From Setoptus koraiensis (Eukaryota; Animalia; Arthropoda), in contig CM106585.1 of assembly GCA_048013815.1 (NCBI GenBank), forward strand, positions 9,796,001-9,860,000: 64,000 nt of DNA. The letters run 5' to 3'. The notes below the pieces were generated by a model. The model worked only from the letters and a program-made list of their open reading frames with translations. It made no database searches and had not been told where the DNA came from. Numbering within the stretch: position 1 is the first letter of the stretch; each line of letters opens with the position of its first letter. The translations under genes were made by a program, and so were the position numbers. Below, in pieces: positions 1 through 64,000 of the stretch.

Positions 1-227
1 CGGGGGCCCCACTTTACACAAAATTCCTTTCAATGGGCCGACTCTCACAGGGACAGTTTAAAAGTGGATTGCGCGAATTTGAAACATTCTAAAACGTCAG
101 CCAGTGAATAATTTATGGATTGCCATCTCAAAAAGGAGAGCGCCAATCTATTAGTGGCGACTTGCTTTGCATCACTTAGCTCAACTTTGCTCGCTTTCCG
201 TTCCAGTCGCTGGCCGGGCCCGACAAC

Positions 228-278
228 CGGGCTCCGAAGTGCGCCCCGGTCGGGCTCCGAAGTGCGCCCCGGCCGGGC
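228..278. repeat. 23-bp tandem duplication (x2.2)
   Basis: cgggctccgaagtgcgccccgg(t/c) at 228-250 and 251-273, plus a partial copy. Confidence 0.9.
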
Positions 279-1671
279 AGCCCGACACACCCAACTGGGG
301 CCCGGTGGTGCTTAGGCTCGGCTTCAACGCAAAGCCCGACGCCCAGCCAATGGGCGCCTCTTTCATTCGTGACTTTCTACTAGCTGTCAAATTTCGAGCC
401 TTTTCTCACTATCTGAAATCATGTATCGCTGTTCAAGATTATTGCTCGCCGCAAGCGAAGCAACGACCCGTTTCTGAGCTCCTTTCTTAGGGCGACGCAC
501 CACTAGCGGTGGCGAAAGGTTCCCATAAAACAAACAATGTCAGTGGGCGATATTTACAGCAAGACGACATTCATTAACGATGGCGATGGAATTTAATCGT
601 GCGACACAAAAATCGCTGTGTCACTTCATTATGCAACATGTCGTGTGACGGCGGCATCAATATCGGAAAGGCGAAATATATGAGAGAGGCCAACAGCACA
701 TAGTAACGGATTGAGCAAAATCAACAAAGCAAAACAGAGTCAAAAGGGACAACTCAATTATGAGAATGGTTACGCATTGGCGCTGGCCTGTATCACGGCG
801 CTAGCGATCATGTAAATATTGAGATTGGTTTAGAATATTAATTAAGTGTGTGCTGCGCTGAATGGAATAAATAATAATATCGGGCCGCCAACATACGCCG
901 CTAAGCTACTTTTGCTAAGTTCTTATGTTTGGCTACATAGTGATAATAATAATAATAGTAATAAGAATGGCAGTTGCGAGGACAGTTGAACAGGCTGTTG
1001 GCGTTGTTGCGTCGCAAGCCTCAATTTTGCCGGCCCGCTGTTTTTGTGTCGCTGAGTGGCGGGCCGGCGTTCTTTGTCCGGCCATCCGGCTAATGATAAG
1101 CCATGAATATATTACGACCATGATCCGAGGGCTGAGCTGACAAGATCACTCAGCTCGGCTTTATGTTTGCTCTTGATGAAGAAGATTTCTTGATTGATGC
1201 TCACAACGATCTAGTAGACACAGGCAGGCGCACGCAATCACGACGCGCCCACCAACGGAACGTATAATTAAGGATTAGCTCGACAGAACTTGGCGAGCTT
1301 GCCGCAAGCTCGTGAGTTGGCTGGCTGTCGGGCTGGCTGGCTGTCGGGCGGGCTGGCAACAAAAACTGGCTAGAGATTGTGAACAATTGGCCAAGACGAC
1401 TAAATAACCGACATTCATCAATATCGTGCACAATGACAGCGAGGGATAAAGCTCCGAGAAAAAAAAAACTTGAGACTGCCAGCGATAGGTGAGCGAGGCA
1501 CACATGAAAAAAGGCTGAAATACTTGTACAAATACTTGTATCAACCGGCGCTCATGGAGCGGAAAGAGGCACACGTACACGCACGCGCGCACACCGAAGC
1601 AATATATTACATAATAGGCTCATAGTAGCGATGAATTAACTGCGTGCAGATATAAGTAGACTTTTTGAGGC

Positions 1672-1704
1672 CACTCCACACTGTGGACTGCACAGTGTGG
1701 AGTG
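1672..1704. repeat. Perfect 14-bp inverted repeat, 5-nt spacer
   Basis: cactccacactgtg-gactg-cacagtgtggagtg. Confidence 0.9.
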
Positions 1705-4700
1705 CATAGGCTTACCGAGCCACTATCAGTCATGCAGCATAATAAGGCAACGGTCAAGTGGCGAGGCCATGCTACAGAGGCCATACACGGAATAACTAAT
1801 TGCAGAAAATAATCATCGCCTAACGGCGTCGAGGCCCCGCTAGTGAGCGTGCTTTTCGGGGCACATTGGCGTGCTAGAGCTAAAGATAATCCATATTTAT
1901 GGCGCTTGTCTCAGAGTGAACAACCGTCGCACCGTCGAACAGTTAAAGCAACAGATTAGCATGCAGAATAAATTTTTACGGCACTTGTTAAATTACAACG
2001 TCGCATGACAGCGAGCTGTTCAAACGTCTGTTGCGATTATAGGAAGAGCATGAAAATCAAAAAAAAAACGCGGATCCTCACAAGAACAGGTAAAAATTGG
2101 TCAAAATTTGCCCAAATGTTGCAATGGGATATATCGTCCAGCCGTGCTTGCTCACGAGCGGTCGCAACAATACTCTCTCACTGATACTAACTCGTGTGTC
2201 ACCTTCAATATTCGACGTGTCGCAAGCCCCGAAAAACAGAACACATAGGATACCGTTGATTGGCCACGGTTGTTCTGTTCGCGGCTCATCGATAAATAGT
2301 CGGCTCAGTTGCGTCCGCTTTCGGCTTCCATTCAAACAATCGGTCGAGCCGTTGTGTCTCAAGCCGACTTTCAGACGGGCCTCTAAAACACGTTGTCGAA
2401 AGAGGGACCCTCGCAGAGATTAGCGGCCACTTTTTGTAATAACATCAGAATAACTATTATACGGCACACAATACGGCACGCATAAACTAAACATCCACGC
2501 ACAAAGTCATCATCTCGGCCCAATCTTGACAATTTATCTCCGTAACTCTCTTATGTGATGCTGGCACGCTGTTGCACGATCGACAATCAGATCACGTACT
2601 CGCCAGTGTCGCAACATTTGCCTGGCATGGGTGCCGTAGTACCGTTGCTCGTTGGCTCCGTTCATCGGTTCATTTTCTCTCTGTACAAACGACATCACAA
2701 ACAGTGCCAACGAGCGCACCAAACAACGTCCAACTGCTTGTCGTATTTTCGGTACCTAAATAACAACATTTTTGTATGTGACCCGATACCCGTAATATCT
2801 CGTTATTTTACACGCTTACAGAACCAGAATACGACAACTTTATCTGGCGAAATAACCAGTGCCACTAGTCACAAGTTAATTACAAGATTGGCGCTCCGCC
2901 ATAGGCGCACGCAAGCCCACTGAAACTAGACTGTCTCGAATGGCCACGGCAAGACGACGTTTTTAATAAGAGAGAAACTCATTAGAGAGCTGCCAATCAT
3001 AGATAACAACCACTGAGCTGATGCAACCAGCTTAGCAGGCGGTCCCCTCTTTAGTTGGAAACTCTTTTGAAATCAATTTTTCACGAAAGCGAAATCTTCG
3101 ATGGGACAGAAATTTTCACAAGAACCAAAAATCGTCGGTTTGGCTCTCATTTTCAACGCGTGGCCATATCAAGAGCTGAAAAATACTGAAAGGACACCGA
3201 AAAAACATTTGCACATATCTGATGATTCTGCAATATATGTTTTTCTGTTTTTAGAAAATTTAGTCTTACAAGCCGAGAACGTGTTTTTCCTTGTGGGAAA
3301 CTTTCAGGAGAACCTCGTAAATCATAATTACAAGATCTGCTCGAGGCGCGACTGTTTTCACCGGAATCAGGCGAAAATTCCAGAGACGAATGAGCAAATT
3401 ATGCCCAGGGAAAAGCATCTGAGACATACGAAATGATTCAACCGAAACAGGAGCACGCTATTCGACTGGACATGCAATGTTGTTCAATTGTCAACTGAAC
3501 AAAAACAAACGACTCTAACAAATGGAAAATCCTGGGGGTTCCCCGTGGGTTTTCGGTCTGATCTAGCCTAGTCTTGTGTGTTTGCGAATGGATGAAAACT
3601 GCAAGAAACTGGGTTCAACGGGCTCAAATCAACGCAGCCTTGTGAACAAGCGAAAAAAAAAATTTACTAACATCATTTCACGCAGCTAAACTGGGAAGCA
3701 ACAGCCTATCCTTGCTCTTTTTCCTGCTGCGCCCCAATCATTGTATCAGGCCGAAAACAACATTTTTTTGGACATTGTGAATGGCTGTTCACAATGTCCA
3801 AAAAAAAACAATGTCGCCAAAAACAAAACGTCTCACCTTTGGCCAAACTTTCGTCTAGGTGATTCGTCGTCGCCAATGTCATTAAGGGCCCTGCCACAGC
3901 GTTTATAAGCTGGCCTCGCTTCCTGTTTACCTAGCCTGCCGAAAGCGTCGGTGTGTCTAGTGTGATAAAATACATTACTGGCACAATCTAGCGGGCCAGG
4001 GTTGGCAGGAAGTCGAGCATTAAATCGAGTTATTGTATTGTGTGCGTTGCTGTCGCAGTGTTTTTGAGAGCAGTGTCGTGTATTTGAGTGAGGCACTCGA
4101 ATATCGCTGAAAAAAAGAAGAAGAAAATCAACGCGAAATGTTCTTATAATTCATGCTAACGGATAAATTTTTTTTCTTCTCTTTTGTGCCAGATAACTCG
4201 TTAATAGGGGCTCGAGGTAACACCACCGAAAGAAAGTTCCGTTTGCCACTTCCTTTTTTCGAAAATTAGCAGTGCACAAAAGATTTTAGCACGCCTGTCA
4301 GTGTAAATGGGCCCGCGTTGCAAACTTCGTCATGGCCCCCATAATAACTGGCACTTGAAATGGAACGGGAACACATATGTTTGTGTTTCGTCATCGAAAG
4401 CCGCGTGTGAGCGTGCTGCAAATAACAATTTCGTTCGGCCGCTTGGTTGACCCATCAGCAAGCGACTTCCTTTTGTCTATTTTCCATGGGGACTTGCCAA
4501 ACTCAACACCCGTAACTCACCAGTCATGAGTCACGGCAGGCCAGGTGAGCAAGGTGGTTGCACTGTAACGCGGGCTAGATGCACTTTATTATCTAGAAAT
4601 AGCGATAAAGTGTTTACTTGGTGGCTCTCGATCTCACTCTATCTCGTCTTGTCTCGCCTCGCCTCGCCCCGTCTTGTCTTGTCTTGTTATTTTCGCGCTA

Positions 4701-5608
4701 GCTCGTGGTGTGGTTCAGGTTAGTGGTCGTTGATTGCCAAACATCTATCTCGTTGTTACGTAAACAAACGGATAACTTATCTGGGTGGATAAGTCGCCCA
4801 TCGATAGATGGATAGATTGTATCGGGCGAGTCGCTCATGGCGCTGGATGTTGCTTGTTGTCGGGCCGGGCTGTGCGCGCCCCACCGACGGCTACATTATG
4901 GCCATGAGGGCGATACATGAATAATACATCTATAAAAAGCGGGCCAATAATTGTGCCCAAAAAGATAAGAAAGTAAAATTATTGGTGATGAACTAGATAC
5001 AACAATATATATGTGGTTGTTGTTGTTGTTTATCTGCCGGCAATTTATCTCTTTTGTGCCAAGCATAATTGCCATGCAATGCGATGAAATGATGATGCCA
5101 TCCAGCCAGCAGCTAAGCCGGCCACATTTTTGCCAGCTCGTCTGGAAAAAATATTGCCTGTCGCGCTGATTATTGGGTCGCCATTACGTGTTCGCTCTCG
5201 ATGGATATATTCACTTCGAAATGCGGATAAAGATGAAGCGGGCTTGTTTGGGGCTCAGCCAGTCTCAGGCAGTTTCGCGCTCAAGCTGAGCCATGCAATC
5301 AATTGGGCCTTTTGATTGATGCGCTCGGTCGCTCTTGAGGGGAGCCTCTTAGCATCGATTGATGCTGTTCTAGTTTTAACCAGCCAGTTTGTATGCCGAG
5401 ATGTGTGTGTATTTTGCGACGAAAGATAAAGCAACGGGATTCACGCTGTTTACAGGCGCTGCCGATAAATTCCGGCAGGCTTAATGAGATGAGCATATTT
5501 CCATGATGTTGCCAATGATGTTGCCAACAAAACCGGGGCCCGCACTGGTGCCGGCCAGCCAGTCTGAGCAAGTTTGGCAGAGCTAGTTTCGTTTAGTTTT
5601 CCCCTTCA

Positions 5609-5688
5609 GATAGCCGGCTTCGGATAGCCGGCTTCGGATAGCCGGCTTCGGATAGCTGGCTTCGGATAGCTGGCTTTGCATAGCTGGC
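5609..5688. repeat. 14-bp minisatellite (~5.7 copies) with palindromic AGCCGGCT core
   Basis: gatagccggcttcg x3, then gatagctggcttcg, gatagctggctttg, catagctggc. Confidence 0.9.
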
Positions 5689-7459
5689 GCGTTGGCTGGC
5701 AGTAGCAGCGCAGTGGTCGGCCAAAAGAGAGGATTTAGCCAACTTAGCTGGTGGGATCTGCACGGCGGACTCGAGTGAGGAAATGCCAAGATATGCAATT
5801 TTGGCCCGTTGCTGGCTATCTAATTTCCAATAGAGGAGAAGCTGCCACAAACACGAGCACCACCGTCACAAACATCCCACAGCGAACGAGCTTACATTGT
5901 GGATTAGGCTGGCCCGAGTCGGGTCAGGTTAGGGCGAGTTTTAAAATGGCTGGCTGGTCAGAGGTGCCGGCGCAAGTGTCAGCGCGCCAACTTTGGCTGA
6001 GCTCGGCTCGGTGGGGCCCCAGCTTTGACGGGCCCCAACCGGGCCATCGGCGGCGGCACCAGCAAGCTTGTGGCCGTTGGTATGTTTGTTGACACCACCG
6101 CTGACCAAATCTAGCTGACACTGTAAGTGAGTGAACGACTCGACTGGTCAGCCCGATGCAGCGGGCTTGTTGTTGTGGTTGTTGTGGCTGTTGTTGCTGT
6201 TGTTGTCGCTGGTGTTGCTGTTGTCGCTGTTGTCGCCGTTGTCGCTGGTGTTGTCGTTGCTGCTGGCGGTGGTCAGAGGTGGACAAGAGGCAACTTTCAA
6301 GTGGACGGCACTCACACTGTTGTGGTGGCAAACACTGGCACCACAACACCGACTGAATTGCGGATAACATAACAGTTGCGTTATGTTGAATGATGCACAC
6401 ACAATTGCCCATGCCGTAACAGCACCAACATCAACATCAACATCAACAGCAGCAGCAGCAGTGAGATGCCAATGACGCAACAACAAATCAATGTTTGATG
6501 TTTATCCTCGCACTTGGCGCACAGTGCGCTTGGCCAAGAGCGAGCTTTCCGTTAGTTTGGCGTGCCAGTTTCACTCGTGGGGCTCCTTTGCACTCTCTCT
6601 CTCTCTCTCTCTATGCCTCTATAGATATAGATATATCGTGTGGTCAGTTGTTGAGCGAGACTGACTTACTCGCACTGCGCGCATATTACATTATTATGTC
6701 ATAGATGTGGTCGAATTCCCTCCTGTGCAGTCGTCTCATTACATCACCGCTAACAGGCTGATGAATGAGCGTAATTATTGGACAACACACACGAAATGAT
6801 TATAAGTAAGTGAATTTATGGTGAACCGCGGCTGAATACGATGGGCGTTGGTCACCTGGTGCAGTTTGCGGCTCGCTTGCATCACTTGCGATGCCCAGCT
6901 TCGAATCCTTGGAGCGCATTCGAAGAATTTTCGGCGTCTCGAGGCTGCAGCTTCCAATTGGGTGTTTGTGCACGCCATGAGTTTTGTCTACCGGCGGCGC
7001 TGTTCATCCATGAATACTTGTCCACGCGGCTCGCCGATGCTGCTGCCGGCGCCACCGCCGCCGCCGTTGCATCATCGGCCTATTAATGGCGTACGTGCGT
7101 GTGCGTGTTCCACTTAAACAACAACAACAACGACAACAACAACAACAACAATAGACACCGATAGACAACGGCACACAACGGTGACGGCCAGCGTCTGGCG
7201 ACACACACGCACACAAACACAAAGCGAAGCGAGCATAGGCTGGCGAAAGATAAATAAAGCGCCAAGAAGAGGAATTGCAGCATCGAAATGGGGCCCGAGA
7301 AAGGGTGAGGCCGGTGGCCAGGCTGTGCGCGGCACTGCTTGCGAGGGTGTATTTGTGTTGATATTTGTGCGGATATTTGTGTGTATGTTTACGAGCATGT
7401 TTGCCAGCATGCTTGTGTGTTGGCTGTTGGCTGTTGGTTGTTGGCTGCGCACATACAGC

Positions 7460-7493
<34 letters not shown>

Positions 7494-9130
7494 ACAACAA
7501 CAACAACAATGGTAGTCGCAAAAGTTGTCATAAATGGGCGCGCGCGCGCGCGGGCACCGCTAACTGACGCGCCGACAAGAGAGACAGATATGCTAATAAA
7601 TAATAGCGTTTGTTGCAACCGGAACAAACAAGCGGCGGACGAGCGCGCCGGGATTAACGCGCGCGCCCCATGAAATTTTTCACAGCTTGTTCTGGTGCTA
7701 GTTGGCGCTTATATTACTGCAGCCCGGCAGCCCGGCAGCCTGGCAGCGGTAATATGGGCTCAAGAACAAGGTATATTTAGTAGTTGTCGCGAGTGGTGGG
7801 CGCATCGGAGATTTCGCTAGAAATAGCGAAGGAAATAGGTGAAAATTGTCGAGAATGGGCCAGGTTAGAATGGAAACACCACAAATAGCATTAGTTTATC
7901 CGGCCTTTCGGCGAGCGGGCCCGCCGAGTCGGCGCGCCCGCCGGGAGGCCGCTCCCGTGCGCTCGCTACCGCCAATAAACGTCTCGCCCGGCCGGCCGGC
8001 CGGCCAGGTATGTGTCGGCTCCAGTTATGCAAGACGCCGTGCCAGCATTGGCCGGCACCGGGCGCGGTATTGGGTTACGCTGGCGAGCTTGGGCAATGGG
8101 TAGTTGTCGCAGTTGGCCTGCCGGCCCGGACAAACAAAGCGCGCCTGGGCCCTGGCAAACAACCGCTGACCAGCGGGCAACGCTCGAAAATATTATTGCG
8201 CAATCACCAACAGCAAGCAATTATTATTCCGCGCCGGGCGCTTGTCAGCGGCGCGACTGGCGAGTGTCACTGGCACGCTGGCCGGCCGGCCCGCCGGCCC
8301 GCCGACTGTCACATGCAGACAGGTGCGCGCGCGTGTGTGCACGAGCTGTGCACGAGCCGAGCCACACTTGCTGGCCCACTGACAGCAGCGCCATCGAACA
8401 GGTGACAAGACAGTTTGTGTGACGCAAACCAGGCAAATTTCTAGCGCAAATGGTTGCGGTTTGGGTGCGGTTGGCCAGCGCCGAGCCGGGCAACAACTCG
8501 ACTCGCGTACAGGTAATTGTCTGGCCATGGGCAGGCACGCGCAGGGGGCCACGCGACTCGTATGATACCATGGGCCCACGAGATCAAAAACTGGCAACTG
8601 TCACACTGGCCAACAGCTGTCACTGGCAGCCATCGGTCAAGCGGCCAATGGGGCCGGTGGCGCCAGTTGCGGCCACAGCGAGAGTGGCCAAAGTGGCCAA
8701 AGTGGTGAGCTAATTGATGGTGGTGGCGGCCAATTGATTCGGGGGCCGGTTGCCGCAACTCGAACGGGGGCGCAATCATGAGTGCTGCGGGCCGGCCAGT
8801 CAAACGCGCGACATGTCAAAAGAACTCGAAAATCACAACACTGTCAGTGGGCATTTGGCGCCGTCACGACCGTCACGGCAACAACAACAGCACGCGTAGC
8901 ATGTCCGCTGTCGCTAGCCCTCGGGCTATCCGTCCCGCGCCGCTTATCTCGTCTGAGTGCCCGCCAACGGACTGCGCGGCGCCAGATAAAAGTTGCCCAC
9001 CTACTACCTGAAACGGGCACCCCTTTCGTCCCCGTTGGCATTCGGTCTAGTTCTAGTTCTAGTTCTAGTTCTAGTTTCGGGGGGCCATATCCCTGCTTTT
9101 GGTGGGTGGTCACACAGTGAACGGGGTTGT

Positions 9131-9221
9131 CGGTGCGCCCGGCAAACGGGGATGACGGTGCGCCCGGCAAACGGGGATGACGGTGCGCCCGGCAAACGGG
9201 GATGACGGTGCACCCGGCAAA
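9131..9221. repeat. 25-bp minisatellite (~3.6 copies)
   Basis: cggtgcgcccggcaaacggggatga x3 plus a partial copy; no unique spacers. Confidence 0.9.
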
Positions 9222-9706
9222 GGCGGATATGGCTGCGCACGAGAGTGGCCAGTGGCCCAGTGAGTAGCTAAACTCAATGAGCTAAACGGGCAGCGGGGGC
9301 GTCTGTCAAATGTCGCCCGACGTATAAATTGAGCCGACGTTTTTGACAGTCCCTAGACAGTCTCTAGTTTAACGCGGCGCCGGCCACACACCGGCTGTCG
9401 GAAAGCCGCCGCTCACAGGCCGTGACCTGGGCCCATCGACAGTGACAAGTGGCGCCACCGGACATTGGCCCAGTGATTGATTGATTGGTCGCATGGGGCC
9501 GCCGGTGCGAGCGGCAAGCGACTCCTGACGCAAACGAGTAGCGACAACGTAATGAATATAAAAAAATAATGACGCAATATGATGCGTCGCGTGTATGACT
9601 GTCGTGTGATCATATGGTTCGATATGGTTCTATATGGTTCTATATGGTTTTGTGTGGTTTTGTGTGGTTTTATGCGGTTTTGTGTGGTTTTATGGGGCAA
9701 ACTCAC

Positions 9707-11782
9707 CTGATATATTCTCCAATAGAGCAGGAGTAAGAGCACGAGCGGGGCGTAAAAGGTGGATATTGTTGCAAATATCTGATAGGCCACATCTTGGCTA
9801 ACTAGGCACTTGTGCTCCTCTAAAACGCGCTTCGCAAACTCGGGATCCTTCCAGCCGAAAATGGGCGCCAGCGACACCATGGCGGCCACCAGCCAGGCCA
9901 TCAATATCATCATGTTGACGCGATGTTTTGTCCTTCGGTGAATGTAATCAACGCTGGTCACAGCGCAATACCGATCTATGGCGATGGCCAGCAAATTCAA
10001 TATGGACGCTTCAATTACGTAACACATTGATATGTGAGTTGTGCGATGCGATGCGATGCGATATATTGCGATGCGTGATATATTGTGATATGCATTGTGT
10101 GGGCGGGTGTGTGTTGATATATTATGTAAAAGTTGGCCAGGGCGATAGTTGAGACATAAATTTAGTTAGTATGTGACGCATGTTTAAGTGTGAACTCTCA
10201 AAGCTTGCATGCGAGCCCCCCGTTTACATAATATTCAGTTGTGTGTCTGAGATTGGGCCGGCTTCGGGCCGACGCCGGCCGGCCAACTGGGACTACGGGC
10301 GCGGATTTGCCCCAAGCCCGAGCGAGCGCCAAAAGCGGCCAGAAATTAAAATAAAACAAACACAAATGTATAAATAGCACAGATAGCTGGTGCTGGAGGT
10401 GGTAAATTAAAGTTGTCGCAACAACCACGACACACACGACGAGCCACTCAGGACACGCCGAACACACACACTGGACAGGTGACACTGGACAGGTGACACT
10501 GGACAGGTGACAGCGGACGGGTGACGGCGGACGGGTGACGGCGGTGCGGTTGTGGGCAGGCCGGCAATTGTGCGCCAGCGGACACAAACAAGCGGATTGA
10601 ATGACACGACTGTCTATTGTTGTTCGCTTGATTCGAAAACAATTTTTCTTCTTCTTTTCTTTATTCTTTGCACCGTTTTTCGGCCCCCTCCAGTGTGCGC
10701 ATTCCAGCCTGCGAAATCCGGCCCGAAAAGTGCCCGAAACAGAACCGGAGCTGCAACGCTGTACCGGCCCGCATGCCAGTGGACGTGCGTGATTTACCGT
10801 TGCACATCTTATCACAATGTTGCTGGCGAGGCGCGGCGTGGCGCAGCCACATTCTGGCAGCCAGAAAGAAGCCCGACAACAGTGACAATTTTCATATATT
10901 TTATGGTCTCTCTCCTCATCTCCATAATGGGCGATCACTTGCTTTTTGGGGCGCGCACACGGGTCGCTTTAAATGTCCGTTTCGCTCTGATGCCCGGCCT
11001 TTCGGTTGCCCGGCTCGGGCTGGTCACTTCGGCCGACACACTACAGACAAGCGCAAAAAAGTGCCAACAACTGCGAAATTCTTGCAGCTAAATTCGCTGG
11101 CATGCCCAAACGGGCAAAATGCGAATGCTAAAAGGGGCGACACATTGGAAAATTAGCTTGTCGCGGGGCGCGTTAATGCTCGAGACGCGCGAGTGCCACA
11201 AACGGAGGAACGGTTTTCACGAGTGTGAAAATAAAAATGAAAGTGAAAAAAATAAAAGTTAAAGTGAAAAAAAATAAAACTGAAACTGAGAGAGAAAAAT
11301 AAAAGTGAAAACGAAAAAACGAAAAAACGAAAAAACGAAAAAACGAAAAAATGAAAATGAGAAAGATGAAAAAGATGAAAATTCTCGCGTGAAACAGAAA
11401 CAAACTCACCTGTGCAACACAACACGTCGGCGCTGGTCCAGAACTCGCAAACGCCCTTGCCCAGGTACCAGCCGTGACGGAGTTCGTTGTAGGCACCTAG
11501 GGGCATCACTAGACAGGCAACCATCAGGTCGGCGACGGCCAATGACAGAACTAGCTGATTTGCGGCAGTTTGTAGATTTTTGTCCTTTAATATGGCCACT
11601 ATGACAAACACATTACCCATGAAGGTGATGAGAACAATAGTGGCCAGCACCAGCGATATCATTATGAAGCTGGTGCTCGAGCCGCTCGACCAATCGACTA
11701 ATTGGTGCGCGCCGGCATCAGCGCCCACATCAGCGCCGCCGCTGTCATTGTTGTAATAATTGATTGTCGGTTGCGACTCCAT
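9707..11782 (-). CDS. 5-HT1A: 5-HT1-type serotonin receptor (class A aminergic GPCR), 5' part only (TM1-TM5); exons 11782-11410 and 10008-9707
   Basis: TM1 GNVFV, TM2 LAVADLMVACLVMP, TM3 WTSADVLCCT|ASILNLLAIAIDRY with the conserved amine-binding Asp, ECL2 KCLVSQDVAYQIFAT, TM5 FYAPL..YWRIYQ. GTGAGT donors at 11409 and 9706 and AG acceptor at 10010-10009 give a phase-consistent 225-codon join. TM6/TM7 exon not found in the window. Confidence 0.9.
10468..10544. repeat. 14-bp intronic minisatellite with progressive drift
   Basis: acactggacaggtg x3, acagcggacgggtg, acggcggacgggtg, in GPCR intron 1. Confidence 0.85.
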
Positions 11783-13678
11783 AACACTAATTAGGCTCTA
11801 ATCACACACTCTTTGGACACAAGCTGCACAATCGCTCTCGATGGGCGACTCTCATTAATTACGACTTGCCGTTTCGTGTTTGCGTTCACTTGCCGCTGTT
11901 GTCTTGATTGTGGCTCGTCGCTATTTCGCTTGATATTCATTAAGTTGAGCGCTGTGTTCGCTGTTATCGCTGGCTTATTCACTTGTGAATCTTTGCGATC
12001 GCAGTCGCTTCTTTTGCTTCTTTCGCCTCTTTTGCTTCTTTTGCTTCGTTGCGGTTCTTTCACATGCACACGATGGTGGCGCCCACTTGAACTGGCCACT
12101 AAAACGCCGATGACACGAGACAAAGTTTGTCGGGCTTGCGCCAACGGAACTTGTTGTGCTCACTTCCGGTCGCTTGCCATATTTCGTTGGGTATTTGACA
12201 TTTGCTTAAGCTGTTGCCATTATCGCTTGTCGCATTAGACGCCGTCAACTAATTAGCTCATTCTCTTTGTGTCAGGCTTATCCGATGCTCAAAATCACAC
12301 TGTTACTGGTGTGTCAATCGGTGTTCAATGGCTGGCGATATTTGTCGTTGTTCAGGTTCATGGATTGTATTGGCTGTTGTATGTTTTCTGTCATGTCATT
12401 GGGTGCTAAGTCGCATATGATATAACTGTGTCGTGCACTGGACCACTCCACTTCCACGAATGGCCGTGCCGCACAGCACCCGATCGCTACCAGTCGCCTG
12501 TGTATGCCGACACAAGTGCCGACTGGTGGTGCCCATTTTGGGCCCCACCAGTCGGCCTCATCAGTTGAGCGCCCCCTGCCCGGGGCCTCATGCTGGGCGC
12601 ATGCGCCACAAAATTTACAATGGTTACGGGTGCTCTGTGCTCATGCGTTACAAACGAGCCAGCCAGCCAGCCAGCCAGCCAGCCACTCGGTGAGCCAGCA
12701 AGCCAGAAATGGGGCCCGAAGCGAGCCAGCGAGATGGGAAAAAGGATGAAAAAGGGATTCAATTGGCCGACAATGGCACGGCCACTAGGCCGCCATAGGC
12801 AATGCCAGTACCACTAATCATCAATTAGTTGTCATCACACGTTTAGCCGGCCGCGGCCGCTTTGTCTGCCGGGCACGCGGCTTAGGCTCTTGAGAGGATT
12901 TTCAGGGGCCCCCTAGAGGACGTGCTGTTTGGCGTGTCAGCAATCGAACCATACAGATTATAACTGTTATTTTGTGTGTTGAGGGCCTGGCAACTTTGGC
13001 AAAACATTTTGTGCAACACAAATTTGGTGTTTGGCATGGCGTGTTGCGCGTGTACAGGTGAGCAATTGGAGCAAACAATATGGCGGTGGCAATTAGTGTT
13101 TGTTTATTTGTTTGTTCGTGTGCTTGTTTATTAGTTCCGGTTGATTGTCTATTCATGGCGAGGTGTCAGTGAGTGCTGTACACAGGTAACTGCAACGGGC
13201 AACAGTGACTGCTCTGGTTGATTGGTGAACAGTGAACAGTGCGATGCCGCCAATTAGTCAGCCGTCTATCAAATGAGCGCTGTCTATCTAATGTCGCATG
13301 CAACTAGAGCACGGCGGCCTTGCCTTGAACCATTAAACGCGCGTTAATCAACTGCGTTTATCACTCACTCAACGACCACAACAACAACAGAAACAGCAGC
13401 AACAACAACGACAACAACAGCGACAACAGCGACAGCAACAACAGCGACACAATCGCTGGACGGGCATGTGCGCGAAACGGTTTCACGGTCGTCGTGTTCG
13501 GCTACTGCTCACGCCCGGCTCAACACGACGGCAGAGGGCATTGCCAAGGCTAACCGGCCCGCTCTGGCGAGATGACAGGTGAGCCTTCGAGAGCCTGTCA
13601 AATGGGCCTGTCAATGGATGCGCACAGTTAGACGTCCGACCGACCGACCGACTGTTATCTCTAAATGTCTAAATGTCT

Positions 13679-13765
13679 AAATTTCTCAGCGCCTGACTGT
13701 CGAAATTCTCAGCGCCTGACTGTCGAAATTCTCAGCGTCTGACTGTCGAAATTTCTCACCGTCTG
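13679..13765. repeat. 23-bp minisatellite (~3.5 copies)
   Basis: aaattctcagcgcctgactgtcg repeated. Confidence 0.85.
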
Positions 13766-14017
13766 GCAGTCTAAATGTCACTGTCTAACGAGCGAGTGAG
13801 CGACCGAGCGCGCCGATTAACTCAAGTGTCTCGCAATTGATTCTCCGCGAAGGTAGGTGTTTCAAATCTGCTCTGGCTTCCGCTGCCGGCGCTGCTGCTG
13901 CCGTTGCTACTGCTGCCGTTCGCGCTCTACAACACCGTGTGCCATTGTATGAAAATCGTTTCTCTCTTGGCAAGCTAGCTTGGCAAGCTAGCGCGTGCTT
14001 CTCTGAGTGCTCGCTTT

Positions 14018-14110
14018 TCAACATATCAGCTTCTCAACATATCAGCTTCTCAACATATCAGCCTCTCAACATATCAGCTTCTCAACATATCAGCTTCTCA
14101 ATATATCAGC
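14018..14110. repeat. 16-bp minisatellite (~5.8 copies)
   Basis: tcaacatatcagcttc repeated. Confidence 0.9.
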
Positions 14111-14497
14111 GGCTCGCAATTGTCGGCGGCTACAAGATTGTTAGCCAATCGTGTACGTGCACGCACTCGGCGAGCTAATGTTTATCCCTTCTGCTCACGC
14201 TGTGTTTGTATGTTTGCCAACACAAATCTGTGTGTGTTCGCAGCGACAGGAAGTGATTATTCACGCGCACTTATCATCGGCCCTACACACAATGGCTTCA
14301 GCAACACACACACACACGCACACAGCGACTTCAGCAACACACACACGCACACAGCGACTTCAGCAAGACACAGTTCGAGAAAATAAAGCCAGTCTCCAAA
14401 ATGTAGAGGGCGCTGCCGAGGGAAGTGCAACGAATCGTGATGAGCTAGCTAATGAGCGATGAAGCGCAACTAGTGGTTCAATGCACAATTGGTATCA

Positions 14498-14540
14498 GCA
14501 GCCACTTTTATAGCTATGCCACAGCTATAAAAGTGGCTGC
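14498..14540. repeat. Perfect 18-bp inverted repeat, 7-nt spacer
   Basis: gcagccacttttatagct-atgccac-agctataaaagtggctgc, ~380 bp upstream of the SDR start. Confidence 0.9.
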
Positions 14541-14920
14541 AGTTGGGGTGTCGCGCATGAGGTGAATGCCATCAACATGCGCTCAAATCGTGCTCTCATT
14601 TGTAGTGTTTATTCATAGTGACATTTGTGCGAAAGCGGATAAATGACAAACCAATAGTCCGACAGTGACCAGGGCAACGAATTGAGCAAGCAATTATAAG
14701 CAGCCAAACAATGGACACAACAGAATAGTCGAGACAGTAAAATCACACAACAAAACACAGCAAAACACGCCAAACAAACGGCAGAAAGGGTTAGTTTTCA
14801 CCCGAGTGACACCACCAAGCGATACCGAAAACAGTGATACGAATTTTACCAGACCGCATTGGCCTCAATTAGCAACAAACGTGACACGCACCACCAAAGA
14901 GAAAGCATAAGGCACCAAAA

Positions 14921-15193
14921 ATGGATAAATTGTTCAACAAACAAGTGGGCACCTTCGTTGGCCATCTGCCGCTCATACTGGCCAACTTGGCCTGGTCGTT
15001 CCTCCGTTGGCTGCTGCCCAGCGCCCTCTACGCGAAAGACGTGTCCGAGGACGTTGTACTGATAACGGGCGCAGGTTCCGGTTTGGGCCGTGCTCTGGCA
15101 ATTGAGTTTGCGACGCTGGGCTCGTTCATTGTTGCCTGGGACATCAACGCGGCTGGACTCGAGCAAACGCGCCAAATAGTCGACGATATTTAC

Positions 15194-15231
<38 letters not shown>

Positions 15232-16348
15232 ACAACAGCAACAGAAACAACAACGAGCCACAAACAACAACAAGTGTCTCACGTACCTGGTGGACGTGTC
15301 CAACAGGGAGGCCGTGCAAGGGGCCGCGCTCAAGGTAAACGCCGATCTCAAGAGGCACCTAGGCGACCAAGGCTACGTGTCTATATTGGTGAACAATGCG
15401 GGCATTTATCACGGGCTCATGTTGCACGAGCTGAAGGACGAACAAATAGAGCGCATATTCAAAATAAATGTCATGTCGCACTTTTGGACGGTGCGCGCCT
15501 TCATTGGCAACATGATATCGTTTAAACGCGGTCACATTGTCGAGATCGCATCCATGGCGGGCATAAGCGGCCTACAGAAACAAGTGGACTACTGCTCGAG
15601 CAAATTCGCAACAAGTAAGTGCCGTGACGCGAGTCACAACATTGGGCTGGGCCCCAACCGGGCCCCAGCTCGCTCTTGCCGGAAGTGGCTGATCATAATA
15701 AATAAGTTATTATAATTATCCCCTAACTAATTGCTCGATTATCGCTGCATTGATCTCAACCTTTCCCATCGGCTCGCTGTGATTAATCGCGCCCAGTCGG
15801 CTTCGAGGACGCCCTACACATGGAACTCAACTCGCTGGGCATGAGCGACTACATCAAGAGCACCGTGGTGTGTCCGTTCTTTTTTAGCTCAAATCTGTTC
15901 ACCGATTACAAGTCAAACATTAACGCACTTATGACCTCCGATTATGTCGCCAAAGAGACCGTTCGCGCCACCCGATGCAACAAGGACATGATCATGTTGC
16001 CCGGACGCGCCTACCTCAACTATCTGCTCAAATCGTAAGCACACACACAATTATGACGCCGATAATAACCGGCGCGCTTGTCCTTCCGGTCAGCACTTCC
16101 GGTTTGGCTCTTGTTTCATGCCTTGTTTTAACTTGATTTATGTTATTTTGTTATTTTTATCCGTTATGCTTGCTGCCTCTTATTACTTCGGCTCATTATT
16201 GGCCGTTGCGCTTATTGGTCGCCCTCATCCGATGACCAGACTGCTGCCCCGGGAGACGTTTGTGCTGTGCAGCAAGGCCATGGGATACACCGAATGCGTT
16301 CGCGATATTAAGGGAGCGGCCGCGCTGGCAGTCGTGCAAGGGGCCTGA
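14921..16348 (+). CDS. Short-chain dehydrogenase/reductase, SDR16C family (epidermal retinol dehydrogenase/17-beta-HSD11-like); exons 14921-15614, 15797-16034, 16240-16348; 346 aa
   Basis: N-terminal membrane anchor, TGAGSGLG NAD(P) motif, NNAG, catalytic YCSSK. GTAAG donors at 15615 and 16035 and CAG acceptors restore KFAT|IGFEDALHMEL and LKS|LLPRE; spliced length 1041 nt is in frame. Confidence 0.9.
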
Positions 16349-17910
16349 CTGTAAACTAAAACAAATTAGTAATATAATGTAACTTGTAATGTAATTTTCA
16401 AATTGAGCGGCCGGCCAATTGTAACCATTGCGGCGCTGCTATTTCTATGTTGCGCAATGCGCGAGCACTTGGCGCTCCAAATAAACTGTACATAACATAA
16501 TCAACTTTGCACATATCACAAATTGTCAGTGTTGTCGACTGCACTTGTCAAGTCGGCTTGACAGTCGCGTCGGCAGGTGCGCCTGGCCGCTCTCGTTTCA
16601 TTTGTTTGGCTGGCAATTGTGGGCCGGCAATTGTGGGCCGTCAATTATGCGTAGATGGCGCTCGACTCATTCAACTGTTAGGTGGCTAATCGACTCGACA
16701 ACAGCAGCCGCCACTTGACATTGGCCTTGGCTCGCCTTGCCGCACTGGCCCGCTGGCCAGGTGAGGTGCGCGCAAGCGATAATAAATAATATATATCGCG
16801 CGCATATTACAACTGGCCAACTCTGGCTGGGCCCCTCTGATTCGCTGGGGCCCCTCTGACCGCGATTCGCTGGGGCTCCTCTGACTGCGATTCGCTGGGG
16901 CCAGTCGGAGTTTTGCAACCGATAGCCGGATTGCTGGCTGGCTGGCTGGCTGGCTTGCAGGCAGGTGCACAAGGTTTGTGGCGCGCATATTGGTGCTCGG
17001 TGGGCCGGTTGGCGAGTTGCGCGCCCATGTAAAATGGTCTGGCCAAACACTGGTGCTGTGCATGTCAGATTTGCATCATTATTCAATGCATCATAATTGC
17101 TCCACTGGTTTGATGCTGTTGCTGTTGTTGTTGCCGTTGGCTAGCTGCGTGAATGCGCGCTGCCACCAACAACAAACTAGATGATTGAAAATGGTTGAGA
17201 AATCGACAAGCAGCAAAAGTACAGTGAAATTGTTACTATTTCGTTGGGCGCAACGGTTTTATTAAGGCACGGCTCACAGCAGCAACGTCTTTATACGGCG
17301 ACTTGCCGGAGCGCTTGCACGAGTTGGCGGACGTTACATAATTTGTGCGCGTGCTGCGAGCGCGCTATGCAACCAATGGCTGCCCATCGGCACAGAATGA
17401 GCGCATTGTGATGCATGCCAACCCGCAGACAAGCACACACTCAGCTGGCTCAGCCCGCCGACGGGCCGGGCCGGGCCGGGCCGACCATCGGCAGCGACCG
17501 GCAATGGCGCCCACCGTTGGCGGCGACCGGCAATGGCGCCGTGAAACTATTATGTAACCATAATACTATATTATTGATGTATCTCGCTAACGCATCCAGG
17601 CATAAAAATAAGCCGAATGGGCCCGACAGCAGCTGTTGTGCCCACGCTTGGACACAAATTCCGCGTGGCCCGTGGTGCGCTCGACAGCGCCCCCAACCTA
17701 TAAGCACCAACAGCGACAACAACAATATCTGGCCATTGGCGCCGTGGCAATACACGATATTATATGATATTATTATATGATATTATTGCATAAGCAGCTT
17801 ATAATAGACAGGCAGCGATGGGCGCCGGATAACAGCGGCGACGGGCAGCGGATAATATCGATGGCTGGCTCGCTTGTTTGGCTGATGCATCACCTCCGCT
17901 GGCTGGTCGT

Positions 17911-17942
<32 letters not shown>

Positions 17943-19051
17943 TCCATCAATCTATCATTGGCGCTGCACGCCGATACACGACGACGCGGCCGAGGCCGAG
18001 CTTTTATTTATTTTTTGTTATTTATCCGCTCTCGCTATTTCGGGCACACGAGCTTCCACTGTGGCGTGCTCGGGCCGCGCGTTGTGGGCCGTCGGTCGGT
18101 CGCATCGGCGCGCCATTGTCGGCCAGCTATGCAAAAAACGCCACTTATTACTGAGATTTACTTGTCTGCTGTGTGTGGAGTGCGATTTAATATCATCGGC
18201 AAGCGAAATACAGGGCACGCCGTCGTCAAACAGACGAATGACATTACATAATGACAAAAGTAGATTATTTATTTGTTGTCGTTGCTGCTGCTGCCGCTGC
18301 CGCTGAGAAATTCACATTTAAACGCCACTGACTGGCAGTCAATTTTATCGAGCAATCATCATTATCATCGATATCTCTGTTGGGCGGCCCACATCGGCGC
18401 TGTTTGTGCCATTAGGCGAGTTGCCATTTGCAGCGACAGTGGCTGTTGGCAGTCGACAAAAGTAGCAGCCATCGAGTGTGTGATTTATGGCACGCTCACG
18501 GTAACAATATCCTCGTTTCACTGGCAGTGCGCGCCGGATATTCAAACAAACAACATGCTACTGATAAATTCTTTTTTTGCCAGATTTGCTACTCACTGTG
18601 TCACTCGCAACCCTGTGTGACATCTGACCTCGCTCGGTACGGCCTCGGAATCCACGGCGGCGGATCCGACACACAAATGCGACAGGAAACGGGCCACGGC
18701 GGCGCGACGAGCGCCACGCAAACGAGAAACGAAATCGCACACAAACTCGAATCGGATTCAACAAATGTTTGCCGTAATTCTATACAATGGTAATTATAGT
18801 TATTATTTATTTATAAGTTATTTGTTTTTTGTCCGTCTTTTGTCTTGCCAGTCGCTGTCGGGTCGTCATTTTGTTGGCCGTCCAACAATCGCGACCATCA
18901 CAATCATGACGACAATCATGACGACGCAGCCACCGACAGAGCAGTGCTGACAAATGCCTGAATGAGAGACTCGTGTCGGTAAGCGGAGATGTTATTGTTA
19001 CAGTTGTCACATCAGCAGCTATTGTTATTAGCGGCCACCATTATTGGCTAG

Positions 19052-19771
19052 TTACAAGTTGTTGCTGTTGTTGCTGTTGTTGTTGTTTTGTTGTGACTTT
19101 AGCAGCCGCTGAAACACGGCCAACAGCAACGGATACTTGTTGGCGCGGGCCAACAGGGTCTGTTCCGTCTCAGGTGATCTGTTGTGTTGTTTGGCAAGAC
19201 GCGCATATTCTCCGAACAGGTCCGACATGATTTTGTAGTCGCCGTTGCGCGACGCAGCCAACAACGATCTTGCGTCGGCACTGTTCAATATTGAGGCCAC
19301 TAGCTCCAGGCCGGCGTATTTGCGCGGATCAACGCGTGTATTGTATTCCTCCATGTAAACAGGACGATTGTCTCTCAGATATGACGTAGTTAGATAGTTG
19401 TTTCTGTCGCTGAATTTGCGCAATCTAATCATAAATTCATTCAATTGCTCTATTGTTTTGATTGAATTTAATTTGCTAATTAAGGCTGAAGCGACCAACT
19501 TGTAATCGTTGCTATCCTCGACAGCTATGTATTGCACAGACTCTAATTCTTTTGTGTTCAACCAATTGGGGCCCACGGGCGCCACCAAAGACGACGATTT
19601 CGATTGCGCCGTCAAACCCAAGTTGGTTGTTTGCTGTTGCTGCTGTTGCTTGTTGCTGCTACCGCTGTCGAGCGGGCCCCAAATTCCGGCGCCCATCACA
19701 GACGAGGCCAAACATTGGCTGGCCACGAGGGCCAGCAAGCAAATTGAATTAACTCTCACCACTGACAACAT
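19052..19771 (-). CDS. Orphan secreted protein, 239 aa (signal peptide, poly-Q linker, Cys-free helical domain)
   Basis: ATG-initiated ORF; hydrophobic N-terminus (ICLLALVASQCLA); non-repetitive, protein-like ~150-aa core; no recognisable family. A possible upstream exon (GTGAGT donor near 20730) cannot be excluded. Confidence 0.7.
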   Translation of the reverse strand: MLSVVRVNSICLLALVASQCLASSVMGAGIWGPLDSGSSNKQQQQQQTTNLGLTAQSKSSSLVAPVGPNWLNTKELESVQYIAVEDSNDYKLVASALISKLNSIKTIEQLNEFMIRLRKFSDRNNYLTTSYLRDNRPVYMEEYNTRVDPRKYAGLELVASILNSADARSLLAASRNGDYKIMSDLFGEYARLAKQHNRSPETEQTLLARANKYPLLLAVFQRLLKSQQNNNNSNNSNNL

Positions 19772-21434
19772 GATTGATTGCTGCTGATAAGATTAAACAC
19801 TGGGGCTCTGGAGGTGCTTCTGTTCGCTTCTGTTTGTAGTCGTCGTCGTCGTTAATATTTAATCCTGTTGAACTGTGAATTTTCAAATGTCAAACTCTCT
19901 CATAGCACCCAATCCATTTTATACTGTCGATTGGCGACTAGGCACAACGACAACAACAAATTAACCTGCGACATTGTCGCAGGACTATTGTGAGTCATCA
20001 CAAGGCGAAAACGGCAGCATATTACATACCTATAAGTACCTATAAATAGATAAGTAAGCTGAGGCAAACTAGACTCCTCTAGACTTCCCTAAAGTTGTTG
20101 TTGTTGTTGTTGTTGACTGGTTGTCTCTTTTAATCTAGTGCAAGTCATGCCAGGACATGCAAGAATGTCAAGCGCGTGAACAACAGACAAATTGTAATTT
20201 TATCATCATATATCGACATGTGGCACTAATCAAACAAGTAGCTTACATTTCGCCTAGATGACACACACTGGCTAGCTGGCAGGCGCAGCTCGCCTGATCA
20301 TCTGTGTGGGGTGTCCGATGTGGAGACACCATCGTTATCATTGTTTGTATTGGTTAGCATTTTTCAAAGGCACACAAATCAAACAACAAACCCTTTTTTA
20401 TTTCTATTTTTAATTTATTTATTTATTTATTTACACACGATGTTTGTTGTGTACCTGTCTAACAAACTCACTAGCCCACTAAACATTTCGACGAATGCAA
20501 ATAGTAATCACTGATGTATCATTGACATGCACTCGCATTCTTCCACAATCAATTGTTGTTGCTAAATAAATATGAATGTTACCAAATGAGTGGTGTTGTG
20601 ATTGCATTTGATACAAAAAAAATGGCTCTTTTTGCTGCTTCTTATCAAAATTTCTTGCCGCTTAGATATGGGAAGCCTGTCTAATCTGAAATATGTGATC
20701 GTTGCATGAAGCCAAACGGACGTTGAACTCACCTGAGATAGTGTGCCGATCAGTTGATTTGCGCTAGTTAGATGTTGCCACCGTAACAACAATTGCGCCA
20801 GTCTGATCATCATTTGCGATTGGCCCTAATATGAAACTCGCACTATTAACGCTGGTATTTGGTATTTGATGTCTACCGAGTATGTATAATAAAGTATAGT
20901 GTATACTTTAATTTAGTCACTTGTGACTGTATCAAAGTTGATACTCAACCTATGCGATGGACAATCGTTGGTTACCCGGTTCGACACAACCAACAACTTT
21001 GGATCACAGGTCTACAGGGATCTCTACCTGCGAGAGAGGCGCTGGTCACGAGCTGCCACCGGCTTATTGCGATACTTTGAGATGCCTCAATACATTATTT
21101 TCAGATAATATTGCGATCCGTCGTGTACTTTACTTTACTTTACGAAGTAAACTTTACACTGCAAACTTTACAGTGTAAAGTTTGCAGCAAAATACACAGC
21201 AAAGTAATGTCGCCGAAGAAACTTTTTTGCCCTTCAAATTTGGCGCCATTTCGGCAGTCACTTGGTAGAGTGTTGGACTGCGCGTCATTCAACTGCTTTG
21301 CAACGTAGACACAAATGAGACGTAGCAGGACTACAGCACAACTACAACCACAATCACAACTACTACCCCAGCACTAGTACTGCACTGTGGCGTACGTTAC
21401 TAGCGAAGGTGGTAGTAGTTGTTGTTGTTGTCGC

Positions 21435-21472
<38 letters not shown>

Positions 21473-22154
21473 CAGTTTAGTGAGTGAAGTAGTAGAGCTG
21501 TTGTAGAGGTGGGTCTGTCTATATCGGCTGTTAGCAATGTAGAGAAAAAAGAGATGAAAACAAACACACAAATGTGTCAATCTCTCACAATCCAATGTTG
21601 TTACACAACACACTGGCTTTACACTGACTGCTCTCGTCACTATCCCCCATATTTATACATTACATTTATATATTTATTTCCACACTAGCATATCAGGCCA
21701 TTAATTATCAATGATGTTAGCGAGAGGATGAATATCATTTGAGAAAGCGCACCAGTTAGGGCAACAACAGCAACAGCAACAAGGCCGCACTGATCGATGA
21801 TCTGCTGTTGCAGCCGTAGCAAAGAATTTTATGCCAGAGACGCCATTTGATATAAACGCCACCTGATAGAAACGATACAATTATCCATTATTATTATTTA
21901 TTTTACTTAAAGGGCACACACACACAAACATGATACAAGCTGCTACTTACGACCGCCGTAACAACAGTATACCCAACAACAATTAGACAGAAGCCATACT
22001 GTCGCATTGTGTATATTATCACTATTATCGTCATCGTCAATTATTATTGATTTTTGAGCAGTTTTAGCTTACCTTCAACACTAACTACTTACCATCCCCA
22101 ATACTATATATACTAGTACTATTATCGCCTGCTGAGAAACAACCCAAGCGAGCC

Positions 22155-24155
22155 ATGATGAAGGACTACGACTACGAGATGAGCAGCCAGGCGCCCAGCA
22201 GCAACCTCAACTCTATTAATTCTAATACATGGCGCCAGCGGACATTTAAACGAAGCTGGCAACGCTTGCCCAGATCCTTCAAAATATATCTAATCATCGG
22301 ACTAATAGTAGTGGTGGCTATTCTCACATTCTCCACTAGCAAAATGCTTCCAGTTCTTGCCAGTAACCCACAAGCGGGCTTCCCGTTTATAGTTGCCACT
22401 AGATCCACTGGAACAGAGACAAATCTAATGTTTTCTACTAATCACAATCACCACCAACAGCCCATCCATTCATCGACCTGGACTCCCAATATGGCAGCCC
22501 CCATCGACAATCTAGCGCAACGCCAAGCCATGTCTGCTAGCAACAATCATCCTAATATACTGAGACACGACCAGGCCCCACAAACAATTAGAACTCCATC
22601 CACCAGATCGCTTCCCCCTACTGACACGGCCGCCGCTCATGTACTATTGGCCAGACCAAACTCGGCCCAGCACATCAACAACATTTTCTTTCCATCTTAC
22701 AACTCATCATCATCTACAAACAATGGAGCTCAACTAGCACCAGCTACAACCCATGACGACGCCAAAAACAAATTCAGACAAAACTTTATACGTGGCATGA
22801 TGAAACACGCATGGGACGGTTATGTAAAACACGCTTGGGGATACAATGAGGTCAAGCCTGTGTCGGGCGAAATCAATTATGAAAGTGTGTTCGGCTCGGA
22901 GAAAACGGGCGCCACCATTGTCGATGGCATCGACACACTATACATTATGGGCCTCATGGACGAGTACAAAATGGCCAGGGACTGGATAGAGCACAATCTA
23001 GATTTAGGAAAATACGATTTTGAAATGTCCGTCTTCGAAACAAACATACGCTACGTCGGCGGTCTACTTTCAATGTTTGCCATGACCAAGGACAAAATGT
23101 TTCTAGACAAGGCAGTGCAAGTTGCCAACAAACTATTGCCTGCCTTCAATACACCAAGTGGCGTACCCTATTCTAGTGTTAACTCGAGGACTGGCTATGC
23201 GACAAATCACGGATGGAGCTACGGTGCGGCTATTTTGTCAGAGTTTGGCACAATGCACTTGGAGTTTATGTATTTGTCGCACGTTACGGGAAATCCCGAA
23301 TATGCCAATCGAGTCCTAAAGGTACGCGATGTCATTAAGAGAGCGATTCCCCGATCTGACGGATTGTATAATAATTACATGAACACAGACTCAGGTCAAT
23401 GGTTAGTCAGTCCTGTTCATGTATCCATGGGAGCCTTAGGTGATAGCTTTTACGAATATTTAATCAAATCATATGTATATTCAGGTGATCGTGATACAGA
23501 CGGGTACAATTTGTACATAGAGGCCATTAGGGCCTTTGAGAACAAGTTAGTGTTTACATCAAGTCAGTCTAGGCTAGTGTATTTTGCCGAACTAAAGGGC
23601 ACATCTATTAATCACAAAATGGGCTCGCTTGCCTGCTTCTCTGGTGGCATGCTGGCCCTGGGTGCCACCAAATCCAACGATCCGCGCCGACACATGAAAC
23701 TAGCCGCGGACATAGCCAATACCTGCCACGAGTCTTGTGTGAGAACTAAATCGAAAATAGGACCCGAGACATTTGTCTTTAGTAACCAAGCAGAAGCCAT
23801 TGCCTTTGGACCACAGGAGAAATATTACATACTCAGACCAGAGATACTTGAGACTTATTTCTATTTATGGCGTTACACCCACGATCCCAAATATCGCGAA
23901 TGGGCATGGGATTTTGCTCAAGCTATTGAGAAATATTGTAAATCCGAGGCGGGCTACTCTGGTTTGCGCAACGTTTATGACCCATCATCCAACAACAAGG
24001 ACGACGTTCAGCAAAGCTTCTTCCTAGCCGAAGTGCTCAAATATTTGTACTTGATATTTTCTGATGACAATTTAATCAATTTGAACGATTGGGTTCTAAA
24101 CACGGAGGCTCATCCATTGCCAATCATGAAAAACATCTCCTTTCATCCGCAGTGA
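22155..24155 (+). CDS. MAN1A: Mannosyl-oligosaccharide 1,2-alpha-mannosidase (Golgi class I, GH47), intronless, 666 aa
   Basis: Type II anchor; GH47 motifs MMKHAWDGY..AWG.NE, VFETNIRYVGGLL, LSEFGTMHLEF, GALGDSFYEYL, YILRPE..ET, QQSFFLAE.LKYLYL, NTEAHP. Confidence 0.97.
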   Translation: MMKDYDYEMSSQAPSSNLNSINSNTWRQRTFKRSWQRLPRSFKIYLIIGLIVVVAILTFSTSKMLPVLASNPQAGFPFIVATRSTGTETNLMFSTNHNHHQQPIHSSTWTPNMAAPIDNLAQRQAMSASNNHPNILRHDQAPQTIRTPSTRSLPPTDTAAAHVLLARPNSAQHINNIFFPSYNSSSSTNNGAQLAPATTHDDAKNKFRQNFIRGMMKHAWDGYVKHAWGYNEVKPVSGEINYESVFGSEKTGATIVDGIDTLYIMGLMDEYKMARDWIEHNLDLGKYDFEMSVFETNIRYVGGLLSMFAMTKDKMFLDKAVQVANKLLPAFNTPSGVPYSSVNSRTGYATNHGWSYGAAILSEFGTMHLEFMYLSHVTGNPEYANRVLKVRDVIKRAIPRSDGLYNNYMNTDSGQWLVSPVHVSMGALGDSFYEYLIKSYVYSGDRDTDGYNLYIEAIRAFENKLVFTSSQSRLVYFAELKGTSINHKMGSLACFSGGMLALGATKSNDPRRHMKLAADIANTCHESCVRTKSKIGPETFVFSNQAEAIAFGPQEKYYILRPEILETYFYLWRYTHDPKYREWAWDFAQAIEKYCKSEAGYSGLRNVYDPSSNNKDDVQQSFFLAEVLKYLYLIFSDDNLINLNDWVLNTEAHPLPIMKNISFHPQ

Positions 24156-25163
24156 TTGACCTGTACCCTACGAAACTTTTTACTTAACTATTTTGACAAC
24201 AACAGAGATCTAGACCAATATTATATGATAATTTTGCCCGAATCTTTTAACTAACTAAGAACGAATTTAAATATTGTTAATTAAGTGACCTACAAATGTT
24301 AAAATACACTTGTTAGATTGCTGCTTTACCAGAATGATTCTCAAGCATTCCGCATAATAGACTTTGTGCTATTCAAACAACAAACTAATGTAGCTATAGT
24401 ATATACACCCGCCATCTCTTCCCTTCCCATCCCAACCACAATAACCACTTGTTGATATTCTCTCATCAAAGCCTATACTTATGCTAAATTGTAAAGTGCA
24501 CTATCAATGAATTGAAATTTTATCGAGGACACACTAAAGAAGCATGATGACAAATGTAAAAAGAAGAAGAAGTTATTGCATGATATATAAGCGTGTTACA
24601 AATAATGAATGCGAATTAAATAAATTTGAAAAATTTGTACATAATTACACATTTATAGTTGACATTCAGCAAGATAGTTATCATTGGTAAATTGTGCGTA
24701 GCGTGTAAGCTTATTACATCACCAGCATATTTATTTCATTTTGATGGTCTTATAACATGTGATAGCCATGAGAAAGTGAAACAATCTGGAGTAAGTTCAG
24801 TTTGTTGTTCACATTAACACAATTGTTTTGGTCATGAGCAAGGTCTGGCGTTCTTCTGTAAAAAAAAAGGAAAAGGAAAAAAGCAAAAAGAAATGGCATT
24901 CCTTGCAACGTGGTTATGGTATTAAGTTTGCTGGCTACTTTCCATGTGCGTTATTCACATCAGTAGACATTACAAAACATTATTAGTTGTTGTTTTGTTG
25001 TACTTAAATGACGACGACGACGACGACTACTACTACAATTTAAAGTAGTAGAAGTCGTAACTTTAAGTAGATGGAAGAAAACAACAACCAATAACAATTA
25101 GCAGTAAACATGACTTGTAAGTTTAGTGTGATGTAAATATCGCACATAAACGTCTAAATTGGA

Positions 25164-25221
25164 CGCAAACAACACGAGCAAGTGGCCATAATTAATGACC
25201 ACTTGCTCGTGTTGTTGTGCG
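25164..25221. ncRNA. Candidate pre-miRNA-sized hairpin (strand undetermined)
   Basis: Perfect 18-bp stem (25168-25185 with 25199-25216), extended by cat/atg inside the loop and by cgca/tgcg past a 1-nt bulge; ~58 nt in total. No match to conserved miRNAs I could recall. Confidence 0.3.
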
Positions 25222-26284
25222 CGTTGTTTCTGGTTTCCCTCAAACGCGCTCGTCTCTCTCATCGGCAACAGCAGCATCAACAGCAGCAACAACATGGGCA
25301 ACAGCAGCATCAACACGAGCAACAGCAGCAACAACAACAACAACAGCGACAAGGCGAGAGTTGTTTGCTGGTTGCTGGTTGTTGGTGGTGGTGGCGGCGG
25401 TGGTGTTGGTGGTGGTGGCGGTAGTATTCTGACCACTGGTTGTTCTCTAACTCTCTCTCTCTCTCTCTCTCGGTCTTTAAGTGACCGTGAACATGGCGCA
25501 AATTTATTATCGTCATCATCATCATCTGACCACTTGCGTGGATGTTGAACATGGCAACAACAGGCACAACAACAACAGCAGCACGGCCAACCCAGTGGCT
25601 ACCCGCAACATACAGCAGACGCATATAACGCGACCATTATTAGTGGCCATTAAAGAAGCGAAGGTCACACACTTGTTGTTGTTGTTGTTGCTGGTGGCGC
25701 ATTTTGAATGGCATTTTGCTAGCTCCATCTGCTTGCTTGTTAGTTAGTTGTTGGTTGCGTCGTTATTGTTGTGTTTAACAAGTCGTTTGAAGCAAAGAAT
25801 TAGAGGTTTTGTTTTTTAACAAGTCGTTTCGAGCAGAGCCAGAACGAAGGAATTAGAGGTCTTGTTTGTTTTCCGTCGCTCTCTCTCACTATGTCGCTCT
25901 GTCGTTGCGTCGCTCTCGCTCATTCTCGCACTCTAATCGCTCCTTCTTTTTTTAGAAGCCTGCCTAGAACAGATCGCAGCCATGCCAGCCGACTAGCAAA
26001 GGCAGCCAGCCAGCCAGCCAGACTGTTGCCGGCGAGAGAAGCATTAGCCTCAAAAATGAATATAAATATAAACTATGACTATTGGCAAACATTGGTTACA
26101 TTCGCAGAGCGTGTGTGTGTGTGTGCGTCTATTTGTGTCGTTCCGGGTAAACGCGTCACAACAGTCGGGCCAACGTTGGAGCTTGCGCGAAGTGACGCAC
26201 GCACACAAATTGAGAGACACAAGCAGGTTACGTTTTGTCATCTGTTAGTTGTAACTGTTGCCGCTGGCACTGCACTTGTATCCA

Positions 26285-26447
<163 letters not shown>

Positions 26448-27259
26448 GTTGTCGTCGTCGTATCGATGCCTTTAATAGCGACACAGCAGCGAGAGTGACT
26501 AAAGTTAGCTCACAAGACAGGCGCGCACAGAGAGAGAGAGAGAGAGAGAGCACGGGCATGCATGATGCATGCGGTGGTGAGCGGAAAAAAACAACAACAA
26601 CAACGACGACGACGACAGCGCCAAGATCGAACAGATAGAAGGTTGTTTATTTGTGTCTATTTAGACTCTTTGTCACTACTACCGGTACAGTACGGGTGTC
26701 GGTGTGCCTTGAAAGTAATCGCTTGCCATATTGCCGTATTGCCGTATTGCCGTATTGGCGCAGCTATATTTATTATACAGTGTAAGTATAGTTATATGGT
26801 GCGGCTGTTAGGCTGTGTGGTAGGCAGCATAGTGTTTGTCGATAGGAAGCGAGTCGGTTATGTTAGCGCAGTTAGCTAACTGTACTCGCTGTCGCTGTTG
26901 GCTTAGCTGGCGACCAAACCGGTTTGTGTGTGTTTTTTATCACATGCATTTCGGCACTAGCGATAGCGGATGATGTCACATCATACGGTAGTAATTGTGA
27001 ACACTACAAAACGTTATATCTGTTTGTTTGTACACACACACACACACTCACAAATATAATAATAATTAGCAGTGGGAGTACAAATGAACAAATGAATAAA
27101 GCGAGCTAATGTTACGCACACACACAGCATGCACAGTCTCTGCCAGCGAGATGCAATCTCGCTCGGCTGGCTGTTATTACCATACCAGCCAGCCGAGCAA
27201 CGAGCCAGCCTAACGCCGAGCCACCCGTAAGCCATAGACAGTGCACGGCGGAGTCTATC

Positions 27260-27281
27260 ATACAGTATGATCATACTGTAT
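27260..27281. repeat. Perfect 22-bp palindrome
   Basis: atacagtatgatcatactgtat equals its own reverse complement. Confidence 0.95.
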
Positions 27282-27407
27282 TCACTCAGTGAATTTCACT
27301 GCATTCAAACACCGTCTATGGCGGCTCACAATCGCATTCCCGATTCTCGATTCGCGACTCGCGATATCGCCAGATATTCACCGCCGCTCGCTGTTGTCGT
27401 CGCTGCC

Positions 27408-27449
27408 AACTATATTTGTGCGTGAATACTTTGGCGCACAAATATAGTT
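27408..27449. repeat. Perfect 15-bp inverted repeat, 12-nt spacer
   Basis: aactatatttgtgcg-tgaatactttgg-cgcacaaatatagtt. Confidence 0.9.
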
Positions 27450-27629
27450 AACTCCATTTTGTTTTGAGCCGCTGCCTTCTCTGGTTGCGTCTGTGTCGCC
27501 GTGTGTGTGTGTGTGTGTCGCCGTGAGTGTGTGTCGTCTCGCATTAACTCGCTGCGACTGCACTGTTTTATGCACCGAGTTGCACTAGTGCTGGCGTATA
27601 GCTGCGGCTCGGCTGTTGCATCGGCGGCG

Positions 27630-28215
27630 GCGGCAGCGAAAGTCGAGAATCGGGAGTCGGGAGTCGAGCATCGGCGTCGAGCATCGCGAGTCGACAATCG
27701 CGAGCCGAGAGCTGAGAATCGAGAGCTGAGAATCGAGGGCTGAGATTCGAGGGCTGAGATTCGAGGGCTAAGAATCGGGAGTCGAGCGTCGGGAGTCGAG
27801 CACCGCGAGTCGAGAGTGCAACGAGACGACGGAGAAGTTGTAAATTGTTGGAGCGTCGCAACTCCGCATTACAGATACAGCAGGGCGCATAGTCGCCGAG
27901 TGGCGCATAGTGAGCAGGGCGAGCGCAGCGAGCAAAGTGGGCAAAGCGAGCAGGGCGAGTGGCGCGAGCGGGGCAAACCGACGAGTTGCGAGCGGGGCAA
28001 ACCGACGAGTTGCGAGCAGTGCGAATAGTCACTATTCAATAGTGCGAATAGCGCGAATAGCGCGAATGGTGCGATTAGTGCGATTAGGGCGAGCAAAGTG
28101 AGCAAAGTGAGAAAAGTGAGCAAAGCGGGCAAAGCGAGCACGGCGGGCAGGGCGAGCAAAGTGAGCAAAGTGAGCAAAGTGAGCAAAGTGAGCAAAGCGA
28201 GCAAAGTGAACAGAG
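27630..28215. repeat. Compound purine-rich satellite (gagtcg/gagaatcg units, then 9-bp gagcaaagt and gcgaata units)
   Basis: Visible tandem 6-9 bp units upstream of the PLAG ORF. Confidence 0.85.
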
Positions 28216-28382
28216 AGAGCGTGGTGCAGTGAGCTCCCCCGTGAGTTGCCCCGGCCGACATGATTGGCCGTGTTTTATTATCAACAGTTGCTATCTGTGT
28301 GCGATGCGCCACACATCAAATCCATTCATAGGTAGCTGCAAACAGCTTGACACCAGCTCCTCATATAGGCCGCCGCAGCATC

Positions 28383-29168
28383 ATGAGGTCGGCAAGACCG
28401 GCTCAGGATCGCAAATTTGGTTGCGATCAGTGCGACAAGCGATTTTTCACTAGGAAAGATGTTAAGCGACACTCAATAGTTCATACGGGTATTAGAAACT
28501 ATCAATGTCCATTATGTCATACTAGATTCGGTAGGAAGGATCATCTAGTGAGACACGCCAAAAAGTCGTGCACCGCCAATAGCCTGCACAACACCCCTGC
28601 CGCCCCAGCCAAGCCAGTGACAGACGCAAATCATATTCAGCAGCTAAATCATCATCACAACCACAACCACAATCATCAGCATCACCAGCATCACCAACAA
28701 CACCAACCACAACCTCAACCACAACCTCAACCACAACTACACCTAGAGCAACAACAACAACTAGAGCAGCAACAACTAGACCAGCAACAACTGCAACGAC
28801 AACTTCACCAGCAACAGCAACAACAACAACAACAACAACTAGAGCAACAGCAACTGCAACAACAACTCAACCAGCAACAACAACTGCATCACCACCACCA
28901 TCACCACCAACAACAACAACAACACCAACTACAGCAACAGCAGCAACAACAACAACAGCAACAACTGCACCTCCAACTACAGCAACCCTCGCCACAGCCA
29001 CAACCACAACCACAAAGTGCCTCCACACCAGCTCCCACACCTTTCACCAGCAGTATGACCAGTGGCTTTCCTAATTGTAACTCTTACCACCACCATCATC
29101 AAACAATCGACACGTTTGAGCCGCTATATGATTACAACAACTACACCTCACCCTTCTATCAGTATTGA
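28383..29168 (+). CDS. PLAG1: PLAG-family C2H2 zinc-finger protein (two fingers plus a poly-Q/His tail); 5' end uncertain
   Basis: CDQCDKRFFTRKDVKRHSIVHTG and CPLCHTRFGRKDHLVRHAKK match PLAG1/PLAGL2 fingers 6-7 (RRFYTRKDVRRH..HTG..FGRKDHL.RH). First in-frame ATG is at 28383 with an in-frame TAG just upstream; upstream exons are possible. Confidence 0.8.
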   Translation: MRSARPAQDRKFGCDQCDKRFFTRKDVKRHSIVHTGIRNYQCPLCHTRFGRKDHLVRHAKKSCTANSLHNTPAAPAKPVTDANHIQQLNHHHNHNHNHQHHQHHQQHQPQPQPQPQPQLHLEQQQQLEQQQLDQQQLQRQLHQQQQQQQQQQLEQQQLQQQLNQQQQLHHHHHHHQQQQQHQLQQQQQQQQQQQLHLQLQQPSPQPQPQPQSASTPAPTPFTSSMTSGFPNCNSYHHHHQTIDTFEPLYDYNNYTSPFYQY

Positions 29169-29430
29169 CCAGCCATTGACAAGCAAAACCAGCCAAATCA
29201 AGCAACAAAACACGCAACAGTTTACGGGTAAACTAACATCGATGACAACATCGCGCGACGAAAACGATACGGGTAAACACCAACCAACTCTCTACTATTA
29301 CAACCATAACAACTATTATTATTATTATTATTATATATATATTATTATTATTATTATTACTATTATTATTATTATTGTATAACTATTATGAATTTTAATT
29401 AAAAATTACAATTTGTACATTTGTGTATGT

Positions 29431-30369
29431 TTATTCGGTGCAATCAACAATATGTACATCTATTACATCGCCATCTTCAAGTTCAAGCTCGTTGGCAGTT
29501 TGATCATCTTCAACTTGATCGCCGTCGATTTGAAGATGAACACTATGCAAATCTACACCCGCCCTCTCAGCATACAATCGCTTTAATTCGGAAAACGGCT
29601 GATCTTTGAAAATATTAAAAGTGTTGGCCTTCTTAGAACGACCATCTTGCAAAGTAAGCTCCAGTTGATCTGGATGCTTTTGAGGTTGCGAGGATTTATT
29701 GCAGTTGTAATCGCATGCCTCCAATATATCCGTTACGCATAGTTTCAAGGATGCGGGTGTCGCATCAGAAGGCACAAGCTCATCCTTGTGTCGCAATATA
29801 ATTGAATTCACTTGTTTGTTGAGCTTATCAGTGAGATCTTTCAAAGCAACAGCAATACTTGTGTTATATGTCATATCGAATGTGTATATTTTAAAATTGT
29901 AATACATTTTCAATGTGTAACCATAATCTTGGAAGGATGCATCTTGACAGCTTGTATTTAACTCAGATACTGCACTAGAATCATGAATTGATTCTTCGTG
30001 AAGTTCCGACAAGTCGTCAGGCAGCGCAGGAATTGCCTTTTCGTGGGTGGTTATTTCGATAATTGAGGTATCTGAATCGTCCGAGTCCACGAGAGCCTCA
30101 ATGAGATCCTGGTTTATTTCAACCCGATCGACTGCTGGTCGTGAGTCTTGCTGGCTATTTTCACTAGTGGTTTGTTGTGTGCATGTTGTGGACGTCCCTT
30201 TCCTTCCTTTGAATATAATCTCAAGTTCCTCTGCAGAATCATCATCACTGTCCGATTGATTGTAAAGCTTGTTGTTTAATTGGTTGATCTTGTAATCGTA
30301 TATATCAGCTGCGCTATCATCTGCACTGTCATCCGAGGCAACAGAATCACTAGGTTTCATGTTTTGCAT
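29431..30369 (-). CDS. NFATC2IP: NFATC2-interacting protein / Rad60-Esc2-NIP45 (RENi) family, 312 aa
   Basis: Acidic disordered N-terminus followed by two SUMO-like domains; SLD2 ..PFSELKRLYAER..LQIDGDQVEDDQTANELELEDGDVIDV. Confidence 0.85.
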   Translation of the reverse strand: MQNMKPSDSVASDDSADDSAADIYDYKINQLNNKLYNQSDSDDDSAEELEIIFKGRKGTSTTCTQQTTSENSQQDSRPAVDRVEINQDLIEALVDSDDSDTSIIEITTHEKAIPALPDDLSELHEESIHDSSAVSELNTSCQDASFQDYGYTLKMYYNFKIYTFDMTYNTSIAVALKDLTDKLNKQVNSIILRHKDELVPSDATPASLKLCVTDILEACDYNCNKSSQPQKHPDQLELTLQDGRSKKANTFNIFKDQPFSELKRLYAERAGVDLHSVHLQIDGDQVEDDQTANELELEDGDVIDVHIVDCTE

Positions 30370-30956
30370 TTCACTGGATTGTTGTGATTAATAATTGATT
30401 GCCAGTCTTCAAGTTTCATAGGTTTGGGTAGATGAAAATAGATGGAAGAAACAATCAAACTAATATTGAAAAAAAAAACAAAATGATATTCATACGATAT
30501 CATACGCGCACATTGACATGGCGCGTGATACAAATGTTACCAACGAAAATATTTTTGTTTGTAATTATTCTGGGCGGACTTTTCATCCCCATCACCTGAA
30601 ATTGTTTTGAATGTCTAAACAAACCTTACCCCGATTCTTCAGCCGGGGTGAAAAAAGGCAACATGAGGCACAAATAAAAATGGGAATGGAACGATGATCG
30701 GTCACGGGCGCAGATTCGGGTTATCATTTTGGGCTTTCTTCCCAACTACTTTTGTATCTGGCGCCATGAGTCTCGCAGTGCATGTTTTTGCATCATATAA
30801 TCAACGAACAACAATAATAATAATACCTTCTGCACGCTCGAATATTGTTTAGTCATGTGATACTGTGTGGATCTCATTACTTCTTCGCGTCCTTAGCCAA
30901 TAAAATGAAACTTGAAGATGAGCCATTAATCACAACAGCCTAATGAAATATTGAAC

Positions 30957-31559
30957 ATGAAACCCGGTGATTCTATCGCCTCCGGCGACAACAATTCTAG
31001 CACTACCGATATTAATCAATTAAACAGTAAGCCCAGCGATCGACAAGAAAACGATGATGACACCGCTGAGAAACTAGAGAAAATATTCAAAAAGATGAAA
31101 GGCACGTCTGACACATGTACACAACAAGCCGTTAATGAAGGTGGCCAGAATGACTTGCCATCATCCAATGCCTATGATATGTTGGTTGGTAAGATAGCGA
31201 CAAGATTAAATATTGTTTGTCATCCAGATCCCTCTGTTACCCTGAAGGCGATTCGTATGACACTAGAGGAACAGTTGAAACAAAACAATGAGCCAGTCAA
31301 TAGAGAGTTTTCTGTTGCAGCTAAAGGACAAAAAAATAGTTTGGCTAAATTTACAGTGGATGATATAGCATTGCCCGCCTCTAAGGATAGTGATCATGAC
31401 GCTGACCATGCAGCGAAGGTGCTCAAATTACTCTATCTTGATGATTTGAGACTACTTCAGACTCAAGTGAATGAAATAATAGGCTCTGTCCAGAGCATCA
31501 CAACTACCCGACCTCTGATCCATTCTGAGGGCAACAGGGTCAAGAACAGGAACAGCTGA
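30957..31559 (+). CDS. RTRAF: Chimeric RTRAF (CGI-99/C14orf166)-like protein: NIP45-derived N-terminus plus RTRAF C-terminal half, 200 aa
   Basis: C-terminal HPDPSVTLKAIR..L and HAAKVLKLLYLDDLRLLQTQVNEIIGSVQSIT match the RTRAF RLL region (HDDYLVMLKAIR..; EAAQILRLLHIEELRELQTKINEAIVAVQAI). Residues 1-66 are homologous to the neighbouring NIP45 N-terminus. Confidence 0.8.
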   Translation: MKPGDSIASGDNNSSTTDINQLNSKPSDRQENDDDTAEKLEKIFKKMKGTSDTCTQQAVNEGGQNDLPSSNAYDMLVGKIATRLNIVCHPDPSVTLKAIRMTLEEQLKQNNEPVNREFSVAAKGQKNSLAKFTVDDIALPASKDSDHDADHAAKVLKLLYLDDLRLLQTQVNEIIGSVQSITTTRPLIHSEGNRVKNRNS

Positions 31560-31791
31560 TTTACAGACCGAGAAAACTCGATGGATTTCTTCTTTTGCTC
31601 CGAGAGAAACACGCCTTTTCTACGCACTAGCACACATTCTTCCGGCAACATAGTCTGATTATTTTTTGTTTGGACGTGAATGGGTCCGAAATTGTTACTG
31701 TATTTCGAAAAAAAAACGTCCGGCCTAATAATAAAAAACTCTGCCCTACCGTTTTGTGAGAAATAGTTAACTTATAACTGTAAGTTTTACC

Positions 31792-31806
31792 TTTGAAATT
31801 GGCGCC
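31792..31806 (-). promoter_or_regulatory. CDE/E2F-CHR-like (DREAM) composite motif near the SmD3 promoter
   Basis: Minus strand reads GGCGC-CAAT-TTCAAA (GC box, 4-nt spacer, TTYRAA), ~155 bp upstream of the SmD3 ATG. Confidence 0.35.
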
Positions 31807-31959
31807 TCGCGCCTGCGCTCAACATTCTTTGTCATGTGTCGCTTTGTAAACAGTTTGTACCTAATATCAAAGAAAATCAATGATATCATCGGGATTTACA
31901 CTTTACTACGAGGATCCACGAGTCAATTTATTTATCTCAATCTTTGAACAATTTATACC

Positions 31960-32528
31960 ATGTCTATCGGAGTGCCGATTAAGGTCCTGCACGAGGCGGA
32001 AGGTCATGTTATCACGTGCGAAACCACCAATGGTGAGTATTTGTTTCCCGACTATTATCGCATCACCTTTTTGTCGTTGGTTTTCTTCATGAATCAATTC
32101 TTAATTTGTTTAAAATTCACAGGCGAAGTTTACAGAGGCAAACTTGTTGAGGCTGAAGACTCGATGAACTTACAAATGAGCCAACTGACAGTAACCCACC
32201 GAGACGGAAGGATATCACAAATGGAGAATGTATTCATTAGGGGAAGCAAAATTAGATTTCTCATACTTCCCGATATGCTTAAAAATGCCCCCATGTTCAA
32301 GAAGCTTGGCACGAAAGGGCAGACTGCCACTACCACAGGTAGAGGCAAGTCTGCCATACTGAGAGCACAAGGTAAGATAAACGAGAGCAGAAACAAACTT
32401 CTCGTAGTGCATCAATTTTTTATTCGTCTATATCAACACTCCGACTTTCTCCTCTATTTTCCCGCTCACGTTTAGTTGCAAGAGGACGCGGTCGCGCCAG
32501 GTCAATCATTGCAAGGAGAGGTAAATAG
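31960..32528 (+). CDS. SNRPD3: Small nuclear ribonucleoprotein Sm D3; exons 31960-32032, 32123-32371, 32476-32528; 124 aa
   Basis: [58 protein letters not shown] tail; canonical GT-AG introns, all phases consistent. Confidence 0.97.
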
Positions 32529-32566
32529 AGTTATTTGTATTGTAAAAAAAAACATTCTTCAACAAC

Positions 32567-33523
32567 TCAACGAACCGTCGAAATTCCATCGTCATCAATA
32601 AAGAATGGTACAGAGAATCCTATCTTGGAGACATTATGTATAGTCTTGAGAATCACCGCTTTCCTTAGAGTTGAGTTTGGGTATCTTTTGAACAGCTCGC
32701 TAACATCTGGTATCTTCTCCAGTCGGATTCTATGATCAATGGCGTTCGTCCACGGTCTTGTGAACGAAGACTGGTTGTCTGAGCTGGTAATGATAACAAT
32801 AACATTTTTAGTTATGGCAATGTTAGTGAGCAAACGCATCACTTCATGTATATAGACTTCGATATTGTCCTTAATACTGAGCAGATCTTCTTGTATCAGG
32901 AATGATAATGAATCAATAATGATACATTTGACTTCATTGCGAACATCACAGTGTACTAATTGGTTAAGAAGGTGTACCAAATCTGAAAGCTTTGACGGTC
33001 GTGCAATTTCAATACGCCTCAAATATTTCGAATCCATTTCGTTTTTATCTATCACCTTATTTGCTTTTTGAGCAGTATAGGTGGCTATTCTGTCCTGATT
33101 AACATCAAAACTTGAGGCCACATAGAGTATATTAAATTTTTCATAATGACTGAGAATCTGTCCACACAACAGGTAGCACATTTCTGTTTTGCCACATTCT
33201 GTATCTCCTAAGAATTCCACTATCTCTTGAGTCTGGTAACCATCATCTAGAGCCTTTGTGAGCTCGGGTATTCCGGTTGGGCAGAGTTTGCTCCTTTGTA
33301 AGGTTATTTCCATCCAATGATTGAGACTATGACATGGCGACAAGTATCTGTTCTTGGCAGAGTCTTTAATATTTTTTAACTTGTTATAGGGTATCTTGGT
33401 TTTATTCTTGATTTCCATGAGATCGGTCATGACGAGATCATTGACAGTCCAAATGTCAGCATTGTTCAATTGTTCCAAGAATTCTTGCGTGACGTGCTCT
33501 AGCTCGGTCGATAGAAAGGCCAT
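32567..33523 (-). CDS. RAD51D: RAD51 paralog, RAD51D-like, intronless, 318 aa
   Basis: N-terminal TV.DL..DL helical domain, TGI..L...LD.G, Walker A GDTECGKT, LYV.S, Walker B IIIDS. Confidence 0.85.
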   Translation of the reverse strand: MAFLSTELEHVTQEFLEQLNNADIWTVNDLVMTDLMEIKNKTKIPYNKLKNIKDSAKNRYLSPCHSLNHWMEITLQRSKLCPTGIPELTKALDDGYQTQEIVEFLGDTECGKTEMCYLLCGQILSHYEKFNILYVASSFDVNQDRIATYTAQKANKVIDKNEMDSKYLRRIEIARPSKLSDLVHLLNQLVHCDVRNEVKCIIIDSLSFLIQEDLLSIKDNIEVYIHEVMRLLTNIAITKNVIVIITSSDNQSSFTRPWTNAIDHRIRLEKIPDVSELFKRYPNSTLRKAVILKTIHNVSKIGFSVPFFIDDDGISTVR

Positions 33524-33796
33524 TGCTGAATTGCGTTTGGTTGCTAATTTTATAATAAAAATAACTAACTATCCGATATCTGTTGCTTAAACCAGTTGTG
33601 GAGTGATGTTATTTTTTGCAAGCCAGCATTACCTGCCGGAATGATTTGCTTGGGCGCATTCAACATGTGACAGTAATAAATGTGTCCAATGAATAAAAAT
33701 GAGCGCACAATAATATTGCCATGTGGTGTTGACATTCCTCGTCTTCCCTATGATGCAATCCTGCTGATTTAATTGCGGTTGACAGTTAGAATACAA

Positions 33797-33826
33797 CCAA
33801 TCGGAATTTAATTCAAAACTGGCGCC
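33797..33826 (-). promoter_or_regulatory. CCAAT box plus CDE/E2F-CHR motif upstream of RAD51D
   Basis: Minus strand GGCGC-CAGT-TTTGAA (33826-33812) with the canonical 4-nt spacer; CCAAT at 33797-33801; ~290 bp upstream of the ATG. Confidence 0.4.
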
Positions 33827-35146
33827 TCATTTTTAAAACAACCACCATTTGAAACATTATCCGCTCCTCTCACGACTGGAATGAGGTTTGCTTGTCAGGT
33901 CTCCATTGTATCAACAACTTCGGCTGTCACCTAGTTGCAGGGAATTTATCTTGATTGAAATTACCAGTGAGTGGTATCACGTTGAATAGTGATTATGATG
34001 CAAGAATGTTTCGCTCGAATGGTAGGAATGTGTAAACAAACAACCATATTAGACCCACCATTGTTATTCGGCGTATTACGGCTAGATGCCGAGGTTATGC
34101 AAATAGAGGGCCGTGGAGAATTTTTGCAGTTGCACCGTGACAAGAGTCAATCATCTATTCATTATGACTAGCTCATCGATAGTTTTTGCCTTTATGCTCG
34201 ATTAAAGTTTATTCTCAACTTAATCTACCGCTATCTCACTGACTAGAGACTTTCCAGAAGAGAGTAGACAATATGCCTAGAGTTTTCACATGTTGTCGTT
34301 TAGCAGCTGGATTATAGCGACACAGCCAGCGACTTTGTTGGCTGTGGTGTCGGCGCTGGATACTACGGCTGTATATCAGCTAGAGTTATAGAGTTAATGA
34401 AGTTGGTAAATGAGTGATTTGGCATGACATGACAAAACAATGGAGAACTTATCTCGTTTCGAACTGAAGCTTCAAGCTGAGCAAGTGCTTCGCTTCGGTA
34501 TGCAATATTTAATGATGATGAAAAAGTAGAGATGATACATATGTTGATTCGATTCGAGAGAATGCGCCCAATAACTCTCGTCGAATAGTTCATCGTCGTT
34601 AGTTTGAACGTTAATTCTTTCTAGGCCAAAACACACCGTACTGTATAAATTATAGGCCAAGAATGAGGGCGATCTTCTTTTCTCTTGCGAACTAAACGAA
34701 AATATCGCCATTTGAGCTCGTTATAACGTAAAAGATCGATCGAGTTGTACAAACTCATGTCACTTGATAACGCTTTTTTCACTATATGCTTTCCTAAGTT
34801 ACATAAATACATATCGAGCATGAATAGTAGAAAGCTATCACTATGTGGTATAATACCACTGGTATAAATAGTTTGTTGCAACAACGGTACCCCTCGTTAG
34901 TATTGTTGTAGTGTTGCTTGAATTGTTCATGTTAGTACTATTGAAATACGCTATATTACTTCATTACATAGAGACTAGAATAATTGTATATTCTTGGTAT
35001 TAGGATGCCAAATTTCTAGTTATTCAGCGAGCTACGGGCAAAAGTTAGCATAAAATAGTAAAGAATTGCCTCACTTGGCTTTGTTCTGAACTGTTTCCTT
35101 CGCTTCGCATTTGAGTATTTTAGTCATTCAACTCAAGCAACGCGAC

Positions 35147-35256
<110 letters not shown>

Positions 35257-37279
35257 ATAAATATATATATATGAATGTATTTACGCACATTCAGTCTAGC
35301 CATGTGTACCATGCATTGGCAAGATCGTATCATAGGTCGCTAGGTCGCCATGATGTTTACTTGAGAATCGGAGCGGTGAGAGCATGCGGCTGCTTGCGAT
35401 TCAAGTCAGATAACAAATTAACATGGTTAAGTAAACCCATTGCGACAACACTGGTGAATTTCTCATCCAAGTGAAACTGACTTTCGTAACTTTAGCTGAT
35501 CTTAACCAGCGTCACAAGTCACAGAATCTTGTCGTCATCAGGTTCTATCAGACGTTGATCTAGATGAGTGTAGTTTTAAATAGACTAATATTTTCTATTT
35601 TTAGCTTTGGTTTGACAAAAACTTATCAAATGTCTCAAGCATGAAAGTATAGCAGTAGTTAGTTAGTTTCTTGTAGCGACTTCATCGACTATGAACTTGG
35701 CTAGCTCATCATTGTTTTCCGCCCTTTGCGTCTTTGAATTCTTTTTCTTATATCATAGCTCTCTAGGAGCTGCCTGCGCGATCTTTATCTTCCTCGACTA
35801 TATCTGAGATACTAGACAAAGAAAGAATCGTTGCTACCATGCTCAGTCTATAGAAAAACTAACGACAAACGAATATCCTTCAACAACAAATGCTCTTTAA
35901 GTGTTTATGTTTTAACGACATATAAAACTTAAATACAATGTGCTGTGCGCACATATATCAGATGAGATTGTGTATATGTGTATGTATTGCCTAAGCAAAG
36001 GGCCTAGTCAGATTAGAAGTAATAGTAAATAGGAGAGGGTTTATATTTATTGGCCCGGTTGCAAATAGAGCGAACATGTTAATCATGACGCAATGTCATC
36101 ATTGCGTATGACAAGATGGTAAGTGTGCTAGAGAATAATGATTATAATTTCGGGCTTAAAGTTCATGCAAATCTCACCAGCTTGAGCTCTGAACTTTGAT
36201 TCGGCAAGTTCATAGTCGACTCAACTATGAGCCTCTAAGGTGGACCCGTTTGCGGGGCTGAATATTTTCGCCTAGACAATACTGAGAAGATAAAAAACTC
36301 GCTGTGAGATTATATTATGGTAATCGCTTGTGGCTTGAGAAACGTTAACGTTCAACCTATGACCAATACTTGTCTGTCTATTTCGTGTGGCCACCTACAA
36401 ACCGACTGTATATTCAATTGAGTTCACACAACAAGTTTGGCTCTCGTACATATAGATTTGTCTGGTTACATAAATACATACGTGTAATCGTATATAATTT
36501 ATTTTTATGCCTACATGTATGTAAATATGCGCACTAAGACACGACCCTATGTCCCGTAATCCCGTCTTGTTATCAAGCGCGCGCAATAGTTCATGAGATG
36601 ATTGCGAGTACTAATAGAATAGAAGAGTAGAAAGTTGAAACTGTATCAGAATCATCGCAACAATAGTGTGCTAACTATTTGTGAGAAAGAGAATACCTGC
36701 TAGACATTCCTTTTGAATTAGTTTATTGTTGTCGCCTAATGCGCCTAGCCACGTTGCCAAAGTTTAACATATATTATGGTTCAATAGTTTGTCAGACGTA
36801 CGGCCTAGAGTACGTGGTAGCATCCGCATTTATTTGCAATTAGTTTACATAAGCTGGCATACGTTTATTTAAACAGTTGGACACCAACAACAACCTTACT
36901 GTACCTTGTAGGTGTGCGTGTTTCCGCATGTTATGTGTGACAACATTATGCAACGACGCCACCGCCTACAACAACAACAGCAACAACAGCAACAACAACA
37001 GCAGCAGCAGCAGCAACAACAACAACAACTACAACCACAGCAACAACGACAACAACAAGCTAAAGAGTGACAATAGAGTGACGATACACCACGTTCGTGT
37101 CTGGCACACTTTTCTAGTTGAGTGGCCATTATTATTGGCAGCAGCAGCAACAACAGTCGTATTGCCGACGAAGGTGACAACAACAAACACAAGCCCGGCA
37201 CAAAAATTAGCTACGCAAAGACAACGGAAAAACAGCTACAGCGACAGCACCAAAGAGAAAAGGTAGAGCGCCAAGAGAC

Positions 37280-39250
37280 ATGTCCCGACAGACTAGTTAC
37301 CTGGAAGAAGATAGTGCATTGGGCCAGCCCCAAATGGGGCTCCCCGATGAGTCGGCAAAGCGAGCACCGACGCCAAAGAAGATTACGCATCGCTCACAGT
37401 CATCGCCGTCGTCGTTGATAACACAAAAGTTTGGCCTCAGGCCCACACCTTCGCCACCCAGACTAATTATAGATCATCAAACGGGCGACATTATAGAAAG
37501 CTATCCATCTTCATATAGCCCGGCTCCGTACGGCCAGATACAAAGCAATCACACTGCCTACTTGAACAATAATAGGCAAGCCGCGGCTATAGAAGAAGGG
37601 GACCAATTGTTGGCCGACGGGCAACAAGATCGAGCGCCAATAACAATTGATTATCAGTCCATATTGAACACACTACCGTCGCCATCACAACAAGACCTGT
37701 CCAGTGCACATCAATACAACAATCCATATGATCCGTCAGTGAATCATTTTGTTGTAGGTGGCAATGAGATAATTGGCTCCGATGGCCAGCTGAGACGACA
37801 ATATGGCGTGGATCAATTGAGTAGGTCGCCGTCGCCATCGCCATCGCCAAACAACACCACTAACGATATTGATAACAATTATGATGAAGATAAACGAACT
37901 AAAAGAAGAAGACAACAGCAATTACATGGTAGCTCAAAGAATAGCATTAGTGATAGATTGCATCCTATATTGTCCAGAGAACAACAGAGTCAATTATCTG
38001 ATACGGACAATACAATAGCCATTGTTACATCGCCTTCGCCAACGCCAGACGGTCATCGCAACAGCAACAATGTCAATTCGAATTTCATGAATGACGACGG
38101 GGGCTATAGCGACGACGATAGAACTACCTTTATGATTACACCAAACAAAATACATGCAAAAATGGCCAGATCAACCACCACATCCATGATGCGACGCCAT
38201 CAAATGAATTCAATGGGTCGCTTTGGTCCATCTGCACAACACCATTTACTTAATTTGACGCCAGAGCAACGCCTGCAACGATCTAGACAGCGTTCGCCAT
38301 CGCCAAATATTGAAGATTTTAAACTATACGACATCTGGTATAATTTGCGAATATTATTAATTCTATTAATATCAGTATTGGCAATATATCTAGTATTTGC
38401 CTATTTAATAGAGGACTGTATATTATATCGTCCAACTCATTCGTATATATCAGTATTTATATCTGGTTTAAATATAATATGTGTGTTAATGTTTACATTA
38501 TTTTGGTATTTTACAAGTGTAACTAGGACATTATATTCAAATTTATCATCGTCGGCATTTATTATAAGCATATACTCAATATTAACAGTAGTCAATCTAT
38601 CGATAGCCATAGTATTGTTTTTAATAAATTCGTGTCACTTTCAAAAATTAGTCAATACACAATCATCGTCAGCATTGTTACAATTATCGCCGCCATCGTT
38701 AATTGTAGGAGGTCCACAAGCATCGCCAACTTCATCTCAACAACACCATCACAATCAACAACAACAGCAACAACAATCTAACCAACAGCAAGCCACCGAT
38801 CCATTAGCGGCTAATGAACCATTTGCACCGACAGAGAATGATCCATTCAATGGTGGTGGGGGCGGCAACGAACCATTGGCATTGAAGTTACAAGCGAATC
38901 ACAACGATTTCGACACAATTCTTTTAGAGAGATTAGAGCTACTATCCACAAATAAACAACATCCGAATGATGGCCAGCATTTGCTCAAGCGTCACCTAGA
39001 CAACATGGGTGCCGATGTAGTAAATCAGCCTAACAAGCCGCCACTTATATCGCCATGGGAGGCCGCCTGGGATTACATGAGAGACAATTTCAATGATTTC
39101 AGACGGGCCTTCTATAGGTTCCTCATGAAATATGATCTGAAATTTATAGGTGCCCTACACGCAATCAATTCCATGTGCTTGCAATATTGTGCCATGCGAG
39201 TGGCCGTTATTAGAAGCCATTTTTGTTCGCCAATACCCGTTTACATTTAA
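37280..39250 (+). CDS. Orphan four-pass membrane protein with a long Ser/Pro-rich disordered N-terminus, 656 aa
   Basis: Long ATG ORF; hydrophobic segments LRILLILLISVLAIYLVFAYLI, YISVFISGLNIICVLMFTLFWYF, AFIISIYSILTVVNLSIAIVLFLI and LKFIGALHAINSMCLQYCAM; no family recognised. Confidence 0.85.
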   Translation: MSRQTSYLEEDSALGQPQMGLPDESAKRAPTPKKITHRSQSSPSSLITQKFGLRPTPSPPRLIIDHQTGDIIESYPSSYSPAPYGQIQSNHTAYLNNNRQAAAIEEGDQLLADGQQDRAPITIDYQSILNTLPSPSQQDLSSAHQYNNPYDPSVNHFVVGGNEIIGSDGQLRRQYGVDQLSRSPSPSPSPNNTTNDIDNNYDEDKRTKRRRQQQLHGSSKNSISDRLHPILSREQQSQLSDTDNTIAIVTSPSPTPDGHRNSNNVNSNFMNDDGGYSDDDRTTFMITPNKIHAKMARSTTTSMMRRHQMNSMGRFGPSAQHHLLNLTPEQRLQRSRQRSPSPNIEDFKLYDIWYNLRILLILLISVLAIYLVFAYLIEDCILYRPTHSYISVFISGLNIICVLMFTLFWYFTSVTRTLYSNLSSSAFIISIYSILTVVNLSIAIVLFLINSCHFQKLVNTQSSSALLQLSPPSLIVGGPQASPTSSQQHHHNQQQQQQQSNQQQATDPLAANEPFAPTENDPFNGGGGGNEPLALKLQANHNDFDTILLERLELLSTNKQHPNDGQHLLKRHLDNMGADVVNQPNKPPLISPWEAAWDYMRDNFNDFRRAFYRFLMKYDLKFIGALHAINSMCLQYCAMRVAVIRSHFCSPIPVYI

Positions 39251-39583
39251 TGAGCAATTCTAGTAGGATACTTGCTTGTTAATAGTGCTCAATGTCAGTA
39301 TAAACAACTGTCAGCAACTAATCTGATACATGTATGACCAGCCCACGTTTATTCGGACGCCCGCAAGTTGAAATTACAAAATAGAACAGATAACAGCAAC
39401 TGGCCAACTAATTAGATTTTAGATGAGGTGTCAGATGTCCCATGGTGGACAGTTGTGTAATAATAATATGATGTGTATAAATGTATAGTCAATAATAGAT
39501 TATTTGATTGTGTGATGTCGTTTGTTTGTGTGCCATCGTTTCGGTCAGCTACAATTACAATCGAGGTGACAGTGCCCTCGAAT

Positions 39584-40141
39584 TCACGGTCCGAATAATC
39601 TGGTGTCATTGCTATTAATGTTGCCTTTTGATGATAGTCGCTTTTCGCTCTCATTTAAATAGCCTCTACTGTTATCATTATGTGTACTATTACTGTCACT
39701 GTGATTGGCATGAAGTTTGTTGTTGTGATCGTTCGTTACACTGTTGTTGATCTTGTGCTCTAAAGTGTTATTATATCTCGAGAATTCAAGATGTCCCATC
39801 AGTAATCTGGTAATGTTATTGGCTGGCGAGGCTGCTATTGTTGGCTTAGGCAAACAATTGCGCCGACTCTTTCTGTCTATCGGTGAAACTCTGAGCAAAT
39901 CTTTAACTGTTTTACGTATCCTTAATGGTTTGTGTTTGGCGTGATTGTGTGACTCTTGACTGTCGGATAGATAAGAACAAGATTCAATGTGATAAATTAG
40001 CAGTATCATAACAACTAGCATTGTTACAATGATGGTGAACAAATACACTTTTATTCTACAATAATGAGTTGATGATGTTAAAAGTCGGTGACTATAATTG
40101 CTATTGGCAGGCCGATTCGACGAAACAATGGCCGGTAACAT
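39584..40141 (-). CDS. Putative orphan type II membrane protein, 185 aa
   Basis: ATG with an upstream in-frame stop; one TM segment (VYLFTIIVTMLVVMILLIY), then an Asn/His/Ser-rich ectodomain with several N-x-S/T sequons; no homology recognised. Confidence 0.4.
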   Translation of the reverse strand: MLPAIVSSNRPANSNYSHRLLTSSTHYCRIKVYLFTIIVTMLVVMILLIYHIESCSYLSDSQESHNHAKHKPLRIRKTVKDLLRVSPIDRKSRRNCLPKPTIAASPANNITRLLMGHLEFSRYNNTLEHKINNSVTNDHNNKLHANHSDSNSTHNDNSRGYLNESEKRLSSKGNINSNDTRLFGP

Positions 40142-41833
40142 GGCGAAATTGTTGATGTTGTCGCTGGTAGATATTAAATTAGTTTTCTGTCGCTATCATG
40201 TGTATGGTGTACGAGGTACTGACACTCATTTGAGTTTTTCATCTTTGTTCTCTTATGTAGATTTAGATATCGACAATTCGTCTTCTATATGTTCCATACA
40301 CATTTTTAGGTCATAATATCAATCTACCGGATGTGACTGACTCGGTTGCCGAGTTCACTTGTTGAATTATAATTGTTATCACCGATATTTATTATTAGTT
40401 GGTAATCATTACTCCGTTACAAAGCTAGCCTGAGCCCAAGCATTCATGTATTAATTGTATAAATTATTTCGCAATTATTATATCGCTTGTTGATGATTTC
40501 GAAACAAAATTGGGAAAAAGATAAACTTATACAAATCAAACACAAGTCAACAATGATTACATTACGCGATTCATCTTTCAATTAGCTATGATCAGTTATC
40601 GGAGATGATCCAGCAAATGGTGCAAGTGCTAAAACTATCAATTACTTCTCAACAAAGTTGGTTGGCAAGCTTGGAATACGTGAGTCGTAGATAGAATATC
40701 TTCGAGGTGTGTTAAACTTGAAAAGTGTGCAACCATATCAATATCTCTCGTATACGTAAATATTGATATGCAATAGATTGACTATTTTCGTGATTGCTAT
40801 AGATTGAACGACATACACACACGGGAAGATTGATCCGCCATAATCGCCGGCTAATCTCTCAGAAAGAACGTGATCGATTCATATGGATCATTCTCTATCG
40901 CGATATTGATAGTTGCTGTTGGAGTCACTGGTGCAGATTGCTTAACGCGCCTCATGTCCACCATCAATTAACATTGCGCATAAGGCAATTGGACGGATCC
41001 CAACGGATTGCCGCCGAGGAATCTTCTAGTCATCAAAATATTATGAACCAGGCTACAAATACTCGCCACAAACTGCGCTTCCGTCTCGCAAAAAACAACC
41101 TCTGACATGGCAAGGAACAAAACCCGGGTATCGGTTGCCAATCGACAGCCGATTCAATTCAACAAGCCACTTGTGAGATTCCGTATCCTTACGTTATAGA
41201 CTTTTATCTTGTAAGCTACGCACTATAAATACTCTCACCTTGATGGTTGGCCTGCTACTTTCATGGATATCGACTCAAACTCGTCCAGTGACCGCTACTG
41301 TCAACCTATTCTTAGTTGTTGTCGTGTGCGCGAGGTGGCGTCCATCATGTGCGTAATTACCGATCGTCACATATGTTCTGTTGCACAACCCACACTCTAA
41401 TGTTATTGTTGTACGACATCTGTTGTTTGTTAACGACAGCTTGAGTTTCTTGTTTTAGCCGGACAACTCTTGTAGTGGCCATCACAAACTAACCTTGCTG
41501 TAAACAGGTGTGTAGAATAATAATGTAATCTAATTGTTACACATTTCACAAAATTATACATTATTATATAATAGCCTACAGAGGATAGATTTTCGATTTG
41601 GCTAGATTTGGATATTCATTCAGACACTCATGCGAGCACCTCCAAAGAGGCAGCGATCATTCTGGAGCACGGAGCACAAATGAAAAAGACATGACAAAAT
41701 CTTGCGGTCCACGATACATTAACTATCGCTACCCTTCCATGGCCCTTCAAATGACTTATAGCATAATCTATTAATTTCTGTTGATGAAAGCAAGTTTTTT
41801 CTATCTATCATTTGAGAGCTACCTACCTATGTT

Positions 41834-42778
41834 ATGGATCAAATCGACCCTCTATTGGGTTCATACGCAATAAATGACAATGATGGCGAAGAATTTGAAG
41901 ATGACTCTCTCCTAGAGGACTATGATAATGCAGCTCTCAATGGACTGCACCAACAAGATGATAGGTCTAAAACAACAACTGAGGCTGCCAAGCAATTTAA
42001 ACGAAGCCTACATAACCAAAAGCAGCATAATTTATTGACACATAATGATGCCATCCAACTAGATAGTCTTCTCAATTACAATATCTATGATGCACAATCT
42101 CATTCTAATCATCTCACGCGACACTATCATCATCATAGCCAACAGCATTCACATAGACAACCCTATAAAAATAACAAATTAGGTCTATTTGTTTCATTTG
42201 TTATATTTTTTATAATATTTACCGTCACTGTGTTGCCCTTATTCATGCCATTGACGCCGCCTCCACCCATGAACTCATCATCTGGTCTGATCAACAGTCA
42301 TAATGACCATTACATAAATAGATTGTTTCATGAGGGGCACTCAGATGTACGCTGCAAATGCGTGTGTCCACCATCTCCCACACAAATGTCGTCTACGTCA
42401 TCGACTTCCACGATCAAACCGAAAACCTCCAGTAAAAAAGTGCAAGATCAAGATCCGAAAGAGGCAACAAACGCAGATCCTCTAATTCAAAGACGACTTT
42501 ATGTCGGAAGCACCTCACCGGAGCAATGCAATTGTGTCAACATTGTACAGCCACACATGACTGATACTAAGGTTATTCTAAAAGATTTTTGTGCTAGGTG
42601 CGAATGTAAATATCAGAGTAGAAATACTACGACCATCAGGTGGGTAGTATTATTCATAATAATTGTAATAACTGGACTCTGTTCCTACATGCTTGCTCTG
42701 TCTGTCTTGGAACATTTTAGAGCTAAGCGAAGACTGCTGCCGTCATTTCTGCGACCTACTCGAGTTATGTGTAGTTGA
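41834..42778 (+). CDS. TMEM9: TMEM9-family protein (atypical N-terminal extension, short C-tail), 314 aa
   Basis: DVRCKCVCP, CNC.NIVQP, FCARCECKYQSRNTTTIRWVV plus TM match TMEM9/9B (DIRCKCICP..CNC..YC..CEC.YEERSTTTIK). Confidence 0.88.
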   Translation: MDQIDPLLGSYAINDNDGEEFEDDSLLEDYDNAALNGLHQQDDRSKTTTEAAKQFKRSLHNQKQHNLLTHNDAIQLDSLLNYNIYDAQSHSNHLTRHYHHHSQQHSHRQPYKNNKLGLFVSFVIFFIIFTVTVLPLFMPLTPPPPMNSSSGLINSHNDHYINRLFHEGHSDVRCKCVCPPSPTQMSSTSSTSTIKPKTSSKKVQDQDPKEATNADPLIQRRLYVGSTSPEQCNCVNIVQPHMTDTKVILKDFCARCECKYQSRNTTTIRWVVLFIIIVITGLCSYMLALSVLEHFRAKRRLLPSFLRPTRVMCS

Positions 42779-42847
42779 GTGATGCAAAGGATTGAATACG
42801 ACAGCTAAAGACATAATTTGTTAAAGTATGATTCTATATATTGGTTA

Positions 42848-42861
42848 AATAAAGTTTTATT
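42848..42861. terminator. Back-to-back bidirectional poly(A) signals
   Basis: AATAAA-gt-TTTATT between the convergent TMEM9 and NONO stop codons. Confidence 0.55.
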
Positions 42862-42865
42862 CAGT

Positions 42866-44689
42866 TTACCGGCGGAAGCGCCTTTTTTTAGCAGCTCCTC
42901 CTCCAGCATTATCTCCGCCGAATGGTCTGTTGAATCTCTGGGGTCTTACTTGACCTCCTGTGTTTATCACCCCCATAGCTTGCGGTGGAGGCGGAGCAAC
43001 GTAATTGGGATTGATGGACATTGCCATCGGTGGGCCAAATTGTTGCGGTACAAATCCAAAAGGATTGCCAGGAGGTCCAGGAGGTCCAGGAGGTTGATGG
43101 TTGACCTGATTATGTTGTTGGTTGATTCCTTGTTGATTAACAATCACCGATTGTATATCAAATGGAGGTCCCTGCGGTTGATGGTTTACCTGGTTGTGCT
43201 GTCCGACTACTGGTCGGTTTACATTTAGTGGATCCATCTCAAATGGAGGGCCTTGATGTTGCTGCAGTTGTTGATTTGCTGGAGGTTGTTCATTAGACAT
43301 CACATGTCTGATACTGCTTTCTCTCTCTTGCCTATCGAGGAGGTCTTGGAGAGCGTTTGCTTGCATTCTCAGTTCACTCTCTTGCTGACGAATACCAAGA
43401 TTGTCACCCATTTGTTGCCGTCGCAGTATTTCATCCTCACGTTGACGAATCAGCATGTCCTCGTGTCGGCGTTGTTCTTCGCGTTGTTGCTCCTCAGCCA
43501 TATGCTTCTCTTGTAGCTTTGTATATCTCTGTTTATCGTCTTCCATTTGTTTTAATTGGGCTCTAAGATTAAGTGTGTCGTGCTCCAATCTAGAGCATTC
43601 GACTTGTTCTTGCAATAAACGCCTGGCTTCCAATATTTCTGCTTCCAGACGCTCACGTTTTTGTTTTTCAATTTCATACAGATCTTTCCACCTAACAGCG
43701 AACGCGTGTTCAAAACTGCCTTGCTCAGCAAAGCGCGGACCTACCTCACGCTCTAGGCGAAATTCTTGAGTGTTTTTATTGATTTTCTTCTCTGGGAACC
43801 CGTCGTCCTCATCCCGTTGATCCATAGGTTCTACCAGGACCGGCTTGGGATTGTTGGTTAGCATAAAGCTCTCTTGTTGGCATCTTTTGATAGCGTACAT
43901 TGCGGAAGTTTTTCGAGAGTACTCAACAATACCCTCTCCCGTGCTACGACCCTTATCATTTGTAATGATGACAGCTCTTTCTATTTCTCCAAAATATCTG
44001 AATGCATATGCCAGCAATTCATTTGTCACTTGTGGGGAAAGATTTTTAACTCTGACAGCAGCGGCATGTGCAGCCAGTCTGACATTCAATGTACGTCCTT
44101 CATATACCATGCAATCCAGAGCTGTTCTAGCCGACTCGGCGCTCTGACGAGTATCCATTTTTATAAATGCGAAGGCCTTCCTAGGTTCAAGAAAGACCTC
44201 ACCTATTTCGCCATGCGGTTCAAATAATTCACGCAAATTCTTTTCAGTAATAGACGTTGGTAGATTGGCCACAAACAGCCTACATCTCCCAGTGAATTTT
44301 TTTTCTGCTACTTTAGTCTCAATGAGTGGTAATTCTAAGGTAGGTGCACCGGGCACGAATTTAATAGCACCAGCGCCAGGTCCAGCGTACTGTGTCCTGC
44401 TGTCAGGAGCATTGTTATTGTTATTATTATTGTTGATATTATTAGAATTTGATCTCCTATCTTGAGAATGGTCCTTGTTACTATAATTACTATTGTTGTT
44501 ATTATTATTGTTATTGTTGTCTCTATGCTGGTGTGGATGATGATGTTGTTGCTGTTGTTGTTGATGGTGCTGTTGATGATGTTGACGTTGGTTATTTTGT
44601 CTCTGATGGTGTTGTTGTTGCTGGTGTTGTTGTTGCTGTTGTTGTTGCTGCTGCTGATTGCTGTCGCCGTTCCCCTTTTGGTTGGCCAT
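42866..44689 (-). CDS. NONO: DBHS-family RNA-binding protein (NONO/SFPQ/nonA/Hrp65-like), intronless, 607 aa
   Basis: RRM1 RLFVANLP..FAFIKM, RRM2 VRVKNLSP.VTNELL..AF..GRSTGEGIVEY, NOPS PVLVEP..D.DDG.PE, coiled coil, C-terminal KKRRF NLS. Confidence 0.95.
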   Translation of the reverse strand: MANQKGNGDSNQQQQQQQQQQHQQQQHHQRQNNQRQHHQQHHQQQQQQHHHPHQHRDNNNNNNNNNSNYSNKDHSQDRRSNSNNINNNNNNNNAPDSRTQYAGPGAGAIKFVPGAPTLELPLIETKVAEKKFTGRCRLFVANLPTSITEKNLRELFEPHGEIGEVFLEPRKAFAFIKMDTRQSAESARTALDCMVYEGRTLNVRLAAHAAAVRVKNLSPQVTNELLAYAFRYFGEIERAVIITNDKGRSTGEGIVEYSRKTSAMYAIKRCQQESFMLTNNPKPVLVEPMDQRDEDDGFPEKKINKNTQEFRLEREVGPRFAEQGSFEHAFAVRWKDLYEIEKQKRERLEAEILEARRLLQEQVECSRLEHDTLNLRAQLKQMEDDKQRYTKLQEKHMAEEQQREEQRRHEDMLIRQREDEILRRQQMGDNLGIRQQESELRMQANALQDLLDRQERESSIRHVMSNEQPPANQQLQQHQGPPFEMDPLNVNRPVVGQHNQVNHQPQGPPFDIQSVIVNQQGINQQHNQVNHQPPGPPGPPGNPFGFVPQQFGPPMAMSINPNYVAPPPPQAMGVINTGGQVRPQRFNRPFGGDNAGGGAAKKRRFRR

Positions 44690-45699
44690 AATTAAGTCAG
44701 TTAGTTAATTAATTGTTAATATATTTCATCAAAAATATAATCAGCATCGTATGATCCAGGCGAAAAATAGTAAAAATATCTGACCGTCTTATTCTGTATT
44801 TTTTGGTTCCATTTGCCTGACACACAAACAAATACGCTAACACATTCAGGTATTCGGTCATACTATGACCGTCATAGTATTTGATGAGTATGCACACTGG
44901 CCGCGTCAAAGTTACACACAGAATATTTCGTCAGGGTGTTTCAATCAAATGACCACATCCCACAGACAATGCTACGTACACTCGGCAGTACATTCTCTCG
45001 TATGCACACTGGAATCTATGCCAGCGCACATACAGTGTAGTGTAGTGCTCGGAAGTGGTTCTGTTCTCACTTCTTATGCTCGCTCAAGTTGGCCATTATT
45101 TCACTCTATTCAAACCGGGTAGCGCTCAACCATTGGCACAGTTGTGGTTCGGGCAACCATTTCGAAGACACACTGTGGAGGGCAAGGTCCGACTAGAACA
45201 GCAGTGGCGCACTAGGTATGGCACAGACCTGTCGTGGCGGGTCTCGGACCCGTGGGCACGGGCCACGACATCGGGACCGTGCGGTTTCGGCATTCTCACC
45301 AGCGAGTCAGCATGCAAGCTTGAAAACTCCTCGAGAATGGGCCACTGTCAGAGGGTAGTCGTTGCAAAAAGTTGCGAACAAGAATTTGGCCCCAGAAGCG
45401 AAGAGTCAAACTCGGCAACAACCCGCGACTTTTGAGTGATACCCAGAATGGGTGTGCGCGGTAATCTCCGAGGCACGCGCACAGACACACCATTTTGCAT
45501 GATGCGTGCTTTTGCGCCGCACAGTATTTTCTGAGGGAGGACCTTTCGAATGAGAAAGCCCCTCTACTTCTCTTCGAGGGAGAAGTTCTCTATGCCGCTG
45601 TTCCTAGCTGGCAATTCAATGGGGCTTGTACGTTGCACTCTCCACGGTCTTCTCCTGTATGCGCTTACATGTGTTGCAAAAAACATCCACGAGGGCGGC

Positions 45700-47458
45700 G
45701 CTCTCGGCTTATTTAAGACTCGGTGCTGCCAACACTGGGCTGGTGATTATGGAAGTCATTGCTGAAGAACACTCTCAGTGTATGCTTCACAACAAATTTG
45801 TCAACCAGCCGTGCCATTTTTGTCGAATTTTATTTGCATCGATAAACGCATAAACTAGCCCGAGAATTCAAGTGACTCAATCTGTAGAGTTGACAGGTTT
45901 ACCGAGGCACTCTGTGGTCAGTTACGCATTTCAGTGTGTTGACAGCGGCCTTTGGTCAGTCGTTGCCGAACCAAACATGAGTGCACCAGAAAAACCTCAA
46001 ACTGTTATGCGGATTCCCCGGTGCTTGCGTGTCCAAGTTCGCCTCGGTCCTCACAGGGACTTTGATTTCATATATTGTTGCACACTCCACGGACGAAGTT
46101 CTGCGAAATCAACGATGAACACGCATGCAGGCCAGCATTCAATTTTATCGATCGACGTGTGCACTAAAATATTTGAAAGATTTTCAACGTTTGAGAGAAT
46201 TCTACCCCGATCAGCAGAATGTATTAGCGATTGTAAGCGGTGACAACTTTCGACGTCCAGCGAATTGTAGCTTGAGACTCGAGCGGATTATCCCTTGAAA
46301 GTTTCAAGTTGAAACGGATACAAAGTCAGGCTACACAATGCTCCGTCTGGAAACAAGTGATCTCTTTGGCTGTGGCTCTAAAAGCGTCTCACCACTCCAT
46401 GTACCAGACGGACACGTTTGACGATGTCCGGACTCCGGAGCCAGAGCGAATTGTCGGGTTACAGGCTCGTCCAGCCAGAGGCCTGCAAACTGTGGTCGCC
46501 ATGTGTCGCCAGTGGCTATTATTGTGCTCTTGTTGTTGCCAATTAGAGTTGGCGACTTGTCGCTTTGAAACTCGCGCTAGCTTTGGCCCTACTATTCTTT
46601 TGTCCACTTTATGTAAGCGCACAATCATCATTTATATTATGCAGCACACAGCATTTACAGTACTGGGTGTTGCAATCAACTATTGCTCTTTGAACTGTTT
46701 ACGCTGCGCTGCATTATGTACAGAGTGTGTATTCTCACGTGAATATCACCATCCCATTGCAGATGTACAGATGTGTGCATGCTTGGTAGGCTTGCAAACG
46801 CGGCATATTCACGCCGGAGCCGTTGCACAAAGATTTGGCACAGTGTGTGTTTTTGTGCGTAACTGGTTGAGTGCAACACACTAGACAAGACTTGTTGTTT
46901 ATTGCACATTGTAAAAGTTATACGAGCACGCACACGTCTAGGCACGCACACATGCGTACTAGTGATACTGGCGATTGTACAGCTCACACTCACAGACGAG
47001 CGTATATACAGTATTTATACGCCCATGCCTACAGTCGCCTATTCACTTCTCTTCGTCGGATTTTTTCACACACATTTATCGCTCAACAAAATATTTTTTT
47101 TTGTTTTCATTAAATCAGATTGGACAAATACGCAGCCACTAGCTTCTGGAATATCCACCACACACTTACCCTAATTACGTTATCTCAACCTTCGCCAACA
47201 TGAGTGGGCTATCCGACGAAGACAGGAAGGAATTATTGGCCCTCATATTGGGATTCCTGCAGCAATCTTTAAATGATTTTCCCATTGGTATGACGCTTCG
47301 CGATTTTGAGCGAAACTTTCCAGAAAAATGCGATGAACCCGAAGATTGGTACACGCGCTACAATTGTAAAAACGCTGTCGAGGCCCTGCGAACGGTGCCA
47401 GAAGTTGCCAAGCTAACCGTGGGCTATGGAAATCAATTGAAAATTGAGTTAAATACTG
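45700..47458. repeat. Left arm of a large imperfect inverted duplication (partner ~49776-51120)
   Basis: 45784-45924 is identical to the reverse complement of 50891-51031 (141/141). 45925-46370 aligns with 50470-50890, 46900-47110 aligns loosely with 50120-50470, and 47113-47458 aligns with 49776-50120. Confidence 0.95.
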
Positions 47459-49578
47459 CCAGTAAACTACATGACACTCATCTCACCGACATGGTCAAAG
47501 GCCAAAAGGGCAAATCAAAAAAGAGAGCACCCCGAGGTCGACCCTTCTATCCCTGTTCTTTTGGCAACAGGAGACCACCGCAAGGACCATTTAACAGCAG
47601 AAGACCCCCCATGCCGGCGGCATACAATAGCAGGAGACCCACGCCAACATCGAGCGTCAACAGTGCCAATAGATCCACCCAACAGCAAGCCGCCAGCGCA
47701 AACAAATCTGCACCAGAATATTTCAGACCCAAGAATACGCCAGAAGCTCCGAGTATAAGGTCCGCTCCAGAACCGTTCAAACCGAAACCTACGCAAGAGG
47801 CTGCCCCAAGTCACTGGTCTACGCCGCCGGCTTCAAGCACAAAAAACGCGCCAGAAATCGCCAATACGAAACCCGCGCCAGAAGCCGCTGGCGCAAAACC
47901 GGCGCCGGCCTTCAGCACTAAATCCAATCAAGCATTGACCTCAGCACATGCAAGTGCGCATTCACAGATTAAACCGAGCAAATTCGTTTCCGAAAACAGT
48001 ATACGACGCGAAGAGACAACAAATATCCCCAAAAAACCTGCTCCGAAAGCCAGTGTTCAACACAAAGAGTGGCTCAGACAAAAAATAGTTGACTTACTTA
48101 CGCGAATTTCGTCAGAAATAAAGTTAATATTCCTGCCCACCATTTTTCGAACGGAATACGAGGAAACTTTAGATGCCACTGAATACGGCTACTCGCGCAT
48201 TATAGCTTTATTTCAGGACCCTATTCTGAGCAAGGATATTGAAATCAATCACAAGCATCCTTACACCACCATTAGTTCAAGATTGAAATCGAGGCCGGAC
48301 GGAAAAGAGAATAGGATCAACGGATCATCAGCGAATTCAACTAAAACATTTTTATCATCCAACCATCACGAGTCTCTTGATAGTTTATCTCAAGACACTG
48401 GAATAGAATCACCTTTTGAGGCTATTGATCCATTCAACCTGAAAAGTATGCAGCAAAGCCTACAGAAATCTTCTGTTCCTATCAAGGAAAAGAAGAAAAA
48501 CATCATCCCTATTGATGATGAAATTAAGTACAAAACCTTCCGAATGATCATGACCAGTGACACTCCATTAGAAATCGATAACTGGCAAAATAAGTTTGAA
48601 TATGAAACCAAGCTCAACATAAGAGTGAGCTACTATGGCTTCACTAATTGTGAAGACTTCTTCAAAGAGTTGGTCAAAGATATGCCCATCAAAATTGAGA
48701 GAAATAACGAAGGCCGCTCGATCGCTTCTTTGACATCCCCAGACGATTTAAAATTATGGTTATACGCTAAAATGGCCAAAAATGAATATAAATCAATTTA
48801 TGTTTTAAGTGATAAGTATGAATTGATAGCAAATCCCAAAGATCGATTCACTTTCAGGAGAATTGGACAGGAAATGTTGGATTCAGGTTACTATCCGGTA
48901 GCATTATGTTCAGCGAAGAATCCTTCTCATATCTGGTTGAAAATGCATAATGAACGATTCTACGAGGATCTTAGTTTCATAGAAACTACAATGTGCGCAT
49001 ACCAAGATTATACCGATTATAATGCTAAAACTAAGTCCTCCATGTTACCAGGTTTGCCTATATTCTTTTTTAGACAAGGACTACCATGCTCCGTTTATGA
49101 CCAGCACGTCAACAAGTGGTGCCGTGCTATAATCGTGTCCATCGTGGGATCTGTACCACAGACTAATCAAGAAATCGACAATCTCAAAGTGAATCTTTTA
49201 CTAGTGGACTACGGTTTAGAAAGAAAAAATATACCAGTGAAACAAATACATTGCCTTCTCAAAGACCATATGAGAACACCAATCGTTCCAATCCGGTGCC
49301 ATCTAGACGGTGTAAGGCCCGTATTTGATGAGCAAAGTGATGTTCCAGGCGAGTGGAGTGGAAAAGCAAAAGTTATTCTACAGGAATACGTCAACCCTCC
49401 GTCCATACTAGCTTGTAAATTTATCAACGAAAAGAACGACCAAGATGGAACTTCAAATGATACTCATTTACCGGTAACTAGTTGGGGAGTGGAACTATGT
49501 GATACCCGTGGTGACGAGGATTGTTTCCTCCATTCTTCATTGATTGAGGCTGGATTAGCTGAAAGTATTAATCACTAA
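47200..49578 (+). CDS. TDRD5: TDRD5/tejas-like piRNA-pathway protein (three LOTUS domains plus one extended Tudor), intronless, 792 aa
   Basis: LOTUS-like units at the N-terminus (..GMTLRDFE..C.NAVEAL..VPEV), at LRQKIVDLL..EYGYSRIIALF and at IKYK..SYYGFTNCEDFF; Tudor-SN region HIWLKM..KWCRAII..LVDYG..PIRCHLDGVRP..WS. Confidence 0.8.
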   Translation: MSGLSDEDRKELLALILGFLQQSLNDFPIGMTLRDFERNFPEKCDEPEDWYTRYNCKNAVEALRTVPEVAKLTVGYGNQLKIELNTASKLHDTHLTDMVKGQKGKSKKRAPRGRPFYPCSFGNRRPPQGPFNSRRPPMPAAYNSRRPTPTSSVNSANRSTQQQAASANKSAPEYFRPKNTPEAPSIRSAPEPFKPKPTQEAAPSHWSTPPASSTKNAPEIANTKPAPEAAGAKPAPAFSTKSNQALTSAHASAHSQIKPSKFVSENSIRREETTNIPKKPAPKASVQHKEWLRQKIVDLLTRISSEIKLIFLPTIFRTEYEETLDATEYGYSRIIALFQDPILSKDIEINHKHPYTTISSRLKSRPDGKENRINGSSANSTKTFLSSNHHESLDSLSQDTGIESPFEAIDPFNLKSMQQSLQKSSVPIKEKKKNIIPIDDEIKYKTFRMIMTSDTPLEIDNWQNKFEYETKLNIRVSYYGFTNCEDFFKELVKDMPIKIERNNEGRSIASLTSPDDLKLWLYAKMAKNEYKSIYVLSDKYELIANPKDRFTFRRIGQEMLDSGYYPVALCSAKNPSHIWLKMHNERFYEDLSFIETTMCAYQDYTDYNAKTKSSMLPGLPIFFFRQGLPCSVYDQHVNKWCRAIIVSIVGSVPQTNQEIDNLKVNLLLVDYGLERKNIPVKQIHCLLKDHMRTPIVPIRCHLDGVRPVFDEQSDVPGEWSGKAKVILQEYVNPPSILACKFINEKNDQDGTSNDTHLPVTSWGVELCDTRGDEDCFLHSSLIEAGLAESINH

Positions 49579-49745
49579 TCTGCTAAAATTCGGTTAACAA
49601 TTGTTCTTTTCTGTGAAATCGATAAGCAATCGTTACATTTGTTAAATAAAGAAATGTATACATAATCATAAGTACTCAATGTATCACGACGAACTATGAT
49701 CTGTCTTTTACCTTTTTAATTCATTTAGCACAGAAGGCCTGAATG

Positions 49746-50033
49746 CTAATAACCGTGGGCTAATAACCTGGATTGAGTGTTTAACTCAATTTTTATTCGT
49801 CCCTCATAGCCCACGGTTAGCTTAGCAACTTCTGGCACCATTCTTAGTGCCTCGACAGTGTTGCTACAATTGTAGCGCGTGTACCAATCTTCGGGTTCAT
49901 CGCATTTTTCTGGAAAGTTTCCCTCAAAATCGCGAAGCGTCATACCAATGGGAAAATCATTTAAAGATTGCTGCAGAAATCCCAATATGAGGGCCAATAA
50001 TTCCTTCCTGTCTTCGTCGGATAGCCCACTCAT
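49746..50033 (-). CDS. LOTUS-domain-only mini-gene (inverted partial duplicate of TDRD5 5' end), 95 aa
   Basis: First 86 codons align with TDRD5 codons 1-86 without indels or stops; novel 9-aa tail and stop; ATTAAA on the minus strand at 49720-49715; conserved 5'UTR. Could be an unexpressed pseudogene. Confidence 0.6.
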   Translation of the reverse strand: MSGLSDEDRKELLALILGFLQQSLNDFPIGMTLRDFEGNFPEKCDEPEDWYTRYNCSNTVEALRMVPEVAKLTVGYEGRIKIELNTQSRLLAHGY

Positions 50034-51120
50034 GTTGGCGAAGGTTGAGATAACGTAATAAGTTTAAGTGTGTGGTGGATATTCCAGAAGCTAGTGGCTG
50101 CGTATTTGTCCAATCTGATCTGTAGCAGAACAATATTTCGTTATGTGAGATCTGTTTGCGATAAAATCCAACGGAGATAAAGATGCACATTCGTAACTTC
50201 CCTACAATCTGAAAACTTCTGAAGTTATTTATTACTAGTGGGCAGTAAGGGCGATAAGGGCAGTAAGTGGTGAGGGAGTGATGGGAGAATACGGGAGACC
50301 CGGGTGAACCATGCTGTGTTCTCCCGTGTTCTCCCATGACTCCCTCACCACTTACTGCCCTTATCGCCCTTACTGCCCGAACACTATTTATTACATAATA
50401 TTCGGTCGTCTGTGAGTGTGATCTGTATTGGCTCGCGCGCGCCTAAACGTACTCGTACAAACTTGCAGTGTGCGAAGAGATCACTTGTTTTCAGAAGCAG
50501 CATGGTGTAGCCTGACTTTGTATCCGTTTCAATTTGAAACTTTCAGGGGATAATTGGCACGCTTCACTCGAGTTTCACATGCTACAACTCGCTGAATGTC
50601 GAAAGTTGTCACCGCTAATCCAGACTGCTGATCGGGGTAGCAATCGTATGTGAATCCTCTCAAACGTTGGGGATCATTCAAATATTTCAGTGCATACGTC
50701 GATCGATAAAATTGAATGCTGGCCTGCATGCGTGTTCATCGTTGATTTCGTCCGTTGAGGGTGCGACAATATATGACATCAGAGTCTCTGTGAGGACCGA
50801 GGCAAACTTGAACACGAAAGCACTGGTGAATCCGCATAACAGTTCGAGGTTTTTCTGGTGCACTCAAGTTTGTTTCAGCAACGATCGATCTAACTGACCA
50901 CAGAGTGCCTCGGTAAACCTGTCAACTCTACAGATTGAGTCACTTGAATTCTCGGGCTAGTTTATGCGTTTATCGATGCAAATAAAATTCGACAAAAATG
51001 GCACGGCTGGTTGACAAATTTGTTGTGAAGCCTACACTATGGGTGTTCTTCATCATTGACTTCCATAATCACCACCAACACAGTGTTGGCAACGCTCCGT
51101 CGAAAAGAAGTCGAGAGCTG
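49776..51120. repeat. Right arm of the large imperfect inverted duplication (partner ~45700-47458)
   Basis: Reverse-complement alignment to the left arm as described; carries a MITE and lacks ~530 bp present in the left arm (46370-46900). Confidence 0.95.
50236..50386. mobile_element. hAT-type MITE / foldback element, 151 bp
   Basis: Exact 8-bp target-site duplication TTTATTAC (50228-50235 and 50387-50394); termini TAGT(GTTC)GGGCAGTAAGGG, with the left end lacking 4 nt; 59-bp internal arms (50240-50298 and 50320-50378) with only 2 mismatches around a 21-nt loop. 8-bp TSD and TAG terminus are typical of hAT. Confidence 0.85.
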
Positions 51121-54100
51121 TCGTTCGCCTTCTCAATTCAAATAGCCCAGTAGCTTAGATGCTCTTAGCTGGCGTGGGAAGACATTAAATGGCCTGAGTC
51201 GATGGTGGCAATTTTAAGCTGAAACAATGTGGCTGGACACTCTCTCATTGGATGAATATATGCCCTTATTTATCTCTTCTCCATTAGTCTAATGACAATA
51301 AGGTGAATAGACATTTCATTCGAGTACCATTCACCTTTTGTGCACTGCATGCTCTTCCGAGTCAATGTCCTGAATTAGGCACAATGCGATAGAACAAGTT
51401 TGCACTTGATCTATTTCATCAGCGGTGTATACTTTTTCATTTTTTTTTCTATGAATATTTTTATAAAAGTATATATATTTATACATAAGCCAATACTCTT
51501 GAATAATTGGGCGGTGATACAAAGAAGGAATGAGTATCGATTAGCGGCTTCAACATTTGGGTTGCGGCAACAGATAGGCGGGCATAATTCCACCAAGATA
51601 ATCCGTCTACGGAGGTTTGTTTACGATACAGAGACTATAAAAAATTAAATATCACCATGATTTAGCGAATACATGATACACTTGCCATGGTAGTAATGAG
51701 AGTTATTCGCAGAAATCATAAATCGTTTTTGTATTCTATCCTCGTAGAATTGTTGTCACACAAGTACATTGTATTAATATAACTCCGCGAGTTCATTCAA
51801 AGGAATATATCTACATATTTTTATTGATCGTGACACCCTCAATTCGCCAATATCAAAAAACTATTGAATATAGAACATGATGTCGTTGAATTGACATTCA
51901 ATACATTCACATGACTTCACCTCCGAGGCGTGTTGGCGATTCATTGAGTGAACATGAAGCCAAGAACAGCAACCCATTGCAATTTGTCGACCTCTAGGAT
52001 TCAATAAAATGCATTTCTTTCTGAGCCCAATAAATACAAGGTCTTTTTTTTAGGAATCAAAACACGGAACCTTAAAGCTAATTGTGGATGTATGATCATC
52101 AAATAATTGGCAGGCACGACATTGTGTGTGTAAACGACAACTCTTCTGTTATCAGCTTAATATCTCTGACACAACTGAGATATAATACTATTATTTTAAA
52201 CCTTGATGCTAATGGAGCCTGTAAAAGCTAACGGCAATAATATCGACACTCATGCAACGCTACGGCAACAAACGCCGCAATAGTAACAACAAGAGCAACA
52301 ACGTTGGCATTGATCACGGCCAAACGATATCAGCTGATTGAGATTTGTATCACAGATAGTGCACTGAATTATTGCATATCATGTGCATTTGTCAGGTGTA
52401 AGCGAATGTCATTGATTGATGCCAGCATCAATGTTGGCAAACTTGGCAAGCGATACGGTCATGAGACACAGCAACAACAACAACACCACCACCACCAACA
52501 ACAACAACAACAACACCAACGACACCAACAACGACATCAACAACGACACCAACAACAGCGGGCCAGTCTTGTCCTTGTTTATAAATTATTTACATGCAAT
52601 ACATGCTGTTGTTATTACGATTCCCTAAGCTCACACTTCATGATGGGTCAAATACGGAGATAGTATAGCACCACTGCAACTGTTCCATGTACCGTATGGT
52701 TCCAGTGAAGCCGGCACTGTGATTGTTAGCATTGCGAAATAGAGGAATAAGCTAGCTTATTGTGGGCCATCGACTGAACTATATGTATTCAGCTAAACAG
52801 TGGCAGCGACAGCAGCAGCAACGACAACAACAACAACAAGTGGAAGACTAACGAACCACCTCGACACATATTGAGATTATCCAGCAAACAAGCTAGTCAA
52901 GCAGCCGACTAACGAACATTTTTTGCCTTGCCAAAATAATAGCCACTTTTGTTGCTGCAACTATCACTCATAGTAATTGACTGATAGATAGCTTAATTCT
53001 TCAACTAAACAAGCAGCCAACTTTTACTTCTCACTGTGTCTCAATTTTTGTCTCACTACGGCATATCCGATATATTGGGAGGACTAACAGTAACTCAGCC
53101 TAACTAATGCAAAAACAACCGTGAGCAACAATGGCAAGCGGATGAAAGAATGCAAGGAACTCACAACTCTACACATCACCACGTTATCTACCTATCAATC
53201 GAGAACTTCACATAAAGCTAATGAAAACAATGACAACAACAGCAACAGCAGCAACATCGGCAACAACATTACAGTAAACAACGTATACAACTAGGTTAAA
53301 CAACAATCGTTGTTAATGTGCAGCGACTGGAGGCAAAACTATCGGCACCTACCCACGGATGTCTTTAGAAGCAACTATCACTAATAGACCACAACCAAAG
53401 CTGTTAAATCCTAGTTGAGCCCAGTGATACCACCATAAGCACTATAAGCACTATCAACACTACCAGTTCCAGACACGGCTAAAACAGACGCTCCTATTAG
53501 CAATTCAAAATCGACCAACAACAATATTCCTGATTGAATTTTGTCAGATATGAGTCGACAATAGTGTCACACACTTGTCACAATCTGTGGTATCAGTTGT
53601 CGACGACGGCGACAATCAATTAATAATCATTTCGCTTCAACAACAAAGAAGAACTCCGGCAACAGCAAGCCGACAAATTTGCATAGCAGCCATTCGAGCG
53701 CGATCGAATCTACGAACGCTCAGCCATCTAGAGTGCCATACCAACACGCTATTACTTTTTTACTCATCTTTGGGTGCCATACATCATGCTGATCATCATT
53801 ACCAGACTAACGATATTTTAGGCTTTTTAGTATGTAATGAATCTAAATATCATCATCACGAAGCATCAGTAGCAGTGTTTGAGTGACAGTAGTCAAGTTA
53901 TCACCGTACAACTTTTTAGCAACCATGTAACAAGTGCATTATCGATCCAACGACCAGTTAAGTCAATAAAACAAGTGAAAACAGCAACAACCATTAGTCC
54001 AAACAAGCTAAACGATAAGCGAGGGGAAGAATAACGCGCCAAGAAGGCGATTATTTTCTCATCTAATTAATAGTCTACTAACTAGTTAGTGTTGTCATTA

Positions 54101-54159
54101 ATCGTAGTTGGTCAGCGCCAAGCTCACAAACAAACACACAAAAGCACATAGGGGCAGCA

Positions 54160-55861
54160 ATGAATCAACAGTTGGTCAATGTGCTCTTACTAGGAGGTGC
54201 CTTTCATTTGATATTTTTCTCATTCCAGACAAGTGTGTTCATTCAACAGACCGTAGTCAATAGTATTAAATTAAAACCAGAATACAATTTCACTGGCGAT
54301 GGCTATCTGAGCTTGTGCATCACTTACGCCGTATTTGCACTATCAAATTGGCTGGCCCCATCCACTATATCTGTGACAGGTATCAAATATGGCATGTTCC
54401 TTGGTGCTTGCACTTACCTATTGTATTCGGCAAGTTTTATATATCCCACGACATGGTTATTTTATACTGTTGCCGCATTGGTAGGCTTCGGTGCCAGTCA
54501 CATCTGGACCGCTCAGGGGTCCTATTTGGCGAAAAATAGCGACGCGGATAATTCCTCTAGAAACGCCGGACTTTTTTGGGCCATATTCCAATCGAGTATA
54601 TTATTTGGCAATTTATTTGTCTATTTTGCATTCAATAACCAGACTGTCATCAGTGACAAAACAAGATACATTGTCTACACTGTGTTGACCATAGTGTGTC
54701 TATTGGGCACACTACTGATATTATTGCTCAGGGACAATAGTCAATCGTTTAATGTGTCGGACGAAAATCCCACCGCATGGGGACAATTTTTGGGTGCTAT
54801 CAATCTGGCCAAATCAACACACATGGTACTGCTTAGTATCTCATTTTTGTTTACGGGAATACTCTTATCCTTCTTCACTGGAGTCTACGGAACAGCTATA
54901 GGTGCCACACCGGATTTTGGTCCGGATTCGAAGAAGTTCATTGGATTATCTGGTAACGATAGCTTTGCTTAACTTATACTATATAGTTTAGATTAGAATT
55001 GAAACATTGTAACAGTTAATTAATTAATTATATTCATTCCACCAATTGTTTTCATTACCACTGATAACTGTAATCTATCTATAAATAGGCATCTTCATAG
55101 GTATAGGCGAAATAGTGGGCGGCTCACTATTCGGACTCATGGGCAACAAAGTCAACAAGGCCGGCAGAGATACCACAGTGCTGCTGGGATACCTAGTGAC
55201 AACAGTGGCCTTTGTTTTAATCTATATAAACCTGCCACCTGACGCCTCGATAGCCCAGACAGCCCTTACGGTTGCCATAATCAGGCCAAGGTATGAGAGC
55301 ACGCTATCAATTAATTTTTTAAATGACCTATTCGCTTTACTATCTGCTGAGTAGGCAATCGATGACATCATCATTAATTAATTGTTTCTCCTCCACTAGA
55401 CTTTGGATTGCCCTTCTCTGTAGTTGTCTCATGGGACTTGGTGACGCCTGTTTCAACACGCAAATCTATTCTTTGCTTATGAGGTAAATAATAACAACTG
55501 TCGTGAAAGAACTCGAAAGTTTAATTGGTTAGTTTGAAAAACAAATAACTAAATTTATTGCTTGTTTATTTCACAAAGTGCCTATAACGATAACAATTCT
55601 GTGGCAGCATTTGCCCTATTCAAGTTCATGCAATCAGTGGGATCGGCTATGGCATTCTTCTACTCAACACTATTGAATATGCATCATCAATTGTACCTGT
55701 TGACTATATTGGGCTCTTTGGCAACAGTGACTTTTTGTATTGTTGAATGGGACACCAGGAATAAGGTCAACAAATCTAACTCTCAAGAGCAAATAATACC
55801 AGTTGATTCCGGCACGGACAATAGAGACAGTGGCATAGTTAATTATGGTAGCACTGCTTGA
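54160..55861 (+). CDS. MFSD11: UNC93-like MFS protein MFSD11; exons 54160-54952, 55089-55290, 55400-55483, 55579-55861; 453 aa
   Basis: Y.SL.ITYAVFALSNWLAPS, IWTAQGSYL, RNAGLFWAIFQSS, LS|GIFIGIGEI.GG, LGDACFNTQ, AAFALFKF.QS; GT-AG introns in consistent phase (1362 nt). Confidence 0.95.
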
Positions 55862-56376
55862 CGACTACCTTTGTCAAACCGTATCCCAGAATAACAAGCG
55901 CATTTCGTCGTTTGAGCTAACCATAATTAATAATGATAACTTGTTGATGATTGCTTGTGTGATCAACAGCATTGCTTGTGTGATAATAAATATGATGAAC
56001 GGTGAAAAATGCCATAGACTCACATGTATGCCGCCGGTATATGTCAAATTTAGTTGGTGTGATAACGAACGAACGAACAAAATGTTGCATAACATCACGT
56101 TAGAAAATGTCAAAATAATTGTTAATGATTGAGCTTAATCGATTAAATTTGTATCTTTATACTTACTATGTGAACATAAAAAGGACAGTAGATGATGAAG
56201 AGATAAAAGCAAATAAATTTAATCACATCATTTTTTTTATAGCTAGTTGACCCTTACACGACTAACCTATGTTCTCAATTATATCGTTTAATCTATATAC
56301 CTGTTGAATGTGCATCGGAAGCTGCCTGGCAAGCATCCAGTTGTCGATGATAGATGGACGCATGAAATTCTGATGG

Positions 56377-56384
56377 TATAAATA
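56377..56384 (+). promoter_or_regulatory. TATA box of the giant secreted-protein gene
   Basis: TATAAATA ~200 bp upstream of the signal-peptide ATG (56584); AATAAA at 62186-62191 downstream of the stop. Confidence 0.5.
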
Positions 56385-56583
56385 TGGAGAGCTGTCCAAC
56401 GATTAGACACAAGTTGGTTCTCTCGTAGTCTAGAGAGACAGACAGACAGATATGAGCAATAGCGCGAACAGCGGATTATAACTAGTGACTTTAAGTAGAA
56501 ATAACAGTTTATTTAGAGCGAAGAAAGACAGATTTATATTAGACGAGATAACAGCCAATTTGTATCAAACAGTAAACGTGAAG

Positions 56584-59500
56584 ATGCAGCCCCCAAGATG
56601 GACAGTATGCCTGATTCAGGCCGTGATTGTATTGTTCGTCATAGCCATGCAAACTCAGGCTGCTCCTCAGTTATTTGATAGCGTTATAAAGCCACTGTCA
56701 ACAATTGCCAGACAGCCAAGAGTGTTGGAGTTCAATTTCACTGCCTCATTTGGAGACGATCATCTAAAGAAACAAATCAGTGAGGTCAATAGTACTCGCA
56801 CTGTGAGTAGTCCAGTGGCCAATATTAATGGCGAACAAATCAGGGTACCCCAATTGACCGAGCAAAACGTTGATAGCAAGCGTGGTGCTGTGGTGAAAAC
56901 AATGGACGAGTTTGCTTCATCATTGAAAAGTGTCACCGACGAAGACGAATGCGATTGCGATCCAAAGGACAGCGCCAAAGGTGTGCGCGAAGTTATTGAT
57001 GCCACATCAAAACTCAGCCAAGACCTATTGCGATGTTTGCTGGATTCGGTGAGATCGCGAATTGGCCAACAAGAGGCCACACTTATTAGGGCTCTAGTCA
57101 AAGAATCAATGGATGCATTGTCACGTTCAGTGGACGGCATTTACGCAATTTGGAAGGACGATCAGAAGAACGAGCCCACTCAGGCCGTGCAAGCCATTGT
57201 TGACGGTATGATGTCTGTGTTGAATCAATTTTCGTCACGTCTCACAACAGCCTTGACTTCGAAACCAGAGAAAAGAATCTCAACAATCGCTTGGGTATTG
57301 GATGAAATGACAAATCTCGTCGCCAATACCTCAGCATCGCTGGCAAACGATCTAGACAAAGGCCTGAACGAAAAACAATTGGATCTAGTACTGAAACTGG
57401 CAATTGATCTTGCTCAGCCTCTCGCGTCACCGGTATTGGCAAGCTTCGTCAATGGTACAGCACGTATACCATTTATTAATGGTCAAATGTTGATCTTCAT
57501 CGAGGAAGCACAAAATATTAGCCGTGGCTGCCTGAATACCAAGTCGCTCCGCGTAAATCTACCATCGGCAATATTGAAATCACTAGCCAAAAGTTTGTAC
57601 TCAATCAAAATCAAGGTGGGTAGCACTGACGCAACAGCAGCATCAATTTCTCACAGGGCTGCCACAAGCAACTTCTTGTTTAGCTTGATACAGCAGGTCG
57701 AGGATATGATTCGTCAGACCAACTCACTTGAGAAGAGCCAAATAACACCCAAATGTCGCCAAATGGCCCGAGAGGGTGTGGCGAATTCAGTGGTCATAGT
57801 AGAGCAAGTGATTGCCAACGTGTTGCCGGAATTGAAAACAGGAAGCCAGAGTCAAGTGCAAGTGAGCCAAGGAAAGCTGGCTGGACAAATGGCGTTGGAT
57901 TTCGCTGGTATATTGCCAATTGTAAGCGATGATCTAACTCAGTTCAGTGGACGCGAAGAACGTCTGGCTAACATCACAATGTTGATCTATCAACAATTGG
58001 AGGTACTCAAACGTGTGGCCAAAAACGATCAAGCCATCAGCAAGAATTCTCTCGAGGGCACCAAGGCAACCATTCAATTATTGGTTGATGTAGCCAGATT
58101 GGAGGTGAGATACGTACAAATTGCCGTTGAACGTGTCCACCAATCGGACGAGCGAGGCTCGAGACTTCAGCTTATCAACAAGGTTGTCCGCGCCATTATT
58201 GCGTCAGTAACCAAATCGGGAATAACGGAAGTCAGTGCCGATAATACACCATTGACCAAAATGATTGGAGACATATCAGAGGCACTGAGCAAAACGATTG
58301 ATGGTATTAGCCAGAATACTCTCAAGGATAAACCTAGGAGTGCAGGTGACGTTCTCTTTGAGGTATTCTATTCAATGATGGAAACTGAACGTAAGCTCAT
58401 ATCTGACGCCCAAACTCCACCAAGAAGCGGCCTCAGTCAATCGGTGCCAACCGATGCCATATTTGGATTGGCCAATTCTATTAGAACAGCAGTGGATTGG
58501 TCCAACGCCTTGACCAGATCATCTGGATTAGAGCCTTCAATTCAGGACGCTCTCATTGATCTGATAATCAAGGTAGTGGTTAGAACTTCGGACAGTTTGA
58601 ATGGCAACGAGAAACAAAACAAAGATCTAGATTCCAGTTTAAGTGGCGATCTAAGTAGTGTCTTGGATGAATTGAAGAAGATCCAGCAACAGATTAAATC
58701 GTCATCAGGAACCAAGACAACAACACAAGCATACATAGATTACTATAGTTATGATGACTACTCGGACAAGACACCAACGAGTGGTCTAACAAACCTTGTC
58801 ATAGCCGCAAACAATGTAGACGAGATTCTTGCATACATTCTAGGATTCAACGTGAAATTGACGACTAGTGTAACACTCAGAAATTCAAAGACAATAGTAG
58901 ATGTGATAATAGTGCTTCTGGAGGATTGTAGTCGCACACCTCAAGTGAACGATGATGGATCAATAAGTTTGCCTTCGGGAGTGCTTACAACACCTAGACC
59001 AACACCTACAGAGGCACCAACGACCACAAGTGCACCAACAACCACAAAATCGCCATCAACCACGAGTGAACCAGGAGTGCCAAGTGAGCCAGGCAAGCCA
59101 GGTCACCCAGGTCACCCAGGTCGACCAGGACATCCTGGTACTGGTAGTCCATCAACAACTCCATCAAGCAGCGAATCAGAGCCAGGCAAGCCCGGTCATC
59201 CAGGGCACCCAGGTCATGGAAGCCCATCATCGACTCCATCGAGCAGCGGTGCTGAACCAGGAAAGCCAGGTGAGCCAGGCACGCCAGGTCGACCGGGTCA
59301 CCCGGGTCAACCAGAACACCCAGGTCATCCTGGTACTGGTAGCCCATCAACAACCCCGTCAAGCAGCGTTGCTGAACCCGGAGAGCCAGGCAAACCAGGT
59401 CACCCAGGCAGACCAGGACACCCAGGTCATGGTGGCCCATCAACCACTCCCTCAAGCCGCGGCGCTGAACCAGGTGAGCCAGGCAAGCCAGATCACCCGG

Positions 59501-61992
59501 GTCGACCAGGACACTCAGGTCATGGTGGCTCATCGACACCATCGAGAATTGGATCAGGCCCATCTGATGGCGTCCCGACCACTCCATCAAGCAGCGGATC
59601 AGAGCAAGGTCATCCAGGACACCCAGGTCATGGAAGCCCACTAACAACACCATCAAGCAGCGGTGCTGAACTAGGAGAGCCGGGTCACCCAGGCAAACCA
59701 GGACACCCTGGCCGCCCAGGACATCCAGGTTTACCAGGTCTTCCCGGCCTTGGTAGCGTTTTAACAACTCCATCGAGCACTGGATCGGAGTCAGGCCAGC
59801 CAGGTGAGCCAGGCAAACCAGGACACCCTGGCCACCCAGGTCTACCAGGTCTACCAGGTCTACCAGGTTTCCCTGGTCTTCCCGGCCTTGGTAGCGTTTC
59901 AACAACTCCATCGAGCAGCGGTGCTGAACTAGGCCAGCCAGGTGAGCCAGGCAAACCAGGACATCCAGGTAGACCGGGACACCCAGGTCACCCAGGTACT
60001 GGTAGCCCATCAACAACTCCGTCGAGCAGCGGATCAGAGCCAGGAGAGCCAGGCAAGCCCGGTCACCCAGGCAGACCAGGACACCCTGGCCGCCCAGGAC
60101 ATCCAGGTTTACCAGGTCTTCCAGGCCTTGGTAGCGTTTCAACAACTCCATCGAGCACTGGATCGGAGTCAGGACCAGGACACCCAGGTCTACCAGGTCT
60201 ACCAGGTTTCCCTGGTCTTCCCGGCCTTGGTAGCGTTTCAACAACTCCATCGAGCAGCGGTGCTGAACTAGGCCAGCCAGGTGAGCCAGGCAAACCAGGA
60301 CATCCAGGTAGACCGGGACACCCAGGTCACCCAGGTACTGGTAGCCCATCAACAACTCCGTCGAGCAGCGGATCAGAGCCAGGAGAGCCAGGCAAGCCCG
60401 GTCACCCAGGCAGACCAGGACACCCTGGCCGCCCAGGACATCCAGGTTTACCAGGTCTTCCCGGCCTTGGTAGCGTTTCAGCAACTCCATCGAGCACTGG
60501 ATCGGAGTCAGGCCAGCCAGGTGAGCCAGGCAAACCAGGACACCCTGGCCACCCAGGTCTACCAGGTCTACCAGGTTTCTCTGGTCTTCCCGGCCTTGGT
60601 AGCGTTTCAACAACTCCATCGAGCAGCGGTGCTGAACTAGGCCAGCCAGGTGAGCCAGGCAAACCAGGACATCCAGGTAGACCGGGACACCCAGGTCACC
60701 CAGGTACTGGTAGCCCATCAACAACTCCGTCGAGCAGCGGTGCTGAACCCGGAGAGCCAGGCAAGCCTGGTCATCCAGGACACCCAGGTCATGGAAGCCC
60801 ATCAACAACTCCATCGAGCAGCGGATCAGAGCCAGGAGAGCCAGGCAAGCCCGGTCACCCAGGCAGACCAGGACACCCAGGACATCCAGGTTTCCCAGGT
60901 CTCCCCGGTCTTGGTAGCGTTTCAACAACTCCTTCAAGCAGCGGTGCTGAACCAGGACGGCCAGGTCACCCAGGTCGTCCAGGACATCCAGGTTTACCAG
61001 GTTTCCCCGGCCTTGGTAGCGTTCCAACAACTCCATCAAGCGGCGCGTCAGAACCTGGCGAGCCAGGTCGCCCAGGCAGACCAGGGCACCCTGGTTCCGG
61101 TGGAGTGTCAACGACGCCATCGAGCAGAGGATCTGAGTCAGGCCACCAAGGACACCCAGGTCTACCAGGTTTCCCCAGTCTTCCTGGTCTCGGTAGTGTT
61201 ATAACAACTCCATCAAGCAGCGGATCGGAACCAAGCGAGCCAGGCCAGCCAGGAAAACCAGGTCACCCCGGTCGACCAGGACATCCAGGTATACCAGGTC
61301 TACCTGGTCTACCAGGTTTCCCCAGTCTTCCTGGTCTTGGTAGCGTTTCAACAACTCCATCTAGTGAAACGACACACTCTAGCCATCCCAATCATGGTTT
61401 ACCAACAACATATCCTGTAGGTGTTCCCATTGGTCACCAAAGTAGGGGAGAAAGTACTACTACATCATCGCCGAAGAATGGCGATGATGTCGAATGTACC
61501 AAAATCCCATTAGGACATGGCCCAGTTAGTTTACCCGGCCATCCAATTCATCTACCAATCCCAACAGTATGTATTGCCAAAGGAAAGACGCCAACAACAA
61601 CGACACCGGCTTCATCTACAAACCAACAGCAGAGATCAACTACAGTGTCCCCACCAACTGATGGACCTAAGTCCAGTGCACCTAGTCAAAGTATTGGAGG
61701 TACAACTGAACAGCCGAAACGATCTCCACATCAGTCGTGTCCATTGGTACCTGTTGATGACAACGATGAACTGGATTCGGATGATATTAAGACCTTCGAA
61801 CACGAGTCACACTCTCCCTCTGAAAGATTGAATGAACTAAAGGAGCTCCTTCGATCGCTTGTGGCTTCATCATCTGGCGTTGTATGTCACCAGACGGATG
61901 AATCCAAGCTCAAACGTCAAGAAGAACTATTATATGCCGACGTGCTCAAATATTTGACTCGTCGTCAGCTAAAGACATGCTCTAAAGCTTGA
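56584..61992 (+). CDS. Giant secreted protein, 1802 aa: signal peptide, ~800-aa helical domain, interrupted collagen-like (Gly-X-Pro)n/Ser-Thr repeat core, Cys-containing C-terminal domain
   Basis: 5.4-kb uninterrupted ORF; [26 protein letters not shown] signal peptide (the ORF track's GTG start at 56485 is unlikely); ~22 modules such as [36 protein letters not shown]. Confidence 0.92.
59060..61370 (+). repeat. Coding tandem repeat array (~22 modules; three-module super-repeat of 339-369 bp)
   Basis: Recurrent ccaggt/ccagga codons and caacaactcc(a/g)tcgagcagc linkers; near-identical blocks start at ~59930, ~60270 and ~60640. Confidence 0.95.
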
Positions 61993-64000
61993 GGGGGCCG
62001 ATAAGTGGTTACAATTCATGATAACTTTTCTTATGAATTCAAAACTTGTTAGATCTACTACTGCTATGAGCATTGAGAAAAGTTAATATTCTTCTATCAT
62101 CTATGATATGATTCCAGACTGTTGATGCAGTTTATAAGTGATGATGAACCTATACAAGCTGCATTTTTTAATTCACTACTACCGCAATAAATCAATTAAA
62201 TTATAGCAATGAGTCATTGGGGAATTATTTATAATTATTTTCGGGCCAACAAAAACAGAGGCAACTTCGGCAAAGATGGTAGTATTTTCCATTGCTGCAT
62301 AGAGCACTAAATCTAATCTGCTAAGATTTACTCCAGCACACAAATACAGTTTACAGTTGTTCTTCTGCTCCTACTCGGCCAATCCAGGTGATTGTGTCGA
62401 GATCAACAGAAACTCCCAGCCTGACGATCCGTCTGAAGACGATAACAGCGATCTGACTGTCTAACTTTCAAAGTTTCAGTAGTCAACCGATTGCGAAAGT
62501 CCCTTAAGATCTGTTGCTTTATAAAACGGTAGAGATTTTGTGTAATTCAACCATCCTGCTGACGTGTGAAAGTAGTTGGCCAGCACGAATCGCCTCTAGC
62601 TGGAACCATGTAGAGCGCCCTTGGTCGAGCGAACGACGACAAGGACGAACGTCGAGGGGAACAGCCAAAAGTGTCGTTGTTGGACGATTTTGCCAGGATG
62701 GACTGAGGAAAATTTAAACAATGAACCATTAATCATGCGATAAGTCTTCAACCTATCGAAAGACATGAATAGTCTTAGTGAAATACAAAAGAAAATACGC
62801 CCTACGCTGTTTAGCGACAGTACATTGTATAATGAGCGGTGAAATTGAATCCGGCTCCGAATCAAAATCGTCAGCTCCTTGAGATAACTAATAAAATTCG
62901 TTTGGCGCCTAGGTAAACTCTTTGGGCATAATTTTTTCCTCAGGGAACATCCGACTTTTCCTGCTTCACAATCTAAATATTGCGCGCGCTTCTTCGGAAC
63001 TTTTATCGCATCGGCAACTTACTCTCCATTTTTGGTATCAACGTGGTGACACCTAGAATCGAGTCCGATGAACCAAAACACGTTCATCGCAAATTCTGTT
63101 TCTCTTTTGCTCATATTCATAGGTGATTAAAGATATACATCTGTCTTAAAATAACTGTAATATTGCGTGGATTCTTTCAGACTTGGCAGCGATCATTAGT
63201 TATCGTTGTCTTCCGCACTTGCTTTCACTTGCAAAAAGCAAGACAAAACATCTCAGTGATGATAACAACAGACAGTTGGAATATATCTATTCGAGGACAT
63301 TGATGTGTGATTCGCCAGTAAAATCACGTACAATCGGCGGAAGTTGTTATGAGGCTGACCCCAATAAGAGTAGGCACACGAAATCGAATAGGTTTGCGCT
63401 TGCTGCGGGAACAGGAGACACTTCATTCGCGCCTTTGCTCTGGCGATTCATCTCTCGTCGCTGAACGATGTCGATGCTTATCACAATCTTCCAATACTCG
63501 TAGCAACTCGATTTTGGGGAGCTCGTTTATTTGGATTGAGTCAGACATCGCAATGATCTCACTAGATACAATTGTCTTCCACGCTAGATTTCTCGAAATT
63601 CTTGTAGCAAAGAACAATCGGTGCGGCAGATCGGTGATGAAAACAAGAGACGATTGCTAACTATCGATCGAAGCACATTAATTGTCGATTAGGGAGGACA
63701 AACAGGCACGATTAGCAAAAATTGTTAAGGTTGTACCTCATTAAAACACAGACTGAATTGAATAGTTTGGCGCTTGCTATGGGAATAGTAGACACTTTCA
63801 TCGACACAGTGAATAAAATGCGAAAACAAAATCAAGTTCTCTCATTCGTGCCTTTGCTCTGATTCCTCGCGAGTCTTAATGACGTTCCCGAGTGCACTAT
63901 CTCCCGAGAGAGTTTTATGCAGAAGCAATCTGCCCCGAAAGGCGGGCGCATGCTCCCGCGCAGTGAGGCTCGATGCGTTCGGGATCTCGGTGAAAACTTA

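Follow-up and report, generated by a model that had tools for sequence, protein, structure and literature searches.

How does one of the tRNA ligase complex's subunits come to begin with the first codons of an unrelated gene, and did it lose a domain in the process? The question is raised by two divergently transcribed genes in a 64-kb stretch of the Setoptus koraiensis genome (hereafter, the window), one encoding a protein of the NIP45/Rad60 type and the other the C-terminal half of RTRAF (also known as CGI-99). In vertebrates, the C-terminal helical module connects RTRAF to the four-helix-bundle core (RTCB-DDX1-FAM98B) of the tRNA ligase complex. The CH head, at the N-terminus, pairs with the CH domain of FAM98, and the same surface docks Ashwin, a nuclear import factor. 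The initial annotation of this DNA held that an inverted duplicate of the NIP45 5' end had replaced the head. Here, we trace what was copied, when, and into what kind of protein.

The inverted repeat

The start codons of the two genes are 587 bp apart (Table 1), in line with the ~590 bp given originally, and an inverted repeat common to both genes spans the proximal promoter, the 5'UTR and ~68 codons. The repeat consists of three arm pairs, 30144-30288 with 31011-31155 (145 nt, 70%), 30327-30392 with 30925-30990 (66 nt, 77%) and 30394-30430 with 30894-30930 (37 nt, 73%), which are collinear and significantly more similar than expected by chance. The match had first been placed at 30145-30420 on the minus strand and 30904-31154 on the plus strand; the arms found here, 30144-30430 and 30894-31155, bear this out, and the alignment of both loci contains the ~55 nt of shared 5'UTR noticed at that time. 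At the protein level, BLASTP aligns the two products with 39/73 identical residues (E 3e-18), and a recount from both translations again gives 28 identities in an ungapped block of 48 aa.

The repeat also reaches further than first seen, running upstream into the promoter. A 21-nt promoter element has an inverted partner on the other side, in a local alignment equalled by 2/500 shuffles. Two related species are informative here, represented by the loci L001 (from a sister species) and L003 (from a closer one): both sides of the element are present in L003, and the NIP45 side in L001. In addition, the L003 arms have a 32-nt block in common directly upstream of the 5'UTR block (z 9.9, 0/500 shuffles). 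The inverted arms flank a spacer of ~210 nt.

Table 1. Features of the head-to-head locus, in window coordinates
Feature	Position	Strand	Remarks
NIP45-like mRNA	29413-30395	-	X5 transcript contig, 983 nt, 0 mismatches
NIP45/Rad60-type gene	29431-30369	-	312-aa ORF; two SUMO-like domains behind a conserved acidic N-terminal region
Left repeat arm, donor copy	30144-30430	-	NIP45-like 5'UTR and codons 1 to ~72; N-terminus also in L001 and L003 NIP45 orthologues
NIP45-side promoter element CATGGCGCGTGATACAAATGT	30517-30537		Inverted pair with 30748-30768, 86% complementary
RTRAF-side partner promoter element	30748-30768		21-nt inverted pair with 30517-30537
RTRAF-side proximal promoter/TSS block	30850-30904	+	Resembles L003 and L001 NIP45 proximal promoter
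Chimeric short RTRAF mRNA	30880-31644	+	X5 contig of 771 nt, letters 1-765 match with 0 mismatches; colinear, no joint, no unmatched 5' part
12-codon uORF MKLEDEPLITTA*	30905-30943	+	Relic; collinear with L001 native N-terminus MDSDDRLITATKK and NIP45 5'UTR (four-way alignment)
Chimeric short RTRAF CDS	30957-31559	+	200 aa from ATG; ORF 30951/30957-31559
NIP45-derived insert, codons 6 to ~70	30972-31166	+	In window and L003; absent from L001 and every other short RTRAF
RTRAF interface module	31167-31559	+	Helices 69-83, 92-111 and 145-184; Pfam RLL, 9i8v_E match, AF2

An expressed chimera

The repeat, the BLASTP alignment and Pfam agree with the original proposal that the plus-strand gene is a chimera, in which the first ~70 codons, the 5'UTR and the proximal promoter come from the NIP45-like neighbour and the remainder is the C-terminal half of RTRAF. 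The protein covers positions 93-239 of the 253-position RLL profile (PF10036) and scores 70.5 bits (E 2.6e-19), where the gathering cut-off is 24.6. The match reaches back to profile position 93, inside the NIP45-derived part, and there it was judged to reflect compositional resemblance to the acidic linker; a search with the NIP45-like protein itself yields no RLL hit up to E 1.

The open reading frame is expressed as an unspliced mRNA, colinear with the genome from its beginning at 30880. The expression evidence consists of one assembled run, X5, whose SmD3 contig lacks both introns and so shows it to derive from RNA. Contigs from X1 (95-99% identity) cover 31097-31288 and 31482-31713, and the raw RNA runs X8 and X11, labelled with the species name of X5, yielded no reads, not even on SmD3, the organism being absent from them; the label they share may be that of a host plant. 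Could a canonical N-domain be supplied by an upstream exon? The colinear transcript argues against such an exon, and tblastn with seven canonical N-domains found no match better than E 0.1 in the 64-kb window or in L001-L005, all of which are matched by the C-halves. Short RTRAF genes lie in compact contigs with unrelated neighbours close by, leaving no space for an upstream exon.

The donor gene

The start codon of the NIP45-like gene that is kept in relatives is the ATG at 30360 (MKPSD). Pfam assigns Rad60-SLD/ubiquitin domains to residues 238-307 of the product (Rad60-SLD, 2.5e-11), and a linear di-SUMO2 chain (4bkg_A) matches it in two stretches (E 2.9e-16). There is no C-terminal Gly-Gly; the protein ends in '...VHIVDCTE', as do both of its orthologues, P0003 (81%) and P0004 (68%), and the donor N-terminus is present in all three NIP45 orthologues (window, L001 and L003). 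The donor is like the RENi family (Rad60, Esc2 and NIP45/NFATC2IP) in having an acidic, partly SIM-like N-terminus, then two SUMO-like domains and no di-Gly end. It is unlike that family in that the protein search recovered only the two close relatives, neither of them a named NIP45/NFATC2IP, and a scan of JGI metagenomes for further NIP45 relatives found none.

The motifs 'DLIEALVD' and 'SIIEI', at residues ~86-105, are SIM-like by sequence and conserved in the orthologues; the piece copied into RTRAF ends before them. A candidate SIM within the copied part, 'LEIIF', was rejected, the orthologues having ENIF and KNIL at this point and the RTRAF copies EKIF.

A family of short RTRAFs

In an exhaustive HMMER search, the ~32 highest-scoring clusters match from close to residue 1; a gap follows, and only then come the canonical proteins of ~245 aa. 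Clustered at 90% identity, the short RTRAFs fall into 41 groups, among them UniRef A0A6G1SCM3 of the eriophyoid mite Aceria tosichella, the one member with a taxon label; nearly all the others come from unlabelled contigs. Short members begin at positions 113-141 of the RLL profile, versus a coverage of 1-253 in the controls P0034 and P0037, and the CH-like N-domain is absent in at least 40 related short RTRAFs. In the tree, a single branch (SH-aLRT 99.9) separates 31 short from 20 canonical RTRAFs. One protein of 4090 aa with 30 'RLL' stretches (P0005) was discarded: as a NACHT-LRR protein, it matched falsely through leucine-rich repeats that resemble 'LKLLYL'.

These data bear directly on the idea that it was the inverted duplicate that destroyed the CH-like domain and took its place, so that a newly minimal tRNA-ligase subunit arose in Setoptus koraiensis. 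The chimera is real and its N-domain is missing, as this idea requires, but the domain is also missing in 40 or more relatives, in one group of the tree, that have neither a NIP45 neighbour nor an insert, and the idea is contradicted by L001, which lacks the insert and the domain alike. We find it barely credible. The accompanying claim, that the chimera keeps the core-assembly part and loses the FAM98-pairing domain, is correct on both counts as a description of the protein, but the loss predates the copy.

Polarity and timing of the copy

L001 has the same head-to-head pair, with an RTRAF of 146 aa in which 'KKMKPGDFAEYDML' is contiguous, as in the family consensus. Considering that the insert is present, and in frame, in L003, the NIP45-like sequence was copied a single time, before the lineages of the window and L003 parted, and the RTRAF that received it was already short. 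The copy inserted between 'MKPGD' and 'A(E)YDML' and displaced a native leader of ~13 residues, which survives as the 12-codon uORF. The RTRAF copies of the window and L003 are 86% identical to each other and 69-75% identical to any NIP45 copy, and therefore reflect a single event with no ongoing conversion. Ongoing concerted evolution was likewise rejected, the copies grouping by paralogue and not by species.

An alternative is that a long palindrome was ancestral to all three species and that L001 deleted the insert secondarily. Synonymous distances might seem to leave room for this: they run from 0.55 to 0.66 between the RTRAF copies and L001 NIP45 and from 0.86 to 1.15 between these copies and window and L003 NIP45. 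The distance to L001 NIP45 is not larger, and the copy is therefore not visibly younger than the L001 split; with about 42 sites, however, these distances are too noisy for independent dating, and the timing rests on presence or absence in three species together with the family consensus. The 'KKMKPGDFAEYDML' of L001 is exactly the contiguous motif of the distant members P0002, P0006 and P0007, and a deletion would have had to restore it precisely along with the native upstream start MDSDDRLITATKK. We consider a secondary deletion very improbable.

What looks like an older, shorter layer of homology points the other way, from 'KKMKPSD' of RTRAF to the NIP45 start. This older layer may have seeded the later copying event.

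The interface module

What remains of RTRAF in the chimera is the interface module. The RTRAF part matches chain E of a solved structure (PDB 9i8v_E, E 1e-20). Two predicted middle interface helices (69-83 and 92-111) align to its residues 123-172 (human ~Pro128-165), and a predicted helix at 145-184 (pLDDT above 90) aligns to residues 192-242, the human bundle helix Ala195-Ala231. The AF2 helices of the module have pLDDT above 90. A Foldseek search with the model also found 9i8v_E as the best match, a weak one (E 0.029, TM 0.19), as is expected because the helices fold only inside the complex. In the human bundle helix, Arg205, Leu206, Leu207, Leu212 and Arg213 anchor CGI-99 in its bundle with RTCB, DDX1 and FAM98B (PMC13586351), and their equivalents here are K157, L158, L159, L164 and R165. 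The RTRAF part is under purifying selection, with a dN/dS of 0.28 against L001.

Work on the human protein indicates what such a module can do by itself. CGI-99's head and interface modules and their key residues have been defined, and head mutations leave assembly unaffected (PMC13586351). The N-domain is dispensable, CGI-99(102-244) giving an active minimal complex (PMC8668186), and an engineered minimal tRNA ligase complex of RTCB, DDX1(696-740), FAM98B(200-239) and CGI-99(102-244) is stable and more active (Kroupova et al. 2021, PMC8668186). The short RTRAF found in nature is a close counterpart of CGI-99(102-244); in contrast to the laboratory construct, the truncation in the mite family arose naturally, is old and stands fixed in all members found. 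Since an active minimal complex can be built with human CGI-99(102-244), we infer by analogy that the short RTRAF is still a core subunit of the tRNA ligase.

Compared with human RTRAF, then, the window protein keeps the interface helices (human ~128-165 and 195-231), the bundle residues and a Pfam score well above the cut-off, but lacks the CH-like head (human 2-93) and the 'PKTD..GR' tail and carries a foreign leader of ~65 residues. With no head, the surface for pairing with the FAM98 CH domain is missing. The C-terminal tail 'A(N/D)PKTD..G(R/K)' is absent from the window sub-clade (the window protein ends in '...SITTTRPLIHSEGNRVKNRNS' and that of L001 in '...SITATRLSLIG') and is kept, as 'ANPKTD..GR', by most other short and canonical RTRAFs; its loss in this sub-clade could reflect functional drift of RTRAF.

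Perhaps the short form is an extra, sub-functionalised paralogue with some other or regulatory role, and a full-length RTRAF of the canonical form does the tRNA-ligase job from elsewhere in eriophyoid genomes. The search for a full-length RTRAF covered the 64-kb window and the contigs of five relatives; a word-indexed search listed no canonical RTRAF anywhere and so cannot show its absence in Aceria, and the canonical form does occur in the trombidiform mite Dinothrombium. On the other hand, the short family has a long branch of its own in the tree, is under purifying selection and keeps the bundle-contact residues, and no canonical N-domain lies near any of the six loci. We regard a second, canonical RTRAF that does the ligase job as unlikely.

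The NIP45-derived leader

The initial annotation credited the chimera with an acidic leader and promoter from the SUMO pathway. Promoter and leader were indeed copied, but any function of the leader would be putative. The SIM-like motifs were excluded from the copy, the leader is predicted to be disordered (AF2, pLDDT ~50 over residues 1-68) and its evolution is nearly neutral. The insert has a dN/dS of 0.62, not distinguishable from 1 (Fisher p 0.32), and its frame stays open in 13.5% of simulations under random substitution alone. The three indels on the RTRAF copies each have a length divisible by three, the original junction preserves the reading frame, and the ATG and its context at the RTRAF start are conserved between the window and L003. 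As judged from its substitutions, the leader appears to be weakly constrained and to evolve almost neutrally. It is probably largely a passenger, its frame kept because the downstream domain needs reading through.

Might the leader lie outside the functional protein altogether, with translation starting at the internal Met75 (YDM-LVGK) or with the uORF mainly throttling translation? The near-neutral substitution, the predicted disorder, the upstream uORF and the frame simulations would all suit such an arrangement. Met75, however, is inside the helix at 69-83, and a start there would therefore truncate the first interface helix; the conserved ATG, the indels in multiples of three and the in-frame junction also speak against it. 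We think it quite unlikely that the leader is left out of the protein.

A possible history of the locus

From the observed repeat, its polarity and its age relative to the three species, the expression of the gene, the absence of the head and the conservation of the bundle residues, the explanation that we consider probable is that an old headless RTRAF was later given a NIP45-type promoter, 5'UTR, start and leader by inverted copying. The CH-like head would have been lost once, in the ancestor of the large short-RTRAF family, and in one sub-lineage the short RTRAF would then have come to lie head to head with a NIP45/Rad60-type gene. After the L001 split and before the split of the window and L003, inverted, gene-conversion-like copying would have overwritten the proximal promoter, 5'UTR and start of RTRAF with the NIP45 versions, and continued through ~200 nt of NIP45 coding sequence to an illegitimate junction that lies in frame. 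The old RTRAF start would thereby have become a short uORF, with translation from the NIP45-type ATG, and the product would carry an acidic, disordered leader of ~65 residues ahead of an unchanged, selected interface module. The event is like known chimeric genes that arise by interlocus gene conversion or inverted duplication at divergent (bidirectional) promoters in its inverted arms, in the joint copying of promoter and 5' end and in the fixation of the copy; it is unlike them in that the recipient is an unrelated gene.

A more speculative proposal goes beyond this history. The eriophyoid tRNA ligase might be headless (in RTRAF, perhaps in FAM98 too), basic leaders might have taken over nuclear targeting or regulation, and the chimera, NIP45-type promoter included, might be an adaptive re-equipment and not a passenger. 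Conserved basic patches do occur in the leaders, as 'KKMKP' in the ancestral form and 'KKMKG/KKRKG' in the NIP45-derived leader of the window sub-clade. We hold this adaptive scenario to be rather unlikely.

Implications

These data do not establish a complex newly remodelled in Setoptus koraiensis. A remodelled, minimal tRNA ligase complex, suggested at first as a product of the chimera, does not stand in that form, but a headless complex may exist as an old trait of the whole short-RTRAF family; only two members of that family are placed in Eriophyoidea. A full-text literature search found no paper linking eriophyoids with RTRAF.

The locus is a clean and datable example of an inverted repeat allowing a divergent gene pair to swap promoters, start codons and coding sequence, with one species 'before' the copying event (L001) and two 'after' it (the window and L003). 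More broadly, a family of mite proteins in which RTRAF consists of the interface module alone is the natural counterpart of the engineered CGI-99(102-244). The short RTRAFs argue that the CH head is dispensable for the core tRNA-ligase job outside vertebrates, and they offer a natural system for probing the role of the head module.

Shared inverted 5' ends

The initial annotation held that the NIP45-like gene and the chimeric short RTRAF gene, which lie head to head, share their 5' ends. This is borne out by BLASTP of the plus-strand against the minus-strand product (39/73 identities, E 3e-18), by a DNA alignment that takes in some 55 nt ahead of each ATG and ends near codon 68, and by three collinear inverted arms found in a repeat search of the window. 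The 28 identities counted in an ungapped block of 48 residues proved exact on recount from both translations, and the plus-strand product does correspond to the C-terminal half of RTRAF, with a Pfam RLL (RTRAF family) match of 70.5 bits restricted to profile positions 93-239 of 253. The promoter also lies within the repeat: a 21-nt inverted pair is reached in 2 of 500 shuffles, and in L003, a relative's contig, a 32-nt shared block adjoins the 5'UTR block on its upstream side (z 9.9; 0/500 shuffles). With the promoter included, each arm measures roughly 400 nt and the spacer about 210 nt, so that the structure is a degenerate palindrome.

The 21-nt pair carries the conserved promoter element 'CATGGCGCG..ATACAAA(A)GT', one copy toward each gene. 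L003 keeps both arms, and L001, a Logan contig from a second relative, keeps the NIP45-side arm. The element may be a transcription-factor site of a divergent promoter, or may merely be part of the old palindrome.

Coordinates of features in the window
Feature	Position	Strand	Remarks
C2H2 zinc-finger ORF	28347-29400		very long poly-Q/poly-H/(PQ)n tracts
(TTA)n microsatellite	~29300-29380		after the zinc-finger tracts
NIP45-like ORF	29431-30369	-	312 aa; Rad60-type SUMO-like domain, residues 238-307 (Pfam)
NIP45-like mRNA contig, run X5	29413-30395		983 nt
Stretch with a short upstream ORF, NIP45-like 5'UTR and start	30358-30420		ORF begins MKLED
Inverted arms	30144-30430 / 30894-31155		three, collinear
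Inverted promoter pair	30517-30537 / 30748-30768		21 nt
Chimeric mRNA contig, run X5	30880-31644		771 nt
uORF of the RTRAF gene	30905-30943		12 codons, MKLEDEPLITTA*
Chimeric short RTRAF ORF	ATG 30957, stop 31559	+	200 aa; Pfam RLL
SmD3 (SNRPD3) gene	31960-32600		two short introns, 32032-32121 and 32370-32473, GT..AG; spliced X5 contig
Gene-scale palindrome	45741-51074		arms 47114-47457/49776-50119 (94%) and 45741-45924/50891-51074 (97%)

Direction and age of the copying

L001 has the same head-to-head pair, with a NIP45-like protein 68% identical to that of the window; its RTRAF of 146 aa reads MDSDDRLITATKKMKPGDFAEYDML... and has no NIP45-like insert. L003, whose NIP45-like protein is 81% identical, is the closer relative, and at the start of its RTRAF gene the insert is present in frame. 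Distant short RTRAFs have as their consensus the same contiguous 'KKM(K/R)P.D.AEY(D/E).L' motif that L001 shows. L001 is thus ancestral in state, and the window and L003 have in common a derived insertion, placed between 'MKPGD' and 'A(E)YDML'. The donor N-terminus is nearly unchanged in all three NIP45 orthologues (dN/dS 0.10-0.20). The RTRAF copies of the window and L003 are 86% identical in nucleotides, and either is 69-75% identical to any NIP45 copy; these identities point to one copying event that predates the window/L003 split, with conversion not continuing. The 12-codon uORF is collinear with MDSDDRLITAT of L001 and is what remains of the former RTRAF start.

An older and weaker layer of homology is also present. 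Of 27 nt aligned between the 5' coding region of the L001 RTRAF and the NIP45 5'UTR plus start, 21 agree (z 3.8-5.7); the RTRAF family has 'KKMKPSD' ancestrally, and the NIP45-like protein begins MKPSD. As the source of this layer, a short copy made earlier in the reverse direction, which later seeded the larger conversion, is marginally favoured.

The short upstream ORF in the NIP45-like 5'UTR begins MKFED in L001 (within 1080-1140), and in L003 (within 769-830) it starts with GTG, not ATG. In the window, one more ATG (MQNM) lies in frame in the NIP45-like gene, three codons ahead of the conserved MKPSD start.

Expression

The initial annotation named as refuting an upstream exon in the mRNA that encodes the canonical N-terminus, or an unexpressed ORF with an intact RTRAF elsewhere; assembled RNA shows the ORF expressed and no such exon. 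Sequencing run X5 is RNA-derived, since its SmD3 contig skips both introns at GT..AG (32031>32122, 32369>32474). Its contigs cover both genes and leave 30396-30879 uncovered, and the chimeric contig is free of mismatches and joints, its 5' part aligning in full. Because this contig is colinear from 30880, the chimeric mRNA takes in the uORF, lacks an upstream exon and is not spliced. Contigs of run X1, 95-99% identical, run across the junction of insert and RTRAF part. Not a single read of this mite, SmD3 included, occurs in two raw RNA runs that share the species label of X5, and these hence provide no test of expression. The label of the X5-type runs (X5-X7 versus X8-X24) probably names a plant host, or else a sample of mixed origin; X5-X7 would then be RNA from infested tissue.

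Loss of the head domain

HMMER, run exhaustively on 1.84 billion cluster representatives, ranks first about 32 clusters (E 1e-76 to 3e-22) of proteins of 146-282 aa that match from near residue 1; below a gap come canonical RTRAFs of about 245 aa, from E 2.5e-15, matched only from residue ~130 on. Every short member tested matches Pfam from profile positions 113-141 onward, and two canonical controls cover 1-253. A profile search gave 41 clusters at 90% identity, among them UniRef A0A6G1SCM3 from the eriophyoid Aceria tosichella, and the best canonical match is from the trombidiform mite Dinothrombium tinctorium. In a tree made from the C-terminal part only, a single branch separates 31 short from 20 canonical sequences (SH-aLRT 99.9). 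On other contigs the genes close to the short gene are unrelated ones (Cox20, an F-box protein, an amino-acid transporter, V-ATPase G) and leave no space for an upstream exon, and tblastn with seven N-domain queries found no canonical N-domain in the window or in the loci of five relatives.

Loss of the head domain is thus old. The proposal that the duplicate replaced the N-terminal CH-like domain does not stand, because that domain is absent across the short family as well as near the loci examined; what the NIP45 copy replaced is a stretch of some 13 residues in a short leader native to the gene.

The proteins of the window, L001 and P0031 (a library protein) have lost the C-terminal tail 'ANPKTD..GR' that is otherwise near-universal in RTRAF (window 31482-31559; L001 2020-2073); in place of the 'DQKQLQ' of most short RTRAFs they keep 'DL(R/K)xLQ'. 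The tree puts P0031, P0024 and the pair formed by window and L001 outside the 27-member main short-family clade, in no resolved order. P0005, a 4090-aa NACHT-LRR protein, was rejected as an RTRAF relative: it reaches E 5e-64 against the short-RTRAF profile via 30 leucine-rich repeats, a warning for users of that profile.

Selection, structure and function

The RTRAF part has a dN/dS of 0.28 between the window and L001, and over the 23 codons that follow the insert and are available for L003, the protein is identical to that of the window, with two synonymous differences. For the insert, dN/dS between the window and L003 is 0.62, not distinguishable from 1 (p 0.32). Its frame is intact, with all three indel events multiples of three and stops absent in the window and L003; the frame stays open in 13.5% of random-substitution simulations. 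It is rather likely that the leader is for the most part a disordered passenger that is tolerated, and that the downstream domain protects its frame.

AlphaFold2, run with a 31-sequence alignment, leaves residues 1-68 disordered (pLDDT ~50) and predicts three confident helices, 69-83, 92-111 and 145-184. The family profile matches one PDB sequence only, 9i8v_E, the RTRAF of the zebrafish tRNA-ligase complex (E 1e-20; chain residues 123-172 and 192-242), and the first-ranked Foldseek match is this chain too, though a weak one. In CGI-99, residues 128-231 form the interface module, in which helix 195-231 is one part of the four-helix bundle that it forms with FAM98B and DDX1, seated on RTCB; Arg205, Leu206, Leu207, Leu212 and Arg213 are key residues, and mutations in the CH-domain head leave assembly intact (PMC13586351). 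The window protein has K157, L158, L159, L164 and R165 at these positions. Assembly does not depend on the CGI-99 N-domain, and with CGI-99(102-244) a minimal complex forms that is stable and more active (PMC8668186). We infer that the protein probably still fills the place of RTRAF as interface subunit in an RTCB complex. Ashwin, which binds the CGI-99 CH domain, is specific to vertebrates and serves as the nuclear import factor (PMC13586215). The leader has a basic patch, KKMKG in the window and KKRKG in L003; it is similar to the ancestral 'KKMKP' motif and, speculatively, might be a candidate nuclear targeting signal.

Genomic surroundings and family context

The palindrome at 45741-51074 is much younger, and gene-scale palindromes or inverted duplications may be a recurrent habit of this genome. 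The zinc-finger tracts give many spurious inverted-repeat pairs with 26285-26461.

The donor gene shares the architecture of the RENi family (Rad60/Esc2/NIP45), and the searches recovered no named RENi orthologue of it; nor did the library search yield papers linking eriophyoids with RTRAF. The window protein qualifies as an RTRAF by profile and interface module but lacks the CH-like head, and its sub-clade also lacks the C-terminal 'PKTD..GR' tail. The finding is a natural, family-wide headless RTRAF, together with a neatly datable capture of a promoter and N-terminus from a divergent neighbour.

Follow-up and report, generated by a model that had tools for sequence, protein, structure and literature searches.

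A TDRD5/Tejas-like gene of the gall mite Setoptus koraiensis is flanked by an inverted copy of its own 5′ end, and this copy carries a short open reading frame. The question raised by this locus is whether the copy acts on Vasa or on its parent gene, or whether it is a remnant of a duplication. Our analysis of the window, meaning the whole 64-kb stretch of DNA that was examined, favours the second answer: the copy is probably a gene relic under neutral evolution that could at best count as a proto-gene, and it is unlikely to regulate either Vasa or the parent. This reading is the most likely one because the copy lacks the piece that known LOTUS domains need for Vasa binding. The features are listed in Table 1.

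Repeat search and blastn located the gene-scale inverted duplication that an earlier note had placed beside the 3′ end of the parent. Its arms (45700-47457 on the plus strand and 51118-49776 on the minus strand) match in three inverted, collinear segments: 45700-45924 with 51118-50891 (92% identity), 45960-46366 with 50884-50475 (83%, gaps counted) and 47114-47457 with 50119-49776 (94% over 344 nt). The claimed duplicated length of about 1.75 kb holds for the left arm, which spans 1.76 kb, and not for the right arm, which spans 1.34 kb because about 560 bp of the proximal upstream region of the parent (46366-46978) are missing from the copy. Parts of 46656-46923 are conserved with a syntenic contig of a sister species (L001), and the missing stretch is therefore a deletion in the copy. 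In addition, the copy contains a palindromic MITE-like insert of 139 bp. Contigs of runs X2 and X4 have loose ends at 50246 and 50372, which point to other copies of this insert elsewhere in the genome. Rfam gave only sub-threshold, miRNA-like matches to its hairpin, and a tRNA scan found no tRNA. Repeat behaviour was confined to this palindrome inside the copy, and no further copies of the arm sequences were found within the window. The arms were rejected as a dispersed transposable element, as the window holds only two copies, X2 depth on the most alike arm stretches is at most about twice the single-copy level and the segments are collinear.

Amplified or long-read libraries can yield artefactual inverted duplications that adjoin their source, and the copy might accordingly be a fold-back chimera of long reads or the result of two joined haplotypes. 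We regard this as extremely improbable. Artefact arms would be identical, whereas the arms observed here differ by 2-35% and by the deletion of about 560 bp and the MITE insertion. Both junctions are bridged without differences by contigs from runs of other samples, the inner one by X2 and X4 contigs (47741/47734-49894, 0 differences) and the outer one by an X4 contig (50451-51387). Run X2 is DNA-like with even depth, X7 and X8 are RNA-like and X4 is of unspecified kind; all contigs are unstranded. Summed X2 contig depth, a crude measure, was about 224-325 on the two most alike arm stretches compared to about 125-150 in the single-copy surroundings, which fits two real copies. An assembly artefact, which the earlier note had named as a possible refutation, is thus ruled out by the diverged arms and by independent contigs across the junctions. 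Presence in related species had also been proposed as a check. The syntenic contig L001 does not carry the copy, 251 bp replacing positions 49666-51287 of the window, and the copy is therefore lineage-specific.

Table 1. Coordinates of the features at the duplicated locus (positions in the window)
Feature	Position	Strand	Remarks
Left arm, non-coding (parent 5′ flank)	45700-47113	+	45700-46366 common to copy; 46366-46978 absent from copy; 47045-47113 about 65% alike
Near-identical tract (5′UTR and codons 1-56)	47114-47367	+	98.0% (249/254) identical to copy; probable recent gene-conversion tract
Parent gene	47200-49578	+	Intronless ORF, 792 aa, TDRD5/Tejas-like
Unduplicated part of domain	47458-47544	+	Parent codons 87-115: S88/D92 motif, predicted helix 93-103 (alpha5, extended LOTUS), basic tail KGKSKKRAPRGR
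Spacer, parent stop to right arm	49579-49775		67.5% A+T; the two poly(A) signals and the last 9 mini-ORF codons lie here
Parent poly(A) signal AATAAA	49645-49650	+	Sequence motif
ATTAAA of copy	49720-49715	-	26 nt 3′ of mini-ORF stop
Mini-ORF	49746-50033	-	95 aa: predicted LOTUS winged-helix core (codons 1-86, duplicated), 9 unrelated codons, TAG
Right arm (inverted copy)	49776-51118	-	Absent from sister species
Palindromic MITE-like insert	50240-50378		TAATAAATA flanks both sides; at the equivalent of the parent transcript start

By its sequence the parent appears to be TDRD5-like, with one extended Tudor domain behind its LOTUS domain(s); the assignment to TDRD5 over TDRD7/Tapas or other LOTUS-Tudor proteins is by architecture only. 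The extended LOTUS domain occupies residues 1-103; a P/S-rich, disordered linker follows, then come LOTUS-like stretches around 290-340 and 440-510, and the Tudor domain covers 566-704. As in TDRD5 and Drosophila Tejas, an N-terminal extended LOTUS domain and more LOTUS-like regions are combined with one Tudor domain. The claim of a TDRD5/tejas-like parent is borne out by its aligned relatives, 12 of 13 of which carry TUDOR and 11 of 13 OST-HTH, and by a distant match to a scorpion protein (Centruroides 'tudor domain-containing protein 5-like', E 1.2e-5). Named relatives are only distant, and the other match is an uncharacterised Tetranychus protein (E 8.5e-7). In contrast to TDRD5/Tejas, the parent family is narrow, with 25 representatives among 1.8 billion, and very divergent. 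The first LOTUS domain goes undetected by Pfam, and the Pfam TUDOR score of the parent at 566-704 is 22.9 bits, just below the cut-off of 23. OST-HTH is weak in the parent, at 290-339. Exact look-ups of the parent and mini-protein sequences returned no match. The L001 orthologue is 70% identical, the 3′UTR is conserved with L001 to about 49666, and RNA-like contigs of X7 and X8 cover the parent at 47022-49577.

To the N-terminal domain, a sequence-profile search against the PDB gave chance matches only, and LOTUS structures were not reached by sequence profiles. In AF2 models, parent residues 1-115 and the mini-protein share the core elements of the winged helix-turn-helix LOTUS fold with pLDDT of about 80, and the core of the mini-protein is modelled confidently (about 80-89). 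Consistent with the LOTUS identity claimed before, the top Foldseek matches were the LOTUS structures of TDRD7 (3rco), Tejas (8wxs), TDRD5 (3s93) and Oskar (5a49/5nt7), with a probability of 1.00, target-normalised TM-scores of up to 0.80 and weak E-values (3.5e-3 at best). The chain from the Oskar LOTUS-Vasa complex, 5nt7_A, aligns with the parent domain over 95 columns. Both the parent domain and the mini-protein are thus predicted to fold as LOTUS domains.

The mini-protein ends with the core. Its stop was said to coincide with the LOTUS boundary; this is correct for the minimal core, and the extended LOTUS domain of the parent continues past codon 86, where the duplication ends. The C-terminal extension (alpha5) is absent from the mini-protein, whose residues 88-95 are unrelated to the parent and modelled as disordered (pLDDT <50). 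Helix 93-103 is predicted in the parent only, at a low pLDDT of about 58. D92 and Q102 are invariant in the parent family and S88 is nearly so, and all three lie beyond the breakpoint. The same applies to the basic unstructured tail that follows alpha5 in the parent (KGKSKKRAPRGR; family consensus QKxSxKKRR), as its KKR tail is missing from the mini-protein. Oskar LOTUS without the C-terminal extension does not bind Vasa (PMC5458760), and the basic tail is required for Vasa stimulation (bioRxiv 10.64898/2026.03.28.715021). By analogy, the mini-protein would correspond to the 'LOTUS deltaC' construct of Oskar (aa 139-222), stopping just before the extension, and the parent, in which a helix is predicted and a motif conserved at this point, to the extended LOTUS (139-240) (Jeske et al. 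2017, PMC5458760). Unlike deltaC, the mite ORF is natural and not an engineered truncation, and the mite sequences are only about 15-21% identical to Oskar and Tejas LOTUS domains. No Vasa gene lies within the 64-kb window. The suggestion that the copy is a Vasa activator or a dominant-negative decoy is not supported, given the loss of helix 93-103, D92, Q102 and the basic tail. Activities besides Vasa binding have been reported for LOTUS cores, among them dimerisation in some Oskar proteins.

The claim of an intact ORF of 95 codons with its own ATTAAA was correct on both counts; in the AT-rich spacer, a chance match to this motif is plausible. The copy holds 86 of the 792 parent codons with no stop or frameshift among them, 80 of 90 residues are identical to the parent protein, and none of the six core residues that are invariant in the family (G30, F36, F40, E46, W50 and L63) has changed. 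This intactness is not evidence of selection, since at the observed number of substitutions an ORF would stay free of stops with a chance of 0.43-0.52 and since most of the ORF, about two thirds, lies inside the 98% conversion-like tract. Identity to the copy falls to 73/90 (81%) in 47368-47457. The change point at 47369 was reached by 0 of 5000 permutations (p<0.0002), and UTR and synonymous sites are likewise conserved within the high-identity tract. Sex-chromosome and segmental palindromes undergo arm-to-arm gene conversion, and they too have inverted arms with near-identical tracts beside diverged ones. The arms here differ in being tiny (1.3-1.8 kb) and in holding a gene fragment instead of whole genes. 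The mosaic identity probably reflects gene conversion between the arms, and the copy ORF would look pristine because its 5′UTR and first 56 codons were recently re-homogenised.

Outside the tract, the arm segments differ by 17-35%. Codon changes polarised to the copy branch comprise 5 non-synonymous and 2 synonymous ones, compared to 2 and 2 on the parent branch, and thus the copy branch gives no sign of purifying selection. The promoter region of the copy is degraded, with about 560 bp of conserved proximal promoter deleted and the MITE at the equivalent of the transcript start. In view of these two findings, the idea of a self-tuning module of germline small-RNA defence is not supported. Against the reading as a neutral relic, the unconverted coding segment differs at 17/90 nt between copy and parent and at 20/90 between the two orthologues, by which measure the copy has been kept through a considerable part of the period after the sister-species split. 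The undisrupted codons with their invariant core residues, a copy-specific contig in the RNA-like run X7 and the other activities reported for LOTUS cores weigh on the same side, as does the possibility that conversion is itself favoured in case the product has a role.

It might be that the mini-protein is translated and acts in germ granules with no need of the C-terminal extension, by pairing with LOTUS domains of the parent, by binding G-rich RNA (reported for LOTUS cores in PMC7498356) or by competing for a partner other than Vasa. The intact ORF with its invariant core residues, the confidently modelled core and a probable transcript in X7 argue for this. So do short ORFs of two other species that comprise the N-terminal domain alone (P0019, 99 aa; P0020, 125 aa); these may be true genes or first exons, and they retain the extension. 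Word-based protein searches with the mini-protein and the N-domain alignment found nothing, and these blanks weigh little, as the latter search missed even the known P0019 and P0020. On the other hand, the elements for Vasa binding and stimulation are missing, the copy-branch substitutions look unconstrained, such an ORF survives by chance about half the time, the promoter is degraded and the sister species has no copy. We therefore consider a functional mini-protein unlikely.

Weak transcription of the copy locus is probable. The RNA-like run X7 contains an unstranded, copy-specific contig of 266 nt (49757-50022) whose depth resembles that of the parent. A chimeric gene with the copy as its first exon was rejected, as there is no sizeable minus-strand ORF downstream and the X7 contig reads through a possible breakpoint donor.

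It had further been proposed that convergent transcription of the near-identical sequences could yield dsRNA. In that form the proposal is wrong: both transcripts carry the repeat in sense, and complementarity therefore needs read-through, in which the parent transcript would extend into the copy or the copy transcript would run antisense over the parent. On a single strand the two arms are complementary to each other. A duplex with the parent 5′ end, spanning 344 nt at 94% (254 nt of them at 98%), could serve as a source of small RNAs that modulate the TDRD5-like gene. The parent AATAAA is only about 125 nt from the copy, and the X2 and X4 contigs run unbroken over 47734/47741-49894, X2 being DNA-like and X4 of unspecified kind. 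A precedent is given in two studies, which describe as established that Drosophila hpRNA loci, hairpins producing endo-siRNAs, arise from inverted duplicates of their targets (PMC10317233, PMC10292708). Like these loci as described there, the mite locus has part of a germline gene duplicated in cis and inverted, with arms that could form long dsRNA; in contrast to them, the complete parent gene lies between its arms, and it is known from sequence and unstranded contigs. However, X7/X8 coverage ends at the parent stop codon and is followed by a gap of 179 nt before the copy-specific contig, and the loop of the hairpin would be the entire coding region of 2.3 kb. Moreover, no clear homologues of AGO2 and R2D2 turned up in the eriophyoid Aculops lycopersici (PMC7738191). 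An effect at the RNA level is hence unlikely. A functional feedback of the palindrome on its germ-granule gene, whether by read-through small RNAs or by a Vasa-independent deltaC LOTUS interaction in granule assembly, seems very unlikely.

With a functional mini-ORF or hairpin, the locus would be a natural experiment on a LOTUS core without its Vasa-binding extension, and a rare example of an inverted duplicate that regulates its source gene in the small-RNA pathway. The RNA version would represent an hpRNA-like locus outside insects with a small-RNA-pathway gene as target; under the protein version, the eLOTUS-only ORFs of two other mite-like species would hint at recurring free LOTUS proteins in the clade.

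The relic reading fits a copy that is a fragment and specific to one lineage. We infer that about 1.75 kb of 5′ flank, 5′UTR and the first 86 codons were copied in reverse orientation, most likely by a fold-back or template-switch replication error, and inserted about 110 bp past the parent poly(A) site. The copy would then have decayed by promoter loss, MITE gain and divergence, until arm-to-arm gene conversion restored its coding start. The present value of the locus is more modest: a well-resolved, datable local inverted duplication of a 5′ end in a miniaturised mite genome, in which gene conversion can give a decaying fragment the look of an intact gene. A second inverted 5′-end duplicate lies in the same window at 29431-31559 (39/73 aa). 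It likewise consists of a flipped promoter and the first codons of a gene, adjoining its source. The TDRD5-like copy differs from this class in that it is a solitary short ORF and, at least so far, no other gene has been joined to it.

Next to the TDRD5-like gene (the parent) there is a genuine inverted partial duplicate of it (the copy), specific to this lineage. An ORF scan of the window returned one long reading frame for the parent and a short one (the mini-ORF) in the copy; their products share 89% identity across the first 90 residues. Repeat finding and blastn connected the two arms through three collinear inverted matches, and a global arm alignment located the upstream parts of the parent that are missing or poorly matched in the copy. 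The promoter of the copy is degraded. A palindromic insert within the copy can be regarded as a dispersed MITE-like element, because its edges are where contigs of two sequencing runs, X2 and X4, diverge. Its matches to several miRNA precursor models were all sub-threshold and probably reflect a generic hairpin effect. At the inner breakpoint lies a short tandem duplication, from which the mini-ORF draws its final codons and its TAG. The same window contains a divergent ORF pair with similar N-termini and therefore holds two inverted 5′-end duplications within 64 kb.

Coordinates of the features (window positions)
Feature	Position	Details
Parent ORF	47200-49578 (+)	792 codons, intronless
Mini-ORF of the copy	50033-49746 (-)	95 codons
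Inverted match 1	45700-45924 with 51118-50891	92%
Inverted match 2	45960-46366 with 50884-50475	83% with gaps
Inverted match 3	47114-47457 with 50119-49776	94%
Proximal upstream region of parent	46366-46978	~560 bp missing from copy
Parent flank	47045-47113	only ~65% alike in copy
5′UTR and codons 1-56	47114-47367	249/254 identical, 98.0%
Rest of inverted match 3	past 47367, to 47457	73/90 identical, 81.1%
Distal stretch	45752-45924	173 bp, 96.5% identical; neighbours 79-90%
Palindromic MITE-like insert	50240-50378	139 bp, near-perfect palindrome inside copy, TAATAAATA on each side
Parent AATAAA	49645-49650 (+)	
Copy ATTAAA	49720-49715 (-)	
Tandem duplication	49745-49775	13-14 bp, exactly at inner breakpoint; GCTAATAACCGTGG / GCTAATAACCTGG on + strand
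Divergent ORF pair	29431-30369 (-) and 30951-31559 (+)	39/73 N-terminal residues in common, E 3e-18
DBHS-type upstream neighbour	42866-44689 (-)	two RRMs and NOPS domain
Conserved non-coding block	51340-51420	~80 nt; L001 about 5495-5575; ~95% identity with sister species

For practical purposes, the assembly or haplotype artefact that the earlier note had named as a refutation can be excluded. The substitutions, indels, deletion and transposon insertion that separate the arms are not what a fold-back read chimera would produce. In addition, the inner junction is bridged with zero differences by X2 and X4 contigs (47741/47734 to 49894) and the outer junction by an X4 contig (50451-51387). X2 resembles DNA sequencing, as genic and intergenic parts are covered at even depth. 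Where the arms are most alike, its summed depth reaches as much as about twice the single-copy value, which is what two copies should give.

The sole close relative of the parent protein (P0001, 70% identity) is encoded on L001, a 6.5-kb contig of a sister species from another run. Synteny with L001 holds on both sides and extends from the end of the NONO/NonA-like gene upstream to a conserved block at window 51287-51523. It carries 251 bp in place of window 49666-51287, and no inverted repeat of its own was found on the 6.5-kb contig. Since the copy is absent despite this synteny, it represents a lineage-specific insertion; its loss in the sister lineage would be less parsimonious. In codons 57-86, the unconverted coding segment, copy and parent differ at 17/90 nucleotides and the two orthologues at 20/90. 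The duplication is therefore not very recent; as a rough estimate, it perhaps took place about midway between the species split and today. The upstream neighbour is of DBHS type (NonA/NONO/PSF-like), and its N-terminus carries poly-Q/H and poly-N tracts that are very long. On the other side, a short non-coding block is highly similar to the sister species within an ORF-free, otherwise poorly alignable intergenic region. It has no Rfam match; candidate identities are a UTR, an enhancer and an unrecognised small RNA.

Along 47114-47457, identity between the arms is strongly uneven. A change point was placed at 47369 and was reached by 0/5000 permutations. Conservation extends to the UTR and to synonymous sites as well as replacement sites, so recent arm-to-arm gene conversion explains this pattern better than purifying selection. 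In simulations at the observed substitution number, the ORF stayed stop-free in 43-52% of trials. When the differences were polarised with L001, the copy branch received five non-synonymous codons (R38G and a clustered 8-nt change over codons 77-80) and two synonymous ones, and the parent branch two of each, with three codons ambiguous. Small as these numbers are, they give no indication that the copy is under constraint.

To the parent protein, an exhaustive HMMER search (E<=0.001, 1.8 billion proteins) assigned only 25 representatives, mostly proteins of 670-790 aa from run assemblies. By this measure its LOTUS-Tudor family is extremely narrow and, given the distance to the sister orthologue, fast-evolving. 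The named distant relatives, from Tetranychus and Centruroides, are arachnid proteins, consistent with a mite. Among 13 aligned full-length members, Pfam detected TUDOR in 12 and OST-HTH/LOTUS in 11. The window protein itself reaches 22.9 bits for TUDOR (cut-off 23) at 566-704 and has a weak OST-HTH match at 290-339, which is not N-terminal; its N-terminal domain was not recognised by sequence methods. Residues 1-115, modelled with AlphaFold2 (pLDDT 79.8), fold into helices at 6-23, 33-43, 50-54 and 59-65, followed by two strands (70-74, 80-84) and a final helix at 93-103. The best PDB matches in Foldseek are LOTUS structures: human TDRD7 (3rco, TM 0.77-0.80 by target), Drosophila Tejas (8wxs), Oskar in complex with Vasa (5nt7_A, 95 aligned columns) and TDRD5 (3s93). 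Together with TUDOR and OST-HTH in the relatives, these matches uphold the earlier labels 'TDRD5/Tejas-like' and 'LOTUS'. In the model, the conserved S88...D92...Q102 motif forms a helix and is followed by the basic tail KGKSKKRAPRGR (family consensus QKxSxKKRR). Core, motif and tail together mark the modelled first domain as an extended LOTUS (eLOTUS). Two short ORFs from other species, P0019 (99 aa, L002:1014-1313) and P0020 (125 aa, L003:98-475), consist of an N-terminal eLOTUS only and retain its C-terminal helix region. Beyond the stop of each, over 400 bp of AT-rich sequence show no further family homology. Independent eLOTUS-only genes, first exons and truncated pseudogenes are all possible readings.

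In the copy, homology to the parent stops at codon 86 and is followed by nine unrelated codons and TAG. The model of the 95-aa protein keeps the entire LOTUS core, with the same structure matches as the parent domain, and all six family-invariant core residues are retained. The final helix is absent, and residues 88-95 are modelled as disordered. Jeske et al. 2017 (PMC5458760) found that Vasa binding is lost when Oskar LOTUS is cut back to aa 139-222, removing the C-terminal extension, and that it requires both alpha2 and alpha5. According to a 2026 preprint of the same group, the basic stretch after alpha5 is not required for binding and is essential to stimulate Vasa (bioRxiv 10.64898/2026.03.28.715021). 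The mini-protein had been proposed as a Vasa activator or a decoy; because of these published requirements it should, by homology, be neither, as C-terminal extension and basic tail are missing. A functional role of the putative 95-aa product appears quite unlikely. We lean towards the copy being a neutral gene relic or proto-gene, one of many products of this genome's mutational habit. It encodes a LOTUS core devoid of the Vasa-binding extension, and gene conversion probably helps to keep it looking fresh.

Low-level transcription of the copy is probable. Contigs of the runs X7 and X8 (different organism label, 98-100% identical) are restricted to 47022-49577, except for one X7 contig of 266 nt at 49757-50022, and none of them continues into unlike sequence. 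This pattern points to RNA rather than DNA. The 266-nt contig differs from the window copy at one site and spans about 17 copy-versus-parent diagnostic sites plus 19 nt unique to the copy, so that the copy region is probably present in RNA. Its depth of 4 is of the same order as that of the parent (2.5-9.6). The RNA could be the mini-gene's own transcript or parent read-through. No X8 contig covers the copy region. The single difference (49922) restores Arg38, and the Gly allele occurs on parent-like X4 and X8 contigs. Alleles of codons 38 (Arg/Gly) and 19 were seen on the 'wrong' paralogue in X4, X7 and X8 contigs (window 47256, 47311, 49922), reflecting either ongoing gene conversion or exchange, a polymorphism shared by the two arms, or an assembler that switched phase.

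The ATTAAA ascribed to the copy is present, and the two poly(A) signals place the predicted 3′ ends some 30 nt from each other, without overlap. The idea that convergent near-identical transcripts yield dsRNA fails as stated: the copy is inverted, so its minus-strand transcript carries the repeat in sense, and the two RNAs are alike and not complementary. Complementarity would arise by only two read-through routes. Parent transcription about 125 nt beyond the AATAAA would enter the copy, and the 3′ end of the RNA would pair with its own 5′ end; alternatively, the copy transcript would extend antisense into the parent. PMC7738191 reports piRNA factors for the eriophyoid Aculops lycopersici and found no clear homologues of AGO2 or R2D2. 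A read-through duplex between the arms acting at the RNA level is unlikely; its closest known analogue is the Drosophila hpRNA class (PMC10317233, PMC10292708).

Follow-up and report, generated by a model that had tools for sequence, protein, structure and literature searches.

At 56485..61992 of the plus strand, the window analyzed here (the whole stretch of 64,000 nucleotides from Setoptus koraiensis) carries a single open frame, whose first ATG lies at 56584, exactly where the initial annotation had placed it, and whose stop codon ends at 61992; the encoded protein comprises 1,802 aa with no internal stop. This 5,409-nt frame runs without a stop or frameshift across a highly repetitive, slippage-prone stretch, and the single exon proposed for it would fit both the unbroken frame and the location of the head and tail of the protein in that one frame. 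An exact look-up of the 1,802-aa protein returned no record. The surrounding genome is compact and intron-poor, with an arthropod (mite-like) character. The features of the locus are as follows, with the basis of each assignment in parentheses.

56377..56384, plus strand: TATAAATA, candidate TATA box, 200 nt 5′ of the ATG (sequence alone)
56452..56481, plus strand: 9-codon upstream ORF (ATG...TAA) in the presumed 5′ leader, which matters only if transcription begins upstream
56584..56664, plus strand: signal peptide, aa 1–26/27 (hydropathy)
56665..58983, plus strand: family-defining N domain, aa ~28–800 (homology to relatives, AF2)
58984..59091, plus strand: Pro/Thr-rich hinge, aa 801–836 (sequence)
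59092..61338, plus strand: segmented collagen-like core, aa 837–1585 (Pfam PF01391, block list, module table)
59845..60708, plus strand: three-module super-repeat (M8–M10, M11–M13, then M14) of near-identical DNA (Tandem Repeats Finder, module table)
61339..61728, plus strand: Ser/Thr/Pro/His-rich C-proximal region, aa 1586–1715, with Cys 1638 and 1663 (sequence)
61729..61992, plus strand: conserved C tail, aa 1716–1802 plus stop (alignment to P0001 and L002)
62186..62191, plus strand: AATAAA, candidate polyadenylation signal ~195 nt past the stop (again from the sequence only)
59006..61120, minus strand: 704-aa antisense ORF, no gene (low-complexity mirror of the repeat)

The antisense ORF arises from the CCAGGx repeat, which its translation mirrors, and was rejected as a gene; the off-frame ORFs on the plus strand have the same origin.

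The protein begins with a signal peptide of classic form (residues 1–26/27), with Arg at position 5, a hydrophobic core at residues 8–22, and cleavage between TQA and A. In a scan of the whole protein, this is the only stretch whose Kyte–Doolittle 19-aa mean exceeds 1.6, none of the other 19-aa windows reaching transmembrane-level hydrophobicity, and two relatives described below (P0001 and P0002) begin with equivalent hydrophobic leaders in the alignment; the product thus looks secreted, as had been proposed. The N domain that follows (aa ~28–800, ~700–770 aa) accounts for about 43% of the protein and is predicted by AF2 to be all-helical, with about 20 helices, most of them amphipathic. Together with a self-BLAST in which the domain is non-repetitive, the AF2 prediction and the helix amphipathicity agree with the ~800-aa non-repetitive amphipathic-helical domain described at first. 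It contains six Cys residues (123, 125, 151, 316, 391, and 782), including a conserved ECDC(D/N)P motif, and Cys 123/125, 316, and 391 are conserved in the alignment of the N domains. A single-sequence AF2 model of the domain was useless (pLDDT 39.8); a model built with a 6-sequence alignment reached pLDDT 58 and pTM 0.52, with aa 95–405 at pLDDT about 70–90. In fold comparison of the N domain by Foldseek against the PDB, AFDB clusters, and the ESM Atlas, the best TM was 0.41 or less and E was 0.02 or more, the best Z obtained with VIA-align (10.2, for THATCH, SPECT, and apolipophorin III) lies below the helical-bundle noise of ~13, and a PDB profile search gave nothing under E 0.39. The fold check suggested with the initial annotation, as run on the N domain, yielded no match above helical-bundle noise.

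An exhaustive phmmer search of the N domain against 1.84 billion proteins yielded five unnamed relatives, all derived from raw assemblies, and no named family; the match to P0001 has E values of 6e-71 and 8e-71. With the N domain as query, a word-indexed search was blank and an alignment search returned P0002 only; a JGI metagenome scan for relatives was also blank, as was one of the genome_contigs collection, which is prokaryotic and hence uninformative here. The N domain is related by tblastn to two further loci, L002 (36–40% identity) and L003 (61%), and also to L004, and it is conserved at 27–61% identity in four loci besides this gene. P0001 (852 aa) consists of the N domain and the C tail without the collagen core, and its “TPRP”, the counterpart of the hinge, runs directly into the C tail. 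At the position of the core, L002 bears collagen-like text of another kind (GQPGKDGQPG, interrupted by HGNGPHG), so that a Gly-X-Y insert at the head–tail hinge occurs in two divergent members; because P0001 has no core, the conserved role of the family needs no collagen. From these comparisons, the family is defined by its head and tail, with the core as a fast-evolving insert. No family had been recognized at first, and for the terminal domains this holds in the Pfam, exhaustive sequence, C-region, PDB profile, and fold searches, none of which tied them to a known collagen or mucin family conserved across arthropods. In our literature search, no paper connected a protein of this kind with mites, eriophyoid or other, and in the supplements to the eLife eriophyoid genome paper, collagen is listed only at the orthogroup level.

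The core spans about 745 aa (41% of the protein) and is composed of a leading block followed by 20 full modules, each a linker plus a block. The 21 Gly-X-Pro blocks contain 3–11 triplets each (median about 7–8; 154 in total); the layout of the array is thereby as first described, and the counts then given (~22 modules with 2–10 triplets) are corrected. The 20 Ser/Thr/Pro linkers, with the text GS(P/V)STTPSS(S/T)G(A/S)E, are 13–14 aa long and roughly 70% Ser, Thr, and Pro, and these Ser/Thr-rich segments make up 36% of the core. Across the 154 triplets, Gly is found at every third residue with few point breaks (e.g., FPSLPG), the Y position is Pro in 129 (84%), as the placement of Pro in the collagen Y position had anticipated, and the X position is occupied by His (52), Leu (29), Arg (18), Lys (16), Glu (14), Gln (7), Phe (7), Thr (6), and Pro (1). 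The core has no Cys. The Pfam Collagen family (PF01391) matches the blocks in 7 stretches with 125.2 bits, far above the cut-off of 27.2 (E 8e-37), and is the only Pfam match over the whole protein.

Within each block, the residues run from acidic to Lys, to His/Arg, and then to Leu/Phe, with only 2 inversions among 328 pairs compared with about 164 in shuffles. The core holds 54 His residues, and its calculated net charge falls from about +57 at pH 5 to 0 at pH 8. Tandem Repeats Finder reports a period of 339 bp (2.0 copies, 99% matches, 59845–60516), the unit of which corresponds to three modules; because the modules are recent copies of each other, the regularity of the blocks represents one design and not 21 independent confirmations. 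The module table gives a length of 1 mod 3 for 18 of the 20 modules, and every linker accordingly breaks and resets the Gly register. With blocks this short and Pro almost never in X, a triple helix would be of uncertain stability. Of the tandem Pro/Thr/Ser-rich repeats with dense O-glycans that characterize mucins, the protein may have a counterpart in the 20 short Ser/Thr/Pro linkers, the Pro/Thr hinge, and the Ser/Thr/Pro-rich C region; there is no long PTS domain.

The C region (aa 1586–1802) contains five Cys residues, at 1638, 1663, 1719, 1768, and 1799, and an amphipathic helix, in line with the Cys-bearing C-terminal domain with a short helix recognized earlier. Its C-proximal part resembles mucin-like glycoproteins at the level of composition only. 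The tail proceeds from Cys1719 through the amphipathic helix, Cys1768, and a second helix to Cys1799 and the end of the chain; in each of the three loci whose sequence extends to the 3′ end, the three Cys and the two helices of these ~85 aa occupy matching alignment positions, and similarity at the sequence level is weak (best E 0.003 in the comparison with P0001 and L002). The mature chain has 11 Cys, and at least one of them must therefore be unpaired within the chain. A word-indexed search with the C region was blank and no Pfam family matched it, and neither the C-region search nor Pfam at E up to 1 revealed a known trimerization or registration domain in the tail.

The design shares features with several known systems and differs from each of them. 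With interrupted collagens (PF01391, type IV), it has in common Gly at every third residue, a high Pro content, many interruptions, and large Cys-bearing non-collagenous ends. As described in PMC3790195, type IV collagen can have as many as 25 interruptions, the longest reaching 30 aa; in contrast to collagens including type IV, the present blocks comprise 3–11 triplets with Pro in Y and nearly none in X, and the interruptions are one stereotyped Ser/Thr-rich linker. Classical (fibrillar or type IV) collagens contain tens to hundreds of consecutive triplets, whereas the longest run here is 11, bearing out the remark that the blocks are too short for a classical collagen; moreover, Pfam at E up to 1 detected no NC1/C4, C-propeptide (COLFI), C1q, or similar collagen end domain. 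Pericardin or another insect interrupted collagen, our initial guess, was rejected, as the N-domain phmmer search returned neither named nor insect proteins and Pfam showed no C4 domain; a cuticle or peritrophin protein was rejected for want of a chitin-binding domain in Pfam. Extracorporeal arthropod collagens do exist in sawfly silk (PMC3790195), and the SfC A–C proteins are arthropod collagens employed extracorporeally, a use that the present protein may share, and likewise have terminal domains without known relatives; they are, however, small and continuous, lacking hydroxyproline and placing Pro predominantly in X and only seldom in Y (PMC3790195), whereas here Y carries the Pro and the helix text is divided into 21 pieces, and the N-domain phmmer search found no sequence relation to them. 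Mussel byssal preCols, in which His-dependent pH and metal switching is established (PMC6477608, PMC5343498), likewise combine collagen text with many His residues in a secreted material protein, pH- or metal-driven assembly being only expected in the present case; their His residues belong to distinct terminal domains on either side of a single long collagen domain (PMC6477608, PMC5343498), whereas here His is the X residue inside the triplets, and phylum, architecture, and sequence all differ.

The parallel drawn at the outset with spidroins is sound as to layout, namely a non-repetitive N end, a long modular repeat, and a C end with Cys and helix, with an array evolving by unequal exchange. 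It does not extend to spidroin terminal domains, which were rejected since Pfam gave no Spidroin_N (PF16763) or Spidroin_MaSp match and the Atlas values (0.50–0.57) fall below noise (0.8–0.9); the N domain is about 6 times larger than that of spidroins and is no small control module, and the existence of a family member without repeats (P0001) is the opposite of silk, which is essentially its repeat. Short Gly-X-Y blocks with Cys-bearing non-helical flanks are also seen in cnidarian minicollagens and nematode cuticle collagens, which build disulfide-linked networks in extracellular or extra-organismal structures; these are small proteins that have only one or a few blocks, each accompanied by characteristic Cys clusters, whereas the present core has 21 blocks, mucin-like linkers, and no Cys.

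We tentatively prefer, while holding it at somewhat less than an even chance, the reading that the protein (~185 kDa), the product of a real, intact gene in a small, unnamed, lineage-restricted family characterized by a ~700-aa all-helical N domain and a ~85-aa C tail, is a secreted multi-chain structural or adhesive molecule whose His-rich blocks would switch with pH or metal. The 20–21 modules of the core lie as an insert in the hinge between head and tail. The helices of the C tail and the odd number of Cys may serve to align the chains in register and link them covalently. Pro in Y followed by Gly, found in most triplets, corresponds to the substrate context of collagen prolyl 4-hydroxylase, and the Gly-X-Pro blocks may form short collagen-type, or at least polyproline-II, rods, which would be joined by flexible, probably O-glycosylated Ser/Thr-rich hinges into a beads-on-a-string multi-chain molecule. 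From the His count, the block order, and the loss of calculated core charge between pH 5 and 8, the protein would be expected to remain soluble in an acidic secretory compartment and to condense at neutral pH through uncharged His and the hydrophobic ends of the blocks, perhaps aided by metal; such soluble-then-condense logic is that known from mussel byssal preCols. The roles suggested initially (fiber, glue, egg coat, or feeding sheath) are likewise inferences, as are the hydroxylation, O-glycosylation, and metal cross-linking of the chain.

It is also conceivable, although somewhat unlikely in our judgment, that the core is never triple-helical and acts as a disordered, polyproline-II or mucin-like chain in a pH-triggered coacervating glue or coating, the Gly-X-Pro period serving extension or solubility only. 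His-rich squid-beak or jaw proteins offer a precedent for such a pH-triggered coacervating material. The short blocks with Pro almost absent from X, the elastin-like appearance of the hydrophobic block ends, and the large share of linker, each linker shifting the Gly register, are all compatible with disorder, and no helix would be needed for coacervation driven by so large a change of charge with pH. A spacer or coacervate, however, would have no need for a Gly at every third position that is so rarely interrupted, nor for the Pro-Gly hydroxylation context at Y, and the high score of the collagen HMM, as well as the conserved Cys-bearing helical tail sitting exactly where collagens carry registration domains, also counts against it. 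The retention of head and tail without the core in P0001 points to a different arrangement, which we regard as unlikely, with the helical N domain (together with the C tail) as the working part, for example in surface coating or in lipid or ligand binding, and the core as a lineage-specific stalk or spacer that projects or multimerizes it, as in collectins and scavenger receptors. That the N domain is the largest and best-conserved part, that this gene and L002 differ in the text of their cores, and that the amphipathic helices have up-down bundles (apolipophorin III, THATCH) as their only structural neighbors, at noise level, would suit this arrangement; against it, no fold or sequence match assigns the N domain a function, and a core making up two-fifths of the protein, with its elaborate charge-to-hydrophobic order, is more than a passive spacer needs.

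A silent or decaying gene, that is, a recently expanded repeat locus out of use, appears very improbable. Four RNA runs, which share their species label with the best-matching DNA data set and in which the presence of the organism is not established, gave zero reads over 56200–58990, the region to which mapping was limited so as to leave out the repeat core; only 0.05–0.09 of the sampled words were present in two runs guessed to be RNA, and the related L002 and L004 are broken by frameshifts. Set against these observations are the integrity of the frame through its slippage-prone repeats, the intact signal peptide, the conserved Cys residues, and the plausible TATA and poly(A) candidates. If unexpressed, the locus would be a mere curiosity.

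In its most far-reaching form, which we consider decidedly improbable at present, the preferred reading would make this protein the representative of a new class of collagen-based extracorporeal material in acariform mites, a block copolymer of hydroxylated mini triple helices (acidic, then basic/His, then hydrophobic) that would remain in solution during storage at low pH and harden, on neutralization or on contact with metal, into a fiber or glue (e.g., a spermatophore stalk, egg cement, or attachment pad). It would have originated through insertion of a repeat into an older head-and-tail secreted protein, independently of mussel byssus, spider silk, and sawfly collagen silk. If the preferred reading is right, the protein would represent a third independent arthropod route to secreted collagen-type material. 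The design is unusual and very regular: His sits within the triplets, Pro is restricted to Y, every block grades from charged to hydrophobic, and the hinges would be of glycan type. It is accessible to short recombinant constructs and would be of interest to biomaterials. Because head and tail occur together in one member without any core and in two others with collagen-like cores of different kinds, one can follow within a single small family how a collagen domain arises and turns over; for mite biology, the protein would be a candidate component of spermatophores, egg attachments, or other secretions whose proteins await identification.

The gene lies in a single plus-strand ORF in which the first ATG, at 56584, coincides with the start given in the initial annotation and opens a protein of 1,802 aa, and the frame remains free of stops across 2.2 kb of highly repetitive DNA. 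Promoter-like and polyadenylation-like motifs flank it, as read from the sequence. Further long ORFs, antisense and off-frame, overlap the repeat; these were rejected as genes and are regarded as by-products of the CCAGGx repeat, the periodicity of which is itself stop-free.

Features of the gene and its flanks
56377-56384, plus strand: TATAAATA, a TATA-like box upstream of the main ATG
56452-56481, plus strand: uORF of 9 codons (ATG...TAA), downstream of the TATA-like box and ahead of the main ATG, sharing the frame of the main ORF
56485..61992, plus strand: the single main ORF
59006-61120, minus strand: 704-aa antisense ORF, repeat by-product
59030-59644, 59942-60271, 60281-60640 and 60650-61204, plus strand: off-frame repeat ORFs, by-products
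62186-62191, plus strand: AATAAA, downstream of the gene

Elsewhere the window contains ordinary animal genes (GH47 mannosidase, NonA/NOPS RRM protein, Tudor protein, UNC-93, TMEM9 and RAD51D), present as long uninterrupted ORFs, and the genome is a compact, intron-poor metazoan one. This would fit an eriophyoid-type mite, genomes of this kind being described in PMC7738191. The four neighbors listed below are each a single long ORF, consistent with the loss of most introns.

Neighboring single long ORFs
22155-24155: GH47 mannosidase
37280-39250: 656-aa ORF, without a Pfam match
42866-44689: NonA/NOPS protein
47200-49578: Tudor protein

The product is predicted to be secreted, carrying a signal peptide (residues 1-26/27) and no membrane anchor, as no further segment reaches transmembrane hydrophobicity in a hydropathy scan. 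The following N domain (residues ~28-800) is non-repetitive by self-BLAST, rich in S, L, V, T, A and I, and predicted to be all-helical, with a significant hydrophobic moment in most helices; a Pro/Thr hinge (residues 801-836) joins it to the collagen-like core. Modeled alone, the domain folded poorly (pLDDT 39.8), and a model built from a six-sequence alignment reached a pLDDT of about 70-90 over aa 95-405 (pTM 0.52), with all elements helical. Foldseek searches with the model against the PDB, AFDB clusters and ESM Atlas gave TM scores of 0.41 or less, and a PDB profile search gave no match. The top VIA-align matches, HIP1R THATCH (Z 10.2), SPECT (9.6) and apolipophorin III (8.8), were rejected as kin, being generic up-down bundles that score below the tool's own noise level for helical models (about 13). 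On these models, the N domain appears to be all-alpha and an orphan, and is probably built of helical bundles in series. The initial annotation, which described the gene and protein accurately, had recognized no family, and this holds: Pfam reports only Collagen (PF01391, 125 bits), the phmmer matches of the N domain are unnamed, and the fold searches stay at noise level.

The core (residues 837-1585), predicted to be of collagen type by HMM and glycine phase, consists of a leading block and 20 modules, each made of a linker, GS(P/V)STTPSS(S/T)G(A/S)E, and then a Gly-X-Pro block. Pro occupies Y, a putative hydroxylation context, in 129 of the 154 triplets, and X is taken by H (52), L (29), R (18), K (16), E (14), Q (7), F (7), T (6) and Pro (1). 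Every block has a built-in polarity, X running from E/Q through K and alternating H/R to L/F, with inversions in only 2 of 328 pairs versus about 164 in shuffles. The linker type tracks the preceding block throughout 59143-61338, GSP following His/Thr ends and GSV following LPGL ends. Since module length is 1 mod 3 in 18 of the 20 modules, the linkers reset the Gly register. A super-repeat of three modules (339 bp) is about 99% identical at the DNA level, from which recent remodeling of the array by unequal exchange is concluded. The core contains 54 His residues and its charge depends strongly on pH, the calculated net value being +57 at pH 5, +40 at pH 6, +11 at pH 7 and 0 at pH 8. The S/T/P/His-rich C region (residues 1586-1802) has Cys1638 and Cys1663 and ends with Cys1719, a helix, Cys1768, a second helix and Cys1799, bringing the cysteines of the mature chain to 11, an odd count.

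An exhaustive phmmer search of 1.84 billion representatives with the N domain returned five matches, none of them named and each a singleton from a Logan or ENA assembly; word-indexed searches, a JGI metagenome scan and a C-region search added no further relatives. The relative P0001 aligns with the N domain over 544 aa (30% identity, E 8e-71).

L001:1198-3756: P0001, 852 aa, an intact single ORF on an intron-poor contig, with an NFACT-R gene on one side and an integrin-alpha gene, itself a single ORF, on the other

In P0001 a shared 'TPRP' is followed directly by the C tail, so that this protein has no collagen core, which weakens the parallel to spidroins drawn in the initial annotation. A second relative locus, L002, on a GC-rich metagenome scaffold, encodes an N domain with 36-40% identity (tblastn), about 1.1 kb of different collagen-like text in shifting frames (GQPGKDGQPG with HGNGPHG-type breaks) and a C tail ending in ACWA before the stop. 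The three tails (here, in P0001 and in L002) have in common three Cys and two amphipathic helices at matching positions. Two further loci, L003 and L004, are fragments. Several frameshifts interrupt both L002:2026-6017 and L004:1-1073 (GC about 59-60%), and in L004 N-domain residue ~279 is followed directly by ~595. An assembly error, a pseudogene or a deletion variant could each account for these features. Head and tail are conserved and, because the core is absent or of differing kinds among members sharing them, it is head and tail that define the family. The Gly-X-Y insert is variable, being absent in P0001, of one kind in L002 and of a different kind here, and two divergent members carry it at one and the same site.

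How such a protein might work can be proposed tentatively. The C tail would bring the chains into register and link them by disulfides, the blocks would form short collagen-like rods with glycosylated hinges between them, and His deprotonation or metal binding would cause condensation following secretion, following the principle established in byssal preCols (PMC6477608, PMC5343498). Sawfly silk provides an arthropod precedent for collagen used outside the body (PMC3790195), but its pattern is the opposite of that found here: that collagen is uninterrupted, lacks Hyp and carries Pro in X (PMC3790195). We hold this joint reading of chain-linking tail, rods, hinges and triggered condensation to be possible, at somewhat less than an even chance. 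That the core is instead a non-helical coacervating or mucin-like region seems to us rather doubtful. A function centered on the head, for which the core would serve simply as a stalk, is unlikely.

A silent locus is quite improbable in our estimation. Mapping covered 56200-58990, upstream of the repeat core, and four poly(A)/oligo-dT RNA runs (X17, X20, X21 and X22) each gave 0 reads there; they carry the same species label as the run that best matches this DNA, a label that is possibly that of a host or of another organism. The best-matching DNA runs are small and of uncertain type. Two runs guessed to be RNA contain 5-9% of the sampled sequence words, a weak hint.

What is new here includes a head modeled in part, for which fold searches were negative, and the rule by which the linkers reset the register, together with a conserved C tail, relatives lacking the core or carrying another one, and the definition of the family by its head and tail.
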